In this document: positions 1-64,000 of the stretch, piece by piece | Layout: each line of letters opens with the position of its first letter | Numbering within the stretch: position 1 is the stretch's first letter | NCBI GenBank assembly: GCA_963837355.1 | Contig: CAWIMY010000001.1 | Location: forward strand, 18,714-82,713 | Reading direction: 5' to 3' | DNA length: 64,000 nucleotides | Origin: an uncultured Saprospiraceae bacterium | GTDB lineage: Bacteria; Bacteroidota; Bacteroidia; Chitinophagales; Saprospiraceae | Notes under the pieces: generated by a model | Told to the model about the DNA's origin: nothing | The model's input: only the letters and a program-made list of their open reading frames with translations | Databases searched by the model: none | Translations under genes and position numbers: made by a program

Positions 1-904
1 AGAAGAAGGAAATATATCAATTCCTGATAACAATTCTAGTTCTTATAAAGAGGATAGAATTGTACCAGAACTTAGTGTAGATGAAAATGGTAAACTTACT
101 ATTACTATAAAAGTTACTGGAAAAGTTATAGACTATACAGAACAAGGGAAATCTTTGTTATGGGGTGAAACTGCGGCAGAAGCAATAGCTAGAAGAATTA
201 ATGATTTTGGTAACAATGAACTCTTTGTTGGAGAAGAAGGATTTTTTGGTCTGTCTGATTCATCAATAGATGTTTCAAAATTTGTATTTGATATTAACGG
301 AGAGAAGAGGCAGTTTAATACAGCTAAAGTCAAATTTAAATTTGACTTTGAAGCAGCAGAAAGTATAATAGAAGCTTCTCCAGATGATCATATTATAGCC
401 TTATTACCCACACCTTCTAAACTAACAAAAGATAGAAATAAAAGTCTCGAAGAAGGTACAGTTGTTGAAGCAGCTACTGGTACGAGCAGAAAAATAGCAT
501 TTATGAACATATATTCATTTACTGGACCTAAAGATTTTCTATTAGGTTATGGAGAGGCTATTGCAGCTCATGAGATAATATCTCATTTTATGGGATTGGG
601 GCATGCAGAAGACGCGGGAATAAATAGAGTTAATAAAGGAGGAGGAGTATATAATTATTCTAATAAGGTTACTGTAAAAGAAGCAGAAGAAATATTAGTC
701 AATATAAGCGATCCTAAATTTGGCTCAGGCTCTCATTCTAGCCTACATAGACCTCCAGGATGGACTAAAACTTACATTGTGCCTAACATCTCTTATGATT
801 ACCTTAATAATAATAATAAGTACCGTCGAGGCTCAATTCGAGATTTAGGGTTTGATATCAAAGAGATGATAAATCATGAAATAAAGCAACAGAGTAAGAA
901 ATAA
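1..904 (+). CDS. C-terminal part of a larger toxin-like/secreted protein (5' end outside window) with a zincin-like motif
   Basis: The frame of ORF 155..904 stays open back to nt 2, so the gene enters from the left edge. It carries the motif AAHEIISHFMGLGH (HExxxHxxGxxH, one residue longer than the metzincin HExxHxxGxxH). The segment is markedly AT-rich by eye. Confidence 0.5.
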   Translation, partial: EEGNISIPDNNSSSYKEDRIVPELSVDENGKLTITIKVTGKVIDYTEQGKSLLWGETAAEAIARRINDFGNNELFVGEEGFFGLSDSSIDVSKFVFDINGEKRQFNTAKVKFKFDFEAAESIIEASPDDHIIALLPTPSKLTKDRNKSLEEGTVVEAATGTSRKIAFMNIYSFTGPKDFLLGYGEAIAAHEIISHFMGLGHAEDAGINRVNKGGGVYNYSNKVTVKEAEEILVNISDPKFGSGSHSSLHRPPGWTKTYIVPNISYDYLNNNNKYRRGSIRDLGFDIKEMINHEIKQQSKK

Positions 905-910
905 ATCACA

Positions 911-1354
911 ATGAAAGAAAATATTAGAAAATTTATAAAGTTAGTCCTGTGTACTATGTTATTATATTTTTTTTGTACCCCTTTACTTGAGTTTCGTTAT
1001 AATATTACTATAGAAAACACTACAGAAAAAACATTACACTTTTTCATGAAAATAGGTGATGAAATTGTAGTGGATACTATTTTCAGAAAGAACGAAGTAC
1101 TAAATTTAGTTCAATCGAAAACATATGGTGGAATAAAAAAGACTACCATTATTGTCAATGATAGTATCATTAATGATCAGTGGATACTTTTTATAAAAAA
1201 ACAAGCTGGTATAGCTTATGTTAGTGCAAATTATGACAATAGAATAAACATTGATTTTAATAACCACTATGGCTCTTATGTATATTCTCCGCCATTACCC
1301 CCGATGAGACCAGATAGACCCACAAAAGAAAAACCGATAATAATAAAAGGGTAA
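911..1354 (+). CDS. small membrane-anchored protein, possible cognate immunity protein
   Basis: 147-aa ORF starting 6 nt after the toxin-like gene. It has an N-terminal hydrophobic helix (FIKLVLCTMLLYFFCTPLL) and a Pro-rich tail. It shares the AT-rich composition of its neighbour. No family was recognised. Confidence 0.45.
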   Translation: MKENIRKFIKLVLCTMLLYFFCTPLLEFRYNITIENTTEKTLHFFMKIGDEIVVDTIFRKNEVLNLVQSKTYGGIKKTTIIVNDSIINDQWILFIKKQAGIAYVSANYDNRINIDFNNHYGSYVYSPPLPPMRPDRPTKEKPIIIKG

Positions 1355-1613
1355 AAGCGGTGTTCCTCCTCAGAAGTAGACCGTCCAGAGCTGCGCCAGT
1401 TCTGAAACAAGGAAAGCACTACGCTAGTCGCTGCGTTCTGTCACAGCTCTGGGGGCTACATGTTCGTTGTCACGGCGGTTCCCGTCCTTGTAGCCTCGGC
1501 GTAGCCTGCGTTACAAGCACTCCACCGCCCTAGTGTGCGTCCCTGCTGGGAGCCGCCTAGCTGCATAGCTTTTATTTTCAATTGAAAAAAACAAATGGTA
1601 GCTATTTGCCAAA

Positions 1614-1646
1614 AAGCCCCAATCCGAATAAATCGGGTTGGGGCTT
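1614..1646 (-). terminator. rho-independent-type hairpin read on the minus strand
   Basis: aagccccaatccga-ataaa-tcgggttggggctt forms a 14-bp stem with one G-U pair. It is preceded on the plus strand by aaaaa, which is a U-tract on the minus strand. Confidence 0.5.
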
Positions 1647-1894
1647 TCAGGTGTCAGCGCATCATCCCGTAGATCGGGCTTTTCCTGCGCTGTACTAGTC
1701 GCTCCTTACGCTATCGGGAACGCCAGCCGCAAGGGCGTTTTGGTCTCTCTTTTTACACTTCGCTGGTTGCTCCGTGGTTTTCTCAATAGGGGTAGTCCTT
1801 TTTATTCCGCTGTCGCTGCATAAAAAGGAACCTTTTTTATTATCACTTCCTCACTCGCTCCGCTCTTGAGCAAATAACAATAAAATAAGGTAAA

Positions 1895-2220
1895 TTAATC
1901 TTTGGTTTTTAAACTATGATATTCTTTAAGTAAAGAGTCTATCACGTTATATACAATTTCTCTTTCTCTACTTGTGAGTTCTGCAATTTTCTTTAACCTT
2001 TCTAGCATTTCATTATCTAGCTCAATAAGTATTGCACCTATTAAATAATCAACAGACACATTCAACGCCTTCGCAATTCTTACTACAGTATCTATTGATG
2101 GTGACATATCTCCTCTTCATATCTCCCAATCACATCACCGGAAGTATTGAGAAGTGTCCCTAATTCTGCTTGTGATAACTTTCTGTTTTTTCTTACTTCT
2201 CTTATTTTTTTACCTACCAT
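1895..2220 (-). CDS. XRE-family helix-turn-helix regulator (one frame break as assembled)
   Basis: N-terminal part MVGKKIREVRKNRKLSQAELGTLLNTSGDVIGRYEE starts at 2220. C-terminal part MSPSIDTVVRIAKALNVSVDYLIG is ORF 1895..2107. The two join as ...RYERGDMSPSID if one A is restored near 2115-2118. Confidence 0.7.
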
Positions 2221-2421
2221 AAAAGTTCTTTTAAGTCTGATAATTCAGATGAAGGAGCAAAATAGCAGTTTTGTAAGACTTATTACATTCGATAAAACTT
2301 GTTTGTAAAGTAAGAAAAGACTACAATTGTGGATGATAGGTATTTTTTAGTAAAAAAAAAGCCTTAAAAAGGCTTTAAAAATACTTATGATCCAAATTAA
2401 GTCACGAAAAAAAAGTTTAAA

Positions 2422-2727
2422 ATGAAGGAAGAAAAAAAGTCAAAAAACAAGCAGGAATTCAACCGAAAGTTGATCAACGAGTATATCCCGTACGAGTTGT
2501 GGATATTTTACAGGCTGCGGCAGTACGCGGAGTTGCAAGCGGTGGGGCAGTTAGATATTATCAACCACATCATGATGATAGAAAAGGTGAGCGAGCAGGA
2601 AGCGTTTAAACTGTGCCTTGATTTATTGAAGTACGTGAGCCGCGAGCGGTCGAATATCGTGGAGTTTGTGCGGGAGATGACGAGTGAGGAAAGAAATTTA
2701 GATTTAGATCACTTTAAAAACAGCTAG
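2422..2727 (+). CDS. hypothetical protein of the integrative element
   Basis: 101-aa ORF immediately upstream of the primase gene on the same strand. No motif was recognised. Confidence 0.45.
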   Translation: MKEEKKSKNKQEFNRKLINEYIPYELWIFYRLRQYAELQAVGQLDIINHIMMIEKVSEQEAFKLCLDLLKYVSRERSNIVEFVREMTSEERNLDLDHFKNS

Positions 2728-2731
2728 GAGC

Positions 2732-5243
2732 ATGGAGATAGAAGAAATCAAAGAGCGCCTAACGATTGGGCGAGTATTGGCACATTATGGATTAGAGGTG
2801 AAGAATAAGCACATCCATTGTCCGTTTCATGAGGACAAAACGCCAAGCATGAGGGTTTACGAAGAAACGAACACGGTATATTGCTTTAGTGGAAATTGTT
2901 CAACTCACGGCCACAGTTTAGACGTGATTGAGTTTGTGCAGCGCAAAGAACAATGCAGTAAGCGGGAAGCTATTTTGTTTTGTAAAAGCGCTGATTGGGC
3001 ATTGAGGTAGAAGCGGAAGGAGAGTTGCAGGGCAGTAGATGCAGGTGTGGGAAGTATTGCAGCGCAGTTTGAACAAAAATGCGAAAGCCAAAGCATACTT
3101 GAAGGAGCGGGGTTTGAGCGCGAAAGAAGTGGGTTATCATAGCGGGCAGCTAGCGAAAAGTAAGTTACTGGAGGAAGTCAAGCAAGTGGGTTTAATTGGC
3201 GAGAGTGGGAAGAGCTGGGCGAAGAACTGCGTTATTTTTCCGCTTAGGAATGCAACTGGTCAGCTGGTGAGTTTTTACGGGCGTAGCTTGTTGAAGGGGC
3301 ATTATTACCAAAGTGGGCGTTGTGGATTGTTTCCCAATTATCCGAGTCAAGAGCGCGCAAGCGAATTATTCTAACAGAGTCGATTATCGACGCGGCGAGT
3401 TTATTGGAAGTGGAGGCGCTGAAAGATTACGAGGTGTTGGCCTTATTTGGAACAAATGGATTTACAGGGGAGCATGAGCGGGCGTTGTTGGCGTGTGAGG
3501 AGTTGGAGGAAGTTGTTTTGATGTTAGACGGCGACGAGGCGGGGCGAGCGGCAAGCGAGAAGTATTTGCAGCAGCTAAGGAAGCTCTTGCCGCTAGCCAA
3601 GATTAGAAGCATAGAGTTGTCAGGGGGAACAGATGTGAACGAGTTGTGGGCGAACCACTTAAATGAGGGAATGTTTGTGGAGCTGTTGGCGGTCAAAGAG
3701 CTGCTGCCACTAGTCGAGCCAGAGCAGCTTATCAAAGAGCCAGCGAGTAGGTTTAATACGAAGCATGCGAACAACTTAGTGTACGAGGGACAAAGCGCGA
3801 AGTACTACGTCAAGGGTTTTCGATCGAAGGATTTGGACAGTCTAAAAGTAACGCTGGTAACGGAGGTAGGGGCGAATAAATCACGGGGCAAAGTGGATTT
3901 GTACGAGGACACGGCGGTGCAAAAGTATTGCCGCGCAGCAGGTCGCAAGCTAGAGATCAAGGAAGAGTTGTTAGAGGTGGATATTAATCTATTGACGGAT
4001 GAATTAGAAGGGTATCGAATGCGTTTTGAGGGGTTGGAGCAGAGTTCTAACAACGTACTCAAGCACTTTGAGATTAGCGCGGCAGCACGGAAGCAGGCCA
4101 GGCAGTTTTTGAAGGGAGAAAACTTATTGAATCGCTTAAATAACCTGATTGGCAAGACGGGAATAGTAGGCGAAGAGCAAACGCGCTTGCTGCTATTTAT
4201 TGTGGCCAGTTCGTATAAATGTGAAGACCCGTTACATGCGCTCATTCAGGGGAGCAGCGGAACAGGAAAGACGCTGTTAATGCGCAAGGTGATGCAAGGC
4301 ATTCCCGAACCAGACCGCCATATATGGACGCGGATAAGCGATAAGAGTTTGTACCACGCAGGGACGAAGTTTAAGCATTCTAGTATAGCAATGGAGGACT
4401 GGGACGGGTTGAGCGAAGAAGTACAATATGTGGTTCGAGAAATGCAATCGGGCAAGCGGTTAACGTCTACGATTACCTTGAAGGGGGATAACGGGAAGAT
4501 GGACAACGCGGAGATCTTGGCAGAAGGGCCAATTTCTAGTTTGATGTGTACGACACGTGGAGCGGTGTATGAGGACAATATGAGCCGTTGTTTATTGGTG
4601 GCGGTAGATGAGAGCGCGGCGCAGACGGAGCGCATTTTAGAGTACCAATACAAAAAGGATCGAGGGGAGATCAACAAGCAACTGGAGCAGGAGGCGACCA
4701 AGAAGCTACAAAACCTAGTGTATCTACTAAAGCCGTTGGAGGTGGTCAATCCCTATGCGGGGCGCTTGGAGCTGCCGAGGCGGGTACACAAGATACGTCG
4801 GTTAAATCAGTTGTTCCAATACTTTATCAAACAAGTAACATGGCTGCATCAGGAGCAGCGGGAGCGGGATAAGTTAGGTCGTTTAATCACCACGAAGGAA
4901 GATTTGAGTAACGCGATACAATTATTATTTGAAACAATCCTCTTAAAAGTAGATGAGTTGGACGGAAGTTTGCGGCAGTTTTACGAACAGTTAAAAGAAT
5001 ATGTAAAAACAGGAGGAGGAAGAGCAGTATTGTTTTGGTCGTCGGGAGATACGGCAGGCGTTCAACATGAGCAAGACGCGGCAGCACCGTTATTTATCGC
5101 AGCTGTTGGAGTTGGAGTACATTCAACAAGTGAGCGGTCACATGAACAGAGGGTATAAGTATCAGATAGTGTACTGGGATGATAATAAAGCGTTTAGACA
5201 ATCTACCCAAGAATACTTAACAGCACAATGGAAGGAGTTATAA
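2732..5243 (+). pseudogene. mobile-element DNA primase-helicase (zf-CHC2 + Toprim + P-loop + C-terminal wHTH-like tail), at least four frame breaks
   Basis: CHC2 zinc finger CPFHEDKTPSMRVY...YCFSGNC (2732..3010). Toprim ILTESIIDAAS...MLDGDEAGRAA and Walker A GSSGTGKT (3320..5158). A sensible tail RREIRQAFNMSKTRQHRYLSQLLELEYIQ... lies in another frame and ends at TAA 5241..5243. Frame breaks are near 3003-3039, 3320-3374 and 5005-5025. Confidence 0.75.
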
Positions 5244-5358
5244 AATAAGGAAATGGAACACTAGGGAACGCCCGAGGAACGCCAAGATATGGATAAGTGA
5301 TTGACAATCAACTATTCTTGTCTTGGCGTTCTACGTTCCGAGAATTTATATAAGGGGT

Positions 5359-6177
5359 ATGAAAAAAACAGTAGAATATAGAGCGTGGTTAGTGCTACAA
5401 AACTACCAACCAACGAGCCTAAAACGGCTGATAAGTATTCAACAAAAGGCCGAGCAGTATTTAATTAGAACAGGCATACAGCCAAACAAGAGCGGCTTAC
5501 AAAGCTTCTTGCGCCATTGCCAATGGCAAGGCTATAGCGGGGTATATATTGGGCAAATTCAGTGGGCACTAGCCACCTATTGTCAGTATTTAAATAAAGT
5601 AAAAGGCAAGCAAATACAACTAAGCTTGTCCAAGCTCTCGAAGGAGAGGCGACGGCGTACAGCCTTACCAGCGGCAGCGATAGAACAAATAGAAGCGTGG
5701 CTGAGTCAAGAGCAAGAAGACTATTGGTTGAAGCAAAGTTTGTGGTGCTTGTTTTACGGGGCAGGGCTGCGGAGAAAGGAAGTGTTAGACTTAGAATTAA
5801 AGGGTTTGGATAGGCGGCTGCTGCTGCTGGAGGTGCCGACCTCGAAGACGGGCAAGGTTAGAGTTTTGCCGCTCTCAACGCGTCAAACGACGGCCATAAG
5901 TAATTACCTACAGCAAGAGCGGCCAGCGGCTAAACTGAGCTTTGAGCAGGCTTTAATCTTAGGCAGAACAGGCGGAAACGCTCAATCTTTGCTGGGTATG
6001 CAATTGCAGTTGTGGCAGCAGGGAACAGGCTTAGGCGGGGCGTTGTGTTGGCATGTGCTGCGGCATACGATTGCTACAAATTTAGTAGAGCGGGGCATGA
6101 GCATAGAGCAAGTAAGCCGCTTTTTAGGACATCAGAATATCGTATCAACGAGTCATTATTTGCATTATCTAAAATAA
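5359..6177 (+). CDS. tyrosine recombinase/integrase
   Basis: C-terminal catalytic signature HVLRHTIATNLVERGMSIEQVSRFLGHQNIVSTSHYLH. ATG 5359 (MKKTVEYRAWL) is preferred over the upstream alternative start. Confidence 0.85.
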   Translation: MKKTVEYRAWLVLQNYQPTSLKRLISIQQKAEQYLIRTGIQPNKSGLQSFLRHCQWQGYSGVYIGQIQWALATYCQYLNKVKGKQIQLSLSKLSKERRRRTALPAAAIEQIEAWLSQEQEDYWLKQSLWCLFYGAGLRRKEVLDLELKGLDRRLLLLEVPTSKTGKVRVLPLSTRQTTAISNYLQQERPAAKLSFEQALILGRTGGNAQSLLGMQLQLWQQGTGLGGALCWHVLRHTIATNLVERGMSIEQVSRFLGHQNIVSTSHYLHYLK

Positions 6178-6184
6178 GGAATTT

Positions 6185-6905
6185 ATGAGCTTTGAAAAGT
6201 ACCTATTTTCCCGAAGGATTCACCTCCAAAACGGTCAAACGGTATGTAGTTTGGGAGCGGGAGTTTAAACACTATTTTGAGGGTCAGGAGTTGAAAGACT
6301 TGTCTTATAATGAGCTGTTAGTTTACTTTCAGGATAAACAGTCCAAAGGATTAACAAGAAGTACACTGGTGCATATTTTGGCAAGAATCAAGCGGTATTA
6401 CAATTATCTAAACGTCCCTAATCCGTTAGCGCACTTTCAATTAAAAGGCTATGAGCCGCCCCAGCAAATCCATTATTTAAGTGGGGAAGAGCTGGAGCAG
6501 TTCGAGCAGTGGTTATGTGTTAGCGTAACTGGGAAAAGTTCTATTAGGCTTGTTAGTTTACCAAGGCTTGGCCACGGAGGAATTGCCGCACTTGCGGGTC
6601 AACAACATGGACTTGAAGCGGGGCGTTATCAACGTTCCAGCGAGCAATTTAGCAGGTAGAGAACTCAAATTAGAAGCTAGTCAAATGTTACTGTTACTAG
6701 AATATACGCAGGACAAAAAGCCGTTTGCCAAGCTGTTTCCAAGGTTGAGCGTGGGCAAGGCGGGGAATCAATACAACCAGCTGAAAGGGCAGCTTAAAAG
6801 ACACCTACACCAGCAAAGCCGATTAAGTTTAGAAACTTTTCTCAATTGCGGAGCTCTAGAATACGGCTGTGGATAGAAAAGCGGGGAATCTTGGCCGCTC
6901 AATAG
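6185..6905 (+). pseudogene. second tyrosine recombinase, frameshifted and 3'-truncated
   Basis: ATG 6185 (MSFEKYL) shifts into ORF 6192..6659, which has a SAM-like N-domain (KRYVVWEREFKHYF). It then shifts into 6550..6876, then into a frame reading QLRSSRIRLWIEKRGILAAQ*. That frame stops at TAG 6903..6905, inside the inverted repeat of the adjacent MITE-like element. The LLGH...Y end of the catalytic domain is missing. Confidence 0.65.
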
Positions 6906-7140
6906 AGGTTATTACGAATAGCTTTGCAGCGAAAAAAGGATCTTTTTCTCCCACTTAAGCTAGTAACTCTGTACACTGTACAAACTAACTAGATCGCTTC
7001 GCGAGTGTTAAAAATTGACTCCATCCCGATAAAATCGGGATGAACTAAATTTTTGCCTTGATTGTGAAAAAAAATAGCTGCGCTGAGCCTGCGGGTTCTC
7101 TCTTTTTATCTCTATACAACCCCATTCGTAATAACCTCTA
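6903..7140. mobile_element. MITE-like non-coding element bounded by 17-bp perfect inverted repeats
   Basis: tagaggttattacgaat (6903..6919) is the exact reverse complement of attcgtaataacctcta (7124..7140). The interior has no ORF and contains the hairpin catcccgat-aaa-atcgggatg (~7023..7043). Confidence 0.5.
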
Positions 7141-7142
7141 AT

Positions 7143-8142
7143 AAAGGGTATTACGAATAGGGATTTTGGAAAAAGAAATGGGGTAGGGGCAAAAAAAATG
7201 CTGATAAAGATGCTACCTTGAATTTGTGAACAAACAAGACATCCATACCAGCAAGCTCCAAGTTAATCAATTAACCAGTTTAACAGAGCAAGAATACGCG
7301 ACTATTTTAGAAGTTTTTGACAGGAAGTTCTATTCCAAGTGGCGTAGATATACGCTACAAGGTCATATTCGGAAGCGAGTACAGGCACAAGAGTCGAAAA
7401 ATAGTAGTTTGCTAGGCAGCGCAAAGAAGTTAACCTTTTTGCTGTTGTACTTGAAAGAACAGATGAACCAGTACACGCTTGGACACTTTTATAGCATGAG
7501 CCAACCTAAAGTATCTCAATGGATCAGTTATTTGCTGCCCGTCTTAGAAGAGAGCTTGGAGCAATTAGGCATGATGCCCTGTTATCAAGAGTATTATAGC
7601 CATTCCAATGAACAGTCCTGCTATTTAGCGGCGGATGTGACGGAACGAGCTATTCCTAGAAAAGTATGCTATGCGGCTCAAAAAGAGGACTATAGCGGCA
7701 AACAACATCAACATACAGAGAAAAATTTAGCCTTATGTGATGAGCATGGATACATTCATTTTTTAAGTGCTTCTTACACAGGCAGTACCCATGATAAAAC
7801 ACTCTGGGATGATTTATGCATACAGAGCAATGGAAACTGTTTACTAATGGACTTAGGATTTTTAGGGGCGGAATCAGAGGAAAATACGATTCTAATTCCC
7901 TTCAAAAAGCCTCCCAAACAAGAGTTAGGAAAGGTCAAAAAACAGCTCAATAGAGCAATGTCTAAACTCAGAGTCGTCATTGAACACGCTTTTGCTGGTG
8001 TAAAACGGCTCAAAATTATTCAACAAAAAATTAGAATTAGAAGTTATCAGAAAAGAAACACGATTGTTAGAATTGCTTTCGCCCTTCATAATCTTAGAGT
8101 CTCCTTTAGAAAACTCCACTGTTTTAATTCGTAATATAATAT
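7143..8142 (+). mobile_element. IS5-family insertion sequence (boundaries approximate)
   Basis: The core inverted repeat is tattacgaat (7149..7158) / attcgtaata (8127..8136), flanking the transposase gene. The right end coincides with the point where the ISAs1-type reading frame on the other strand loses sense (~8143). Confidence 0.55.
7226..8134 (+). CDS. IS5-family DDE transposase (HTH_Tnp_4 + DDE_Tnp_4 type)
   Basis: AADVTERAIPRK...YSGKQHQHTEKNLALCDEHGYIHFLSASYTGSTHDKTLWDD...LMDLGFLG...KKQLNRAMSKLRVVIEHAFAGVKRLKII matches the DDE_Tnp_4 pattern. Confidence 0.85.
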   Translation: MNKQDIHTSKLQVNQLTSLTEQEYATILEVFDRKFYSKWRRYTLQGHIRKRVQAQESKNSSLLGSAKKLTFLLLYLKEQMNQYTLGHFYSMSQPKVSQWISYLLPVLEESLEQLGMMPCYQEYYSHSNEQSCYLAADVTERAIPRKVCYAAQKEDYSGKQHQHTEKNLALCDEHGYIHFLSASYTGSTHDKTLWDDLCIQSNGNCLLMDLGFLGAESEENTILIPFKKPPKQELGKVKKQLNRAMSKLRVVIEHAFAGVKRLKIIQQKIRIRSYQKRNTIVRIAFALHNLRVSFRKLHCFNS

Positions 8143-8527
8143 CCACAAACCACTATTCCCTTTACTTTTTGGGGAGACTCCTTTCAACTTTTTCCCGTCT
8201 AAAACGAGCTGCTTATTTTCCAAACAACCTAATAATTGACGGCCATCTCGATCCAGTAATTGCTTGAGAGAGGATGGATCTATGGCTTGAAATACACGAT
8301 TAAAAGTATCATGTGAAGGTATCCCATTCGGTAACTCTAAAACCTTTTTAAACAGCTTCTCGTTGATAACCAAACTCTTCCATGTCCTCAAAATCTTCCC
8401 CATTCGATAACAAGGTACAAAAACTTATGAATAGAATATCTGATAACTTATGCAAACACCTTCCTACTACACGAGGGTCCTCTATCCCCGAAAAAATCGA
8501 CTCTATCTTCTTCTTTGTATCTTCCAT
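8143..8527 (-). pseudogene. ISAs1-family transposase, N-terminal fragment only, with one frameshift
   Basis: MEDTKKKIESIFSGIEDPRVVGRCLHKLSDILFISFCTLLSNGEDFEDMEEFG is followed, after a frame shift near 8365-8375, by KLFKKVLELPNGIPSHDTFNRVFQAIDP...LVLDGKKLKG. The DPR...IPSHDTF signature is typical of the ISAs1/H-repeat family. The frame ends at the IS5-like element. Confidence 0.7.
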
Positions 8528-8649
8528 CTCGCTAAAATTATACTTTTATTTTTGATGCGTTTGCCCTTGAAATGCACAGGAATGTTTGTTTTCTCATAAA
8601 CTTTTCGCTACTTTTCACAAACCTTAAATCGTAGTAAGCAGATTATCAA

Positions 8650-9366
8650 ATGATAAAAGAAAAAATTACCCTTTGGGTAGTAGGAGTTATTTTGCTGTGG
8701 GGAGGTCTAGCCTGCTCTTCTACAGAAGCGGTTAAGAAGCTAACGCTCACTCCAAATAATGATCCCCTGACAGAGGCCTATTATTTAGCCATCAGAGGAG
8801 GGGAGGCGCGTCTGACGGCGTTGATGTCGGGCAGTTTTTCTTGTCACAGTGTCAATAAAAAAGGACTGTGGCGTGTCAACGATGGTCAAGACAGTATGGT
8901 ACTGTATGGCTGTAGTTTGGGAGAACCCGCCAAAGATGGGTACTGGGTGTATCAGGAAATCGTTATGACCCATCTTCCTACCGAGCCCATGGCACAATAT
9001 GTGTACAAAATAGAGCAGATCGCTCCCGATAGTTTGATTCTTTGGAAATATAAAATCGAAGATAAAAAGCAACTCAATGGTATTCACAGATACGAGAAAC
9101 GCCCTGTAGATACGTCAAATTTGAGACCCCACAGTTGTACTAGATATGTTAAGAAAAGAGGACAAGTTGATTTTTGGGCTTCTGTAAAAGCTTGTATAGA
9201 CAACCGAAAAGACGAAACAGTATGGTTTGATGAATATTATCAATATGCCCCTCAACACATTATGCAAGAACTCACTAAGTGGTCTGACCCTGTAAAACGC
9301 GAGGATAGTTATGCCGAAGGTACCAAAAGTGTCTTATATTTTAAACGCCTAGCTAAGACTAAATAG
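8650..9366 (+). CDS. hypothetical lipoprotein
   Basis: Signal peptide with lipobox (VILLWGGLACSS). 238 aa. No family was recognised. Confidence 0.6.
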   Translation: MIKEKITLWVVGVILLWGGLACSSTEAVKKLTLTPNNDPLTEAYYLAIRGGEARLTALMSGSFSCHSVNKKGLWRVNDGQDSMVLYGCSLGEPAKDGYWVYQEIVMTHLPTEPMAQYVYKIEQIAPDSLILWKYKIEDKKQLNGIHRYEKRPVDTSNLRPHSCTRYVKKRGQVDFWASVKACIDNRKDETVWFDEYYQYAPQHIMQELTKWSDPVKREDSYAEGTKSVLYFKRLAKTK

Positions 9367-9692
9367 TTGACCCATAAAGACATAGTTGACTGCCGCATTT
9401 TATGAAATTTTTCAAACCTGTATGGATTTCTCTGTTACTGCAACTATAAAAGCAAAGTTTTTAGCTTCTTGCACCTACTGGTGTTTACAACTTTGAGGAG
9501 TATAGCTACTTACCTTTGTGTTTATCTGCTTGTCAAAAGCTTTTAAAATAAACTCCTATTCTTATCCCGTTAGACTGGTTAATAGATTGGCTTCGAGTTT
9601 GTTGTTATTAACGTCTTGTTTCTTTAAAAATACGTGACAGCCTATTAAATAGCGTTTTTGGGCTCACAGACCTCTTCCCTTTTTCTCAAACT

Positions 9693-9714
9693 CTATTCGT
9701 AACAACCTCTATTG
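9693..9714. repeat. solo copy of the MITE/IS terminal repeat
   Basis: ctattcgtaacaacctctattg equals the reverse complement of 6900..6921 with one mismatch. Confidence 0.6.
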
Positions 9715-9831
9715 TTAGCTGTTTTTTACTTAACTTATGCGTTGGTTCATTTTCTTTTACTAATTTAGAGTTCCCTACGCAATTAAGTAGACGTAACAAT
9801 TTTTGCTTCGCTCCGTCAAAAACTAACTCAA

Positions 9832-10578
9832 ATGACAGATAAGCCCAAAATTTCGATTATTACCATCTCTTATGCGGCGGAAGAGTTTATCGAGCGAACC
9901 ATAAAAAGTATTCTGGCACAATCTTATCCTAATATTGAATACATTATTATTGATGGGAATTCTAAAGATGGTACTGTAGGTATAATAAAACAATATGAAG
10001 AGCATGTTAATTATTGGATAAGCGAGCCCGATGAAAGTCATTTTGATGCGATGAATAAAGGGTTGGCAAAAGCTACAGGAGACTATGTACTGTTCATGAA
10101 TGCTGGCGATATCATTCACCAAGAGAACTCCCTTGCAGCGGCGATGAAAAATTCTAAGGGAGCCGATTTGATTTACAGTAGAGCAGAGTACATCACGGAA
10201 GAAGGCCAAAGAAGACCATGGCACAAAAAAACACCGCTTCCCTCTCAACTTAATGCCCGAAGCTTTTTAAATGGAATGGTGATTTGCCACCATTGTATGA
10301 TCGTCAAAAGAACACTCACACCACCCTATAAATTAGAACCTTGGAAAGTATCCAATGATATCGAATGGGCTATTCGAGTGATGAAAAATGTAAAAACAAC
10401 TCATTTTTGGGATGATGTTTTTTGTCTTTATTTAGAAGGAGGAATCTCTGCTACTAATAGGTTTAAAGCGGTGAAAGAAAGATTTGATATTGCCGCTCTA
10501 CATTTTGGTTGGATGCCCGCTATTTTAGAACAAGTAAAAATTTCTTTTCAGTTGATTAGAAGAGGAACACTTTCGTAA
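9832..10578 (+). CDS. family 2 glycosyltransferase
   Basis: ISIITISYAAEEFIERTIKSILAQSYPNIEYIIIDGNSKDGT is a typical GT2 N-terminus. Confidence 0.85.
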   Translation: MTDKPKISIITISYAAEEFIERTIKSILAQSYPNIEYIIIDGNSKDGTVGIIKQYEEHVNYWISEPDESHFDAMNKGLAKATGDYVLFMNAGDIIHQENSLAAAMKNSKGADLIYSRAEYITEEGQRRPWHKKTPLPSQLNARSFLNGMVICHHCMIVKRTLTPPYKLEPWKVSNDIEWAIRVMKNVKTTHFWDDVFCLYLEGGISATNRFKAVKERFDIAALHFGWMPAILEQVKISFQLIRRGTLS

Positions 10579-10595
10579 TTTATAAAAAACATTTC

Positions 10596-11591
10596 ATGAA
10601 AAAAGTTATCGTATTTGGGGCTGGTGGTTTTATCGGCAGTCATTTAGTAACTGCTTTAAAAAAACAAAATAAGTGGGTAAAGGGAGTGGACTTAAAATAC
10701 CCCGATTTCTCAGAAACAAATGCTGATGAGTTTGTAAGAGGAGACTTGAGAGATCCAGTTTTCGTTCAAAAGATGCTGGATACGCCTTATGACGAAGTTT
10801 ATCAACTTGCCGCAGATATGGGAGGTGCAGGGTTTATTTTTACTGGAGAAAATGATGCTGACGTGATGCACAACTCTGCTACCATTAATCTCAATACCCT
10901 CTATTATGGTAGAAAAGCAGGGATCAAAAAAATGTTTTACTCTTCCTCTGCTTGTATTTACCCAGAATTTAATCAGTTAGACCCCAATAATCCTGTTTGT
11001 ACAGAAGACTCCGCTTACCCTGCTCAGCCCGACAGTGAATATGGATGGGAGAAACTGTTTAGTGAACGACTTTATTTCGCTTTTAAAAGAAACTTTGACG
11101 TCAATGTAAAGGTAGCTCGTTTCCATAATATCTTTGGAGAAGAAGGTACTTTTCAGGGAGGACGGGAAAAGGCTCCAGCCGCAATTTGCCGAAAAGTGGC
11201 AGAAGCTAAGGATGGCGATGCCATCGAAATATGGGGAGATGGTCTTCAAACTCGTTCTTTTTTGCACGTAAGTGAGTGTATTGAGGGAATCTTCAAATTA
11301 ATGGAATCTGATGATTTTCACGGCCCTGTCAACATAGGGTCTGATGAGATGGTGACTATTAACGAGCTTGCGAATACCATCATTGAGCTATCTAAGAAAG
11401 ACTTGAGTTTAACACACATTAGTGGCCCTTTAGGTGTAAGGGGAAGAAATTCAGACAACAGTCTAATTTATGAAAAACTCAACTGGAAACCCGAAAAAAA
11501 ATTGATTGATGGCCTTAGAACTACCTACAATTGGATCAATGATCAAGTTCATGAAAATACAGGCCATCTAGGGGGAGTTTCTAAAGCATAA
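10596..11591 (+). CDS. NAD-dependent sugar-nucleotide epimerase/dehydratase (GDP-mannose 3,5-epimerase-like)
   Basis: Rossmann motif VFGAGGFIGSHL, plus SSSACIYPEF and PDSEYGWEKLFSERL, which resemble GME-type SDR enzymes. Confidence 0.8.
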   Translation: MKKVIVFGAGGFIGSHLVTALKKQNKWVKGVDLKYPDFSETNADEFVRGDLRDPVFVQKMLDTPYDEVYQLAADMGGAGFIFTGENDADVMHNSATINLNTLYYGRKAGIKKMFYSSSACIYPEFNQLDPNNPVCTEDSAYPAQPDSEYGWEKLFSERLYFAFKRNFDVNVKVARFHNIFGEEGTFQGGREKAPAAICRKVAEAKDGDAIEIWGDGLQTRSFLHVSECIEGIFKLMESDDFHGPVNIGSDEMVTINELANTIIELSKKDLSLTHISGPLGVRGRNSDNSLIYEKLNWKPEKKLIDGLRTTYNWINDQVHENTGHLGGVSKA

Positions 11592-11667
11592 CCAAATAGT
11601 ATTCCTTTGTAAGAATGTCCAAACTGAGTCGTCCTAGGATAGGTTGGCAGAAATGAACTAAAATAAA

Positions 11668-11701
11668 AGCCCCTTCCCGAATTTAGGGAAAGGGCTTTTT
11701 A
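11668..11701 (+). terminator. rho-independent terminator after the epimerase gene
   Basis: agccccttccc-gaattta-gggaaagggct followed by ttttt. Confidence 0.6.
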
Positions 11702-12068
11702 GGGAGTGGTTTATTCTATATTACAAACTATGGAATACCTAGAACTTGCTTTCATCCCCCTAAGTAGGACAAAATAGCTGTTTTTTAGCGCGAGCACTTT
11801 GCTTTTAGTTAGGAGACTAATTAAAAGAAGACATAAACTTGCTTGTAGAAAAGTTGCAAGAATTAGCGTATGACATAATTGGTCAGGATGTTTATTCGCT
11901 TTCTATTTGTGCACCGAGCAGCAGTTCTGCGTGCGTCGCTATATTAGAGCAGCTGTATCAAGAAATAAGAGCTTATTTAAAAACGATAGGGGGTATTTAT
12001 TGTCTTGATGCCGTAAGAGAATAAATTTTGGAGGGTAATATTCCATTAGGATTATAGAAATAGGAAAT

Positions 12069-12320
12069 CCCAACCACCCGTAGGGCCGTATGAAAATACG
12101 GTTCCCCCAACCAATACCCCAAAACAAGCCATCCCAACCACCCGTAGGGCCGTATGAAAATACGATCCCCCAACCAATACCCCAAAACAAGCCATCCCAA
12201 CCACCCGTAAGGGCCGTATGAAAATACGATCCCCCCAACCAATACCCCAAAACAAGCCATCCCAACCACCCGTAGGGCCGTATGAAAATACGTGCCGCTC
12301 CAACCAATACCTTCTAAAAA
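12069..12320. repeat. tandem array 1: about 4 copies of a ~64-bp unit with a GTAG-prefixed hairpin
   Basis: Unit cccaaccacccGTAGggccgtatgaaaatacg(g/a)t(t)cccccaaccaataccccaaaacaagccat starts at 12069, 12133, 12196 and 12261. The whole unit repeats, including what would be the spacer. Confidence 0.9.
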
Positions 12321-12429
12321 AAACAATCCCCTCCAAAAATAGTTACACAAAAGTAAGCCCCCAATCATTAGACAATAGGGTATAATTTATGTACATTTCA
12401 GTATAAGAAAACCAAAAAAAAGTAAACGA

Positions 12430-13281
12430 ATGCAACCAATAGAAGACCGCGAGTTATACCAATTCATGAGCAATGCCTTTTACGAAGATGTCCGCGATGG
12501 CGACCACACCTCCTTGGCCTGTGTGCCCGAAAATGCCAAAGGCAGCGCCAAATTATTGGTCAAAGACGACGGAATCTTAGCAGGAGTAGACTTAGCGCAA
12601 CGCATCTTCCACTTTGTAGATCCCAAATTTGAATTGGATGTTTTTATTGAAGACGGCAGCGCGGTCAAAGTAGGCGATGTTGCCTTTGAAGTACGCGGCA
12701 AGAGCCGCGCCATCCTAAAAGCCGAGCGCTTAGTCCTCAATGCCATGCAGCGCATGAGTGGGATTGCCACCCTGTCTAGACAGTTTGTAGAGGCCGTAGA
12801 AGGCTTGGATGTACAAATCCTAGATACCCGAAAAACAACGCCCTTGTTGCGGTTTTTAGAAAAATGGGCCGTGCGCATTGGCGGGGCGACCAACTACCGA
12901 ACAGGTCTGTACGACCGCATTATGATCAAAGACAACCACATTGATTTTTGTGGCAGCATTACCCAAGCCGTAGAGCAAACCCAAGCCTATTTGAAGGAAA
13001 AACAACTGGCATTAGAAATCACCTTAGAAGTCCGCAACCTAGAAGAGCTAGAAGAAGCCTTGGCTGTTGGACAAATCAACCGTATTATGTTGGATAATTT
13101 TGACCCGCCTGTTTTGCGTCAAGCAGTGGAGCAGATCGGTAAGCGTTTTGAATCGGAAGCTTCGGGCGGCATTACGTTAGAGACAGTGCGCCGTTATGCC
13201 GAGACAGGAGTAGATTTTATTTCTGTAGGTGCACTTACCCATTCCTTCAAAAGCCTAGATTTGAGTTTAAAGAAAAAATAA
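12430..13281 (+). CDS. nadC: nicotinate-nucleotide diphosphorylase (carboxylating)
   Basis: ILDTRKTTPLLRFLEKWAVRIGGATNYRTGLYDRIMIKDNHI and a length of 283 aa are typical of NadC. Confidence 0.9.
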   Translation: MQPIEDRELYQFMSNAFYEDVRDGDHTSLACVPENAKGSAKLLVKDDGILAGVDLAQRIFHFVDPKFELDVFIEDGSAVKVGDVAFEVRGKSRAILKAERLVLNAMQRMSGIATLSRQFVEAVEGLDVQILDTRKTTPLLRFLEKWAVRIGGATNYRTGLYDRIMIKDNHIDFCGSITQAVEQTQAYLKEKQLALEITLEVRNLEELEEALAVGQINRIMLDNFDPPVLRQAVEQIGKRFESEASGGITLETVRRYAETGVDFISVGALTHSFKSLDLSLKKK

Positions 13282-13287
13282 GCCATT

Positions 13288-13734
13288 ATGATGAATACCG
13301 AAACACTGTTTACGATCTTTAATACGAGTATTTTACTGCCTTGGTTGTTGCTGTTGTTGGCACCCAAATGGAGCGTTACCCAACACATGCTGCGCACCAA
13401 ATGGCCCGTATTGGTATTGGCAGTCGCCTATTTGAGCTTATTGCTAATCGACTTATTTTCCGCTACGGACAGCAGCATTGATTTCATGTCCTTTCAATCC
13501 ATCAAAGCCGCTTTTGGACGCGACGAGGTCATGCTCATTGGTTGGATTCACTACTTAGCCTTTGATTTATTTGTGGGGATGTGGGAATTAAAAGCAGGGC
13601 AGGAGCGGGGTATTCCGCATTATTTCCTAGCACCTTGTTTAATCTTTACCTTAATGTATGGACCAATCGGTTTCTTATTCTACCTAATTTTGCGCCAGTT
13701 GTACCCCAATCAAGCGACCACGGAAGCCGTATAA
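13288..13734 (+). CDS. small polytopic membrane protein (DUF4281/ABA4-like)
   Basis: 148 aa with four hydrophobic helices. LLPWLLLLLAPKW...WIHYLAFDLFVG resembles the ABA4-like family, assigned from memory. Confidence 0.5.
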   Translation: MMNTETLFTIFNTSILLPWLLLLLAPKWSVTQHMLRTKWPVLVLAVAYLSLLLIDLFSATDSSIDFMSFQSIKAAFGRDEVMLIGWIHYLAFDLFVGMWELKAGQERGIPHYFLAPCLIFTLMYGPIGFLFYLILRQLYPNQATTEAV

Positions 13735-13949
13735 ACCACCAACACAATAGTGAGTACTTGCAACCAAAATCTAGGGTTGCGGCTCACGCGTAGGCCATAG
13801 GCCCACAAATCGCTGCCCAAATGATAAAACGTAAATAGAAGGAAAATAGATAAAATTAGCATGGGAAAATAGAGAACGTTATTCCAAAAAGAACAACATA
13901 AATGGAGAAATAAAAGTGGAGATTAACCTAGTTCAAATAACAGACCAGA

Positions 13950-14215
13950 ACAACAAACCGTAGGGACGTATTTTAATACGTCCCCCCAAAAAACAACAAA
14001 CCGTAGGGACGTATTTTAACACACCCCCCAAAAAACAACAAACCGTAGGGACGTATTTTAACACACCCCCCAAAAAACAACAAAAACCGTAGGGACGTAT
14101 TTTAATACGTCCCCCCAAAAAAACAACAAAAACCGTAGGGACGTATTTTAACACACCCCCCAAAAAAAAAAACACACCCCCCAAAAAAAACAACACACCC
14201 AAAAAAAAATCAAAA
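13950..14215. repeat. tandem array 2: 5 copies of a 42-46-bp unit with a GTAG-prefixed hairpin, then a degenerate C/A tail
   Basis: accGTAGggacgtattttaatacgtcccccc starts at 13957, 14000, 14042, 14086 and 14132. Copies 1 and 4 keep the 8-bp stem GGGACGTA/TACGTCCC. Copies 2, 3 and 5 read ...ttttaacacacccccc, so the stem is lost. Confidence 0.9.
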
Positions 14216-14218
14216 AAC

Positions 14219-15934
14219 CTAAATCTCCCCCACAACCGATTCTGTCACATTAATAATATGATCCCCCACCCGCTCCAGCGAAGAAAATAAATTGTTATAA
14301 ACCATAGCATTCTTCACCTTATAACCCTCTCGACCCAAGCGATCCAAATTCTCCGAGCGGAGTTTGTTGCGCAGGGCGTTAATTTCTTGCTCCAGCAAAA
14401 TAGCCCGATCCTTCTTGACGGCGCTATAATCAGGGGCAGAGAGATTACGGTTCATTTCCACAAAAGCGGCATCAATCAATTCAATCATCGAATTAATACT
14501 GTTGCGCTGCTCTGGCAGGAAATACAACCGCTCTTCTATTTTTTGCTCCAAAGAGCGCGAAATTTGAAAATAAATATCCCCGATGCGCTCCAAATCATTG
14601 GCAATGTTCATGTAACTACGCAGCTTTGTAGAAGTCTGTGGAGTAATTTCCGCATCCGCTAGGCGCGTGATGTACTCCGTAATTTCGACTTCCATCATAT
14701 CCGAAATTTGTTCGTACTTCGTCATGCGCTGAATGGCTTCCATCTTTTCTTTACGTTCGATAGAATTGAGCGCCGTATACAGAAACTTATTCATACGGCT
14801 AGTGACATTCCCAAAGTGCGCCGTTTCTTTCTGCACAGCATCGGTATTCAGTTCAGCGGTGAGCGCAGAATTGCTAATAAATTGTAGTTTAACATTGCTA
14901 TTGTGCTGCCCTACTTTTTCGGGTACGGTATAGGTAGCCGCTTTGACCAGCCAAGGAATAAACGGCGCTACGATGAGTACATTTAAAACATTGAAACTTG
15001 TATGAAAAGCCGCTAAAGCCAATAAAATAGCCATAGTTTCTGTATACGGTCGGCCAAAGAAAGCCAAGAGCGGTTCGGCTAACCCCGTTAGCAAAGGCAA
15101 AAACCAAGGCAAGGCAATGACCATCCAAGTGACTCCAAAGATATTAAACAGCGAGTGAATACGCGCCGCGCGACGCGCCGAAGTGTTGCCGACCAAAGCC
15201 GCCAATTCGGCCGTAACCGTTGTTCCAATATTTTCTCCTAAAACCATCGCTGCCGCCACTTCAAAAGGCAACCAACCATTGTAACACATGGCCAAGGTAA
15301 TGGTGGTAGAAGCACTAGAAGACTGCACCACAATCGTGAGCATTGTACCGACAAATACAAAGAAAATTCTAGAAATAAGCCCCCTTTCGGTAAACTCCTG
15401 TAAGGTCTGTAGAATGGGGGAATTCTCGTCGATGATCGGAATCGCCTCACGCAGGGCATCCAACCCCAAAAACAGCAACGCAAAACCTACCACAAACTGC
15501 CCCCAAAACTTGATACGTCCTCGTCCTACCCAAATCATCGGCACCCCTACTGCAAAAAAAGGAATACAATAGGTCGATAAATTGATCTCAAACCCCAACC
15601 CCGATACCAACCAAGTCGTCACTGTTGTCCCTACATTGGCTCCAATCATCACCCCCGCCGATTCCGTCAAGGAGAGCAGACCCGCATTAACAAAACTAAC
15701 CGTCATCACGGTCGTTGCTGAAGAGGATTGGATGAGTGCCGTAATTATAAAACCGTTAAAAATGCCCAATAAAGGGTTTTGGGTCAGCTTGCGCAAAATG
15801 GCTCGCAACTGCGACCCTGCCGCACGTTGTATGCCGTCGCTCATCGTTTTCATCCCGTAGATAAAAAACGCCAAAGCACCCAAAATTTGAATAACGGTTC
15901 CCAAAGAGGCCCAATTGATGATAGTGGAGTTCAT
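14219..15934 (-). CDS. Na/Pi cotransporter family protein with PhoU-like C-terminal domain
   Basis: Duplicated QSSSATT / QSSSASTT motifs in a polytopic N-terminal half, followed by a soluble helical C-terminal half. Confidence 0.85.
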   Translation of the reverse strand: MNSTIINWASLGTVIQILGALAFFIYGMKTMSDGIQRAAGSQLRAILRKLTQNPLLGIFNGFIITALIQSSSATTVMTVSFVNAGLLSLTESAGVMIGANVGTTVTTWLVSGLGFEINLSTYCIPFFAVGVPMIWVGRGRIKFWGQFVVGFALLFLGLDALREAIPIIDENSPILQTLQEFTERGLISRIFFVFVGTMLTIVVQSSSASTTITLAMCYNGWLPFEVAAAMVLGENIGTTVTAELAALVGNTSARRAARIHSLFNIFGVTWMVIALPWFLPLLTGLAEPLLAFFGRPYTETMAILLALAAFHTSFNVLNVLIVAPFIPWLVKAATYTVPEKVGQHNSNVKLQFISNSALTAELNTDAVQKETAHFGNVTSRMNKFLYTALNSIERKEKMEAIQRMTKYEQISDMMEVEITEYITRLADAEITPQTSTKLRSYMNIANDLERIGDIYFQISRSLEQKIEERLYFLPEQRNSINSMIELIDAAFVEMNRNLSAPDYSAVKKDRAILLEQEINALRNKLRSENLDRLGREGYKVKNAMVYNNLFSSLERVGDHIINVTESVVGEI

Positions 15935-16035
15935 ACAAGCAAGAATTTAGCACGTGCCAGTAAGGTTGCAAAAGAGGTCAGACATCGTTTTTAACACGTC
16001 TTGCCCTTGCACCCATTGAATAAAGAACACTAAGA

Positions 16036-16988
16036 TTAAACTAATGAGCAACCCCAAGAATACTTTACCCAAATCACTAACAAATCCTTAGTAAGAGAGC
16101 CGTTAAAACGGTCTCCCGTCATCCAGCGAATCGCAATTTCACGCCCGCCCAATAGGCCGATAAACACCCAAGTGGTACTCATGGGTATGCTGTTCAATTC
16201 CTTGAAATAGTAGAGGATGATGCCATAAATAAAGTCAATGATGGTTGCTGAACGAATGTCCGTGGTGTTGGTTTTGGAAAGGACAATGTTTTGAATGGCT
16301 CCCTCCACGCTGCCAAAAAATATAGCCCAATAGGACCGATCAAAATCAGTAGGGAAATAACCATCGAAACACCGTCCAATTGGCGAGGGAGGTACACAAA
16401 GATATTGGCAAAATCCTGCGCCAACCACTGCGTCCAGAGAAAACCCGTCGAAAACCACTGCAATACTGTCCAGATTTGTAGCTCTTTCTCCTTGATAGGA
16501 TTTTGCTTAAAGCGCTGTTCCAATGGTTTAGAGACAATAAGATAGACCACAAAAGCGACCACAAAGGCCAATAAATACCCACTGACCGATTTGGTAAGCA
16601 TCGAATCCAAGCCCTTGGGCTTGAAAAAGGTTAAAATTAGAAAGGAGGTACTCACAGGAATTCCCAAACGGGTAATAAATACCAACACCAAGGGGGGCAG
16701 AATATAAAACCAACTGAAGGGATCAGGTAAAGGATATTTGGGATTACTCATGGAGAAATCTGGCGCATCACCAATCAAGCGTTGGTAGGAGACATCTCCA
16801 TCAAAGGTATACCAACTGTACAACAAGGTAGCGGTCAAAATACTCGCGGCAAAAATCCACAACACCCACCAAGGACGCTTTTCATTTGAACTCAAAAAAG
16901 TACCTAAGGTTTGAATCACATCATTGCCCACAACAGAATACGCGGCCAAGATAAATCCACCCCACATAATTAAAAAAGAAGCGTCCAT
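16036..16988 (-). CDS. PHO4/PiT-like inorganic phosphate transporter, one frame break at a 6-nt homopolymer
   Basis: N-terminal VGNDVIQTLGTF and C-terminal MSTTWVFIGLLGGREI resemble the two PiT signature motifs. ORFs 16194..16988 and 16036..16458 join as ...LILIGPIGLYF/GSVEGAIQN... at the aaaaaa run 16315..16320. Confidence 0.6.
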
Positions 16989-17182
16989 TTTTTGCTATTA
17001 ATATCTATGTATTACGGAGATCGTAGAAGGGCGCGCAAACAATAGCCACTGCCCCATGTTTCGGAGAGCGAAAATAAACCTAATTCGAGGATTTTAGGCG
17101 ACTAGCTATTTTACTTAATTGTTAATTGAACATTAACTAGTTGTTGGCTCAACCACAAAAAAGTTAACGTTGGATTAGAAAA

Positions 17183-18400
17183 CTACTGCAAGCGGCCCGC
17201 CAAAAAGGCCGTTGTCCAAGCTGCCTGAAAGTTGTAACCGCCTGTAATACCGTCAATATCGAGTACTTCTCCTGCAAAATAGAGCCCAGGGCACACCTTG
17301 CTCTCAAAAGTAATCGCGTTAATGTCCGAGAGCGCCACGCCACCACAAGTGACAAACTCTTCTTTGAACGTTGTCTTACCCGACACCTGATAGGTATCAT
17401 TCGTGAGCAACGTACTGATTTTATTTAACCCCTTTTTACCCAATTCCGACCAGCGTTTGTCCAAGGGTAGTTGGCTTTTGTGCAATAAGTATTGCCAAAG
17501 GCGATCGGGTAGGGCATAAGGGCGGTAGTTGGAGAGTTGTTTTTGAGGATGGGTTTGCACAATTTCGTCTAGGGCATCGTTGACCAATTGCTGGTTGGGC
17601 TCATCGACCCAATTGACTTGCAAGACGGCTTGGTAAGCGCGTTCTTGTAGCCAGCGCGCACCAAAAGCAGAGAGCTTTAGAATCGCAGGACCACTCATGC
17701 CCCAATGCGTAATTAGCAACGGGCCGTCTGATTTGAGCTTGCTGCCCTGAATGCTACAGCGAACATTTTCCACGACAATACCCATGAGTTCGCGCACGGC
17801 TGTTTCTTGGGGCATATTGAAGGTGAAAAGAGAGGGAACAGGCGTTTTTATTTGGTGGCCTAAATCGGCCAACCATTGTAGGCCTTTGAGGCTGGGGCTG
17901 CCGCCTGTGGCGATGATGATCTTATCAAATAGTTCAGCAGGAGCGGCCTCTTTTTGATAATGCACGCGCCAAGCAGCGCCAACGGCTTCCAAACGTTGCA
18001 CCCCGCGCTGTAGCTGCACCCGTACGCCCAAGCGTCCTGCCTCTTGCAAAAAGCAATCAATCACTACTTGCGAGTCCTGCGCTACGGGAAAGACACAGTT
18101 GTCTTCTTGAGTGGTGAGCGCCACGCCGCGCTCCTCAAACCAATTCATCGTGTGTTGGGTATGAAAATGCCGAAAAGCCTTCTTTAGCACCTTTTCGCCG
18201 CGTGGATAAGCTTTGACCAGTTCGCGAATGACCGTGCAGCCGTTGGTCACATTGCAACGTCCCCCACCTGATATTTTGACTTTCGACAATACTTTTTTGG
18301 ATTTTTCCAACAACACCACCTCTGCCGAAGGGTGATTTTCTTTGGCCGCTAGTGCCGAAAAAAAACCTGCTGCCCCACCTCCAATAACTGCAATTCTCAT
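17183..18400 (-). CDS. HI0933/BaiN-family FAD-dependent oxidoreductase
   Basis: MRIAVIGGGAAGFF...ISGGGRCNVTN; 405 aa. Confidence 0.8.
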   Translation of the reverse strand: MRIAVIGGGAAGFFSALAAKENHPSAEVVLLEKSKKVLSKVKISGGGRCNVTNGCTVIRELVKAYPRGEKVLKKAFRHFHTQHTMNWFEERGVALTTQEDNCVFPVAQDSQVVIDCFLQEAGRLGVRVQLQRGVQRLEAVGAAWRVHYQKEAAPAELFDKIIIATGGSPSLKGLQWLADLGHQIKTPVPSLFTFNMPQETAVRELMGIVVENVRCSIQGSKLKSDGPLLITHWGMSGPAILKLSAFGARWLQERAYQAVLQVNWVDEPNQQLVNDALDEIVQTHPQKQLSNYRPYALPDRLWQYLLHKSQLPLDKRWSELGKKGLNKISTLLTNDTYQVSGKTTFKEEFVTCGGVALSDINAITFESKVCPGLYFAGEVLDIDGITGGYNFQAAWTTAFLAGRLQ

Positions 18401-18549
18401 AAGAACAAACGACTAAGTCTCTGCCACACCATTAGTAGAGCGGCTTTTAATAGCGCAAAAATCGCTAAAAAAATGCACAAACAAGGAAGTTTGCGTTTAA
18501 ATTATCCCCATGATTATGATTATACGCTGCACCCCGCTTTACCCCTTTT

Positions 18550-19071
18550 TTACTTTGTAATCTCAGCTTGTAAACTTTCGGATACACATTGCGCACCTTT
18601 CGTAATTTTAGAGGCATATATTTTGCCTAGTCCTTTTACTTTCCAATCTAAACTACCACCGTCTAAAGATGGGTACCGCATTAGCGCTATTTTATCACTG
18701 GCCAGTTGATCAACCTGTTCTTTAGTTAGTTTAAAGTGGTATGTATACATACTTATGATTGTTGTTTCAATTAATCTACTCTGTGGATTGGCATCGTCAA
18801 TGGACTTAAGTTTAACTATATCGCCATTGTTCAACTTGAACATGATCTCACTACCTTTTAGAACAGAAACATTTTGCTCACCTCCGTAAGAAAAAGTAGT
18901 GTAAAAATCTGTGAACTCTCCTCCTGTATTTTCATACCTTAGCGTTTTGTATTGATTCATAAATTTGATAGTTCTTTCTCCTGTGAAAGGGTCAGCTTGC
19001 ACTTCGCATTTTTGTCCATAACTAAAGCTGATAGATAGTAAGAAGCATAAAGAAATTAGGAAAAAAGTCAT
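18550..19071 (-). CDS. hypothetical secreted protein
   Basis: Signal peptide MTFFLISLCFLLSISFSYGQ. AT-rich. No family was recognised. Confidence 0.5.
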   Translation of the reverse strand: MTFFLISLCFLLSISFSYGQKCEVQADPFTGERTIKFMNQYKTLRYENTGGEFTDFYTTFSYGGEQNVSVLKGSEIMFKLNNGDIVKLKSIDDANPQSRLIETTIISMYTYHFKLTKEQVDQLASDKIALMRYPSLDGGSLDWKVKGLGKIYASKITKGAQCVSESLQAEITK

Positions 19072-19329
19072 TCTAGTTTTAATTGTTAATTTTTTTTTAA
19101 TTATAAAAATTTAATCCATTAGACAATAATGGAAGTCTATTGTTTAATAATAACAGAAGCTACTCTGACAATAAAAATATACCTTTTATCGGAAAATAAT
19201 GCAGTAATTAGCGACATATTTTCCGTTTTCCAAGACTGGCGCTACTAGTCGGCTGGCTTCCGAGAGCCAGTTCCGCCTCTGCGGGAAGGAATACCGCTTT
19301 GCTTTCCTTTTAGCAACATAGACGCTGCT

Positions 19330-19697
19330 TCTACCTCATCAACAAACAGGTCTTTACAAACAAGGATCAATCTATAAGCGTACGATTTCTGGTTTCTAAC
19401 GATTTTAACTTGTCTGATGAGGATTTCACTACAATCTATAAAAAACGATGGAGTGTAGAGGAATATCACAAAAGCTTGAAGCAAAATGCGGCCATTGCTA
19501 AATCACCTTCTAGAAGGATAGAAACACAGAGCAACCATCTATTTGCAGCTATTCTTGCCTACGTGAAGTTGGAAAAACTAAAGTTTACCCAACAGTTGAA
19601 TCACTTTGCCATAAAATCTAAAATCCACCTCGCGGCTAATAAAGCTGCTTTTAAGCAACTCCAACTACTCAAGATCCAGAATATAGTGCCTGCGTAA
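19330..19697 (+). pseudogene. IS4-family-type DDE transposase, C-terminal remnant
   Basis: FTTIYKKRWSVEEYHKSLKQ carries the Y-x2-R-x3-E-x6-K signature. There is no N-terminal catalytic part upstream. Confidence 0.6.
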
Positions 19698-20009
19698 CTT
19701 GAGTAAAGATGCTGTTTTCAAGTTGAAAGCCGCTAAAAGTATAGAAAAATGCTTGAAAATAGATCTCATTTTTTACAAACCGAGAATTGCTGTGCTATGA
19801 TACAAAATAATTACTTTGTGACTACTTTATGACATCTAAATAGCAATAGCCTTGTTGTAGCGCAGAAAGTTGGTAGAATCGTTTGGAAGAATGCAACTTT
19901 GTAGGTACATTCGCTGTTATGAAGATTAGTTAATATATCGAAGCAAGGCAGTTTGTCTTCCTTAAAATATTCTGCTCACTAACTGCTTTAAACCAAAAAA
20001 AGATCAATA

Positions 20010-20336
20010 ATGGCACTAGAATTCACAGATAACAATTTCGAATCAAAAGTACTTAACTCTGCACAAGTTACTGTCGTCGATTTCTGGGCGCAGTGGTGTG
20101 GCCCTTGCCGCGCTATCGCTCCCATCATCGAAGAGTTAGCCGACGAATATGCTGGTACTGCGCAAGTGGGCAAAGTAGATGTCGATAGCAACCAAGAATT
20201 AGCGATGCAGTACAGCATACGCTCTATTCCTACTATTCTTATTCTAAAAAATGGGGAAGTAGTAGAGAAGCATGTTGGAGCGATCACCAAAAATGCGTTG
20301 CAGTCCAAATTGGATAAGCACATCTCTGTAGCTTAA
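20010..20336 (+). CDS. trxA: thioredoxin
   Basis: WAQWCGPCR active site; 108 aa. Confidence 0.92.
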   Translation: MALEFTDNNFESKVLNSAQVTVVDFWAQWCGPCRAIAPIIEELADEYAGTAQVGKVDVDSNQELAMQYSIRSIPTILILKNGEVVEKHVGAITKNALQSKLDKHISVA

Positions 20337-20393
20337 GCTACTCCATACCGTTGTCGTATTGGTTGGCCAAAACGATGACCTAGAAAAACTAAT

Positions 20394-20427
20394 AAGCGTT
20401 TCGATCTCGTATCGAAGCGCTTTTTTT
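20394..20427 (+). terminator. rho-independent terminator after trxA
   Basis: agcgtttcgat-ctcgt-atcgaagcgct followed by ttttttt. Confidence 0.65.
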
Positions 20428-20596
20428 ATGCTGGCTTTCGCCAAATAAACGACTTGGCATGGGAACCAATCCCCCTTTCATTGATGTTCGTTTTTTGAGG
20501 ACACCCTAAGACTACTTATAAGCACGCACTCCTAACTTATTGCAATACGGAGTGCTGGAAGTCCCTATTTCTCCACCTATTTATGCCAATAAAAAA

Positions 20597-21532
20597 ATGA
20601 ACAACGCTTGTTATTACAGCAGTGTAGTGCTCCTCTTCCTACTTCTTTTTTCTTGTGATTCCCTGCCCAGTGAAGAAGCCTTATCCGAAATGAGTTTGGA
20701 AGAACGATGGGGATATTTAGAAGAAGGGCAAACAGCCGAGGAAGTACACCACTTATTAGGCGCACCCGTCCATACCGTACAGCGCGGTAATATCCGACTC
20801 GATCAATACGACTGTGCCTTATGTTTGACAAAAGTAGGGAAAAACAGTGGTTTGATGGCCTGGAATCCACCCGTGAAGGGATTTGAAGAAGAGGCCGACT
20901 TGTTACACATTGGCGAAGCACCTAGCGACCTACCCACCAGTATCCTAAAAGGCTTGTCTTCTTCCATCTTCTCTACCGCGCCCAATGCGAGCGCTCCTAA
21001 CCTTTCTGAAAATTTAGAAGCGACTTGGGAGGAGTTGTTTGAAGGCATTGAACGATTTAGAGGAGAAGAAGGCCGGGCGTTACGCGAACAGCTCCGCCGA
21101 CACGCCGAAGGGTCTGCTTTAGAATTACAGCGCTTTTTGGAGAAAAATGTAGGGGAGAACCTAGAAGGCTTTCTCCGCTTGCAAGAAGAAATGCTGCGTC
21201 AAGGTTGGGAAGAACATGGCGACGAGGCCGTTCAATTCTTGGAACAATTGACCAAAGAGCTGAAAGATCTTGATTCAAAAAGCAGGGATTCAAGTAGTAC
21301 GAAAGGGCAGAGGGCACCTGAACCAACGGAAACAGCTGCTTTGACGCGCGCCGACCAATGGGCTGCCATCAAACGCGGCATGGAGGTACAACAGGTAATT
21401 GATCTTTTGGGGGAGCCAACTGCCAAGCGCCGCTGGTCAGGAAATTTAGAATACACGTACGAGTGTTTTACCTGTGTTGTTACGTTTAACGAACAGGGGC
21501 AGGTTTGGGCTTGGAATTCACCAGAATTCTAA
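20597..21532 (+). CDS. hypothetical lipoprotein with two BamE/SmpA-like segments
   Basis: ATG 20597 gives MNNACYYSSVVLLFLLLFSCDS (lipobox). The segments EEVHHLLGAP and VQQVIDLLGEPTAKR resemble SmpA_OmlA-type motifs. Confidence 0.5.
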   Translation: MNNACYYSSVVLLFLLLFSCDSLPSEEALSEMSLEERWGYLEEGQTAEEVHHLLGAPVHTVQRGNIRLDQYDCALCLTKVGKNSGLMAWNPPVKGFEEEADLLHIGEAPSDLPTSILKGLSSSIFSTAPNASAPNLSENLEATWEELFEGIERFRGEEGRALREQLRRHAEGSALELQRFLEKNVGENLEGFLRLQEEMLRQGWEEHGDEAVQFLEQLTKELKDLDSKSRDSSSTKGQRAPEPTETAALTRADQWAAIKRGMEVQQVIDLLGEPTAKRRWSGNLEYTYECFTCVVTFNEQGQVWAWNSPEF

Positions 21533-21561
21533 AACCAAAGCCACCATAGCCCACTAAAAAA

Positions 21562-21594
21562 ACAGGGCTTCCAACATTGTTGGAGAAGCCCTGT
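21562..21594. terminator. hairpin between convergent genes (bidirectional terminator candidate)
   Basis: acagggcttc-caacattgttgga-gaagccctgt has a 10-bp stem, with A-run and T-containing flanks. Confidence 0.5.
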
Positions 21595-21619
21595 TACAAA
21601 TTATATCAAATCCTAGTGC

Positions 21620-22935
21620 CTAGTAGCGGTAGTGCTCTGGCTTGTAAGGACCTTGTGGTGTTACACCAATGTAATCCGCTTGATCTTTAGACAAGGTCTC
21701 TAGTTCAACGCCGATTTTTGCTAAGTGCAAACGGGCAACTTCTTCATCCAAGTGCTTAGGCAACATGTACACTTTGTTTTCGTACTTGTCATTGTCGCGG
21801 TTCTGCCAGATCTCCAATTGAGCCAACGTTTGGTTCGTAAAAGAGTTAGACATTACAAAAGAAGGGTGACCAGTAGCACAACCCAAGTTAACCAAACGAC
21901 CTTCTGCCAAAACGATAATGTCGTTGCCGTCAATGTTGTACAAGTCTACTTGAGGCTTGATTTCTATTTTAGAAGCACCGTGCTCGCCATTCAACCAGCT
22001 CATATCGATTTCGTTATCGAAGTGACCGATGTTACAAACGATTGTTTTATCCTTCATTAATTTGAAGTGCTCCGCAGTAATGATGTCTTTGTTACCAGTA
22101 GCCGTCACTACGATTTGCGCTCTAGAAACAGCTTTGCTCATTGGCTGCACTTCAAAACCGTCCATAGCCGCTTGTAGCGCACAGATAGGATCAATTTCAG
22201 TAACAATAACGCGAGCGCCAGCACCTTTCAAAGAAGCCGCAGAACCTTTACCAACATCACCATAACCAGCAACAACAGCTACTTTACCAGCCATCATAGT
22301 ATCTGTAGCACGACGAATTGCATCTACTAGAGATTCTTTACAACCGTACTTGTTGTCAAATTTAGACTTAGTGACGGAGTCATTTACGTTGATAGCGGGC
22401 ATGTTTAACGTGCCGTTTTTCATACGCTCATACAAACGGTGTACGCCTGTCGTAGTTTCTTCAGAAAGACCAAAAACGCCTTTCGCGATTTCAGGATAGT
22501 TGTCAATAACCATGTTGGTCAAATCACCACCGTCATCCAAAATCATATTCAATGGCTTACCATCTTTAAAAGCAAAGATAGTTTGCTCGATACACCAGTC
22601 AAATTCTTCGTCGTTCATGCCTTTCCAAGCAAAAACGGGAACACCAGCTTCAGCGATAGCAGCAGCAGCGTGGTCTTGCGTAGAGAAAATGTTGCAAGAA
22701 GACCAAGTTACATCAGCACCTAAATCCACTAGGGTTTCAATCAAAACTGCTGTTTGGATGGTCATGTGCAAACAACCAGCAATGCGAGCGCCTGCTAAAG
22801 GTTTTTCTGCACCATATTTTTCGCGCAAGGACATTAAGCAGGCATTTCCGCCTCGGCCAATTCGATTTCTTTGCGTCCCCAAGCAGCTAGGGCAATGTCT
22901 TTAACTTTGTACTGCACTTTGTTCGTCGTCTCCAT
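21620..22935 (-). CDS. ahcY: adenosylhomocysteinase, apparent 1-nt deletion near the 5' end
   Basis: ORF 21620..22882 is unmistakably AhcY. The true N-terminus [32 protein letters not shown] starts at 22935 in another frame. The frames join if cctgctta (~22838..22842 region) is read as cctgGctta ([11 protein letters not shown]). Confidence 0.9.
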
Positions 22936-23434
22936 GAGATATTACGTCTTTTTATTGAATTAAAATCAGCGCTTAGAAGGCGCTATAACTGGCCTTTACG
23001 ATCTTAAAACCAATCGCTTCGCCTTGAAAACTAGGGCAAAGGTAAGCTATTTGCAGGACAAATAAGAATAGGAAAGCTTTTCTTGTACTTTTTTTAACAG
23101 TGTACTATATAGATAGAGGAATAGAGATCGTAAAGGAGCCGCTGTCAATAACTCGCTGGGCTGTTATAGAGAATAAGACTTCTAGTTTAAAGTAGATACA
23201 CTATAAGAAACAGTCTAGTGCTTCCTTGTGGTGTAAGGGACATTTTTTGTATCTTACCTTCAACTTATTTTGTATCTTACGTTCATCTTTATTTAAACAA
23301 ATAGACGTATTACAAAAAAGGAAGCATAGGTACCTGAAGTTGTCATTAGAACAGACATGGATGAAGTTAGATTAATGCCCGTCACCTGTTCCGCCTTCAT
23401 TAACTACTTAATAACTCAAGTAATAACTAAAAAC

Positions 23435-23650
23435 ATGATAAATACAGAAACGATCAAGCTCTACCAGCAGATGGAAGACATGGAGCAAACAAAAGAAATT
23501 ATCCAACTGAAAAATCAGATCAAAGAGACGTTATATCAAAATTTGAGAATGCACTTCCTAGAATTAACGAGCATCGGACGCGTTATAGGCTACGACGCAC
23601 TCCAAGAAGAATTACAAAAAGCCATTGAACTGTTAGAACTTCAAAAGTAA
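23435..23650 (+). CDS. small hypothetical protein
   Basis: 71-aa helical ORF from ATG 23435. No homology was recognised, so support is weak. Confidence 0.3.
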   Translation: MINTETIKLYQQMEDMEQTKEIIQLKNQIKETLYQNLRMHFLELTSIGRVIGYDALQEELQKAIELLELQK

Positions 23651-23685
23651 GCAAGGCTATTAACTCTGCGAACAAAGAAGCCACA

Positions 23686-24681
23686 TCACTCCAAATCCTG
23701 CGCCTCCAAAAAATGCTTCTGATTCAACAACACATTCTCCACCGTCCAGTCCACCTCCTGCTGCCAAGGCTGCTGCCGAACAGGACAATCCACCATACTA
23801 CAAATTGCACAAGAAGCAGGCACACAAGGATCTACATGAACAAAAAACTCAATCGGCTTTTCCGTATGGCTCGCCAAAAGCTCCTCCAAGGCATCCACCT
23901 CATCGTGGGCTTGGCGCGTATCGTAATACCAAGGAATAGTCATGTGACAATCGACATGTAGCGCGGTGCCATATTTGATAACGCGGAGATTGTGAATATC
24001 AATACAAGAAGGGCGGCGGTACGATTTTAGAACCGCTACAATTTGCTCGACCAAGGGATAATCCACCTCATCCATAATACCCGCTAGAGAATCTCGAAGG
24101 ACTTCAATACCCGCGCGTACGATTATTAACCCAAAGATCAACGCCAACGCAGGGTCCAACCACCACCAATCCGTCAACCACAACAAACCCAAGCCCAAAA
24201 GTAACCCCACAGTAGAATAACCATCCGATTTAAGGTGTGCCCCACTGGCTTTGAGCACCATAGAACCCGTTTCGGCCCCCCTGTTGGCCACATACCATCC
24301 CAAGCCATAATTAATAGCGCCTGCGACTGCCGTTAATAAAATACCCAAATCCAAGGCAGTGACGGTAACGGGCGTAAAAAAACTATGCAAGGATTTTACT
24401 AGAATAACCACCCCTGCAACCGCAATTAAACTCCCCTCCACGGCAGCGGAAATAAACTCAATCTTACCATGGCCATAGGGATGGTTCTCATCCTTAGGCC
24501 GCGCCGCAACCGACAAACTCACCAATCCAAAAACCCCTGCCACTACATTAACAATACTTTCCAAGGCATCCGTTAGAATGGCATTGGACTGGGTGACGTA
24601 GTAAGCAAAGAATTTTACCACCAAGAGTAAAATGCCTACCAGAAGGGTTAAGCGTTGGGTAGCCAGAAGGGTTTTGTTCAT
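23686..24681 (-). CDS. cation diffusion facilitator (CDF) family metal efflux transporter
   Basis: Six TM segments with ILTDALESIVN and HPYGHGKIEF motifs, plus a cytoplasmic C-terminal domain. Confidence 0.85.
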   Translation of the reverse strand: MNKTLLATQRLTLLVGILLLVVKFFAYYVTQSNAILTDALESIVNVVAGVFGLVSLSVAARPKDENHPYGHGKIEFISAAVEGSLIAVAGVVILVKSLHSFFTPVTVTALDLGILLTAVAGAINYGLGWYVANRGAETGSMVLKASGAHLKSDGYSTVGLLLGLGLLWLTDWWWLDPALALIFGLIIVRAGIEVLRDSLAGIMDEVDYPLVEQIVAVLKSYRRPSCIDIHNLRVIKYGTALHVDCHMTIPWYYDTRQAHDEVDALEELLASHTEKPIEFFVHVDPCVPASCAICSMVDCPVRQQPWQQEVDWTVENVLLNQKHFLEAQDLE

Positions 24682-24850
24682 AACAAGAGAATTCTCGAAA
24701 AAACTAAAGTTTACTTAAACAAAGCGAGTAGGTAAAAAAATGTACTTTTGTGGTCTACTTTTGGAGGGGGCAAGGTACAATAAGGAAGTTTTTTATACAA
24801 CTTCCGAAACGCCTCTCTACTAATTTCCTTCACCAATTCTTTCGGCGCAC

Positions 24851-26092
24851 ATGTTTGATTTAGACAAATGGCAAGAAATTATCCTTTCTTTGAGCAAGCA
24901 CAAATTGCGAACCAGCTTAACCGCTTTTGGCGTGTTCTGGGGAATATTTATGTTGGTGCTGCTCTTAGGCGCAGGAAATGGCCTGCAAAATGGCGCAGAG
25001 TATGAGTTTAGAGACGATGCGACCAACAGCCTTTGGATTTACCCCCGCCGTACCTCCATGGCGCATTTGGGCTTGTCCAAAAATAGAGAAGTGAAATTCG
25101 AAAATGTCGATTACGAGTTGCTAAAGCAATTAGACGGCACCGAGTACATCACAGGACGATTCTATATGTTGCCCGATTTAGAAAAAATGGTGTATGACAA
25201 TAAGCGGTACAACTTTAGCGTGCGCAGCGTCCACCCCGACCACCAAGTACTAGAAAATACCAACATAGAGGAGGGGCGTTACATCAATCAGCGCGATATA
25301 GAGCGTTATCGAAAAGTAGCCGTTATTGGAGAACTAGTTAAAGAAGAAGTATTTCCCAATGCGAATCCCATTGGTAAGTACATCCAAATTGGCGGCATTA
25401 GTTTTCAGATTGTAGGGGTGTTTAGCGATACAGGAGGCGAAGACGAAATGCGTATGATTTACTTGCCGATTACGACCGCACAACGCAGTTTTTCCACCCG
25501 TCCCAGCATCAACCAAATCATGTTGACAACAGGCGATGCCAGCCTAGAAGAAGTGATGGCCTTGGAAAAAACCGTCGTTCGGAAGTTGGCGGAGCGACAC
25601 CGCTTTAATCCCGAGGACAAACAGGCCATCCGTGTGCGCAACCGTGTAGAGCATTTTCAATCTATTATGAACCTCTTCAACATGATTAGTTTGTTCATTT
25701 GGATAGTAGGTGTGGGGTCGATCATTGCAGGGGTGATCGGCGTAAGCAACATTATGTTGATTGTGGTCAAAGACCGCACAAAAGAAATCGGTATTCGCAA
25801 AGCCTTGGGCGCGTCGCCGGCCTCTGTGGTGTCGATGATTATCCAAGAAGCTGTCCTAATTACTTCGGTAGCGGGTTATTTGGGAATGGCCATTGGGATT
25901 GCCTTGATCCACGGCATTAATGTGTTTATGAAAAGTTACGAAGTAGATGGGGGCTTTTTTAGAGACCCACAAGTGGATGTGGGAATGGTACTTACCGCAA
26001 CGATAGTGGTAGTAATAGCGGGCGCAGTGGCAGGCTTAATTCCTGCTTTAAAAGCCGCAAAAATCAGTCCCGTGGAAGCCATGAGGGAGTAA
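24851..26092 (+). CDS. ABC transporter permease (MacB-like periplasmic domain + FtsX)
   Basis: The pattern is one TM segment, a large extracytoplasmic domain, then three TM segments. KDRTKEIGIRKALGA is the FtsX-family signature. Confidence 0.8.
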   Translation: MFDLDKWQEIILSLSKHKLRTSLTAFGVFWGIFMLVLLLGAGNGLQNGAEYEFRDDATNSLWIYPRRTSMAHLGLSKNREVKFENVDYELLKQLDGTEYITGRFYMLPDLEKMVYDNKRYNFSVRSVHPDHQVLENTNIEEGRYINQRDIERYRKVAVIGELVKEEVFPNANPIGKYIQIGGISFQIVGVFSDTGGEDEMRMIYLPITTAQRSFSTRPSINQIMLTTGDASLEEVMALEKTVVRKLAERHRFNPEDKQAIRVRNRVEHFQSIMNLFNMISLFIWIVGVGSIIAGVIGVSNIMLIVVKDRTKEIGIRKALGASPASVVSMIIQEAVLITSVAGYLGMAIGIALIHGINVFMKSYEVDGGFFRDPQVDVGMVLTATIVVVIAGAVAGLIPALKAAKISPVEAMRE

Positions 26093-26684
26093 CCACGTCG
26101 ACCAGTGCTTGTTTTTTAGCCTCATTTTGTACTTGTCGAAGCAATTCTAAGACGGCCAAGCCATTGGGCACTTGGTATAAAACAGGTGTTTTATACACTT
26201 GCCCTTTTTCTGTTTTGCTTTTGCGAAAGCTACACCGCAACGTCATTGGCTCGCTGCTGTTGTCTCTAATAAAATCAGGCAACGCTGCCAAAGGATACAT
26301 CCGCATTTGATTTCTAAATTCACTATACAAATACAAGGACTGGGCATCAAAGGCATAGTAGCTGCTTCGGTTGCTCTTAGTCAAGGCAATAACGCCTAAA
26401 ATCATCAAGAGCATCCAGAGGATAAGCCCCACACTTCCCACAGTAATTAAAATTCGTAAAAACCCACTGCCAATGCCTACCGCCAAGCCGTAAAGACTTC
26501 CACTAATGACCAATACCGCCAATAGTACCAACACCCCCATTCTAGCATAATAAACTCGCCCCAACGCTGGCCTGCCTGCCCATAAAATAGGGAGAGAGGA
26601 AGGGAGGTGTTCGCGATAAAACTGGGTAGCAATCGCATCCGATAAAAGTGGGGTACGGGGAGCATCATCCAAGGGTGTATTCAT
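26064..26684 (-). CDS. membrane PH-domain-like protein, paralogue 1 of 5
   Basis: ILWAGRPALG motif, two TM helices, then YYAFDAQSLYLY. Same architecture as the four upstream genes. Confidence 0.6.
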   Translation of the reverse strand: MNTPLDDAPRTPLLSDAIATQFYREHLPSSLPILWAGRPALGRVYYARMGVLVLLAVLVISGSLYGLAVGIGSGFLRILITVGSVGLILWMLLMILGVIALTKSNRSSYYAFDAQSLYLYSEFRNQMRMYPLAALPDFIRDNSSEPMTLRCSFRKSKTEKGQVYKTPVLYQVPNGLAVLELLRQVQNEAKKQALVDVVTPSWLPRD

Positions 26685-26714
26685 GGCAAAGGTTATTTTT
26701 TATAAGATAAGAAC

Positions 26715-27413
26715 CTACCGCGCACCAACGTCGCCTAAGTCTTCTGTGGTATCCGTTGCTCGAAACTGGGCTTGCTGCTCGGCTGTTTGAGCAGCTTCTT
26801 CCGCTTTCCACGCCTCCGCTTGCAAATCACTCAGTTGCTCGTAGATGGCTTTTCCCTTTTCGATGAACTCCAAAAGCGGTAAATCAATCAATTGGGTTTC
26901 GCCCGAGCCCTCATCGGGCACTTCTATACTGTGGGTAATGCTGACGGTGGCATCGCTGTGTGTTTTTTGTTTTAAGTGAGCCAATTGAGTGAGGGCGTAG
27001 CCTTTGTAGGGCTGCTTGCGGCGGGCAGGGTTGTACACCAATAAATAATTGGCGGTGATGCCATAACGCGTTCGTGCATCGTAGATTAAGCGACTAAAAA
27101 GCAACAAATAACTCGCCAACCAGGGTAGGAGCGAAGCGCCAAAAGCAATTAGGACACGCGCATATTTGCCCGCATATTCTCCTTCAAAATAGCCCACATA
27201 GGCTTGTCGCCACAAAAAACTAGTGATAACAAGACAAACGACACTCGCTACGGCTGCCAATACCCCTTTAGACCACCAATAAGACAAGCCGCGCTGCATC
27301 TTACCCGTCCACAACAGCTCCTCCTCTTCGGGCAGCAAGCTCAAAAAGTCCCGTCGTACTTTCTTTTCCTGAAAGTCAGGTTCAAAGCGGTAATCGTCTA
27401 GAGGCATTTCCAT
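26715..27413 (-). CDS. membrane PH-domain-like protein, paralogue 2 of 5
   Basis: ATG 27413 (MEMPLDDYRFEP) was chosen. LLWTGKMQRG motif, two TM helices, RTRYGITANYLLVYNP. Confidence 0.6.
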   Translation of the reverse strand: MEMPLDDYRFEPDFQEKKVRRDFLSLLPEEEELLWTGKMQRGLSYWWSKGVLAAVASVVCLVITSFLWRQAYVGYFEGEYAGKYARVLIAFGASLLPWLASYLLLFSRLIYDARTRYGITANYLLVYNPARRKQPYKGYALTQLAHLKQKTHSDATVSITHSIEVPDEGSGETQLIDLPLLEFIEKGKAIYEQLSDLQAEAWKAEEAAQTAEQQAQFRATDTTEDLGDVGAR

Positions 27414-27535
27414 AAGGGCAGTAGGCGTAGTTGGCGAATAGAAAGAGGAACAGCTAAAATAAGAAATTCTAGTCAGATCATTCGGGTATACTGCTCTTCT
27501 AGTTAGGAGAAATCGTCTAATAGATTCATAGCGGC

Positions 27536-28141
27536 TTAGCCTATTTGTTCTTTTTGCGCTTCCGCTAAAATACTCAACAACCGCTCGGCACCAGGAACCC
27601 ATTCTAAGGTAATACCTTTTGAAAACGTTTGTTGAGTGCCTGGAAGTTGGTGCAGGGGATATTTGAAATTTAAATGCCCAACGTCGTCCTTCTGCAATTC
27701 TACACGCGCTTGTAACACTTGATGCAGGGGAATGCGCTGGCTTAGATCAGGGCGCTGGATCAATAAGGCCGTAGCCGTTACGCCAATATAGGTTTTCTTA
27801 CGTTGATAGGCTTGCATTAGATACTGTCCTACAGCCGTGTATAAACCTAGCCCTAGGAACAGTAAAGATAGCGGAACAGTAATCCAGAAATCCAGCGATA
27901 CGCTGCCACCCATCAAAATAAGGGACAACCAAGACCACAACACAGAAATAGGAAGCAACATAAGGACAAATCCCATGAGCAGCATTTCGCCACTCCACAT
28001 CTGTCGAAAAATCCCCTGTTTTGGCTGACTTGCCCACAAGAGCGCTTCCCCTTGTTCCAACAGGGGCGACAAGGCTGTTTGAGTACTAACAGGATTAATT
28101 TCCCGTACCGCTTCAAAGTCGTCTAAGATCAATTGGCTCAT
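27536..28141 (-). CDS. membrane PH-domain-like protein, paralogue 3 of 5
   Basis: MSQLILDDF start. LLWASQPKQG motif, two TM helices, KKTYIGVTATALLIQRP. Confidence 0.65.
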   Translation of the reverse strand: MSQLILDDFEAVREINPVSTQTALSPLLEQGEALLWASQPKQGIFRQMWSGEMLLMGFVLMLLPISVLWSWLSLILMGGSVSLDFWITVPLSLLFLGLGLYTAVGQYLMQAYQRKKTYIGVTATALLIQRPDLSQRIPLHQVLQARVELQKDDVGHLNFKYPLHQLPGTQQTFSKGITLEWVPGAERLLSILAEAQKEQIG

Positions 28142-28746
28142 AAAGTCTCCAAATTAGCGGCTCGGGTGCGCTGAATTAAGGTATGAATTTGCGGGGCATC
28201 GGGAACCCATTCTAGAGTCATGTTGTATTCTTTGGTGCTGCGGGGTAGTTTTAAGAGGTAAGTCAGATGCAAGTGGCCTCGATGCTCGCCTTTTTTCTCC
28301 AACTCTATTTGCTGTAAATCCTTTAGAGGAATCGCCAGCGTTGTTTCAGGATTTTGAAATAAAAAACTCTTGGTGCTTACGCCGATATAGCTACGGCTGC
28401 GGTACCACCTTTTGGAGAGCTGTGCCCCAATGGCCATATAATAGCCCCAAAAAATTAGACCGACGAAAATAGAAACCATAAAGGTGGTATTTACTGGCAT
28501 AGGATTGGAAACATCCACCCATGTTTTTTGAACAAGCGTAACTAAAGAGTAGAGGCCATAGAAAAACATGATCGATCCTGTTACCATTGCCGACCAATGG
28601 AGATCTTCTCGCACTAGCCCTTGTTCGGGGCGACTTGCCCACAACAATTCATCATCCCCTTGCAAGAGGTACTGCAAGCGTTCTTTGGCAATAGAGGGCT
28701 GAATTTCTTTCAACCCATAAAAATCATCTAAAATTAAATCATTCAT
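28138..28746 (-). CDS. membrane PH-domain-like protein, paralogue 4 of 5
   Basis: ATG 28746 (MNDLILDDF). LLWASRPEQG motif, two TM helices, SRSYIGVSTKSFLFQNP. Its stop overlaps the start of paralogue 3 by 4 nt. Confidence 0.65.
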   Translation of the reverse strand: MNDLILDDFYGLKEIQPSIAKERLQYLLQGDDELLWASRPEQGLVREDLHWSAMVTGSIMFFYGLYSLVTLVQKTWVDVSNPMPVNTTFMVSIFVGLIFWGYYMAIGAQLSKRWYRSRSYIGVSTKSFLFQNPETTLAIPLKDLQQIELEKKGEHRGHLHLTYLLKLPRSTKEYNMTLEWVPDAPQIHTLIQRTRAANLETL

Positions 28747-28882
28747 AAGTGAAGATGGTTGGGTTAATAGGGATAGTATCAATTAGGATAATGGTTATAC
28801 CTCCGCAATAGAAATAAGCAACCAAACAACGCCTTTTTCAGGGCGAAGATATCGTTCTAACAGGAAAAGAGAGAAAGGCGGC

Positions 28883-29491
28883 TTAGCGTCCCATATCAAT
28901 AGAGATATTGCGTTGGGCTTTTTTGTATTGACGAATAAGGCGGTAGGCCTCATCAGCATCTTTGACAGCATCCAACACATTCGTACTAGCAGGCACCATT
29001 GGCAATTGCTTTTTTTTGCTACCAATCGTCCCCATTTCAAAAGATACACTACCTCGATAATTGTTACCCTCTTGTAGATCAATGCTGCGTACGTCCTGTA
29101 AGGCTACGTGTTGCACTTTTTTCGGGCGTTTAATGATTAATTCCTTGTCCGTGAGGCCGTAAAAGGTACGAGCACGATACCAGCGGTCATGAAAAAAACG
29201 GCCAATGATCATATATAGCCCAACAGCTACAAAAGGGAGTCCCCAGAGTTGGAACAACAGCCCTGCATCCATATAAATAACGCCGAGCTCCCAAAAAATG
29301 GCAAAACCTCCCCATAACAAACTGAAGGGAATCAATACCAGATCCGCTTTCCGCAAACGAAACCCCTGTTCGGGGCGGCCCGTCCAAATCAAATCGTTGC
29401 CGTTGTTGCTGTATTCCCGCAGCGCCTCAAAAGCCGTATCATCTTGGTGCCCATTCAAGGCGGAAAAATCGTCGAGTAAGTTGTTCGGCAT
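28883..29491 (-). CDS. membrane PH-domain-like protein, paralogue 5 of 5
   Basis: ATG 29491 (MPNNLLDDF). LIWTGRPEQG motif, two TM helices, ARTFYGLTDKELIIKRP. Confidence 0.65.
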   Translation of the reverse strand: MPNNLLDDFSALNGHQDDTAFEALREYSNNGNDLIWTGRPEQGFRLRKADLVLIPFSLLWGGFAIFWELGVIYMDAGLLFQLWGLPFVAVGLYMIIGRFFHDRWYRARTFYGLTDKELIIKRPKKVQHVALQDVRSIDLQEGNNYRGSVSFEMGTIGSKKKQLPMVPASTNVLDAVKDADEAYRLIRQYKKAQRNISIDMGR

Positions 29492-29686
29492 GGGTAATAG
29501 AATTAGTAGGGTATTAATAAAAGGTTTATATAAGATAGGGATAAAAAAGAACTTGTACAATTTTTCCATCGAAAAAAGTATGTTCCAAAAGAACCAAGTA
29601 CCGTTTTAGGCGAGTGCTGTTTCTACAACTTCCTTGCAGGGGCATTTTGTTCCTTAGCGACAATTTATTTTAGAAAAATAGGAAGA

Positions 29687-30391
29687 TTAAGTCGGTACCC
29701 GCGCGGTATCCAGCAAGTTAAAAAAGCGCTGGTGGTTGGTATAATCGCCCAGTAAATGAAAATCTCCCAATTTGCCTGTTTGGTAAGCGTGGTTGTCGTG
29801 CTCAATGCCAACAAAAGGCAAACCCATATCCGCACAGCTATGCCGATCCCAAAGCCCGTCCCCAATGTAGACCACGTGTTCAAATTGAGGCACTTGATGC
29901 TGTACCTGCGCGCGATCAATAGCCGTTTGCATCACCTCCTGCCGCGTCAAGGCATCGCTAGCCGTAGCCAAGGGACGATCCCCCACAGCAATACCACCCC
30001 CTCGAAGCTTGACTTGCGCCGACTCTCTCCAACAACCCGTCGCAAAGGCTACTGCCCATTCTGGTGGAAACGCCTCTACAATTGCCCGTGCGCCCTGCAA
30101 GGGCTTAAAATAGGCAGGCTGTGCTTCCAAGGTTGCCGTCAGTTGCGTTACATAATATGTTTTAAAAGCCTGTTCCTCCTGAGAAGTAGGTCGCCGTTCC
30201 AAATAGCGTTCATACAATTCCTTAATAATGCAGCTGTCTGTAAAATGAGTGAACCAATTGGGAATAAATTCCACAAAGTCCGTACTAATAAAGCGCTGTA
30301 CCGCTGCAATAAAGCACGTATGATCCAAGGGATTCGTATGCGTCAACGTCCCATCAATATCAAAAATAGCCAATTTCCTAACCACCATCAA
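29687..30391 (-). CDS. HAD-superfamily hydrolase
   Basis: LAIFDIDGTLTH (DxDGT motif I) and a late GDGLWD motif. Confidence 0.75.
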   Translation of the reverse strand: MMVVRKLAIFDIDGTLTHTNPLDHTCFIAAVQRFISTDFVEFIPNWFTHFTDSCIIKELYERYLERRPTSQEEQAFKTYYVTQLTATLEAQPAYFKPLQGARAIVEAFPPEWAVAFATGCWRESAQVKLRGGGIAVGDRPLATASDALTRQEVMQTAIDRAQVQHQVPQFEHVVYIGDGLWDRHSCADMGLPFVGIEHDNHAYQTGKLGDFHLLGDYTNHQRFFNLLDTARVPT

Positions 30392-30440
30392 AAGAAAAAT
30401 TTACAATCCAAAAAAAAATCCCCATCCCCCGTTCCGTCCT

Positions 30441-30963
30441 GTAGAGACGCATTTCAATGCGTCTCCCCCAAACCAAGGAAAAAAAACAAGGAGAAAAACG
30501 CAAAGACGCATTAAAATGCGTCTCAACAACAGAAAAAAGATACCCGAGGTAAAGACGCATTAAAATGCGTCTCAACAACAGAAAAAAGATACCCAAGGCA
30601 AAGACGCATTAAAATGCGTCTCAACAACAGAAAAAAGATACCCAAGGTAAAGACGCATTAAAATGCGTCTCAACAACAGAAAAAAGATACCCAAGGCAAA
30701 GACGCATTAAAATGCGTCTCAACAACAGAAAAAAGATACCCAAGGTAAAGACGCATTAAAATGCGTCTCAACAACAGAAAAAAGATACCCAAGGTAAAGA
30801 CGCATTAAAATGCGTCTCAACAACAGAAAAAAGACCCAAGGTAAAGACGCATTAAAATGCGTCTCAACAACAGAAAAAAGATACCCAAGGTAAAGACGCA
30901 TTAAAATGCGTCTCAACAACAGAAAAAAGATACCCAAGGCAAAGACGCATTTAAATGCGTCTC
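30441..30963. repeat. tandem array 3: 11 hairpins, mostly at 49-bp period
   Basis: The unit is g(t/c)aaAGACGCATtaaaATGCGTCTcaacaacagaaaaaagatacccaag. The first copy reads GTAGAGACGCATttcaATGCGTCTC. The units are near-identical, so there are no unique spacers. Confidence 0.92.
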
Positions 30964-30987
30964 AACAGCCCCAAAACCAAAGAAAAA

Positions 30988-32532
30988 TCAATACAAATAA
31001 ACCGAAACCGTCAAATAAAACATCGTAAACAACGTCAAACCCAGCAACAAAGGCCCCACAAACTTCAACCACTTATCATAAGTCACATTCACCATCGTGA
31101 GCGATGCTAAAATCAACCCCGTAGGCGTCACAAAAGCCATCAAGCCCATCCCGTATTGGTACGCATCCACCACGATTTCGCGTGGGGCACCCACCACATC
31201 CGCCAAAGGCGCCATCACAGGCATCGATAGCACCGCCATACCCGAAGAAGAAGGAATAAAAAAGGACAAACCCGCGTATAAGAACAGCATGACATTGGCG
31301 AACAGAGCCTTGGGCATCCCCTCGACCAAATTAGACGCATAATACAGCAACGTATCACTAATCAACCCCTCGTCCATCAGCACCGTAACCCCGCGCGCAA
31401 TACCAATAATCAAGGCCACATTGAGCAAATCACTAGCCCCCTTTACAAATTCAGAGACAAAGACCTTTTCGCGAATGCCCGCAACCACACCAATCAAAAT
31501 AGCACCGACAAAAAAGACCGTAGTCATTTCCAAAAACCACCAACCAAAGCCCGAGACCCCTGCAATCATCACCCCAAAACAGGCGACAAACAGAAACAAC
31601 ACCAATTTAATACGAGTCGTAAAAGGCGGTGCTTTGCTGGCATCCAACGTACTAAATTCCGCTTCGATGGCTTCTTTTTGAGCAAAAATGAGGGAGCTGG
31701 AAGGATCACGGCGCACCCGTTCGGCATAGCGAATGATGTACCACAAGCAAATAATCAAGCCCAAAGCCAGCATCAGCAAGCGCCCATACAAGCCACTCGT
31801 CCAGTTGATGCCCGCCGCATTGGAGCCAATAATCGCACTAAACGGATTGACCGTAGAGGCCATCGTCCCCATCGCCGAGCCGATGTAAATCGTCGCCAGT
31901 GCCACCATCGCATCATAGCGCGCCGCCAAAAAAACAGGCACTAAGATCGGGTAAAAAGCAATCGTCTCTTCCGCCAAACCAAAAGTTGTTCCGCCTGCCG
32001 CAATCGAACAAGCAATGATAACAATTAGCCACGTTTCTCGTCCCCGCAGGCGTTTGGCCAAGCGCGCCACACCCGCATCAAAAGCACCCGTATGGTTGAC
32101 AATGCCAATAAAACCACCAATAATCAAGACAAATAAAATGACATCAATAGCCTGCGTAACCCCTTTGAGGGGCGATTGAATAAAAGCCCAAAACCCTTGC
32201 GGTTGGTTGGGTAAGGTATGGTAACTGCCAGGAATGCCAACAGGTTTCCAAATATCGCCATTGGTGAATTTTTCTAAGCTAATTTTCATGCCCAGCTGTT
32301 CCAAGGTCGCTTGGGTAGCGGGAAATTCTTGATCGCCCTCTTGGCGGTGGTGGATAAAAACAGCAGGTTGGTCGCCCGAAGCCGCGCGGTATTCCAACTG
32401 CTCATACTTGCCCGCAGGAATCAACCAAGTCAAAATGGCGACAAAAGCCGCAATAATTAGCAGTACCGTGTGGGAGCTTGGAAAACTTAGGCCTTTTTTG
32501 GTAGGCGCATCTAGTGGGGATGGGGTTATCAT
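30988..32532 (-). CDS. YfcC/DcuC-type polytopic transporter
   Basis: 514 aa with more than 10 TM segments. The N-terminal TWLIPAGKYE and overall pattern resemble the YfcC family, assigned from memory. Confidence 0.6.
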   Translation of the reverse strand: MITPSPLDAPTKKGLSFPSSHTVLLIIAAFVAILTWLIPAGKYEQLEYRAASGDQPAVFIHHRQEGDQEFPATQATLEQLGMKISLEKFTNGDIWKPVGIPGSYHTLPNQPQGFWAFIQSPLKGVTQAIDVILFVLIIGGFIGIVNHTGAFDAGVARLAKRLRGRETWLIVIIACSIAAGGTTFGLAEETIAFYPILVPVFLAARYDAMVALATIYIGSAMGTMASTVNPFSAIIGSNAAGINWTSGLYGRLLMLALGLIICLWYIIRYAERVRRDPSSSLIFAQKEAIEAEFSTLDASKAPPFTTRIKLVLFLFVACFGVMIAGVSGFGWWFLEMTTVFFVGAILIGVVAGIREKVFVSEFVKGASDLLNVALIIGIARGVTVLMDEGLISDTLLYYASNLVEGMPKALFANVMLFLYAGLSFFIPSSSGMAVLSMPVMAPLADVVGAPREIVVDAYQYGMGLMAFVTPTGLILASLTMVNVTYDKWLKFVGPLLLGLTLFTMFYLTVSVYLY

Positions 32533-32580
32533 AGCAATAATAATGTAGGGGTAAAGGAATAAGGGAGGAGAAAAATAAAT

Positions 32581-35077
32581 TTACAACGAAATATCGACAC
32601 CGATCAACCCGCCAAACTGCCACTGTCGATCCTCCGAGTAACCCGCTAAGAAATCAACGCGCAAAAAGCGAAACACACCCCAGCCGATGCTGGTCCAAAC
32701 CGATGTTAAATTCTTGATAGAAAAATTCCTCTTGAGGCAAATACAAATTGCGGTAACCCGCCACAAATTCAAAACCTAGAACTTTGAGTCCAGGAATTTT
32801 ATTCCATAGAAAGCCATTAAAATCGTGCTCTATGGCACCAATGACAAAGGCTTCTTGCGTACTGTATTGATAATAAGGGAGGAGCTGAAACGTCGATAAA
32901 TAAGCACCATTTTTGGCGATAAAGGTTTGATTGCCATCAAAATGCTGATAGTCCATAAAATAAACTGAGCGGTTATTGACAAACCAACCGCCCGTGATTT
33001 TGAAACTAAAATCTCCTGTTTGACCAAGTTGGAGCCCACGCTTTTCCAAGGTCGCTTCTAAATAATCGTAATCTGTTTGACTGCCCAATAAATCGAGGCC
33101 CTTGCGGTAACGCAACCATAAATCGGGATATTTGGATCCCGTATGAAAACGCTGGTGGGGATAAGTGACGTACTTTTCGCCCAAGCGAATGCGCAAACCA
33201 ACCTCGGCAATCCAATAGCGATGGCTAGGAAAGCTGGGCAATTCGGGGTCGTTTCTAAAACCCCCTTGCCCGCGATCGAGTGGATGATTGGTAAAATACT
33301 CGCGGGAATTCTTAGGCACCCAAGACGCATCTGTATTGTTAATCAAAGCACGGCGTTGCCCGTAGCGGGTGCCCGCTACAAACAGCAAACCCGTTGTCAG
33401 ACGTTGGCGATAAAAAATTCGTCCATATACGTCATCGTACAACTTCATGTAGTTGCGCTTGCCTAACAAACTGTAATAGGTATTGAGCAAACTAGAAATG
33501 GGTTCGCGGCTGTTAAATTGGCGTGTTCTTCGACCTCCTTCTACGCGAATAAAAGCATCATTGATTTCGTTGAAGCGCATTTCAAAATAGCCCGTGCCCC
33601 GTAGTTGTTTATCGGCCAAGGAATACTCGCCGTCGGCTCCAAAGTGGTACCAAAACCGCTTTTTCCTATTGGCATCCTTCGTGAATTCGGCTCCCAAGCC
33701 AATAATTTGCCCTTGTACCGTATTAAAAAACAAGGTAGAAATAGGTGATTTGATCGTCCAGCGGTAGCCGCGATAGCTATTTTGGTGGGTATAACCGCTA
33801 AGAAAGTTGGTTAATTTAGGGCGATTTGAAACGCGGTCTATCGAATCTTGATAGCTTCTGCTCGACCATATTTTTTGCAAACTGTCTTTGACATTGTACT
33901 CGCGGGTTTCTTGGGTAGAAAGGGGAACAGGGCGAATAGAATCCCAAAATGCTTCTAGTTTTTCGTTGGCCGAATCTTCTACTTTGAAAATCTCCGCATC
34001 AAAAAAGCCCCGTGGAAAATTAGGGTAGACATTATAAGCACTAAAAACACCAACAAAATTACCTTGGGTTTTGATCGCCATAATTTTGAGGCTAAAATCA
34101 ATATCCTGCGAAAAAAGCCGCCATGTGCCATCTTCCAATTGTAAATGGGTTTGTCTAAAGATCACGGTATCCAAAACAGAGACATTGATAGCGGCTCCTG
34201 TGGTTAATAAATCGGTGCTGTGAATCGCCCATTCTTGATCTACAATATAAATATAGCCACTTACGGCACCCGCCAATTTGTTCTTAGGCAAGACCTCAAT
34301 TTTGTAAACCAAGTGTCCTCGGTCATCATAAAACGAAGTCTCTAGCCGATAGCGATAGGTGCCTAACGCGCTGTTAGCAATAGGGGATAAAATAGGCTTG
34401 CCGCCCAATTCTAGAACATTTTCATAAAAAGACAAGCGCAGCATCACCGCCCCTGAATTAAAACTAAAACCATTGTCATCGCCGCTCACTTTGGACGAAG
34501 ACATCACTTCTTTAATTTCTCCCTTTTGATAATAAATATCCGAGACCGATTCGGACAAATAAACAATACCCGAACCCGTAGAGTCCAAGCCTTGGGAGAG
34601 TCCCTCTAGAGAAATACCCATGAAGGATTCAGGTAAATTCTTGACAGACTGCCTTCCTTTCATATAGCTTTTGCATTGAAATTCAGGGGCTTGGTTTTTG
34701 TAGAAATTGCGTTTGCGAATGGCCTTTCGGATAATGCGGTAAGCAGGATCTTCGCCTGCCGTTACGACAATTTCCTGAATGGATTCCGCCACCAATTCCA
34801 AGACCACATCCAACGTTTGATCCTCCGCGCCCATAGTCACGGTTTTTCTTTGCGATTGGTACCCAATGTACTGAAACACCAATTCATGTTCTCCCGCTTC
34901 CAACGAAAGGGCATACGCGCCGTCCATATTCGTCGTGGTACCTATCGTTGTTCCCCGCAAATAAACGCTGGCAAACGCCAAGGGTTGGCCTTGAGCATCC
35001 AATAAGGTGCCGCGCAAAAAAGCTGCAAAACTAGGCGTAGTTAGCAGCAGCAAAAACAAGAGCAAAAGGTTTCTCAT
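32581..35077 (-). CDS. CarboxypepD_reg + DUF5686-type outer-membrane protein, frame break near the 3' end
   Basis: Signal peptide plus LRGTLLDAQGQPLAFASVYLRGTTIGTTTNMDGAYAL (carboxypeptidase-regulatory-like fold). The sensible C-terminus SIGWGVFRFLRVDFLAGYSEDRQWQFGGLIGVDISL lies in another frame (32581..32700). The break is near 32695..32700. Confidence 0.7.
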
Positions 35078-35189
35078 GAAACAAAATTTATAGTGAGTGG
35101 ACGCTTAGAAAGCTATCAATCGAGAAGATACAAATAAAATACAGCAAATACCTGCTTTTAGTTTTCAGGCTTACCGCCCCCTAAAAAGC

Positions 35190-36479
35190 CTACAACACTT
35201 CTGCTACCACAAAAATACTCCCTCCAACAAACACCACATCTGCCGCATCTGCCGCCGCTTGTGCCGCTGCAAAGGCCTCCGCTACGGAAGCATACGCTTC
35301 TCCCTGTAAGCCGTGCGCAGCCGCTTGCTGCTGCAAAAGTTTTGCCTCTAAGCCCCGAGGAATCGCCGCTTTACAGAAATAATACGTCGCCTCCGAGGGC
35401 AAAATAGGCCACAGTTTAGACCAATCTTTATCGTTTACCGTCCCAAAAACGACGTGCAAGCGCGGGGCGGCAAGTTGGTGCAGGGCATCCACCACATAAC
35501 GGAGTCCATCTACATTGTGCGCCGAATCACAGATCGTCAGCGGCCGTTGTCCCAAGATTTGCCAGCGTCCCATAAGGCCACTGATTTTTTGTACGTTAGC
35601 GCAAGCGGTAACAATAACTTGATCGGTAATAGGATAACCTAAATCGCGCAATAACGAGATTGATAAAAGGGCAGTTTTTAGATTGTGTTGTTGATAACTG
35701 CCTTGTAAATCAAGGGCAAGAGTAGGGAAGTCCAAGTGATGAGCCGCGCTAAACACGCGATAAAGGTGTTGTGTCGCTTTGGTGGCTTTCAACTCTACCG
35801 TTACCACTTGATCGGCGAAAAGAATAGGCGCTTGTTCCTGTGTCGCTTTTTTTAAGAAAACAGGGATCGTTTCGGGGTGGCTTTCGCCAATAACAACGGG
35901 GATGTTTTTCTTGATAATGCCTGCCTTTTCAGCAGCAATGAGGTCAAGAGTAGCGCCGAGCTGTGCCTCATGGTCGTAACCAATATTAGTAATAACGGAA
36001 AGTAGAGGAGTAATAACATTGGTAGAATCGAGTCGCCCACCCAAGCCCGTTTCAATTAAGGCCACATCAACTTGGTGGCGGTTGAAATGGTCAAAAGCCA
36101 ACGCCACCGTCATTTCAAAAAAAGAAGGCTGCACTTGGTCAAACAGCGTTTTGTGTTGCGCCACAAAATCGACCACCTCTTGCTGCTCGATGTACACGCC
36201 GTTGATTTTGACCCGTTCTCTAAAATCTTTGTAGTGGGGCGAGCTGTAAACCCCTACGCGATAGCCCGCTTGTTGCAAAATGGCCGCTAAAATATGAGTA
36301 GTAGACCCTTTACCATTGGTTCCAGCAATATGTACACTGTTAAAACCGCGTTCAGGGTTGCCCAAGGCGGCGCAGAGCGCTTTAATATTGGTCAAATCTT
36401 TTTTGAACGCTTGGTTGCCAATCCGCTGAAACATGGGCAATTGCTGAAATAAATACGCTAGTGTTGCTTCGTAATCCAT
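35190..36479 (-). CDS. folC: bifunctional folylpolyglutamate synthase/dihydrofolate synthase
   Basis: HIAGTNGKGST P-loop and Mur-ligase-like organisation; 429 aa. Confidence 0.85.
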   Translation of the reverse strand: MDYEATLAYLFQQLPMFQRIGNQAFKKDLTNIKALCAALGNPERGFNSVHIAGTNGKGSTTHILAAILQQAGYRVGVYSSPHYKDFRERVKINGVYIEQQEVVDFVAQHKTLFDQVQPSFFEMTVALAFDHFNRHQVDVALIETGLGGRLDSTNVITPLLSVITNIGYDHEAQLGATLDLIAAEKAGIIKKNIPVVIGESHPETIPVFLKKATQEQAPILFADQVVTVELKATKATQHLYRVFSAAHHLDFPTLALDLQGSYQQHNLKTALLSISLLRDLGYPITDQVIVTACANVQKISGLMGRWQILGQRPLTICDSAHNVDGLRYVVDALHQLAAPRLHVVFGTVNDKDWSKLWPILPSEATYYFCKAAIPRGLEAKLLQQQAAAHGLQGEAYASVAEAFAAAQAAADAADVVFVGGSIFVVAEVL

Positions 36480-36576
36480 AGAGTAATAAACGCTGGTTTT
36501 ATTGATAGCAGGAACGCGACATAGTCAACCTATTTCCTGCTTTTTTAAGCAAAAAGGGGGGTCAAATTAAGAAGAA

Positions 36577-37926
36577 TTAAGGTATTTTTGCCCATTCCAA
36601 GCGCAGGATGGCGCGGCTATCTGGGGTCGCTCTGTAGCGCTCATCCGCCCGCTGTCCCACTACCCAAACCATCTCATTTTGGGCCGTGGTGAGCAACCAA
36701 GTTTCGTCTTTTTCAAAGACATTTAATTTTAAATCCTTATAAAACTTGCTCAGTTTTTTCTTCTTACCGTTCATGCCCGCAGGATAGAAAAATTCTCCTC
36801 CTTTCCAATGTGATAAGTAGAGGGTAGTGGGGACGTTGTCCACATCGAGGTAAGCGAATTGTGGTTGTCGCTCCAAAATAGGCGCTGTAGCGGGCAGCAC
36901 TTGCCAACTCAATATTCCCTTGCCCATAGAAAGCTGCCCTGCTTCCGCATGGCGTTCTAACGTAAACTGTGTTGGGGTGCTAGGGTCGGGCAGGGCTTGT
37001 ACGATCCAATGGTCGCGATTTTTGAGCAAGACATGGGTTTTGCTGTGGTACAGTTCGCCCGATTCTTGGGAGCGAGAGCGGTAAATGTAGTTGATCTTTT
37101 GTGGTTTAAAATTATAGGGCAAGAGCAACTCGTAGAGTAAACTATCGGGGGAAGGCGAATGGACAACGCCCTCAATATTGATCCAAAAGCGCCCTTCTTT
37201 TTCTTGGGTAATTTCTTTTTTGAGCTGCTTAATGGCATACAAGTAGAGCTTTTCGGTTTCCCTAAAATGCTGGATATTTTGAGCGAAGGTCGCTTCTAAG
37301 GTTGGATTGAGTTGGTGCAGGGCGGGGAGCACTTGATGGCGTAAGGCATTGCGTGCATATGTTGTACTGGCATTGGAGCTGTCCTCGCGGTAGACAATGG
37401 CTTGTTCTTCGGCATAGGTTTCCAACCCTGTCCGCGTCGCAAACAACAAGGGTCGAATGACCTTTCCGTTTCTAGGATAAATACCGTGCAAGCCGCGAAT
37501 TCCACAGCCCATTGTCAAGTTTAGCAAAACCGTTTCGATAGCGTCATTTTGGTGGTGCGCCACCCCGATAGCCGCATAACCTTCTTGCGCGCGAATCTCT
37601 TCTAGCCACTGGTAACGCAGCACCCGCGCCGCCATTTGTATGCTCTGTCCTTTTTCTTCGGCAAGGCGTTCGGTCTCGAACCGTACACTATAAAACGGCA
37701 AATCCAACGCTTCTGCTGTCGCTTGGACAAAAGCCGCATCGTTGTCGGATTCTTCTCCGCGCAACTGAAAGTTACAATGCGCGATGCCTACCTTGATGCG
37801 CGCGCGTTGGCAGAGCTGTAATAAGGTCATCGAATCTAAGCCTCCGCTCACTGCTAGCAATAAGCGGTCGCGGGAAAGACGCAATAGGGATTCGTTTTGT
37901 ATAAACGTGATGAATTCGGATAGCAT
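36577..37926 (-). CDS. tilS: tRNA(Ile)-lysidine synthetase
   Basis: PP-loop LLLAVSGGLDSMTLL; 449 aa with a TilS-type C-terminal extension. Confidence 0.85.
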   Translation of the reverse strand: MLSEFITFIQNESLLRLSRDRLLLAVSGGLDSMTLLQLCQRARIKVGIAHCNFQLRGEESDNDAAFVQATAEALDLPFYSVRFETERLAEEKGQSIQMAARVLRYQWLEEIRAQEGYAAIGVAHHQNDAIETVLLNLTMGCGIRGLHGIYPRNGKVIRPLLFATRTGLETYAEEQAIVYREDSSNASTTYARNALRHQVLPALHQLNPTLEATFAQNIQHFRETEKLYLYAIKQLKKEITQEKEGRFWINIEGVVHSPSPDSLLYELLLPYNFKPQKINYIYRSRSQESGELYHSKTHVLLKNRDHWIVQALPDPSTPTQFTLERHAEAGQLSMGKGILSWQVLPATAPILERQPQFAYLDVDNVPTTLYLSHWKGGEFFYPAGMNGKKKKLSKFYKDLKLNVFEKDETWLLTTAQNEMVWVVGQRADERYRATPDSRAILRLEWAKIP

Positions 37927-38004
37927 GTCTCAATGATTTGCGGTAGGGAATAGGGCACTTATAAATGAATAATTAGCCCTCGCCACAAAGTACAAAAAGC
38001 CCTT

Positions 38005-39276
38005 CTAAAATTGTACTTCCGTATTCGGCAATAATGTCCGCAGGGCAAGGATTTGTTCTTTGGAGAGTGGATTCTTAGACAGGTATAAGCCCACTAATTG
38101 TTGCAGGGCTTGCAGGCTGTCAGGCAGTGTGGACAACTTATTAGAAGGGATTTCCAATAGGCGCAACGCTTTCAATTGCCCTATACTTTCGGGCAAGCTT
38201 GTGATGTTGTTGTTTTGTAAGTGCAAGGCTTGCAGGCGAGAGAGCTGGCCAATGCTTTCGGGCAGGGCAGTGAGTTGGTTGTCTTCTATTTTTAAAAGCT
38301 CTAGCTGTTGTAGTTGTCCTATGCTTTCGGGCAAACGGCTGAGTTGGCCACCTTTGCAATACAGTTGTTTGAGGCCGCTCATTTGCCCAAAGCTTTCAGG
38401 CAACGTGCTAAGGCTAGTTTGGTGCAAAAACAATTCTTGCAAACCTTGGTGTTGGGTGATGGCTGTTGGTAAGGCCGTCATTTTGGCGCGGCTCAAGTCG
38501 AGGCGGCGCAAGGCGACCAATTGCGTGAAGCTACTGGGTAAATTGTCTATAGACAAACCGCTCCAATCCAAGACGAATAAGCGGGGCAACGGTATAAGCC
38601 AGGGCAATAGTGCGGCGGGTTGTAAGCGCGTATCACCTAAGTATAATTCTTCTAGCGTAACTAATTGTTCTACGCTTGGAGGTAACTCGCTGATGGGATT
38701 GCCCGCTACGTTCAGTTTCCAAAGGGCAGGTAGAGCACCCAAATTTTCGGGCAGTTGTCTAATGCCATTGTACGCCGCCTCTAAAATTTGCAATTCGGGT
38801 AAGGTCGTCAAGACCTCAGGCAAGGCACTAATTTTATTGTCACTCAATTCTAGCAACTTGAGGTTGACCAAGCGCTCCATTCCTCTTGGCAAGGCTGTAA
38901 TATTATTATATCGTAAATAAAGCTCTTCTAAATTTTTGAGTTTGTTGAAGCTACGCGGCAAGCTGTTGAGTTGATTTTTATTGGCGCGCAAAATTTGCAG
39001 ATTGGTGCATTTGCCCAAGCCTTCGGGTAGCTCGCTGAGTTCGTTGCCATCTAAATAGAGCAACTGAAGTTTTTCTAATTTCTGAATATCTTTCAGCTCT
39101 GTTAGACCTTGTGCGCGCAGATCTAAGATGTAGACAAAGTCGGGATTGGCCAGCGCCTCGTCCAAATTGTTATAGGTTCGCGTTTGCGCCAGCTCCTCGG
39201 CACTTAGCAAGTACTGAGCAGACACAGCAGGGGGTGAAAAACTGAATAATAATAATAAAGCGTATAAAGGGCGCAT
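38005..39276 (-). CDS. secreted leucine-rich repeat protein
   Basis: ATG 39276 gives the signal peptide MRPLYALLLLFSFSPPAVSAQ. About 15 repeats of the 23-aa LxxLPxSIGQLxxLxxLxLxxNx type follow. Confidence 0.8.
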   Translation of the reverse strand: MRPLYALLLLFSFSPPAVSAQYLLSAEELAQTRTYNNLDEALANPDFVYILDLRAQGLTELKDIQKLEKLQLLYLDGNELSELPEGLGKCTNLQILRANKNQLNSLPRSFNKLKNLEELYLRYNNITALPRGMERLVNLKLLELSDNKISALPEVLTTLPELQILEAAYNGIRQLPENLGALPALWKLNVAGNPISELPPSVEQLVTLEELYLGDTRLQPAALLPWLIPLPRLFVLDWSGLSIDNLPSSFTQLVALRRLDLSRAKMTALPTAITQHQGLQELFLHQTSLSTLPESFGQMSGLKQLYCKGGQLSRLPESIGQLQQLELLKIEDNQLTALPESIGQLSRLQALHLQNNNITSLPESIGQLKALRLLEIPSNKLSTLPDSLQALQQLVGLYLSKNPLSKEQILALRTLLPNTEVQF

Positions 39277-39566
39277 ATAGTCGCGTTTTCTGAACGGCAA
39301 AAAAAAGAGGTTGTTCCCAACAACACTAAAGTGTCTTGTAGGAGGATGCTCTTTTATAATTCTAATAATTGTTCCAAATTGCAAAGGGAAGATGGGTGAG
39401 GGATATAAATGTAATAAAAAAGACGAAAACAACCCGTTTTTGACGCAGGCAATAGCTACAAAAATATTGCCTAGAACGAGCTAGAGAACAATAAAAGGGA
39501 AGGGCGCTGACTTTTGCAGTAGATTTCGCTACTTTTGTGCTTGAATCTCAACAACGATCAACAACA

Positions 39567-40520
39567 ATGAACAAACAATTTGCTCAAGATATTGCCCAAG
39601 GATTAAGCGCGGCGCAGAAATACATTCCCTGTCAATACTTTTATGACGAACGTGGGTCTTGGCTGTTTCAGCAGATCATGCAACTGCCCGAATATTACCT
39701 CACTGCTTGCGAAACCGATATTTTAGAACGCCGCAGCGACGATTTGCTTCAAGCCTTTCAGGCGAACAAGCGCTCTTTTAACCTCATTGATTTGGGGGCA
39801 GGCGATGCCACCAAAACCAAAACACTCTTGCGGGCTTTTGTCCAAAAGGAAGTTGATTTTTCTTACACGCCTGTTGATTTGTCTACGTCTATTTTATCGG
39901 CGCTGTCAGAGAGTTTGGATGCTGTGTACGACGAACAGTTGCGTTATAAAGCCATGAACGCAGATTATTGGGAGGCGATGGAGCAACTAAAAGTTGCTTC
40001 TAGTGATAATACTCGTAAAGTCGTCCTCTTTTTGGGAGCGAACATTGGTAATTTTTCCCCACAAGAGAGCATCAACTTTCTAACCAAGCTCAAAAGTTAC
40101 CTCAATAAAGGCGATTTGGTATTGGTTGGATTTGATTTGAAAAAACGCCCAGAGATTATTTACAATGCTTATTTGGATACCAAAGGCATTACGGCCGCGT
40201 TCAACCTCAATTTATTACACCGTATCAACCGTGAATTAGGGGGCTGTTTTAAGCCTAATTATTTTCGTTTTTATCCTTCTTATAATCCTCAAACAGGGGT
40301 GCTAAGTAGCCATTTGGTAGCGCAGAAGGAACAGACCGTACGGATTGAAAGCCTAGGCATAGAGGTGCATTTTGAGCAGTGGGAGGCCATTCATACCGAG
40401 ATTTCAACGAAACATAACCGCCAAGATATTGAAGCGTTAGCGAGTGCCGCAGGCTATCAAGTACGCGAATACTTGCTCGACAGCAAAGCATACTTTGTAG
40501 ATGCCTTGTTAGAGGTATAA
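39567..40520 (+). CDS. EgtD-like SAM-dependent histidine N-alpha-methyltransferase family protein
   Basis: IPCQYFYDERGSWLFQQIMQLPEYYLTACETDIL and DLGAGDATKT resemble the EgtD/Methyltransf_33 family. Confidence 0.6.
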   Translation: MNKQFAQDIAQGLSAAQKYIPCQYFYDERGSWLFQQIMQLPEYYLTACETDILERRSDDLLQAFQANKRSFNLIDLGAGDATKTKTLLRAFVQKEVDFSYTPVDLSTSILSALSESLDAVYDEQLRYKAMNADYWEAMEQLKVASSDNTRKVVLFLGANIGNFSPQESINFLTKLKSYLNKGDLVLVGFDLKKRPEIIYNAYLDTKGITAAFNLNLLHRINRELGGCFKPNYFRFYPSYNPQTGVLSSHLVAQKEQTVRIESLGIEVHFEQWEAIHTEISTKHNRQDIEALASAAGYQVREYLLDSKAYFVDALLEV

Positions 40521-40918
40521 GCAAGGTGGCGCGTTAATAAGAAGTCGTTAAAAGGCGGCTCCAATTTATAAAGCGGCGTTAAAGTTCTGTGTTAATAAGA
40601 AACTTTGTTTTTTAGACCGTCACAAAAGTGTTACTTTGTTAATAAAGACAAAACAAAGGCTATCTTTTGTAGAAGCCTTTAGTTTTTCTACCTTTGTATG
40701 TCGCTCAAAAATGGCTTGCATTTTATCTATAATGCAGTTTGTTTCTTATAAAAAAGTAGACGATTAAAAGTAATTACACCATGAAAAATGGAATATTTTT
40801 TAGAAGGAAAACTTTTAAGTCACGTTGCTCCTGAGCGCTATGTTTTTAGTTAGGAGACTACTAAGAGCCGAATGTTATTCTAATAGCCTATTTCTACCCT
40901 TATAATTTAATTATTCAA

Positions 40919-43900
40919 ATGAAATCATTTAACAAGCTCAGTACCCTCACAGGATGGTTGATGTTTACTGTAGCCGCAGTCGTGTATATCCTTTCTGCCG
41001 AACCCACGGCTAGTTTGTGGGATTGTGGAGAGTTTATTTCTGCCGCCGACAAATTGGAGGTTGTTCACCCTCCTGGAGCGCCTTTATTTCTCATGCTTGG
41101 GCGAATGTTTGCCTATGTAGCAGAACTAGTGTCTAATGATCCTAGTAATGTCGCTTATGCTATTAATGTCATGTCGGGACTTAGTACGGCCTTTTTAGTG
41201 CTGTTTATTTGCTGGTCCACTATTATGCTCACCAAATTGGCCGTTGTTGGACGCAATGCCACGCCTCAGCCAGGGGGAGAAACTATTTCTATTTTAGGAT
41301 CGGGGGTTGTTGCTGCTTTAGCAACTACATTTGCCACCTCGGTTTGGTTTTCTGCGGTAGAAGGAGAGGTGTATGCGATGTCCTCGGGTTTTACGGGCTT
41401 AGTAATGTGGGCTTCTGTTAAATGGTATACCTCTGATCATCCCAAAGCCGACCGTTGGTTGATTTTTATTGCTTATATGATGGGGCTTTCCATTGGTGTT
41501 CACTTGTTGAGCTTATTGGCTTTCCCTTTCTTGGGGGTTCTATTTTATTACAAGAAAGCAGAAACGGAGGCGGATATGGTCAAATTTAGTTGGCTATCTA
41601 CGCTCAAAGGCTTTTTAGGGGGCTTTGGTGCCTTGGTACTTGTCCAATATTTTATTATTCCGCGTTTGCCGCAAATGGCAGCGGCGGTTGACTTTATGTT
41701 TGTCAATGGCCTTGGTATGAATATCGGAACAGGAGTGTTGTTTTTCATTTTACTCTTGTTTGCTGGTATTATTGGCGCGTTGGTTTATGCCCATAAAACG
41801 ACTAATTATTACTTGCATTTAGGAGTAATGATGGTTGCTATGATTTTGATCGGGTTCTCTTCTTATGGGATGGTGGTTGTTCGTGCGAATGCACAAGCAG
41901 CAATCAATATGAACAATCCTAGTGATCCCTACAGCATGTTGTCTTACCTCAATCGCGAGCAATATGGAACGCGTCCGTTGATTTACGGCCCGCATTTTGC
42001 CGCTGAGCGCAACAATACTTATCCCAAAGACAAAGACGTTTACCGCCCTGTAGAGAAGGACGGTAAGTTAGTTTATGGCATTGTAGATCAAAAAGTAGAT
42101 GTTGGTTATAAGAGCCAAGATATGATGTTGTTCCCTCGTTTGGGGCACTTTGATCGCGCTGGAGAATACAAAAAATGGTTTGAATTGGGTCCTTCAGGCA
42201 AGCCCACGATGGGCGATAACCTCGGTTTCTTCTTTGAATACCAGTTGGGGTATATGTACTGGCGCTATTTTGCTTGGAATTTTATTGGCCGTCAGAATGC
42301 CAACCAAGGAACGGATGGCAACAGCATTCGCGGTAACTGGATTTCAGGAATCGCTCCCATTGACGAATTGCACGTGCATGACCAAAGTGGTCTGCCAGAA
42401 TACATTCGAGAAGAAAAATCTAGAAATACCTACTATTTCTTACCCTTTATTTTGGGGCTAATTGGGTTGGCGTTCCACGCCTCCAGAAGACCTAGAGAAG
42501 CGGCTGCTTTGGGTGTTTTATTCCTAATGACAGGCGTAGCCATTATTGTCTTTACCAACCAGCCACCCCGCGAACCTCGTGAACGGGATTACGTTATTGT
42601 TGGTTCTATCTTTACCTTCTGTATGTGGATGGGGATGTCCGTGCCGTATATCTATATGCGCCTCAAAGGCAAAATTTCTAGTTCTGCTGCGGCTGGCTTG
42701 GCCTTAGTTATTGGGTTGGTGCCTCCTATTCTAATGGGTGCCGAAAACTGGGACGATCATTCTAGAGCCGATCAATATGGTGCTAGAGATTATGCCATCA
42801 ATTTCTTGGAGTCTTGTGCGCCCAATGCGATTATCTTCACCTACGGGGACAACGATACCTATCCATTATGGTATGCCCAAGAGGTGGAAAATATCCGTCC
42901 TGATGTACGCGTCGTCAACTTTAGTTTGTTGGCGGTAGATTGGTACATCGACCAATTGCGTAGAAAAATTAACGAATCGGACAAAATCGAAATGAGCATT
43001 CCTACAGAGGCTTATCGCGGTAAACTCCGTAACTATTTGCCCTTTAGAGAAACACAAGGGGATCGGTTTGTCAACTTAAACGATGTGGTCAAATTCATTG
43101 GCTCTACGCCAAAAGACATGAATCCACAAGCCTTGCAACAATATGCGAGTTATATTCCTGCCCGCAACGTTTTCTTACCTGTTGACAAAGAACAAGCCAT
43201 CGCCAATGGCGCTATCAACAAAAGTATTCCTGACTCTCTTATCTTGCCTGCGGTCAAATTCCGCTTGAAAGAAGGACAGTTCATGATGAAAGATGAAATT
43301 GCTTTGTTGGATATTATTTCAACCAACGCAGTCAACGGCTGGAAACGCCCCATCTATTTCGCGGTCACTTGTCGCCCCGAAAAAATCATGGGCCTCAAAG
43401 ATTACTTGATGCTCGAAGGAATGGCCTTGCGCATTGTGCCTTACAAAACGCCTAGTCAGAGCCAAACGGCTATTTTGATGGGGGGCTTAGATGCGGATTT
43501 GATGTACCAAAACATGGTGGGCACAGAAGAGGAACCTGCTGATTTCAAATGGGGGAACTTTGATAAGAAAGAGGTCTTCATTAACGAGAGCTACATGCCC
43601 TCGGTACACAGTTTACAGTATGCTTTTATTCGCTTGACGGATGAATTGCGTCGCCGTGGCGAAAACGAGCGCGCGATTAAAACCGTCGATAAGTTTTTCG
43701 AGGCCTTCCCACACATGAATTTTCCTTTCCCACAGAGCCGTATGGCTTTGCAAGCGATGGGTTTTTATCTGCAACTTGGTGCCGAAGAACAAGCTAAAGT
43801 ACAGATGCAAACGATGGCTGATGCCTTACAGGATCGTCTAGATTACTATGTCGGCTTGACCGACCCGATGGATCAACAGGCCTTTGGCTTAGAGACGCGC

Positions 43901-44023
43901 GAAGCGATGGGTATGGCGCAACAGTTGTTGCAGTTTAGTACCATGCTGAAGGATGAGGACTACAAAACGGCGTTGCAGCAGCAGTTGCAACCGTATGTGC
44001 CCCAACAGCAGCCTGGTGGTTAA
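40919..44023 (+). CDS. DUF2723-type large polytopic membrane protein (GT-C-like glycosyltransferase candidate)
   Basis: 1034 aa. It has the N-terminal SLWDCGEFI motif and many TM helices, followed by a soluble C-terminal half. Confidence 0.65.
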   Translation: MKSFNKLSTLTGWLMFTVAAVVYILSAEPTASLWDCGEFISAADKLEVVHPPGAPLFLMLGRMFAYVAELVSNDPSNVAYAINVMSGLSTAFLVLFICWSTIMLTKLAVVGRNATPQPGGETISILGSGVVAALATTFATSVWFSAVEGEVYAMSSGFTGLVMWASVKWYTSDHPKADRWLIFIAYMMGLSIGVHLLSLLAFPFLGVLFYYKKAETEADMVKFSWLSTLKGFLGGFGALVLVQYFIIPRLPQMAAAVDFMFVNGLGMNIGTGVLFFILLLFAGIIGALVYAHKTTNYYLHLGVMMVAMILIGFSSYGMVVVRANAQAAINMNNPSDPYSMLSYLNREQYGTRPLIYGPHFAAERNNTYPKDKDVYRPVEKDGKLVYGIVDQKVDVGYKSQDMMLFPRLGHFDRAGEYKKWFELGPSGKPTMGDNLGFFFEYQLGYMYWRYFAWNFIGRQNANQGTDGNSIRGNWISGIAPIDELHVHDQSGLPEYIREEKSRNTYYFLPFILGLIGLAFHASRRPREAAALGVLFLMTGVAIIVFTNQPPREPRERDYVIVGSIFTFCMWMGMSVPYIYMRLKGKISSSAAAGLALVIGLVPPILMGAENWDDHSRADQYGARDYAINFLESCAPNAIIFTYGDNDTYPLWYAQEVENIRPDVRVVNFSLLAVDWYIDQLRRKINESDKIEMSIPTEAYRGKLRNYLPFRETQGDRFVNLNDVVKFIGSTPKDMNPQALQQYASYIPARNVFLPVDKEQAIANGAINKSIPDSLILPAVKFRLKEGQFMMKDEIALLDIISTNAVNGWKRPIYFAVTCRPEKIMGLKDYLMLEGMALRIVPYKTPSQSQTAILMGGLDADLMYQNMVGTEEEPADFKWGNFDKKEVFINESYMPSVHSLQYAFIRLTDELRRRGENERAIKTVDKFFEAFPHMNFPFPQSRMALQAMGFYLQLGAEEQAKVQMQTMADALQDRLDYYVGLTDPMDQQAFGLETREAMGMAQQLLQFSTMLKDEDYKTALQQQLQPYVPQQQPGG

Positions 44024-44090
44024 CAGTAGGAGCGCGCGCCGCTGAGTTTAGAAACTGCTTTTTGCGCCTTGGGTGTGAAAGGCAGTTTTT

Positions 44091-44132
44091 TGTTCAGTAG
44101 GGTGTGTTGTTAACAACACACCCTACTGAACA
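44091..44132. terminator. perfect 42-bp palindrome (bidirectional terminator or binding site)
   Basis: tgttcagtagggtgtgttgtt|aacaacacaccctactgaaca. It is preceded by a second weaker hairpin plus a T-run (44053..44091). Confidence 0.6.
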
Positions 44133-44192
44133 ACCAATTTCATGAATTAGTCAATTTTTTTTCGGAAATTTGCCGCACAAAAAAGCAGTACC

Positions 44193-45218
44193 ATGAGCAT
44201 GACTTTAGCAGAACGCTTAACCGCCTTGGTGGCTTTAGGCCACTACATCCAGCAGGATACCCCTGAACGGGAACAAGCCTTGCGGCAAACCTATCAACAT
44301 AACAAATGGTTAACCCCCGAGAACAGCTTATTGGCGCTGGAGCGCATTGCCCAAGCTTTTTTGCAGCGACAGGCGTTAGCCGCATGGGCGGCAAACTATC
44401 CGATAAAAGAGCAAACAACAGTCAACAAACGCGTGGGGTTGGTCTTGGCAGGGAACATTCCAGCAGTAGGATTTCACGACGTGTTGTGTTGTTTTGTGGC
44501 CGGGCATAAAGCGCTTCTAAAGTTATCCGACAAAGACAAGTTTTTGATTCCTTATCTATTGGAGGGCTTAATGCAGCTAGACGAGCGTGCGGCGGCTTAT
44601 TTTGAGCCCGTGCTCACCTTAAAAAACTTTGACGCAGTCATTGCGACAGGGAGTAATAACTCAGCACTGTATTTTACACAGTATTTTAGTAAATACCCGC
44701 ACATCATTCGGCGGAACAGAAATGCAGTGGCAGTATTAACAGGTGCGGAAAAAGAAACGGAGTTCTTGAAACTAGGCGAAGATATTTTTACCTATTTTGG
44801 CTTGGGCTGTCGTTCAGTTTCTAAGCTGTATGTACCAGAAGGGTATGACTTTATTCCCTTGTTACGCACCTTAGATCATTATAAAAATCTACACGAGCAC
44901 AACAAATACCGCAACAATTATGATTACAACCGTTCAATTTATTACATCAATGACCAATCACATTTGCTCAATGATTGTTTAATGTTATTGGAGGACGACA
45001 GTTTGTTGTCGCGCATCTCTTCGCTGCATTATAGCCATTACAAGAACCAAACGGCGTTGCAGCAAGAACTAAGCGAGCGCGCCGACGAAATTCAATGTGT
45101 GGTCAGCCAAACCCCTATAGAAGGGGTAAAGGTAGTGCCTTTCGGCGAAAGCCAACTACCTCGGTTAGACGACTATGCCGATGGAGTAGATACAATGGCC
45201 TTTTTATCAGGCTTATAA
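44193..45218 (+). CDS. LuxC-like acyl-CoA reductase family protein
   Basis: 341 aa. LVLAGNIPAVGFHDVLC resembles Bacteroidota proteins annotated as acyl-CoA reductase, assigned from memory. Confidence 0.55.
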   Translation: MSMTLAERLTALVALGHYIQQDTPEREQALRQTYQHNKWLTPENSLLALERIAQAFLQRQALAAWAANYPIKEQTTVNKRVGLVLAGNIPAVGFHDVLCCFVAGHKALLKLSDKDKFLIPYLLEGLMQLDERAAAYFEPVLTLKNFDAVIATGSNNSALYFTQYFSKYPHIIRRNRNAVAVLTGAEKETEFLKLGEDIFTYFGLGCRSVSKLYVPEGYDFIPLLRTLDHYKNLHEHNKYRNNYDYNRSIYYINDQSHLLNDCLMLLEDDSLLSRISSLHYSHYKNQTALQQELSERADEIQCVVSQTPIEGVKVVPFGESQLPRLDDYADGVDTMAFLSGL

Positions 45219-45458
45219 AACAATAAAAAAGCAGCTTTTGACAACGCTTGTTGGGGAGCCCTCTACTATGCTTAGAGCCCGCGCTCCAACAACAGAAATA
45301 AGTAGGTGTATTTTTTGCCTAAGAAAATTCTGAGTGCTGAACGATTAGCAGGACGGATGTTGTTAAAATACTAGCAAACTATATTACTATGCTCTAGCTG
45401 GGCTATTTCCCCAGTTAAATCAAAATCGAAATTTGGGGCATTAAAGTTATGGACAAAC

Positions 45459-45884
45459 ATGATTATTTATTTAACGAGAAGAGAGCATTTTAATGCTGCC
45501 CACCAATTGTGGGTGAACGAGTGGTCAGAGGAAAAGAATTTTGAAGTATTTGGCAAATGCGCCAATAAAAACTTTCATGGGCACAACTATGATTTAATGA
45601 TAACCGTCAAGGGCAAACCCGACCCCGTCACAGGCTTTATCATGGATGCCAAAAAATTGAGCAAGCTGATTAAAGCTAAAGTTTGCGATGTGCTAGATCA
45701 TAGCAATATGAATTTGGATGAGAATTTTTTACCCGAAGGAACTCCTCCGACGACCGAAAATCTAGTCTATTACATTTGGCAAGAACTAGCCGACCACTTG
45801 GATGACAATTGTCGCCTGCATTGTGTCAAGCTCTATGAAACCCGTAATATTTGGGCAGAGTACTATGGCGAGGAAGATTTCTAA
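45459..45884 (+). CDS. queD: 6-carboxytetrahydropterin synthase
   Basis: REHFNAAHQL...FHGHNY...LDHSNMN motifs of the PTPS/QueD family; 141 aa. Confidence 0.8.
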   Translation: MIIYLTRREHFNAAHQLWVNEWSEEKNFEVFGKCANKNFHGHNYDLMITVKGKPDPVTGFIMDAKKLSKLIKAKVCDVLDHSNMNLDENFLPEGTPPTTENLVYYIWQELADHLDDNCRLHCVKLYETRNIWAEYYGEEDF

Positions 45885-46047
45885 ATAAGTCGTCTCCAAC
45901 TACTCGACAGCGTGCCTAAAAAAGAACAGCTATCTTAGTCCACCTTTTGGTGGAATAGGATAGCTGTTGTAGTAATAGGGCAAGGCGTTGGCCTAAAAAA
46001 GAATCCATAAGGCTCAAAGAGCAAACGAAATAGACAGCCGCACTATG

Positions 46048-46758
46048 CTAAGGCAAATAATACTCCCCCCGCGCATTAATGCGCACCTTGGGCAGTTGCT
46101 TTTTTTGCTCAAAATAGCTATAAATCGCCTGCAACTCCTTCCAAAATTTTAAATGAGGACTACTTCGCTGGAGCAACACTTTCCAGTTTTTACTCGGAAA
46201 AATATGCACGGGAATTTGTAGCTGTCCCAAGCGCTGCGCTCGGCTCGCCAATTCGTAGACGGGCTCAATGTAAGTATCGGTAATCGAAATACAGCCCACA
46301 CTAGCACAGCCGCCATGAATGAAAATATCACTACCAGGACGTTGTAGGTGCCCGCGCTTTAGATCCGAGGCATTGGGGTAATTAATTCCTAACGACAAAT
46401 AAAAACGGCTGTTTGGATTAAACCGATCAATAAAATAACAGCCCTCAGGAATCTGCCCATCGCCTTCTTGCCGTTTCGAGCCCAGTCCGCCTGACGTGGT
46501 ACAAAAAGGGTACACCGCGAGCCGCCGAAAATCCTGTTGCGCCAAGCGCCCCCAAATTTCTAATACTTGCTCTTGCTTGAAGGCACGCAAAAAGATTTCC
46601 AGTTGTTCATCCTGCTTGGTCACTTGCCCACGGCTTACCAGCGCCTCTAGACTTGCAGGTAAGGGGGCTTCTGTAGGAGCAGGGGCAAAAGAACAGCCCC
46701 CTAGTAAAACTAGAAGGCTGCTGGATATCAGTAGGGAAATTGTGTTCATAATAATCAT
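46048..46758 (-). CDS. L,D-transpeptidase family lipoprotein
   Basis: Lipobox LLGGCS. Catalytic-type motif IFIHGGCASVGCISI (H...G.S.GC). Confidence 0.65.
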   Translation of the reverse strand: MIIMNTISLLISSSLLVLLGGCSFAPAPTEAPLPASLEALVSRGQVTKQDEQLEIFLRAFKQEQVLEIWGRLAQQDFRRLAVYPFCTTSGGLGSKRQEGDGQIPEGCYFIDRFNPNSRFYLSLGINYPNASDLKRGHLQRPGSDIFIHGGCASVGCISITDTYIEPVYELASRAQRLGQLQIPVHIFPSKNWKVLLQRSSPHLKFWKELQAIYSYFEQKKQLPKVRINARGEYYLP

Positions 46759-46851
46759 TGGTAATAGCTGTCAAAAACAAGGTGTTTTCACTAAAAAAAG
46801 ACCATTTTCCTGACTTTCTCCCTTTAAGAAACTCTAATAGAGCTATTGACG

Positions 46852-48084
46852 CTATCCTCGTTCGGCCTTAGCTTTCGCTTTGGCGGCTTTGCGCTCGGCT
46901 TTGGCTTTCGCTTTGGCTGCTTTGCGCTCGGCTTTTTCCTTCTTTTTGGCGGCCTTAAGTTCTGCGCGAAGTTCGGCTTTGGTCTTCGTATCGACCGTTA
47001 TTAATTTTTCTTCGCGGTCCACGCTTAATTCTGTCACCACATTGGTTGTTCCACCAGCAACGGTTGGTTCTACGCGAATAGGCTCTACGACTTCTACAGG
47101 TTGGTCTTCCATCGCAATAATCGCATTCTCATAAGGATAGTTGTTGGGATCGGCGGCAGTAGGTTGAGCAGCCATTGCAAACAATTCTAAGTCTGCTTTA
47201 TTAAACAGGCTGCCTAAGCTTTTGAGTTGTTCGGTCGTTAAACAAGCGCCTTTAATTTCTTTTTGGACAGCGGTCAACTGTTGATCGGCCGCTAACGTAC
47301 TCACACGGGCACGCATGGCTTCAAAATCAGCACTAGGCATGGGCATACAAATATAATCTGTTGGTATAACGGTCATGCTGCGTTTGGTACGCATTTGTTT
47401 TTGTCCATTGCGGTCAACAATTTGTCGAGTGGTCGTAGTAATTTCTTCTACAATAGAATTGGTACTGCCCTCGCCTTTGACATAGCGTCTGGTAATGGTC
47501 GTTCCCTCTTGTAATTCGGGGGCTGCTGTCGCTGTTTCTTCTTCGTTGGTCGCCACTCCACCACTAAATTGACCACGGCGTTTTTGCTCTGCTTCTGTTT
47601 TGAGTTCGTCCAAGGTACCGTGAACGCGTACATATTGAGGGTTTTGTTCGACTTCGCTTTTCGCTAATTCTTTGGCGCTGTTCATGCCTTCTACGGTCAC
47701 CCCTTCTTTGTTATAATTAACGCGAATTTGGCTACTGCTAGACAAGGCCACTTGGCTTTGTGGAACGGTACTGTACGTTTTTAGCTTCCAAGAATCGCCG
47801 TCTTTGTCTACCACAAAAGAGTTTTCTTTGCCTGCCAAAACGCGCACATTCGATTTGACGGCCTTTCTCTTGTCATCAAATAACAAGGTTACCCAATAAT
47901 CCCCTTCAGGAATATTGGTGACTTTGAGGTTAGACGTTGCTTTGCTGTTTTGGAATTTACTATCCAAGGCAACATTTAAGGCGGCTCCATCAGTGGTAAA
48001 GACAACAAAATCTCCCGATTGGGCGAAAGCAGAAGATAACGCTGTGAAAAATATTATAACGAGCATTGAAATTTTAAAATTCAT
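46852..48084 (-). CDS. secreted protein with DUF4476-like region and Lys/Ala-rich repetitive tail
   Basis: Signal peptide. LTTEQLKSLGSLFNKADLELFAMAA resembles DUF4476. The C-terminus is KAAKKKEKAERKAAKAKAKAERKAAKAKAKAERG. Confidence 0.5.
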   Translation of the reverse strand: MNFKISMLVIIFFTALSSAFAQSGDFVVFTTDGAALNVALDSKFQNSKATSNLKVTNIPEGDYWVTLLFDDKRKAVKSNVRVLAGKENSFVVDKDGDSWKLKTYSTVPQSQVALSSSSQIRVNYNKEGVTVEGMNSAKELAKSEVEQNPQYVRVHGTLDELKTEAEQKRRGQFSGGVATNEEETATAAPELQEGTTITRRYVKGEGSTNSIVEEITTTTRQIVDRNGQKQMRTKRSMTVIPTDYICMPMPSADFEAMRARVSTLAADQQLTAVQKEIKGACLTTEQLKSLGSLFNKADLELFAMAAQPTAADPNNYPYENAIIAMEDQPVEVVEPIRVEPTVAGGTTNVVTELSVDREEKLITVDTKTKAELRAELKAAKKKEKAERKAAKAKAKAERKAAKAKAKAERG

Positions 48085-48373
48085 AATAAAAGTGGATGGT
48101 TAGATAATAAGCGGAAGGCTACCACTACTAGTTCTCAACGGTCAATTATACGCATTTGCAGCGTAGTAGCGCGCTATTCTTACTATAAATAAACAGAAGG
48201 AGTATAGCAACTGTTCTAGGGAGCAACAAAAAGCCGTCCCCCTTTACCCAAAATAAGCGCTATTTTCTACCCGTTTCCTAAAAAAATCTTTTTATTTTGA
48301 AAAATATCTAAGAAAACTACAACACCTATGTTGGATAGATTTTGATACCTCACTACTAAAAATAGAATGCCAC

Positions 48374-48973
48374 ATGGATTTAATGGATATGTTTAAGCAG
48401 CAGATGACCAATACGGTTGTCAACCAATTAACAGAAAAAATCGGCCTTGGTAGCCAAGCACAAACGCAGAGCGCTGCACAAAACGCCTTTGCTACCTTAC
48501 TAGGAGCGATGGGCAAAAATGCCGCCACTCCACAAGGAGCCGAACAATTAAATAAGGCCTTAGAGCAAGACCACGATGGCAGCATCTTGGATAATATTTC
48601 TAGCTTTTTGGGTGCAGGCCCTACTCAAAATGTTGCCCCACGCGCTACCAATGGCAGTGGTATTCTTGCCCACTTGCTCGGAAATAAAGAACAAGGCGTG
48701 GTACAAGGCTTGAGTCAAGTGAACAACATGAGCCCTGAAGCAACGCAAAACTTACTAGCGACCGTAGCGCCTCTAGTGATGGGAGTACTGGGCAAAGCCA
48801 AGAAAAACGAAGGATTTGACGCTAGCGGATTGATGGCTTTGTTAGGACAGCAACAAGCTGCGAAGCAAGCACCAGGACAATTGGATGGCCTGTTGAGTCT
48901 ACTAGATCGCGACGGCGATGGCGGATACATGGACGATATTGGCGGTATGATCGGCGGCTTTTTTGGAAAATAA
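48374..48973 (+). CDS. DUF937-like protein
   Basis: LLGAMGKNAATPQGAEQLNKALEQDHDGSILDN and a Gly-rich tail; family assigned from memory. Confidence 0.55.
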   Translation: MDLMDMFKQQMTNTVVNQLTEKIGLGSQAQTQSAAQNAFATLLGAMGKNAATPQGAEQLNKALEQDHDGSILDNISSFLGAGPTQNVAPRATNGSGILAHLLGNKEQGVVQGLSQVNNMSPEATQNLLATVAPLVMGVLGKAKKNEGFDASGLMALLGQQQAAKQAPGQLDGLLSLLDRDGDGGYMDDIGGMIGGFFGK

Positions 48974-49000
48974 GCGTCCTCTTATCCCGATAAAAAGAAA

Positions 49001-49032
49001 ATGTTGTACAGAGCCTAAGCCTTGTACAACAT
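49001..49032. terminator. hairpin between convergent genes
   Basis: atgttgtaca-gagcctaagcct-tgtacaacat has a 10-bp stem, flanked by aaaa and ttttt. Confidence 0.55.
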
Positions 49033-49059
49033 TTTTATGTTTACTTGATGGTTATCTGC

Positions 49060-50973
49060 CTAAGGGTGCATGCCCTGAATTAAGCGTTTCGACATATTGA
49101 CAAAATTGCGCTCAGAGATCAAGCCGATTAGCTCTTCTCCTTTGACAACAGGCAAAATGTGTAAATTTTCGTCTTTCATCAGTTTAATCACTTCTACCAT
49201 GCGCATCTGCTGCGTCACCGTTTTGGGATTTCGCTTCATAATCTCCCCTATAGTCGTATCTTCAGAGCGTTTCGAAGCTTGTGCAAAATGCTTTAAAATT
49301 AGCTTCGAGGTAATCAATCCCTTCAAATTTCCCTGTCCATCTTCTACAGGCATAGAAGAAATATCGCCCCAATCCATCAATGCCGAGGCAAATTCCAACG
49401 AATCTTCTTCTTGCAAGGTGAAAATATCAGTCGTCATAAATTCCTCTACCAGCAACTGAGAGTGGTCGTATTGGTGAAATTCGTCCAGCTTGGGCAAGGG
49501 CCACTCGTGGGCAGGTTTACTTTGAATTTGATTGTGATAAATAGCTGCCGTGAGCGAGGTTAAGCCCTCGTCAATATGCGTTTCTTTGCGAAACTTGGTA
49601 TAAGCCTGTAAAATCCAGCGCGAGCCGTTCATGTGGCGTTTGGCACGTTCCTCAATAATCCCCAAATAGCGGTCAATATCGCCTGTATCAATGTTGTATT
49701 TTTCCAATCCCTGTCGGGCAATGGGCAACAAAATTTCTTGGGTCAAATCTCGCGCCGAAATCTTTTGGTTGTTCATCCAAGTGAACTTACAATCCATACC
49801 CGAGCGAGCGCCTTTCATGAAATTATCCCGCGCATCGTCAAAGCTCATCTGCTGGCGAATGTCGTCAAAATTCTCCGCCATGCCTTCCATTGTTCCTAAC
49901 CAAAATGCCGTGTTGGCCATTTCATCCAGTACAGTAGGGCCAGCGCCCAATACGCGATTTTCGATCCGCAAGTGCGGCTTTCCATTAGGACTAATGCCAT
50001 AGCAGGGGCGGTTCCAGCGATAGACCGTTCCATTGTGTACTTGTAAGGCTTGTAATTTGGGGGCTTTGCCCGCTTCGATAGCTTCCAAGGAATTTTGCTC
50101 AATATCGCTGCCCAACAAAATGCGGTAGCGCAAAATATCCTCTTTATAAATTTCTAAAATGGATTTGTCCAACCAGTTGTTTCCAAAATTAACCCGCGCG
50201 CTTTTGTGGCGCAAATGATCTTTGGATAGGCGGTTGTCAATGGACTGCGCAAACAAGGCAATGCGCGTTTCATGCCAAAGGCGTTTGCCAAACAAAACAG
50301 GCGAGTTCGTACACATGGCCAATGTCGGGCCTGTAATCGCCTGCGCGATGTTGTACATCTTTACAAAATTCTTTGGCGCGACCTGCAAATGCACTTGAAA
50401 ACTTGTGTTACAAGCTTCTAGCAGCGGCGAATCATGCAGTAAATTCAGCTCATCAATACCATCTAGGCGCAATTCGTAATCTGAACCCCGTAGGCTCTTC
50501 AGGGCAGTCATCAAGGCATGGTAGCGCGGTTTAGGGGTGAGCTGCTCCATACTCAAATCAAACTTGCGCAACGAGGGTAGAATCCCTGTCAACAAAATGC
50601 GCGTATCGTGCTTCGCTGCCGCTTGGTTGAGCAAGCCCAAGTTTTCCCGCAATTCCGTTTCCATCCGCATCAAGGCACTGCCCTCAAACACCTGCGGGTT
50701 CAAGTTCAATTCTAAATTAAACTGCGCCAACTCCGTCGTGAGCCACTCGGGGTGAAAATCTTTTAAAATATCCATCGCCTTATAGGCGGGTTTGTAGTGC
50801 TTGTTGATGAGGCACAATTCCTGCTCCGCGCCAATGCATTTCACATCGTCCTCAAACCAGTCATTTTCCAGCATGTATTCAAACGCCTCTACATCATTAA
50901 GCAGTTGGCGCACAAAATGGCGCATTTCCTCCGCTCCCTGCGAAGCGGCTAATTTGACCCGTTCTTCTCCCAT
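49060..50973 (-). CDS. carboxylate-amine ligase (GCS2-like) fused to a C-terminal CBS pair
   Basis: 637 aa. The N-terminal two-thirds resemble the glutamate-cysteine-ligase family 2. The C-terminal ~130 aa have the CBS-pair pattern (FMTTDIFTL..., LHILPVVKGEELIGLISERN). Confidence 0.55.
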   Translation of the reverse strand: MGEERVKLAASQGAEEMRHFVRQLLNDVEAFEYMLENDWFEDDVKCIGAEQELCLINKHYKPAYKAMDILKDFHPEWLTTELAQFNLELNLNPQVFEGSALMRMETELRENLGLLNQAAAKHDTRILLTGILPSLRKFDLSMEQLTPKPRYHALMTALKSLRGSDYELRLDGIDELNLLHDSPLLEACNTSFQVHLQVAPKNFVKMYNIAQAITGPTLAMCTNSPVLFGKRLWHETRIALFAQSIDNRLSKDHLRHKSARVNFGNNWLDKSILEIYKEDILRYRILLGSDIEQNSLEAIEAGKAPKLQALQVHNGTVYRWNRPCYGISPNGKPHLRIENRVLGAGPTVLDEMANTAFWLGTMEGMAENFDDIRQQMSFDDARDNFMKGARSGMDCKFTWMNNQKISARDLTQEILLPIARQGLEKYNIDTGDIDRYLGIIEERAKRHMNGSRWILQAYTKFRKETHIDEGLTSLTAAIYHNQIQSKPAHEWPLPKLDEFHQYDHSQLLVEEFMTTDIFTLQEEDSLEFASALMDWGDISSMPVEDGQGNLKGLITSKLILKHFAQASKRSEDTTIGEIMKRNPKTVTQQMRMVEVIKLMKDENLHILPVVKGEELIGLISERNFVNMSKRLIQGMHP

Positions 50974-51428
50974 TTGGTGATTTTTTTTGTAGGTGGTTCA
51001 TTGTAATAATACGGCCAAAAAAAGGCTAAAAACAGGCGTTCCCCTAGTCATGGCCTTTTAAAGCTAAAAACTAATTGTTAGTTGAAGAAATCTAGGAGGG
51101 ATATATTTGAATTTTGAGGGGAAATGTTTGGGGGAGGGGAGTATAGTTACCTGCGGTGTTGAAACTTAATTCATCGTTTACTTGTGTTTATGTTTGCTTC
51201 TTTAGAACAATTTGTTTTAAATTGCGTAGTGATTACTACGCAGGACGAAATTTCTACCCAATATTAACTTTTCAGGGGGATAGAAGAACTTAGAAGATTT
51301 AATACACAAGAAAAGTAGAAGTATGCACAACTGTCTTTTCACGGTAATTTGTGTTACCTTTGTTGGCTTTAAGTGTACAATCGTGTCTTCTAATTTTATA
51401 AGTGCATCAATTAACCTTATCTTTAAGA

Positions 51429-52283
51429 ATGAAAAAAAAGCTATCGTTTTCAGGACATGATAAGTTTGCTTGTCGACAATTCTGGCTCAAGAAAGGATTG
51501 ACTCACGTAGAGCAAGATAAATCCTTCAATGCAGATGCAGTGATTGACTTAGGGGTTGGTCGAAATATGGTTACCGCAGTTCGTTATTGGATCAATGCCT
51601 TTGGTGTAGTGGAGGAGAATGTACCCACTCTCTTTGGAAAAGCGTTGTTGTCGGAAGGAGGTTTAGATCCTTACATTGAGGATATAGGAACCTTATGGTT
51701 ATTACACTACAACCTAGTGGTTACAGAAAAAGCATCTATATACTCTATTATATTCAACGACTTTTTAAGACAGAGAATAGAATTTACTAAGGAGGCTTTA
51801 TTAAAATATATAAGTGATTATTGCGAGAAGCGGAAAATTAACGTCAATAGCAGTTCTCTACAACACGATATCAATGTGTTTATTAGTAATTATACGTTAC
51901 CAGAGAATAAGAAAGGCATAGAGGCCACTTTTAACGGATTACTGTACGAGTTGCAGTTGGTAAATAAAATAAAGAGATCAGGGGGATGGTTTAAAATAGA
52001 GAACGGAGAACAATCTTCTTTGCATCCTTCTATTTTGTTGTTCTGTATGATTTTTAACGACTCTGAACGTAGAATCTTTAGTTTTAACGATTTGACGAAT
52101 AAAGACCACAGCATTGGTCGTGTGTTTTGTATGAGTCCTAACGCTTTACACGATAAGCTCAATCAACTAACAGAATTGTATCCAGAAAAACTCCTTTTTA
52201 CAGAAGATGCAGGAGTAAAAGTACTTCAAATTAAAGGCAACTTAGATGCCTGGCAAGTTCTAAAAGACTACTATGAGAACTAA
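51429..52283 (+). CDS. sspB: DUF4007-type protein, SspB-like
   Basis: N-terminus MKKKLSFSGHDKFACRQFWLKKGL matches my memory of the DUF4007 start (F.GHE.F..R..WL.KG). It is the first gene of a 3-gene operon with an ATPase and a PAPS-reductase-like protein. Confidence 0.6.
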   Translation: MKKKLSFSGHDKFACRQFWLKKGLTHVEQDKSFNADAVIDLGVGRNMVTAVRYWINAFGVVEENVPTLFGKALLSEGGLDPYIEDIGTLWLLHYNLVVTEKASIYSIIFNDFLRQRIEFTKEALLKYISDYCEKRKINVNSSSLQHDINVFISNYTLPENKKGIEATFNGLLYELQLVNKIKRSGGWFKIENGEQSSLHPSILLFCMIFNDSERRIFSFNDLTNKDHSIGRVFCMSPNALHDKLNQLTELYPEKLLFTEDAGVKVLQIKGNLDAWQVLKDYYEN

Positions 52284-55200
52284 TTTTTCTCCCTCCATTA
52301 ATATAATACGAGACGTTGACACCGATTTCTATTATGTCCCTACTTCTAACTCAAAGGCAACTTATGAGCAAATTGCTAAGCAGTTTAACACAGGTATTCA
52401 TTCTTTCAACATTGTAGGAAGTTATGGGACTGGGAAGTCTGCTTTTCTATTGGCACTCAGCAAACATTTACGTTCAGAAAAGAATTACTTCGGGCCTATA
52501 AATGGTCAGTTTAATGGTTGTAAGCAATTTGACTTTCTCAATATAGTAGGAAGTTACGGTTCTCTTATTGAAGCATTTGCAACGGCACTAGAGGTAGAAC
52601 CTTATCCTACTGTTATCTTGAAAAGCTTAACCGATAAACGGGGAGATGAAAAGAATACTTGTCAAGTTATTAGTATTGATGAGTTGGGTAAGTTCTTGGA
52701 ATATGCAGTAGAAAATAATCCCGATGAGGAGTTATACTTTATTCAGCAGTTAGCGGAACTCGCTAACGATGTAGACAGTAATATACTGTTTATTTCTACC
52801 TTACATCAAAATTTTGATGCCTATGCCATGGGGCTTTCTCGTAGCCAGCAGACGGAATGGGAGAAGGTTAAAGGGCGCTTGAAAGAATTAACTTTCAATG
52901 AGCCCGTAGAGCAATTATTGCAACTAGTAACGTTGTTCTTAGAAGAGAAGTTTGGAAATAGAGCGATCAAGAACAACGAGGAGTTGACACAGTGTATCCA
53001 AGAAGCTGGAGCCTTTAATTTGTTGCGTACTATTGACGAAAGTCTAGCGACAGGTCTCTATCCTTTTGATTTGTTATCTGCGATTGCTCTAACAAAAGCT
53101 CTACAAACCTATGGACAGAATGAGCGCTCTTTGTTTCATTTTCTGAGTGCGGAGGAAAAGTATGGCCTATATGATTACGATAAGGAAAACAACCCTTATT
53201 ACAACCTCAGCTGTGTTTATGATTACCTTCAATATAATTATTATAGTGTTTTATCTTCTAGACATAATCCTGCTTATTTTAAGTGGAGTTTGCTTAGGAA
53301 TTCTCTAGATAGAGTGCAATTAGAGTTGGCAACAAAAATAGAAGCAGCTCAAAAACTGGTTAAAGCTATAGGCCTACTGAATATTCTGGGAACGTCTGCT
53401 GCTAAAATAGATGATGCGTTGTTATTGGTCTATGGGGAAATAGCTTTAGGGTTAAAAGATACCGCAGGAATATTAAAATTGCTATTAAAGAAGAAAATTA
53501 TTCGCTACCAAAAATACAATGATCGGTACAAGTTATTTGAGGGGACGGATATTGATATCGATCAACTCATAGAAGACAAAAGGCGAATAGTAAAACCTAT
53601 TGTTGATATAGTAGCAGAGTTGAGAGGAAAGATTAAGGAAAAGATAGTACCTGCTAAAGCCATTACTTACAGAATAGGAACGCCTCGTTTCTTCGAACTC
53701 AACATCAGTAACACGCCTATTCTAAGTTTTCAGGCAAAAGATCGCGCTTTAGATGGAATTATCAATGTGATTTTTCAGGAAGACTTTGCTATTGCAGAAA
53801 TAGAGGATACTAAAGCAGAACCTATTTTGTATGGAGTTTACAAGACAACAGCACAGTTAAAGCTATTATTACAAGATATAAAAGCAACAGAGGCTGCTTT
53901 AACAGAAGCTCAAATAGATCGTGTTGCTAAGCAAGAATTAGTTGAACGAAAAAATTATCACATTGATATACTAAACCAAGCGATTGATGAGGATATCTTT
54001 AGCAGTAGTGAAAAAATAGATTGGTACTTTGATGGTAAACAAGTAGTAATTAACAGCTATAGAGAATTCAATAAGCAGCTGTCAGCTATTTGTGAGGTCT
54101 TGTTTACGGATACTCCTGTTTTCCGCAATGAATTGATGAATAAACAGAAGCCTTCAAGTGTTATTAATTCTTCTAGAAAACGATATTTTGAGCAACTGTT
54201 AGACAATTACAGTCTTCCTGGGCTCGGTTTCCCGAAAGCCAAACATCCTGCTGAAAAAACGATTTACTACACACTGTTGAATCATACAGGCATTCATCAA
54301 GAAAATGAGCAGGGGATCTACGCCTATTTTAGCACTCCCACGGAAGAGAGCTTTTTACCCTTGTGGGAAGCCAGCTGTGATTTCCTGAAAAGTGCCAAAT
54401 TAGGCAAGCGGTTTGTCTCCGAATTTGTAGATACATTACGGGCACAACCTTTTGGTCTAAAGGATGGATTTATCGAATTCTGGATAGGTACTTTTCTGTT
54501 TATTCATCGAGAAGATTTTGCTTTATTTGGAGAAGGGTACATTCCTAAGTTCTCTTCAGAAGTATTAGAACTGTTATTTAAAGATGCCCATAAGTACCAA
54601 GTCAAGACCTTTAACTTGGACGGTATACGCCTAGGTCTATTTAATACCTACAGAAGTTTAGTTCAAGCAAAAGCAGCAGGCAGCATAACAACTAGTTCCT
54701 TCAAAGAAACCGCTGCTCCGTTCTTGGTGTTCTATAAGCAACTACCCGATTATACGAAGCACACTGCTCGATTAGATGAAGATACCTTAACGTTTAGAAG
54801 TGTCATTAGTAAAGCCAAAGAGCTAGAGAAAACTTTTTTTGAGGATTTACCAGCCGCTTTTGGATTTACGCTCAAAACACTCCATGAGTCAGAAGGGGCT
54901 ATTGAGAAATTTGCCCATCAAATTACGCACAGCATAAAAGTTCTAAGAGAAGCTCTGAATGCCTTGGTAGAGCGTATCGAACACGGCATACTGGACATCT
55001 TAGGTCTGCAAGAGGGGACAGCACTAGAAGTGTATAGCGAAGTAATTAGAAAACGTTATGAACCCCTGAAGAAACACCTCTTGTTACCCAAACAGAAAGT
55101 TTTTTATAACCGTTTACTATCACAAATAGAAGACAAAGAAAATTGGATTAAAAATGTTGCCCACGCTGTCATTGGCAAGAAATTGGAGCAAATCACCGAT

Positions 55201-55476
55201 GTAGAAGAAGCCCAAATTGCCGATAAACTACAAGTAGCTTTTCAAGAGTTAGATGACTTGATAGAATTAGGTAAAACAGAAGTCAAAGCAGGAGAAGAAA
55301 TACTACGCGTCAAAATATCAGGGACACAAGATAAGGGCAAGAGCAAGAACATTGTCATTAGTGCCAAACAACAACCCAAAGTCACCGAACTAGAAGCAGC
55401 CATCGAGGGTATTTTATCCAAAAATAAAAAGATCAACCAAGCTGCTCTTCTAAAAGTTCTCAAAAAATATCTATAA
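52273..55476 (+). CDS. sspC: large P-loop NTPase in the SspC position
   Basis: Walker A IVGSYGTGKSAF near the N-terminus; 1067 aa. It overlaps the sspB-like gene by 11 nt and ends 1 nt before the sspD-like gene. Confidence 0.55.
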   Translation: MRTNFSPSINIIRDVDTDFYYVPTSNSKATYEQIAKQFNTGIHSFNIVGSYGTGKSAFLLALSKHLRSEKNYFGPINGQFNGCKQFDFLNIVGSYGSLIEAFATALEVEPYPTVILKSLTDKRGDEKNTCQVISIDELGKFLEYAVENNPDEELYFIQQLAELANDVDSNILFISTLHQNFDAYAMGLSRSQQTEWEKVKGRLKELTFNEPVEQLLQLVTLFLEEKFGNRAIKNNEELTQCIQEAGAFNLLRTIDESLATGLYPFDLLSAIALTKALQTYGQNERSLFHFLSAEEKYGLYDYDKENNPYYNLSCVYDYLQYNYYSVLSSRHNPAYFKWSLLRNSLDRVQLELATKIEAAQKLVKAIGLLNILGTSAAKIDDALLLVYGEIALGLKDTAGILKLLLKKKIIRYQKYNDRYKLFEGTDIDIDQLIEDKRRIVKPIVDIVAELRGKIKEKIVPAKAITYRIGTPRFFELNISNTPILSFQAKDRALDGIINVIFQEDFAIAEIEDTKAEPILYGVYKTTAQLKLLLQDIKATEAALTEAQIDRVAKQELVERKNYHIDILNQAIDEDIFSSSEKIDWYFDGKQVVINSYREFNKQLSAICEVLFTDTPVFRNELMNKQKPSSVINSSRKRYFEQLLDNYSLPGLGFPKAKHPAEKTIYYTLLNHTGIHQENEQGIYAYFSTPTEESFLPLWEASCDFLKSAKLGKRFVSEFVDTLRAQPFGLKDGFIEFWIGTFLFIHREDFALFGEGYIPKFSSEVLELLFKDAHKYQVKTFNLDGIRLGLFNTYRSLVQAKAAGSITTSSFKETAAPFLVFYKQLPDYTKHTARLDEDTLTFRSVISKAKELEKTFFEDLPAAFGFTLKTLHESEGAIEKFAHQITHSIKVLREALNALVERIEHGILDILGLQEGTALEVYSEVIRKRYEPLKKHLLLPKQKVFYNRLLSQIEDKENWIKNVAHAVIGKKLEQITDVEEAQIADKLQVAFQELDDLIELGKTEVKAGEEILRVKISGTQDKGKSKNIVISAKQQPKVTELEAAIEGILSKNKKINQAALLKVLKKYL

Positions 55477-55477
55477 T

Positions 55478-56602
55478 ATGAGTACCACTGTCAAACACGT
55501 ATTGGGAATTTCTGGAGGAAAGGATAGCGCCGCCTTGGCCATCTATATGCGCGATAACTATCCTGAATTGGAGGTGGAGTATTATACTTGTGATACGGGC
55601 AATGAACTGACAGAGACTTATGATTTAGTAGATAGTTTGGAGAGTTACCTGGGGAAGCCTATCACGAAACTACTAGCTGCTCTAGATACCCCTGAGCGTA
55701 CACCCTTTGATCACTTTTTGAGGGTATACGGCGGCTATTTGCCTTCTTCTACGGCTCGATGGTGCACAAAGAAAATGAAGCTTGATCCATTCGAAAAATA
55801 CATGGCAGGAGAGACGCCTACCATTTCTTATGTGGGTATTCGTGGAGACGAAGACAGAGATGGCTACATTTCTAAAAAATCTAACATCCAATCTATATTT
55901 CCATTTAGAAAAAACATTTGGAGCATTGATGTGATTCAAAAGGTCTTAGCAAATAACAAGATCAAATTTATAGAGGGCTTGTACAAGGAGTACGGCCACT
56001 CAGCTAGATTAGAAAGAACTTTAGAAATTGTCAAGCAGCCGTTGTCTGCCCATTTCAAAGTAGAACAAAAGTTAAACACCCTTTTAGAATTAGGAATTAA
56101 GGAATTCAATCGTGTCGTCTTTGCTTTCTTAAAAACTACCGATTACCCTATTGGACAGGCAGATCATTTTCCCTTAGTAGATAATGAAGATATCTTAGTT
56201 AGAGAAGACATTTTTCAAATTTTGAGAGAGACCGTAGGCATCCCAGCTTATTATGAACTCAAAGAGTACTACGTAGAAATAGATGGCGTCGTCCAAACAG
56301 GGTACTACTCTCGTAGTCGTTCGGGGTGTTTCTTCTGCTTCTTTCAGCAAAAAATAGAATGGGTTTGGCTCTACGAAACTCACACAGAGCTCTACAAGCA
56401 AGCAATGGAGTACGAGAAGGAAGGCTACTCTTGGATGGATAGTGAAACCTTAACTGAACTCGCCCAGCCTGAGCGTATTGTTGCTATCAAAAGAGAACAT
56501 TATCTTCGAATGAAACGTAACAAAAATCGCTCTAAGTCAGACTTGTTGAGCGATTTGTTGGATGATGCGGAGGGAGAGGGGTGTGCTGCTTGTTTTATAT
56601 AG
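55478..56602 (+). CDS. sspD: PAPS-reductase/PP-loop ATP pyrophosphatase, SspD/DndC-like
   Basis: PP-loop GISGGKDSAA. Cys clusters SGCFFCFF and GEGCAACFI at the C-terminus. Confidence 0.7.
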   Translation: MSTTVKHVLGISGGKDSAALAIYMRDNYPELEVEYYTCDTGNELTETYDLVDSLESYLGKPITKLLAALDTPERTPFDHFLRVYGGYLPSSTARWCTKKMKLDPFEKYMAGETPTISYVGIRGDEDRDGYISKKSNIQSIFPFRKNIWSIDVIQKVLANNKIKFIEGLYKEYGHSARLERTLEIVKQPLSAHFKVEQKLNTLLELGIKEFNRVVFAFLKTTDYPIGQADHFPLVDNEDILVREDIFQILRETVGIPAYYELKEYYVEIDGVVQTGYYSRSRSGCFFCFFQQKIEWVWLYETHTELYKQAMEYEKEGYSWMDSETLTELAQPERIVAIKREHYLRMKRNKNRSKSDLLSDLLDDAEGEGCAACFI

Positions 56603-56616
56603 ATGTATTAATTTAT

Positions 56617-57402
56617 CTATATATCCCCGAACAGCTTCGCTGCATAATCGGATTGTATAGTTAACCCCTTGTCAGTAAAGTAGGTAGGTTCAAATGAGTC
56701 TGCCAATGCAAGAAAATAAGGTCTCCATAGTCTTCTTTTTGCTCTATTCACTATGTTTAGATACTGCTTAGATTTCAATAAATTCATTAGTCTAGTACCA
56801 TAGAAGTTTCTTAGAACAAAATCGATCGTTAAAACGATGTCTAATGGAGGATGCATGAGTCTAGGCGCGTCTAAAACAAGTACATTCCCATAGTTTGTTT
56901 CTGAATCCTTTGTTAAACCAAATCCACCCATGTTGAAATGATATTCAGGATGAACTAAGCCTTTCCCTTCTCCATCGCTATCGTCTTCATTACGAATGTG
57001 CTTATCTAAATGCCATGAGATTTTGTAACGGGAATTCTCATCTTTTATTTTAGAAGAGGCTATGATCTGTACTCCATATTTACGCTTCTTATCCTGTAAG
57101 ATACAGTCAGATATATCTATTGGTTCTAAAGCCTTTTCATTAATCTTTACTCGTAATATTACTACGACATTCTCTATCTTTTCAAGGATCGTAGGTGGAA
57201 TTTTAAGTACTTCCTTATTGGAATAATTGAAGGTGAGATCACAGTCTAACTCTAGAGGGGTATTATTTGATGAAATCTTCTTTAATTTAGAGCGTAACCG
57301 TTCGATCTGCGCTCTAATTATTCCTGGTTCTTTACCCTTAAACACCCCTTCAAGCATTGTTAGTAGTAAGTCTATATCTTTAACAATTTCGCTGATTTGC
57401 AT
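56617..57402 (-). CDS. hypothetical protein, last gene of the sspE-like operon
   Basis: 261-aa ORF starting 6 nt after the upstream gene. No motif was recognised (VHPEYHFNMGGFG, LDAPRLMHPPLD). Confidence 0.55.
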   Translation of the reverse strand: MQISEIVKDIDLLLTMLEGVFKGKEPGIIRAQIERLRSKLKKISSNNTPLELDCDLTFNYSNKEVLKIPPTILEKIENVVVILRVKINEKALEPIDISDCILQDKKRKYGVQIIASSKIKDENSRYKISWHLDKHIRNEDDSDGEGKGLVHPEYHFNMGGFGLTKDSETNYGNVLVLDAPRLMHPPLDIVLTIDFVLRNFYGTRLMNLLKSKQYLNIVNRAKRRLWRPYFLALADSFEPTYFTDKGLTIQSDYAAKLFGDI

Positions 57403-57408
57403 AAATTA

Positions 57409-58503
57409 CTATGAATTGTATTTTTTTAGTCTTTCTAGTTCATAAGGAACTAAATCTTTCCATATCCCTCTATTTTCTTCACTGATGGCTTCATCAAGAC
57501 AGATATATTCATTTTCCTGCCACGAATAATGTAAGTGCTTATCGATGACAAAACCATCCAATTCAGAAATCGGAGTTTCTTTGTCACCGTAGCAGACAGT
57601 CCAATAATCTTCGCTAGATCCTCCATTTGCTAATTCTATTTTTATCAACCTTTCAGATAATACAGGGTACTTGTTTTGTAGCAAGCTAATTCGTTCACTT
57701 GCCATGAGATACTTTAAAGTGCTACCTTCAAAAGTAGTCTCCCACCAATCGTCTATTAATTCTGACCACCAGCGGGAATGGTAATCCATGATTCCAGAGT
57801 ATTTATACTGACTTACCATATCCAAAATATCACTCCATCCTTCTGATTGTTTGTCTATTCCAAATCGAGCTGCTAATACGTTCTCATTTATCAATGCTCC
57901 TTTTGGCATAATTAACTCTTCAGTTAAAAAGTATATTATTTCATGCGTGTCTCTTTCTCGTATATCAGAAACCTTTTTGATTAAGTCATAGTTGACCTTA
58001 TCTTTGTTCGAGTTAGATAATCCCAAAATGTTGCGTACAGATCTAGTTCCACTACTTCTTTGTACGTTGAGTTTTCTGTACTCTTCTACAAGTACTTTCA
58101 AGAGTTCTCCTTTCATAGCTAGTTCTTCCTTAGTACAAATAAGATCGAATAAATCTTTACTAGTCGTATCATTTGTATGCAGTAAACTAAAATTGGGTTG
58201 TGAGGAGCAAAGTATTATAGGAAAATCATGATTAAATTTCTCTTTATTTAAGGGTTGACTAACTAAACGTCGACATTGTTCTGCTAATGCTTCAGACGAA
58301 AAGTCTACTCGTGAATTATTTTCACCATCTAAACACCAATCTAATATTAAGCCATCTGGTTGCTCATCAAGAAGGATTCTTTTAGTATCTCTCCAAGGGT
58401 GATCTTCTCTATATTGAATAGATAACCCCTCAGTACGTTCTAATGTTCTCTTCACTCTTATGGCTGTATGTGCCGTGTCATCAAAGTATATGAATGTAAC
58501 CAT
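57409..58503 (-). CDS. receiver (REC)-like N-terminal domain protein with unknown Trp-rich C-terminal domain
   Basis: FIYFDD (D8, D9), GLILDWCL (D55), FPIILCSS (S100/S101) and K116 follow the order of CheY-type receiver residues, with non-canonical spacing. The C-terminal part reads YHSRWWSELIDDWWETTF. Confidence 0.45.
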   Translation of the reverse strand: MVTFIYFDDTAHTAIRVKRTLERTEGLSIQYREDHPWRDTKRILLDEQPDGLILDWCLDGENNSRVDFSSEALAEQCRRLVSQPLNKEKFNHDFPIILCSSQPNFSLLHTNDTTSKDLFDLICTKEELAMKGELLKVLVEEYRKLNVQRSSGTRSVRNILGLSNSNKDKVNYDLIKKVSDIRERDTHEIIYFLTEELIMPKGALINENVLAARFGIDKQSEGWSDILDMVSQYKYSGIMDYHSRWWSELIDDWWETTFEGSTLKYLMASERISLLQNKYPVLSERLIKIELANGGSSEDYWTVCYGDKETPISELDGFVIDKHLHYSWQENEYICLDEAISEENRGIWKDLVPYELERLKKYNS

Positions 58504-59723
58504 TATTTTCCGTATTTTTCATTTGGTAGTGTAATCATAAAGCAGGTAGTATATGGAGGAGTAGGATCAACTAGTTTAATGGTACCATTATATCCAACTA
58601 TTATGTTTTTAATTATATATAACCCTAGGCCTGTCCCAGTGTTTTCTTCTAAATCTTTTTTTGTTGTACCAATAGGATTAGCCGTAGTAAAGAATGAGCG
58701 GAATATCTTATTCTCGTTTTCGGGAGCAATCCCATCTCCATTATCTTGAAACTTTATAAAGACGTTCTTCTCGTCAGAGTAAGCGGATATACCTATACAT
58801 TTATCTTTAGGTGCTGCCCTTATTATTGCTTTTTTGGAGTTAGTATACAAATTGAAAAGTATAGATAGCCACTCAGAAGGGTGCATAGGGCAAGTCTTTG
58901 TAATCATAACATCGTATTTCTTTTCTAAGTAAATACCAGACTTTATACTACTGGGTTTTATTCTTTTTACAAACTCATTTATCACCTGCTTTACATTTAT
59001 AGGCTCTAATTCCCTCTTTGTATTAGCAGAAATAGAAGCTCTGAAATAAGCGGAATAAAACTTATAATTTTTAAACGCAGTTCTTAAGGAGCTTATATCG
59101 GCAAGAAGCTGAGATTTGTGAGGGCACTGACTCTTTTGCACTATGCCTTCGATATTGTTCACATCTAGTTCGAAATCTGTATCGAACTGCTCTATTTCAT
59201 GTACGAATTCACCTATAACTAGTCCAGTTCCTGCCAAGACTTGTAGCATAGCTACTTCTTTTATTTTTTCTTTTAGCTCCTCTTTTTGATTTTCTTCTAT
59301 TTCCTTCTTTACCTGATCTAATTTTTGAGGCAATGATTTGAGAAATAAGTCATTGGTTTTATCTTTATCTGGATCGTTAGATTGGTTTTTCTCTTGTACT
59401 CTTCTAATCTCCTCTTGCAAATTATAGTACCTCTCTATTATGGATTTTTCTCTGGCTAGCTTTTCATCTCTTCTTCTTTTAGCTTCCATAAACGCCTCAG
59501 CGGAGGCTAGTTGAAACATCGCTTTGTACAATACTTTATAGGTGAATACCTTTAATTCTTTAAAAGCCTTGTTCTCTATTAACCCCTCTCTACTAGCTGT
59601 TTCATCGAATATTTCTTTTCCACTCTCTTGGTCCATGATTTCTACAAATCCAAAGAGATTGTTGTTATTATACGGAATATTTATAGCAGTATCATTTCTA
59701 GTTTTCGAACAATCGACTGTCAA
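58503..59723 (-). CDS. histidine-kinase core (coiled coil + H-box + HATPase_c)
   Basis: H-box-like GLVIGEFVHEIEQF (H175). N-box LFNLYTNSKKAI. G1 DNGDGI. F-box IFRSFFTT. G2 GTGLGLYIIKNI. The frame is open only from 59726, so it may be the C-terminal half of the upstream gene. Confidence 0.7.
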   Translation of the reverse strand: MTVDCSKTRNDTAINIPYNNNNLFGFVEIMDQESGKEIFDETASREGLIENKAFKELKVFTYKVLYKAMFQLASAEAFMEAKRRRDEKLAREKSIIERYYNLQEEIRRVQEKNQSNDPDKDKTNDLFLKSLPQKLDQVKKEIEENQKEELKEKIKEVAMLQVLAGTGLVIGEFVHEIEQFDTDFELDVNNIEGIVQKSQCPHKSQLLADISSLRTAFKNYKFYSAYFRASISANTKRELEPINVKQVINEFVKRIKPSSIKSGIYLEKKYDVMITKTCPMHPSEWLSILFNLYTNSKKAIIRAAPKDKCIGISAYSDEKNVFIKFQDNGDGIAPENENKIFRSFFTTANPIGTTKKDLEENTGTGLGLYIIKNIIVGYNGTIKLVDPTPPYTTCFMITLPNEKYGK

Positions 59724-60780
59724 TATCTAGCCAGTCATTACCTTTCTCTCCATACGGCAGGACTCTGAAGCCATTTCTATATAGCTTAATACCACTAGAC
59801 TCTGCTGCCATTTTTTTGATGCCATTATATTCTAGCCTAGTAAAGTTGCTATCAAAGTCATAATAGTCTGCTCTATTGTATATAAAATAGTAGCACTTGA
59901 AATGAACATTACGTAGCTCTCTAAATCGTTCTTGAGAATCTTCTTTATCGTTCGCACTTATCCTTATTGCGTATTCGTCTAGCTCAAATTTCTCACTATA
60001 GACACTACAGTAACCATCTCCTTCATTATCTACAAAACCTTCAATAATAGCTACAGCTTTATCAAAAATCATTCTTTGAGGTTCTGCTATAGTTTGAATC
60101 TCACCGTTGAGGGATAGTTGCTCTTTGAATGAAACATGAAAGTAATTATCGGATTTATTCTTGGCTAAATTTAGAGAATTTGTTCTTTCAGATAGAAAAT
60201 TAGGTTGAAGTAAATCTGATACGTAGCGATAAACTCTACGGATTTCTACAGCTCCCCATGCTTCTCTTAAATTTCTTATAATTAGTTTAGTACCAGCTTC
60301 TTTAATAGGATTTACATATTCTACTTTATTAACAATAGATTGTAAATCGGTATCTATGTTATAATCATCCCAATTAATAGTTAGCTTCAAAGCCCTAGAC
60401 ATCTGCTTCATTTTAGTAACAATGACTAAAACAGTGCCTAGCCTTTGTGTGGAAAATCGGCCAATACCCTTTTTTCCAGCTTTCTTTCTATTGTATTTAT
60501 CTGAAATAGGATTATGAATCTTATTCGTTGATGAAAGTCTCATGAATCCATTCTCTAATCGCTCCAAATCCATTCCTTCACCATCATCATCAATTATCAA
60601 TGTACCTCCTGTGGTGCCAGCTTCTACAAATAATACATCAACATTATTCGCATCAGCGTCGTAGGAGTTTTTGATTAGTTCCGAAACAGCAGTTTCTGAT
60701 CTACCTACTAGTTCTATTCCTAGCCTGTTGATAATTCCAGCGTCTACTGAAAATGATAAATTTTTTGTTTTATCGTCCAC
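59698..60780 (-). CDS. GHKL ATPase (HATPase_c_3/MORC-like)
   Basis: Bergerat-fold motifs ELIKNSYDA (N-box), DDDGEGM (G1) and GKKGIGRFS (G2). Confidence 0.7.
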   Translation of the reverse strand: MDDKTKNLSFSVDAGIINRLGIELVGRSETAVSELIKNSYDADANNVDVLFVEAGTTGGTLIIDDDGEGMDLERLENGFMRLSSTNKIHNPISDKYNRKKAGKKGIGRFSTQRLGTVLVIVTKMKQMSRALKLTINWDDYNIDTDLQSIVNKVEYVNPIKEAGTKLIIRNLREAWGAVEIRRVYRYVSDLLQPNFLSERTNSLNLAKNKSDNYFHVSFKEQLSLNGEIQTIAEPQRMIFDKAVAIIEGFVDNEGDGYCSVYSEKFELDEYAIRISANDKEDSQERFRELRNVHFKCYYFIYNRADYYDFDSNFTRLEYNGIKKMAAESSGIKLYRNGFRVLPYGEKGNDWLDIDSRLFEN

Positions 60781-60803
60781 TGTTCTAATTTTACTGGTTA
60801 ATA

Positions 60804-63101
60804 TTATTCATCTCCTAACCACTCCCAAACCAAATCCAAAATCCGCCCAGCCCTTTTCTCCACAAAAGCCTGATCCCAAGTCCCATCAACCCCCAACTGC
60901 ACCAACGGCTCAATATGACGTTTGTAACTAGAAGATTGTAACAACTCCAAAGTTTTAGGACTAAGCTCCACCCCGTGGTGTTCGGCAGTAGTTTTGAGTG
61001 CTGTTTGATCATCCAAGTCGCTTTCACTAAGGTATTTGTAATAAAAATACTTAGATTTCCAGCCTTTGTTGCTTACGGAGCTATTTATTTCCGTTGGTAA
61101 GAGGGTTAGGTTACCAATAGATTGATACCATTCATCTTTAGTATAGAGTGATTCGTCCCACTCTCTCGTCCCATTTCTAGGAGCAACATGCTCGATGGAC
61201 TTTAAGTCTTCAGAGTCCCACTGTTTGGCTGTTAAGTAAGGGGATACACCTACCTTTCCTGCTTTCATTAAACCAATGTGGTCAAGGTCAGTAATAGTAT
61301 CATGGGCACTAATAAATAACGCCAACTTACAGACGGAGCGCGCTTTGTCATAACGCAAGCGTAAGAGCGCCCGTTCTTTCCAAGAAGTTTTATTGACAAT
61401 ATCTTTTTCCAGCAAAACCTCTTGGAAATAATCTGCCAGCAAATCTACATTTAGTACAGGATGATCCCGCCAAGAGTTGGCTAGTTCGGTTTTACCATCC
61501 TTTCCTTCTGGTCGCTTTATAAACGTTCTGTATTGTACATCCAGCCCTGCATTAGAGTGGGAAGAGCGCCATTGTGTGTAAAAGCGAGCCACTAATTTGG
61601 TGGCTGTTACAAATTTATCTACAGCTTGTGGACGGTCTCTCAAAATATCAGCATACAACCGCCCCAGAATAATGATAGACATTTTGTGGTTGGACTCCTT
61701 CAAATAACGGAGAAGTAAGGACGCTAGTTCTGCTTCTGGATGGCCTTTTAGCATTGGAATAACGCTGCCATCATCTCCTTTATAATCTAGCCAAACGTTC
61801 TTATAAAAAGAGGCATAGTCTCCAAAGAAATTTATGAACGCTTGTTTCTCTTCATCCGTTTGGCAAACATTGTTATAAGTTTCGGTCAACCACTTTCGTT
61901 GTTGGCTAAAATGGCTGTTTAGTTTTTTACCCTCAACAGTCAGTGCAAAAGAGGTTAAGAATTCTTTTGTTAGGCTACTCTTACGATTAGCACTTTTAGT
62001 ATCTTCAAATAAGGCATCTACCTTTTCTATGCTCTCTTCTGCTTTCGAGCCTTTATAGCCCCGTTCCGAGTGTTTGGCCACATAATTAACAACGTTTGGT
62101 TTGAATGTTTCAATTGCTGTGAGCGGGGTGCCAGTAGCATTTAACGACTGAAACATATCGAAGGCCCAATCTTCATTCATGGGTTGGATAATGGTGAAGC
62201 AACAGCGTTCTAACAAGTAATGAGCTACAGCAAACAGCTGCACTAAGGAAGAAAGTTGATAGCTCATTGTTTTACTAGAACTATAGTCCTTTGTGCGTAC
62301 AACATCTTCTAAATCCTTTCTCTCATACTGCCAAATATTGTCTTGATTGATACCGTTTAGAATATCAACCGCAGTAATGAACTCATCGTCTTCTTTGATA
62401 TGTGCCTGTAAAACTGTCTTTTTTATCCATTCATTAATGCGCTTAAGATTGCGTCCAGTTCTACTTGTTTTACCAAATACAGGCAATGTATCTGCTTTAC
62501 AAGAATCATCTATATACTCTATGAATTGAGCTAAGTAGTTCGCAACATCAGATTTGTAGCTAGCATGAAGTTCTCCATCTTTGGTCCATTGGTCTTTGTC
62601 TCCCCTGATAATTTTGGGTTTACGTTTCGGCTTTCCCCGCAAGTTTAAAGAGAAAACATCTATTATTTTTTCGTACCAGTCATCACAGGCCTCCCTTACT
62701 GCATCTTTAACCGCTTGATTATCGGATGCATTAATTGTTTTCTGTAATTCTTTGATATGATGGTAAAGAAGTGTAGAGAATAAGGCAATAGTTGATAGTC
62801 TTTGTTGACCATCTATAATATTGACAATTAAGGAAGGTAATCCTGCTGGATCTATAGGGTAAATAGATCTACTATCATTCACTTTTACAGAAATGACTGT
62901 ACCTAAAAATCGTATCTCATCTTTGTTCTCTGTTATAGACATAATGCCTTGGGAAACATCGTCTAGCAACTGCTCAATGTTGTCTTTATCCCAGCTATAC
63001 TCGCGCTGATATAAGGGAATATATAAACCTACTCCAGGCTTCTGGTAGAAACCGTGGACATTCAGCGTTTCAGGATTAAACGCCTTATCAATTTGTAACA
63101 T
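60804..63101 (-). CDS. sspE: DUF262 + DUF1524 protein (SspE/GmrSD-like nuclease-NTPase)
   Basis: N-terminal LYQREYSW and DGQQRLST (DUF262). C-terminal IEHVAPRN...IGNLTLLPTEINSSVSNKGW (DUF1524 His-Me finger type). It sits next to the sspBCD-like genes. Confidence 0.7.
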   Translation of the reverse strand: MLQIDKAFNPETLNVHGFYQKPGVGLYIPLYQREYSWDKDNIEQLLDDVSQGIMSITENKDEIRFLGTVISVKVNDSRSIYPIDPAGLPSLIVNIIDGQQRLSTIALFSTLLYHHIKELQKTINASDNQAVKDAVREACDDWYEKIIDVFSLNLRGKPKRKPKIIRGDKDQWTKDGELHASYKSDVANYLAQFIEYIDDSCKADTLPVFGKTSRTGRNLKRINEWIKKTVLQAHIKEDDEFITAVDILNGINQDNIWQYERKDLEDVVRTKDYSSSKTMSYQLSSLVQLFAVAHYLLERCCFTIIQPMNEDWAFDMFQSLNATGTPLTAIETFKPNVVNYVAKHSERGYKGSKAEESIEKVDALFEDTKSANRKSSLTKEFLTSFALTVEGKKLNSHFSQQRKWLTETYNNVCQTDEEKQAFINFFGDYASFYKNVWLDYKGDDGSVIPMLKGHPEAELASLLLRYLKESNHKMSIIILGRLYADILRDRPQAVDKFVTATKLVARFYTQWRSSHSNAGLDVQYRTFIKRPEGKDGKTELANSWRDHPVLNVDLLADYFQEVLLEKDIVNKTSWKERALLRLRYDKARSVCKLALFISAHDTITDLDHIGLMKAGKVGVSPYLTAKQWDSEDLKSIEHVAPRNGTREWDESLYTKDEWYQSIGNLTLLPTEINSSVSNKGWKSKYFYYKYLSESDLDDQTALKTTAEHHGVELSPKTLELLQSSSYKRHIEPLVQLGVDGTWDQAFVEKRAGRILDLVWEWLGDE

Positions 63102-63289
63102 GTTTGGGAGTGTTTATTCTAGTCTTATAGTTGTTTTGTCTAATAAAACTAGAAAAAAAAAGGCACATTCAAAGTATAAAAACCTATTATTATCAAGAAA
63201 AACTAATTCTCATAATACTGTGTTCATTAAAAAAGGCCAACACTTCCTTTTAAGAATGTTTCACCTCTAAAATAATACTTCTAAGAATA

Positions 63290-64000
63290 TCATTCCCCCA
63301 AAACCAAAAACGTAGTCCGTCGATTCTCCTGATGCTCCGCATCCGTACACTCCGAACACTTACACAAATTGGCCAACAAACTCTCTCCGTAACCACGGGC
63401 CGTCAAGCGGGCAGGGTCGATGCCATTCTGAATGAGGTACTGCACGGCCGATTCGGCGCGGCGCTGCGAGAGCTTCTCGTTGTAAGCCGTGGCACCTTGG
63501 CAATCCGTGTGGGAGGAGAGCTGGATGTTGATGCTGGGGTTGCGTTTGAGCAAGTCTACCAGCGTATTGAGCGTTGGTTTGGCATCTTCGCGAATGAACG
63601 CCTTGTCTAAATCGTAGTAGATGTTAGGCAGGACAATTTCTTGATCGGTGAAGATTTTTTCTAGCATCAGCTCTTTGGAGAGCGTGGTATCGGGGTGCTG
63701 GGCGTTGAGGACGATGCCGACTGTGGACAGCGTGTCTAGCGTGATGAAATAGCCGGGTTTGCTGGCTTTGAAATAATAGACCGTGTTGGTGTCTAAGGTG
63801 GCGTAGAAGGTGCCGTCGATGTCGGAGCCTAGCGTGAAGGCCGTGTCTAGCGTGCTGATTTGTACCGAAGCGCCCATGAGGGGATTGTAACTGGCAATGC
63901 CGCTGTTGGGGTCGTCTTCGTCGTTAAAGATTTTTTCTTTGACTATGCCTTCTAAGTTGATGCGCAAGACCAACAGGGGCGTGTCGGGGAGGGTTGTGGT
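63290..64000 (-). CDS. OmpA-family protein, C-terminal part (5' end outside window)
   Basis: OmpA-like domain NIYYDLDKAFIREDAKPTLNTLVDLL...SHTDCQGATAYNEKLSQRRAESAVQYL...RRTTF. The frame stays open to nt 64000. Confidence 0.8.
   Translation of the reverse strand, partial: TTTLPDTPLLVLRINLEGIVKEKIFNDEDDPNSGIASYNPLMGASVQISTLDTAFTLGSDIDGTFYATLDTNTVYYFKASKPGYFITLDTLSTVGIVLNAQHPDTTLSKELMLEKIFTDQEIVLPNIYYDLDKAFIREDAKPTLNTLVDLLKRNPSINIQLSSHTDCQGATAYNEKLSQRRAESAVQYLIQNGIDPARLTARGYGESLLANLCKCSECTDAEHQENRRTTFLVLGE

Follow-up and report, generated by a model that had tools for sequence, protein, structure and literature searches.

An Ambrosia-like sensor kinase cassette adjoining the phosphorothioation genes of an uncultured Saprospiraceae bacterium

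An uncultured Saprospiraceae bacterium carries the DNA phosphorothioation (PT) genes sspBCD and, beside them on the minus strand, sspE and four further ORFs. Do these four ORFs extend the SspE system, or do they form another system served by the same PT genes? In published systems, SspE functions with SspABCD alone, and there is a precedent for one PT module serving both SspE and a second restriction module, SspFGH (PMC8092258). We analyzed the locus within a 64-kb stretch of DNA (hereafter, the window) and consider it most probable, at roughly 0.6, that two restriction-type modules share the PT module sspBCD (51402-56602): module A, which is SspE, and module B, a kinase/receiver (REC)/g5 cassette of the Ambrosia superfamily.

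Gene organization and components of the cassette

The five minus-strand ORFs are separated, in order, by a 23-nt gap, a 26-nt overlap, a 1-nt overlap and a 6-nt gap (Table 1). This packing had been described in an earlier note on this DNA, and all the motifs quoted there were found again: QREYSW, DGQQRLST, IEHVAP and GNLTLLP in ORF 1, ELIKNSYDA, DDGEGM and GKKGIGRFS in ORF 2, and FVHEI with H175 in ORF 3. The sspD and g5 genes are convergent, with 14 nt between their stop codons. ORF 1 matched the PADLOC SspE model (3e-296 over residues 8-761) as well as Pfam GmrSD_N (3e-25) and GmrSD_C (1e-12), in agreement with the DUF262 and DUF1524 architecture previously assigned to it. Judging from such profile matches, ORF 1 is a canonical SspE, and sspBCD of the window is likewise canonical; neither sspA nor a cysteine desulfurase gene was found within the 64-kb window. 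GC content is low across the cassette/ssp region, and integrases and a pAgo gene adjoin relatives, both of which support the view that the region is an acquired island.

Table 1. Predicted features of the locus (positions in the window)
Feature	Position	Strand	Description
sspB (DUF4007)	51402..52283	+	PADLOC SspB 5e-89; Pfam DUF4007 7e-73
sspC (ATPase; BrxC/PglY-related by PADLOC)	52273..55476	+	PADLOC SspC E = 0 over 12-1044
sspD (PAPS-reductase-like, SGGKDS P-loop)	55478..56602	+	PADLOC SspD 4e-87; Pfam PAPS_reduct
g5 (ORF 5), putative effector	56617..57402	-	261 aa; matches no known family in databases searched
Response-regulator-like protein (ORF 4)	57409..58503	-	364 aa; receiver domain 1-130; C-terminal region 131-364
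AbrB-like sensor kinase, one gene in two ORFs	58503..60780	-	ORF 2 59698-60780 and ORF 3 58503-59723; ~758 aa repaired
Frameshift zone	59698..59723	-	26-nt ORF 2/ORF 3 overlap holding an A4 run (cgaaaacta); from sequence and three-frame translation
sspE (ORF 1)	60804..63101	-	765 aa; DUF262 (GmrSD_N) + DUF1524 (GmrSD_C) PT-sensing nicking nuclease/NTPase; PADLOC SspE and Pfam

More than 3000 homologues of the kinase were found, all single intact proteins, which among the matches listed are 715–778 aa long and cover 98–100% of the frameshift-repaired query. The repaired kinase aligns with them end to end, including the break junction, which falls within the conserved block DWLxID...NLFGFVEI, and the frame is recovered once the A4 run near 59700-59706 is shortened by one A (DIDSRLFE followed directly by TRNDTAINIPYNNNNLFGFVEI). 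ORF 3 starts with TTG, and the homologue search returned no independent homologues of its length. These alignments show that ORFs 2 and 3 are the halves of one gene split by a 1-nt frameshift. Pfam assigned HATPase_c_3 to ORF 2 and HATPase_c to ORF 3, and the repaired protein comprises, from N to C terminus, a paraMORC-type GHKL ATPase (HATPase_c_3 plus a middle domain), a coiled coil, a DHp H-box and a HATPase_c catalytic (CA) domain. Across 29 diverse kinases, scored in the repaired numbering, the invariant residues were E34, N38, D65, G67, G69 and K104-G107 of the GHKL domain, the H-box His H527 (H175 of ORF 58503-59723), N643 and N647 of the N box, D679/G681/G683 of G1 and G715/G717/G719 of G2; the F box was also invariant. 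The GHKL ATPase and DHp/CA kinase core recognized earlier are thus both present with their motifs, but their assignment to two separate genes does not hold, as the homologues are all single proteins.

Since the kinase gene is frameshifted, module B may be inactive in this genome, provided that the shift does not stem from the assembly; the cassette is possibly inactivated here. A reading in which it is a decaying remnant, with a genuine frameshift, a dead kinase and only SspBCD-SspE active, deserves serious attention, although we lean against it. The shift sits in a conserved domain, ORF 3 has the start codon and the lack of length-matched homologues noted above, and similar decay occurs in other loci, where SspC is in two pieces (Tannerella, L024) or the kinase is interrupted (L080). 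However, only one base is affected, perhaps within a short homopolymer, and such shifts commonly arise as assembly errors; apart from it, neither the kinase halves nor the two genes downstream show damage, the catalytic motifs are all present, and second lesions are absent.

The AF2 model of ORF 4 (pLDDT 93.5) matched the receiver domains of NarL, PhoB and VicR in Foldseek with a probability of 1.0 and a target-normalised TM of ~0.7, indicating that its N-terminus is a true receiver fold. D8, D9, D55 and S100, proposed earlier as the acidic pocket, were invariant among 45 homologues, whereas the Lys placed at K116 is instead K125, which terminates beta5 and is conserved to 90% or more. The remaining residues, 131-364, are conserved and Trp-rich and returned no matches in the PDB and the other databases searched. 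The order of predicted secondary-structure elements could fit a winged helix, and this region may be DNA-binding.

Searches of Pfam, PADLOC, NCBIfam, PDB and BFVD with g5 gave no matches, in keeping with its earlier description as an orphan lacking recognisable motifs. Clustering of its family at 50% leaves 747 representatives. The N-terminal half (residues 1-125) is hypervariable, and it is joined to a conserved, His/Asp-rich core in which H131, D133, H151, P152, H155, G159/G160, P180/R181, H184, P186 and D188 are conserved; the predicted structure of this core is of low confidence. Comparison with the HNH family by hhalign was negative, and no similarity to any nuclease was detected. We regard g5 as a putative effector, though one that may not be a nuclease, and an accessory role is also conceivable.

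Relationship to Ambrosia and other known systems

Ambrosia (AbrR-AbrA-AbrB-AbrC-AbrD) is a phage defence system validated in Pseudomonas aeruginosa (bioRxiv 10.1101/2025.09.30.679545). The same study reported that the receiver mutation D60A, equivalent to D55 here, abolishes defence, that infection induces transcription of the flanking genes, for which its authors propose transcriptional control, and that the methylase failed to protect phage DNA. The last result suggests that the logic may not be that of classical restriction-modification (R-M). In hhalign comparisons, the kinase family matched residues 1-399 of AbrB (probability 99.9, E 1e-33, 29% identity over 370 columns) and the REC domain matched the AbrC family (96.5%, E 7.5e-10), while HNH proteins beside distant kinases matched AbrD at 99.8% in a profile comparison. 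True Ambrosia-type loci, with kinase, short REC, AbrD-like HNH protein and methylase, form a deep sister clade within the same kinase family. Both systems have a soluble kinase of ~750 aa with HATPase_c_3 and HATPase_c, a REC protein gene after the kinase gene followed by a small third gene, and a DNA-modification enzyme in the cluster. They differ in several respects: the third position is taken here by g5, a protein without homology to the HNH nuclease AbrD; the REC protein, at 364 aa, includes a conserved C-terminal stretch of ~230 aa that the 209-aa AbrC lacks; the modification module is SspBCD, for phosphorothioation, where Ambrosia has an N6-adenine methylase; the window holds no XRE regulator (AbrR); and the host, as the nearest relatives also suggest, belongs to Bacteroidota, whereas Ambrosia was reported in Gammaproteobacteria. 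The cassette is a relative of Ambrosia with phosphorothioation in place of the customary DNA methylase. The system is consequently not undescribed as a whole, contrary to what had been suggested, because the kinase has a homologue, AbrB, in a named system; its coupling to phosphorothioation and the presence of g5 in the slot of the Ambrosia HNH nuclease are apparently undescribed.

A precedent also exists in silico: Bellieny-Rabelo et al. (2021) linked HEF_HK/Response_reg_2 'TCS-like' elements to R-M systems and paraMORC ATPases (PMC8011034), so that the kinase/atypical-receiver layout was already associated with R-M genes. Those elements share with the cassette a soluble HATPase_c_3 + DHp + HATPase_c kinase, an adjoining atypical receiver and the R-M association. 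The paper stresses C5-methylase, Vsr and HNH_2 neighbours, frames the elements as regulators near R-M systems and mentions neither phosphorothioation nor Eco57I-type methylases nor g5. The Pfam models that it defined fail to capture the cassette proteins: HEF_HK gave sub-threshold matches only, in 6 of the 29 kinases, and Response_reg_2 matched none of 45 REC proteins.

Identity with SspFGH, which the earlier note had wished to see excluded, was rejected on domain content and the PADLOC scan: no domain of SspF (a Walker-A ATPase), SspG or SspH (FtsK-like) (PMC8092258) occurs in the cassette proteins, which matched none of the PADLOC Ssp models, although both arrangements would have one PT module shared by two different restriction modules. 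No His-Asp phosphorelay in any PT system was reported in the literature searched. Identity with Detocs was likewise rejected, and the contrast drawn earlier is sustained. PADLOC gave no Detocs match, and the architecture differs. Detocs (DtcABC) has an effector of the nucleoside-phosphorylase type. It resembles the cassette in having a histidine-kinase-to-receiver phosphorelay within a defence locus, but the kinase input domain and effector differ, the window has no extra receiver-only protein, and the cassette is coupled to a DNA-modification module. The N-terminal 180 residues of the kinase matched NCBIfam restrict_BbrUII (3e-23) and PADLOC REase_II (5e-15), far below the family cut-offs; BbrUII/HgiDII Type II restriction enzymes and MORC/paraMORC ATPases resemble it in the GHKL head only, and unlike those enzymes its C-terminal half is a histidine-kinase core with no nuclease.

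Distribution and modification partners

The fused kinase, REC protein and g5 form a conserved three-gene cassette. Kinase relatives occur in at least 559 GTDB species, and all three genes were detected in ~55 of 80 GTDB loci, spanning Bacteroidota, Proteobacteria, Chloroflexota, Deinococcota and Archaea. The third gene varies by clade, encoding an HNH nuclease, an HhH-GPD glycosylase or g5; in g5-type loci it is g5 wherever enough sequence is present. A gamma-class N6-adenine methyltransferase gene lies nearby in 56 of the 80 loci, mostly directly flanking the cassette. The methylase-linked four-gene systems contain no other nuclease. The REC and g5 families are common to PT-linked and m6A-linked cassettes.

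The gene-neighbourhood survey proposed in the earlier note showed that the cassette is kept beside sspBCD in up to 24 further loci (7 GTDB loci, 7 metagenome or genome loci reached via the proteins and 10 of the 60 from a reciprocal search with SspD), although the three surveys may overlap. In the reciprocal survey, SspD was 55–82% identical to that of the window. The Ssp-linked kinases, mostly from Bacteroidota and including that of the window, form one clade nested inside the methylase-linked kinases in an NJ tree. Their loci lack the methylase and have sspBCD in its place, usually as one operon, which points to functional substitution. About 20 loci have the one-strand order sspB-sspC-sspD-kinase-REC-g5, and where sspBCD and the cassette are co-directional the sspD-kinase boundary, as called, varies between a 13-nt overlap and a 31-nt gap. 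Intact operons of sspBCD with kinase, REC and g5 occur, for instance, in Chryseobacterium formosense (L018) and Sphingobacterium siyangense CP080574 (L020). SspE is usually absent: of ~25 Ssp-linked loci, just 3 have it together with the cassette. In the window and L001/L002, sspE shares the strand of the kinase gene and precedes it by 23 nt; in L144, it is directly beside the cassette but convergent with it. Among closely related sspBCD loci, no more than ~17% contain the cassette, and PbeABCD-like genes are more often the neighbour; pAgo, PbeABCD-like and other defence genes also lie next to relatives.

Proposed mode of action and alternatives

Module B belongs to the superfamily of Ambrosia (N6-methylase, HATPase kinase, REC and HNH), with SspBCD replacing the methylase in this lineage. 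Across the broader set of g5-type loci, g5 takes the slot of the Ambrosia-type HNH nuclease, which an HhH-GPD glycosylase fills in a third variant. In the mechanism that we propose, SspBCD, with a cysteine desulfurase encoded elsewhere, would mark host DNA with PT, as has been shown for the family. The paraMORC head may then engage DNA or an infection cue, and ATP-driven dimerisation would turn on autophosphorylation of the H-box His (H175) by the DHp-CA core. The phosphoryl group would move to D55 of the receiver, which, once activated, would induce the operon or license g5. Most tentatively, g5 might attack DNA according to its modification state, its variable N-terminal half setting target specificity. 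Several observations weigh against this reading: the lack of nuclease similarity in g5, the occurrence of one REC and g5 family with both PT and m6A modules, the behaviour of the Ambrosia methylase, the small share of related sspBCD loci that have the cassette, the frameshift within a conserved domain and the absence of sspA and a cysteine desulfurase gene from the window.

A purely regulatory cassette, that is, a cytoplasmic two-component system whose receiver is a transcription factor for sspBCD and/or sspE (or the methylase elsewhere) with g5 as an accessory, appears unlikely. It would accord with the potential winged helix, the induction of Ambrosia flanking genes with the control proposed by its authors, and the treatment of such elements as regulators in PMC8011034. 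However, sister clades have other enzymes that act on DNA (HNH, HhH-GPD) as the exchanged third gene, which is how an effector behaves, a hypervariable half as in g5 is typical of conflict-driven specificity domains, and SspE is missing from most Ssp-linked loci. In the methylase-linked four-gene systems, which have no other nuclease, such a cassette would control only a methylase.

Slightly less likely still is a self-contained defence system that merely lies beside sspBCD in a defence island and neither needs nor reads phosphorothioate. Defence genes do cluster, this island holding SspE and some relatives having pAgo, PbeABCD-like and other defence neighbours, and the same REC and g5 families also accompany methylases; against this stand the one-strand order with its tight boundaries and the confinement of Ssp-linked kinases to one clade whose loci lack the usual methylase. 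The single five-component system proposed in the earlier note, with a kinase/receiver switch gating SspE, is very improbable: the 23-nt spacing in the window and L001/L002 and the adjacency in L144 would suit it, but most cassette loci lack SspE, such gating finds no support, two of its 'genes' are one frameshifted gene, and the published function of SspE with SspABCD alone and the SspFGH precedent for a second restriction module on one sspBCD both favor separate modules.

Gene organization of the locus and the kinase gene

The earlier note had described five minus-strand ORFs as an operon in which a DUF262/DUF1524 gene is followed by four further components. The locus proved to be real and interesting but had been misparsed: it consists of sspE and a three-gene cassette that is related to the phage-defense system Ambrosia and has a frameshifted kinase gene here. 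All five ORFs were present exactly as claimed (see table). Their spacings also agreed: in gene order, a gap of 23 nt, overlaps of 26 nt and then 1 nt, and a final gap of 6 nt. The DUF262/DUF1524 assignment of the first ORF was borne out by Pfam matches to both GmrSD_N and GmrSD_C and by a full-length PADLOC match to SspE (3e-296); the two domains lie on a single polypeptide, and PADLOC located sspB, sspC, and sspD at a distance of 4.2 kb. The sspD gene and the last ORF, g5, are convergent, with stop codons 14 nt apart. The GC content is 35–40% across the 51–63 kb block versus approximately 45% in the surroundings, which fits an acquired island. Neither sspA nor pbe genes were found within the window, and promoter and terminator scans gave background levels only and were uninformative.

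Features of the locus and of the kinase (nucleotide coordinates are window positions; kinase residues follow the frame-restored protein of approximately 758 aa)
Feature	Position	Strand	Remarks
SspB, SspC, SspD	51402-56602	opposite to the five ORFs	PADLOC
ORF 1 (SspE)	60804-63101	minus	N-terminal DUF262/GmrSD_N with DGQQR; C-terminal DUF1524/GmrSD_C, HNH-type
ORF 2 (kinase, first part)	59698-60780	minus	
ORF 3 (kinase, second part)	58503-59723	minus	
REC protein	57409-58503	minus	364 aa
g5	56617-57402	minus	261 aa
Inverted repeat	63113-63158		16 nt, 88% complementary, 14-nt spacer
OmpA-like gene	63290-63973		
637-aa protein	49060-50973	minus	GCS2-like carboxylate-amine ligase region and two CBS domains
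Kinase, GHKL ATPase of MORC/MutL type	residues 1-190		invariant E34, N38, D65, G67, G69, K104-G107
Kinase, conserved middle domain	residues 190-420		
Kinase, variable charged linker	residues 420-505		coiled-coil-like; mean pairwise identity 12%
Kinase, DHp helix	after residue 505		invariant H527 (H175 of the second kinase ORF)
Kinase, complete CA domain	C-terminal end		N643/N647, D679xGxG, F693/F696, G715xGxG

The number of genes is four rather than five: the second and third ORFs, previously taken for a separate GHKL ATPase and a histidine-kinase core, correspond to the halves of one gene that encodes a single polypeptide in relatives. The joined query matched more than 3000 proteins, and among the 120 matches listed, nearly all were single polypeptides of 715–778 aa with HATPase_c_3 and HATPase_c domains at a query coverage of 98–100%, the closest being 60% identical. 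In an alignment of 29 sequences, the repaired kinase was collinear with its homologues throughout, and the two ORFs meet within a conserved stretch (GNDWLDID...NLFGFVEI). Their reading frames share an A4 run (cgaaaacta), and removal of one A restores the frame. A programmed frameshift was considered and rejected: the site has no canonical slippery heptamer, and this split was found in no relative. Given these two features, the break is read either as a mutation that shifted the frame or as an error of assembly. PADLOC annotated the kinase through a partial "Type II REase" match to the GHKL head only, and its assignment to Detocs, Mza, or BbrUII-type restriction enzymes was dismissed, as the matches were confined to the same head and far under the family cut-offs. 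The kinase could be used to test whether a histidine kinase can take a MORC-type ATPase as its input domain.

Several minor features were observed in and around loci of this type. The inverted repeat, located upstream of sspE at 12–57 nt from its start codon, could serve as an operator or could terminate the OmpA-like gene. The 637-aa protein bordering the island has a weak NCBIfam match (1.4e-5) to the CBS-domain anti-phage protein DS11. In an alphaproteobacterial MAG (L080:10019-13194), the kinase shows a sign of decay, being interrupted by a 313-aa ORF that has a homologue further downstream in the same locus, and SspC of Tannerella forsythia (L024:5573-8852) is split into two ORFs, a sign of decay.

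The REC protein and g5

The REC protein was modeled by AF2 with a pLDDT of 93.5, and its residues 1–130 superposed on the receivers of NarL, PhoB, and VicR (Foldseek probability 1.0, target-normalised TM approximately 0.7), confirming the receiver fold. The pocket residues D8, D9, D55, and S100, which had been recognized from the sequence, are invariant across homologues; K116, proposed as the receiver Lys, is not conserved, and K125 at the end of beta5 (at least 90% conserved) takes its place. Judged by motifs, the canonical two-component signature is complete, with the H-box His and the N, G1, F, and G2 boxes, which are invariant among the aligned kinases, and the receiver D-D-D-S/T-K pocket all in place. 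Residues 131–364 are conserved and Trp-rich. A PDB profile search with this C-terminal region gave no match, and Foldseek matches were dominated by the REC domain; the order of helices and strands in the model could fit a winged helix.

As the lack of any recognizable motif had suggested, g5 was unmatched in Pfam, PADLOC, NCBIfam, PDB sequences, PDB folds, and BFVD. It represents a sizeable protein family without known fold or function, comprising at least 747 cluster representatives at 50% identity in an exhaustive profile search. Across 220 members, conservation reaches at least 95% at H131, D133, H151, P152, H155, G159/G160, P180/R181, P186, and L191, at least 90% at G172 and D188, and 85% at H184; residues 1–125 have a mean pairwise identity of 14–15%. 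The AF2 confidence was low exactly at the His cluster. By eye, g5 has a loose H...GG...N...H likeness to HNH or His-Me finger nucleases. However, this assignment was rejected: hhalign against the AbrD-like HNH family gave a probability of 0.4%, Pfam searches at E up to 1 were negative, none of 33 members had a Pfam HNH match, and a PDB profile search and Foldseek against PDB and BFVD were all negative. A 2OG/Fe(II) oxygenase (HxD...H...R) was likewise discarded on account of the residue spacing and the predicted helical C-terminus, which do not fit.

Genomic context of the cassette

In look-ups of protein homologues, related loci from other genomes and metagenomes (L003–L011 and L015–L020) all carried sspB-sspC-sspD-kinase-REC-g5 on one strand without SspE, and the called boundary between sspD and the kinase gene varied between an overlap of 13 nt and a gap of 31 nt. 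Intact operons of this set occur in Chryseobacterium formosense (L018, FPAP01000001, record approximately 1,192,500-1,201,800) and Sphingobacterium siyangense (L020, CP080574, record approximately 2,844,350-2,854,820). In the second of these, sspA lies upstream, and in L003 an HTH_3 ORF is located upstream of sspB. The SspE-containing layout of the window was repeated only in L001 and L002. We also scanned GTDB, one genome per species, with the kinase alignment as a query and annotated the best 80 loci with purpose-built HMMs. A relative of the kinase is present in at least 559 species. Among the best 80 loci, approximately 55 contained all three cassette genes and 7 had sspBCD adjoining the cassette; a gamma-class N6-adenine methyltransferase family was found near it in 56, mostly directly flanking (Pfam Eco57I/N6_Mtase; PADLOC MTase_II down to 1e-112). 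The conservation beside sspBCD on which the earlier note had made its proposal depend was thus found for the cassette, but SspE is mostly absent and a methylase is the more usual partner. No phage-borne copies were found in the phage collection searched.

In a neighbor-joining tree of the kinases, a distance tree without support values, all Ssp-linked sequences grouped together in a single clade that lies inside the methylase-plus-g5 group. The overall pattern is that of an exchange of modification modules, with SspBCD taking over from the methylase within a single lineage. A reciprocal survey covered 60 metagenomic sspBCD loci that are closely related to that of the window and have enough flanking sequence; the PbeABCD-like module accompanied 31–42 of them. 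It has been reported that 83.9% of sspBCD clusters lack a known restriction partner (PMC8092258), and the cassette, present in 10 of the 60 related loci versus 2 for SspE, is a concrete candidate for part of these missing partners.

The surveys also revealed other neighbors. The PbeABCD-like module, the commonest neighbor of Bacteroidota-type sspBCD (L010:11777-17043; L020:15577-20774; L117, L126, L139-L143, and others), consists of PbeA (matched by PADLOC at E = 0), a small ORF, an ABC ATPase resembling PbeC, and a protein of PF27807 ('dnd_assoc_4'). Pbe has been described together with DndBCDE. In L109 (11147-12916) and L112, sspD is followed not by the kinase fusion but by a 589-aa MzaB-like GHKL ATPase (PADLOC 4e-16), which may be another GHKL partner of sspBCD. 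In L117 (11111-13130) and at least seven further loci (including L126, L139, L142, L143, L151, L155, and L166), a recurrent pair directly follows sspD, namely an NsnA-like 366-aa protein and a Ser/Thr-kinase-like 302-aa protein (PD-T4-6/mad6-like); in L117 the pair precedes sspA. A methylase-linked four-gene version (L181) resides on an 89.6-kb plasmid of Hymenobacter sp. PAMC 26628 (NZ_CP014303, record 70768-77351), where the annotation given by RefSeq to the REC and g5 homologues is hypothetical protein. Its neighbors include, on one side, genes for a Piwi-domain protein (pAgo) and a large DNA methyltransferase and, on the other, a gene for an immunity protein (Imm26).

Relation to known systems and possible function

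PADLOC yielded no match to SspFGH or Detocs. Profile comparison revealed that the kinase is homologous to AbrB of a named system, Ambrosia. This system, validated in P. aeruginosa, comprises an XRE-type regulator (AbrR), the N6-methylase AbrA, the HATPase kinase AbrB, the REC protein AbrC, and the HNH protein AbrD; it requires all genes and the acceptor Asp D60, its expression is induced by infection, and AbrA methylation gives phage no protection (bioRxiv 10.1101/2025.09.30.679545). With the Ambrosia sequences taken from Table S1 of the preprint, hhalign of the N-terminal 399 aa of AbrB against the kinase-family alignment gave a probability of 99.9 and an E value of 1e-33. The AbrC-like family matched the cassette REC domain at 96.5%; AbrC alone against the family was not significant, and the C-terminal regions differ. 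D55, the putative phospho-acceptor, is invariant in the cassette REC proteins. AbrD matched the HNH proteins beside the most distant kinases at 99.8%, and g5 is not related to this AbrD-like HNH family (0.4%); SspBCD stands in place of AbrA, and AbrR is lacking, with no HTH ORF found flanking the island in the window.

The cassette also resembles two-component-like elements described in silico in 2021, in which an "HK-like" protein with HATPase_c_3, HEF_HK, and HATPase_c lies beside a Response_reg_2 "RR-like" protein near R-M genes; phosphorothioation is not mentioned in that study (PMC8011034). Both have a kinase of HATPase_c_3, DHp, and HATPase_c next to an atypical REC protein. However, HEF_HK (PF19191) matched only 6 of 29 cassette kinases, all below the cut-off (best E 0.0076), and Response_reg_2 (PF19192) matched none of 45 cassette REC proteins. 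A further variant (L096:8355-13933; also L093, L095, and L100), which is another branch of this kinase family, encodes a HerA-like ATPase, a GHKL kinase, a 399-aa Response_reg_2-like receiver, and an HhH-GPD glycosylase. Since the third gene encodes an HNH protein, an HhH-GPD protein, or g5 depending on the clade, this position in the cassette is exchangeable, and its product is a predicted DNA-acting enzyme in both clades in which it can be recognized.

Detocs consists of the kinase DtcA, the buffer receiver DtcB, and the receiver-effector DtcC. The distinction from Detocs drawn previously was upheld: none of the three cassette proteins matched it in PADLOC, there is a single REC protein without an additional receiver-only one, and this protein has no recognizable Detocs-type effector domain. 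Identity with SspFGH, which remained to be excluded, was rejected on published domain content and the PADLOC result. The published SspF is an ATPase with a Walker-A motif and SspG a distinct protein, while the C-terminus of SspH resembles FtsK/SpoIIIE (PMC8092258); the cassette, composed of a GHKL-histidine kinase, a REC protein, and g5, lacks the published SspF and SspH domains and had no match under SspFGH names in PADLOC 2.0.0. Taken together, the class to which the cassette belongs is already known, in silico since 2021 and with one branch validated in 2025. The PT-coupled clade and g5 as a third component appear to be new, as neither was found in the literature searched, which likewise yielded no report of Ssp partnered with a kinase, GHKL, or HATPase protein.

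The cassette is linked to sspBCD at the operon level, and the motifs of both ATPase domains, the acceptor His and Asp, and the receiver fold are intact. PT marks are introduced by SspBCD, and the nicking activity of SspE is stimulated by PT (PMC8092258 and work cited there). We propose, with a probability of roughly 40%, that the cassette is a third class of PT-coupled restriction partner for SspBCD beside SspE and SspFGH, widespread in Bacteroidota, in which a MORC-like clamp senses the presence or modification of foreign DNA and signals through a His-Asp relay to g5, a metal-dependent DNA-damaging effector of unseen fold whose specificity domain is hypervariable; one and the same chassis would accept m6A or PT. 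The MORC-like head would act as the kinase input domain and respond to DNA or infection; phosphotransfer to D55 would activate the receiver protein, which in turn would induce the operon or license g5. The putative effector g5 would damage DNA, with its variable N-terminal half setting the specificity. PT would either protect self, as with SspFGH, or be needed for activation, as with SspE; the failure of AbrA methylation to protect phage cautions against assuming classical R-M logic for the cassette. A signaling-gated restriction chassis in which backbone sulfur has replaced N6-methyladenine as the self mark, and in which the effector may be HNH, a glycosylase, or g5, would provide a natural experiment on the recognition of "self" by systems of this kind.

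A short C-terminal motif is common to g5 (residues 222–231, window approximately 56710-56739) and the unrelated AbrD-like HNH proteins of loci L082-L094 (KRRLWRPYFL in g5 and KRRKIRPYKL in the HNH proteins; hhalign E 0.14), and it may represent a common docking motif or chance similarity.
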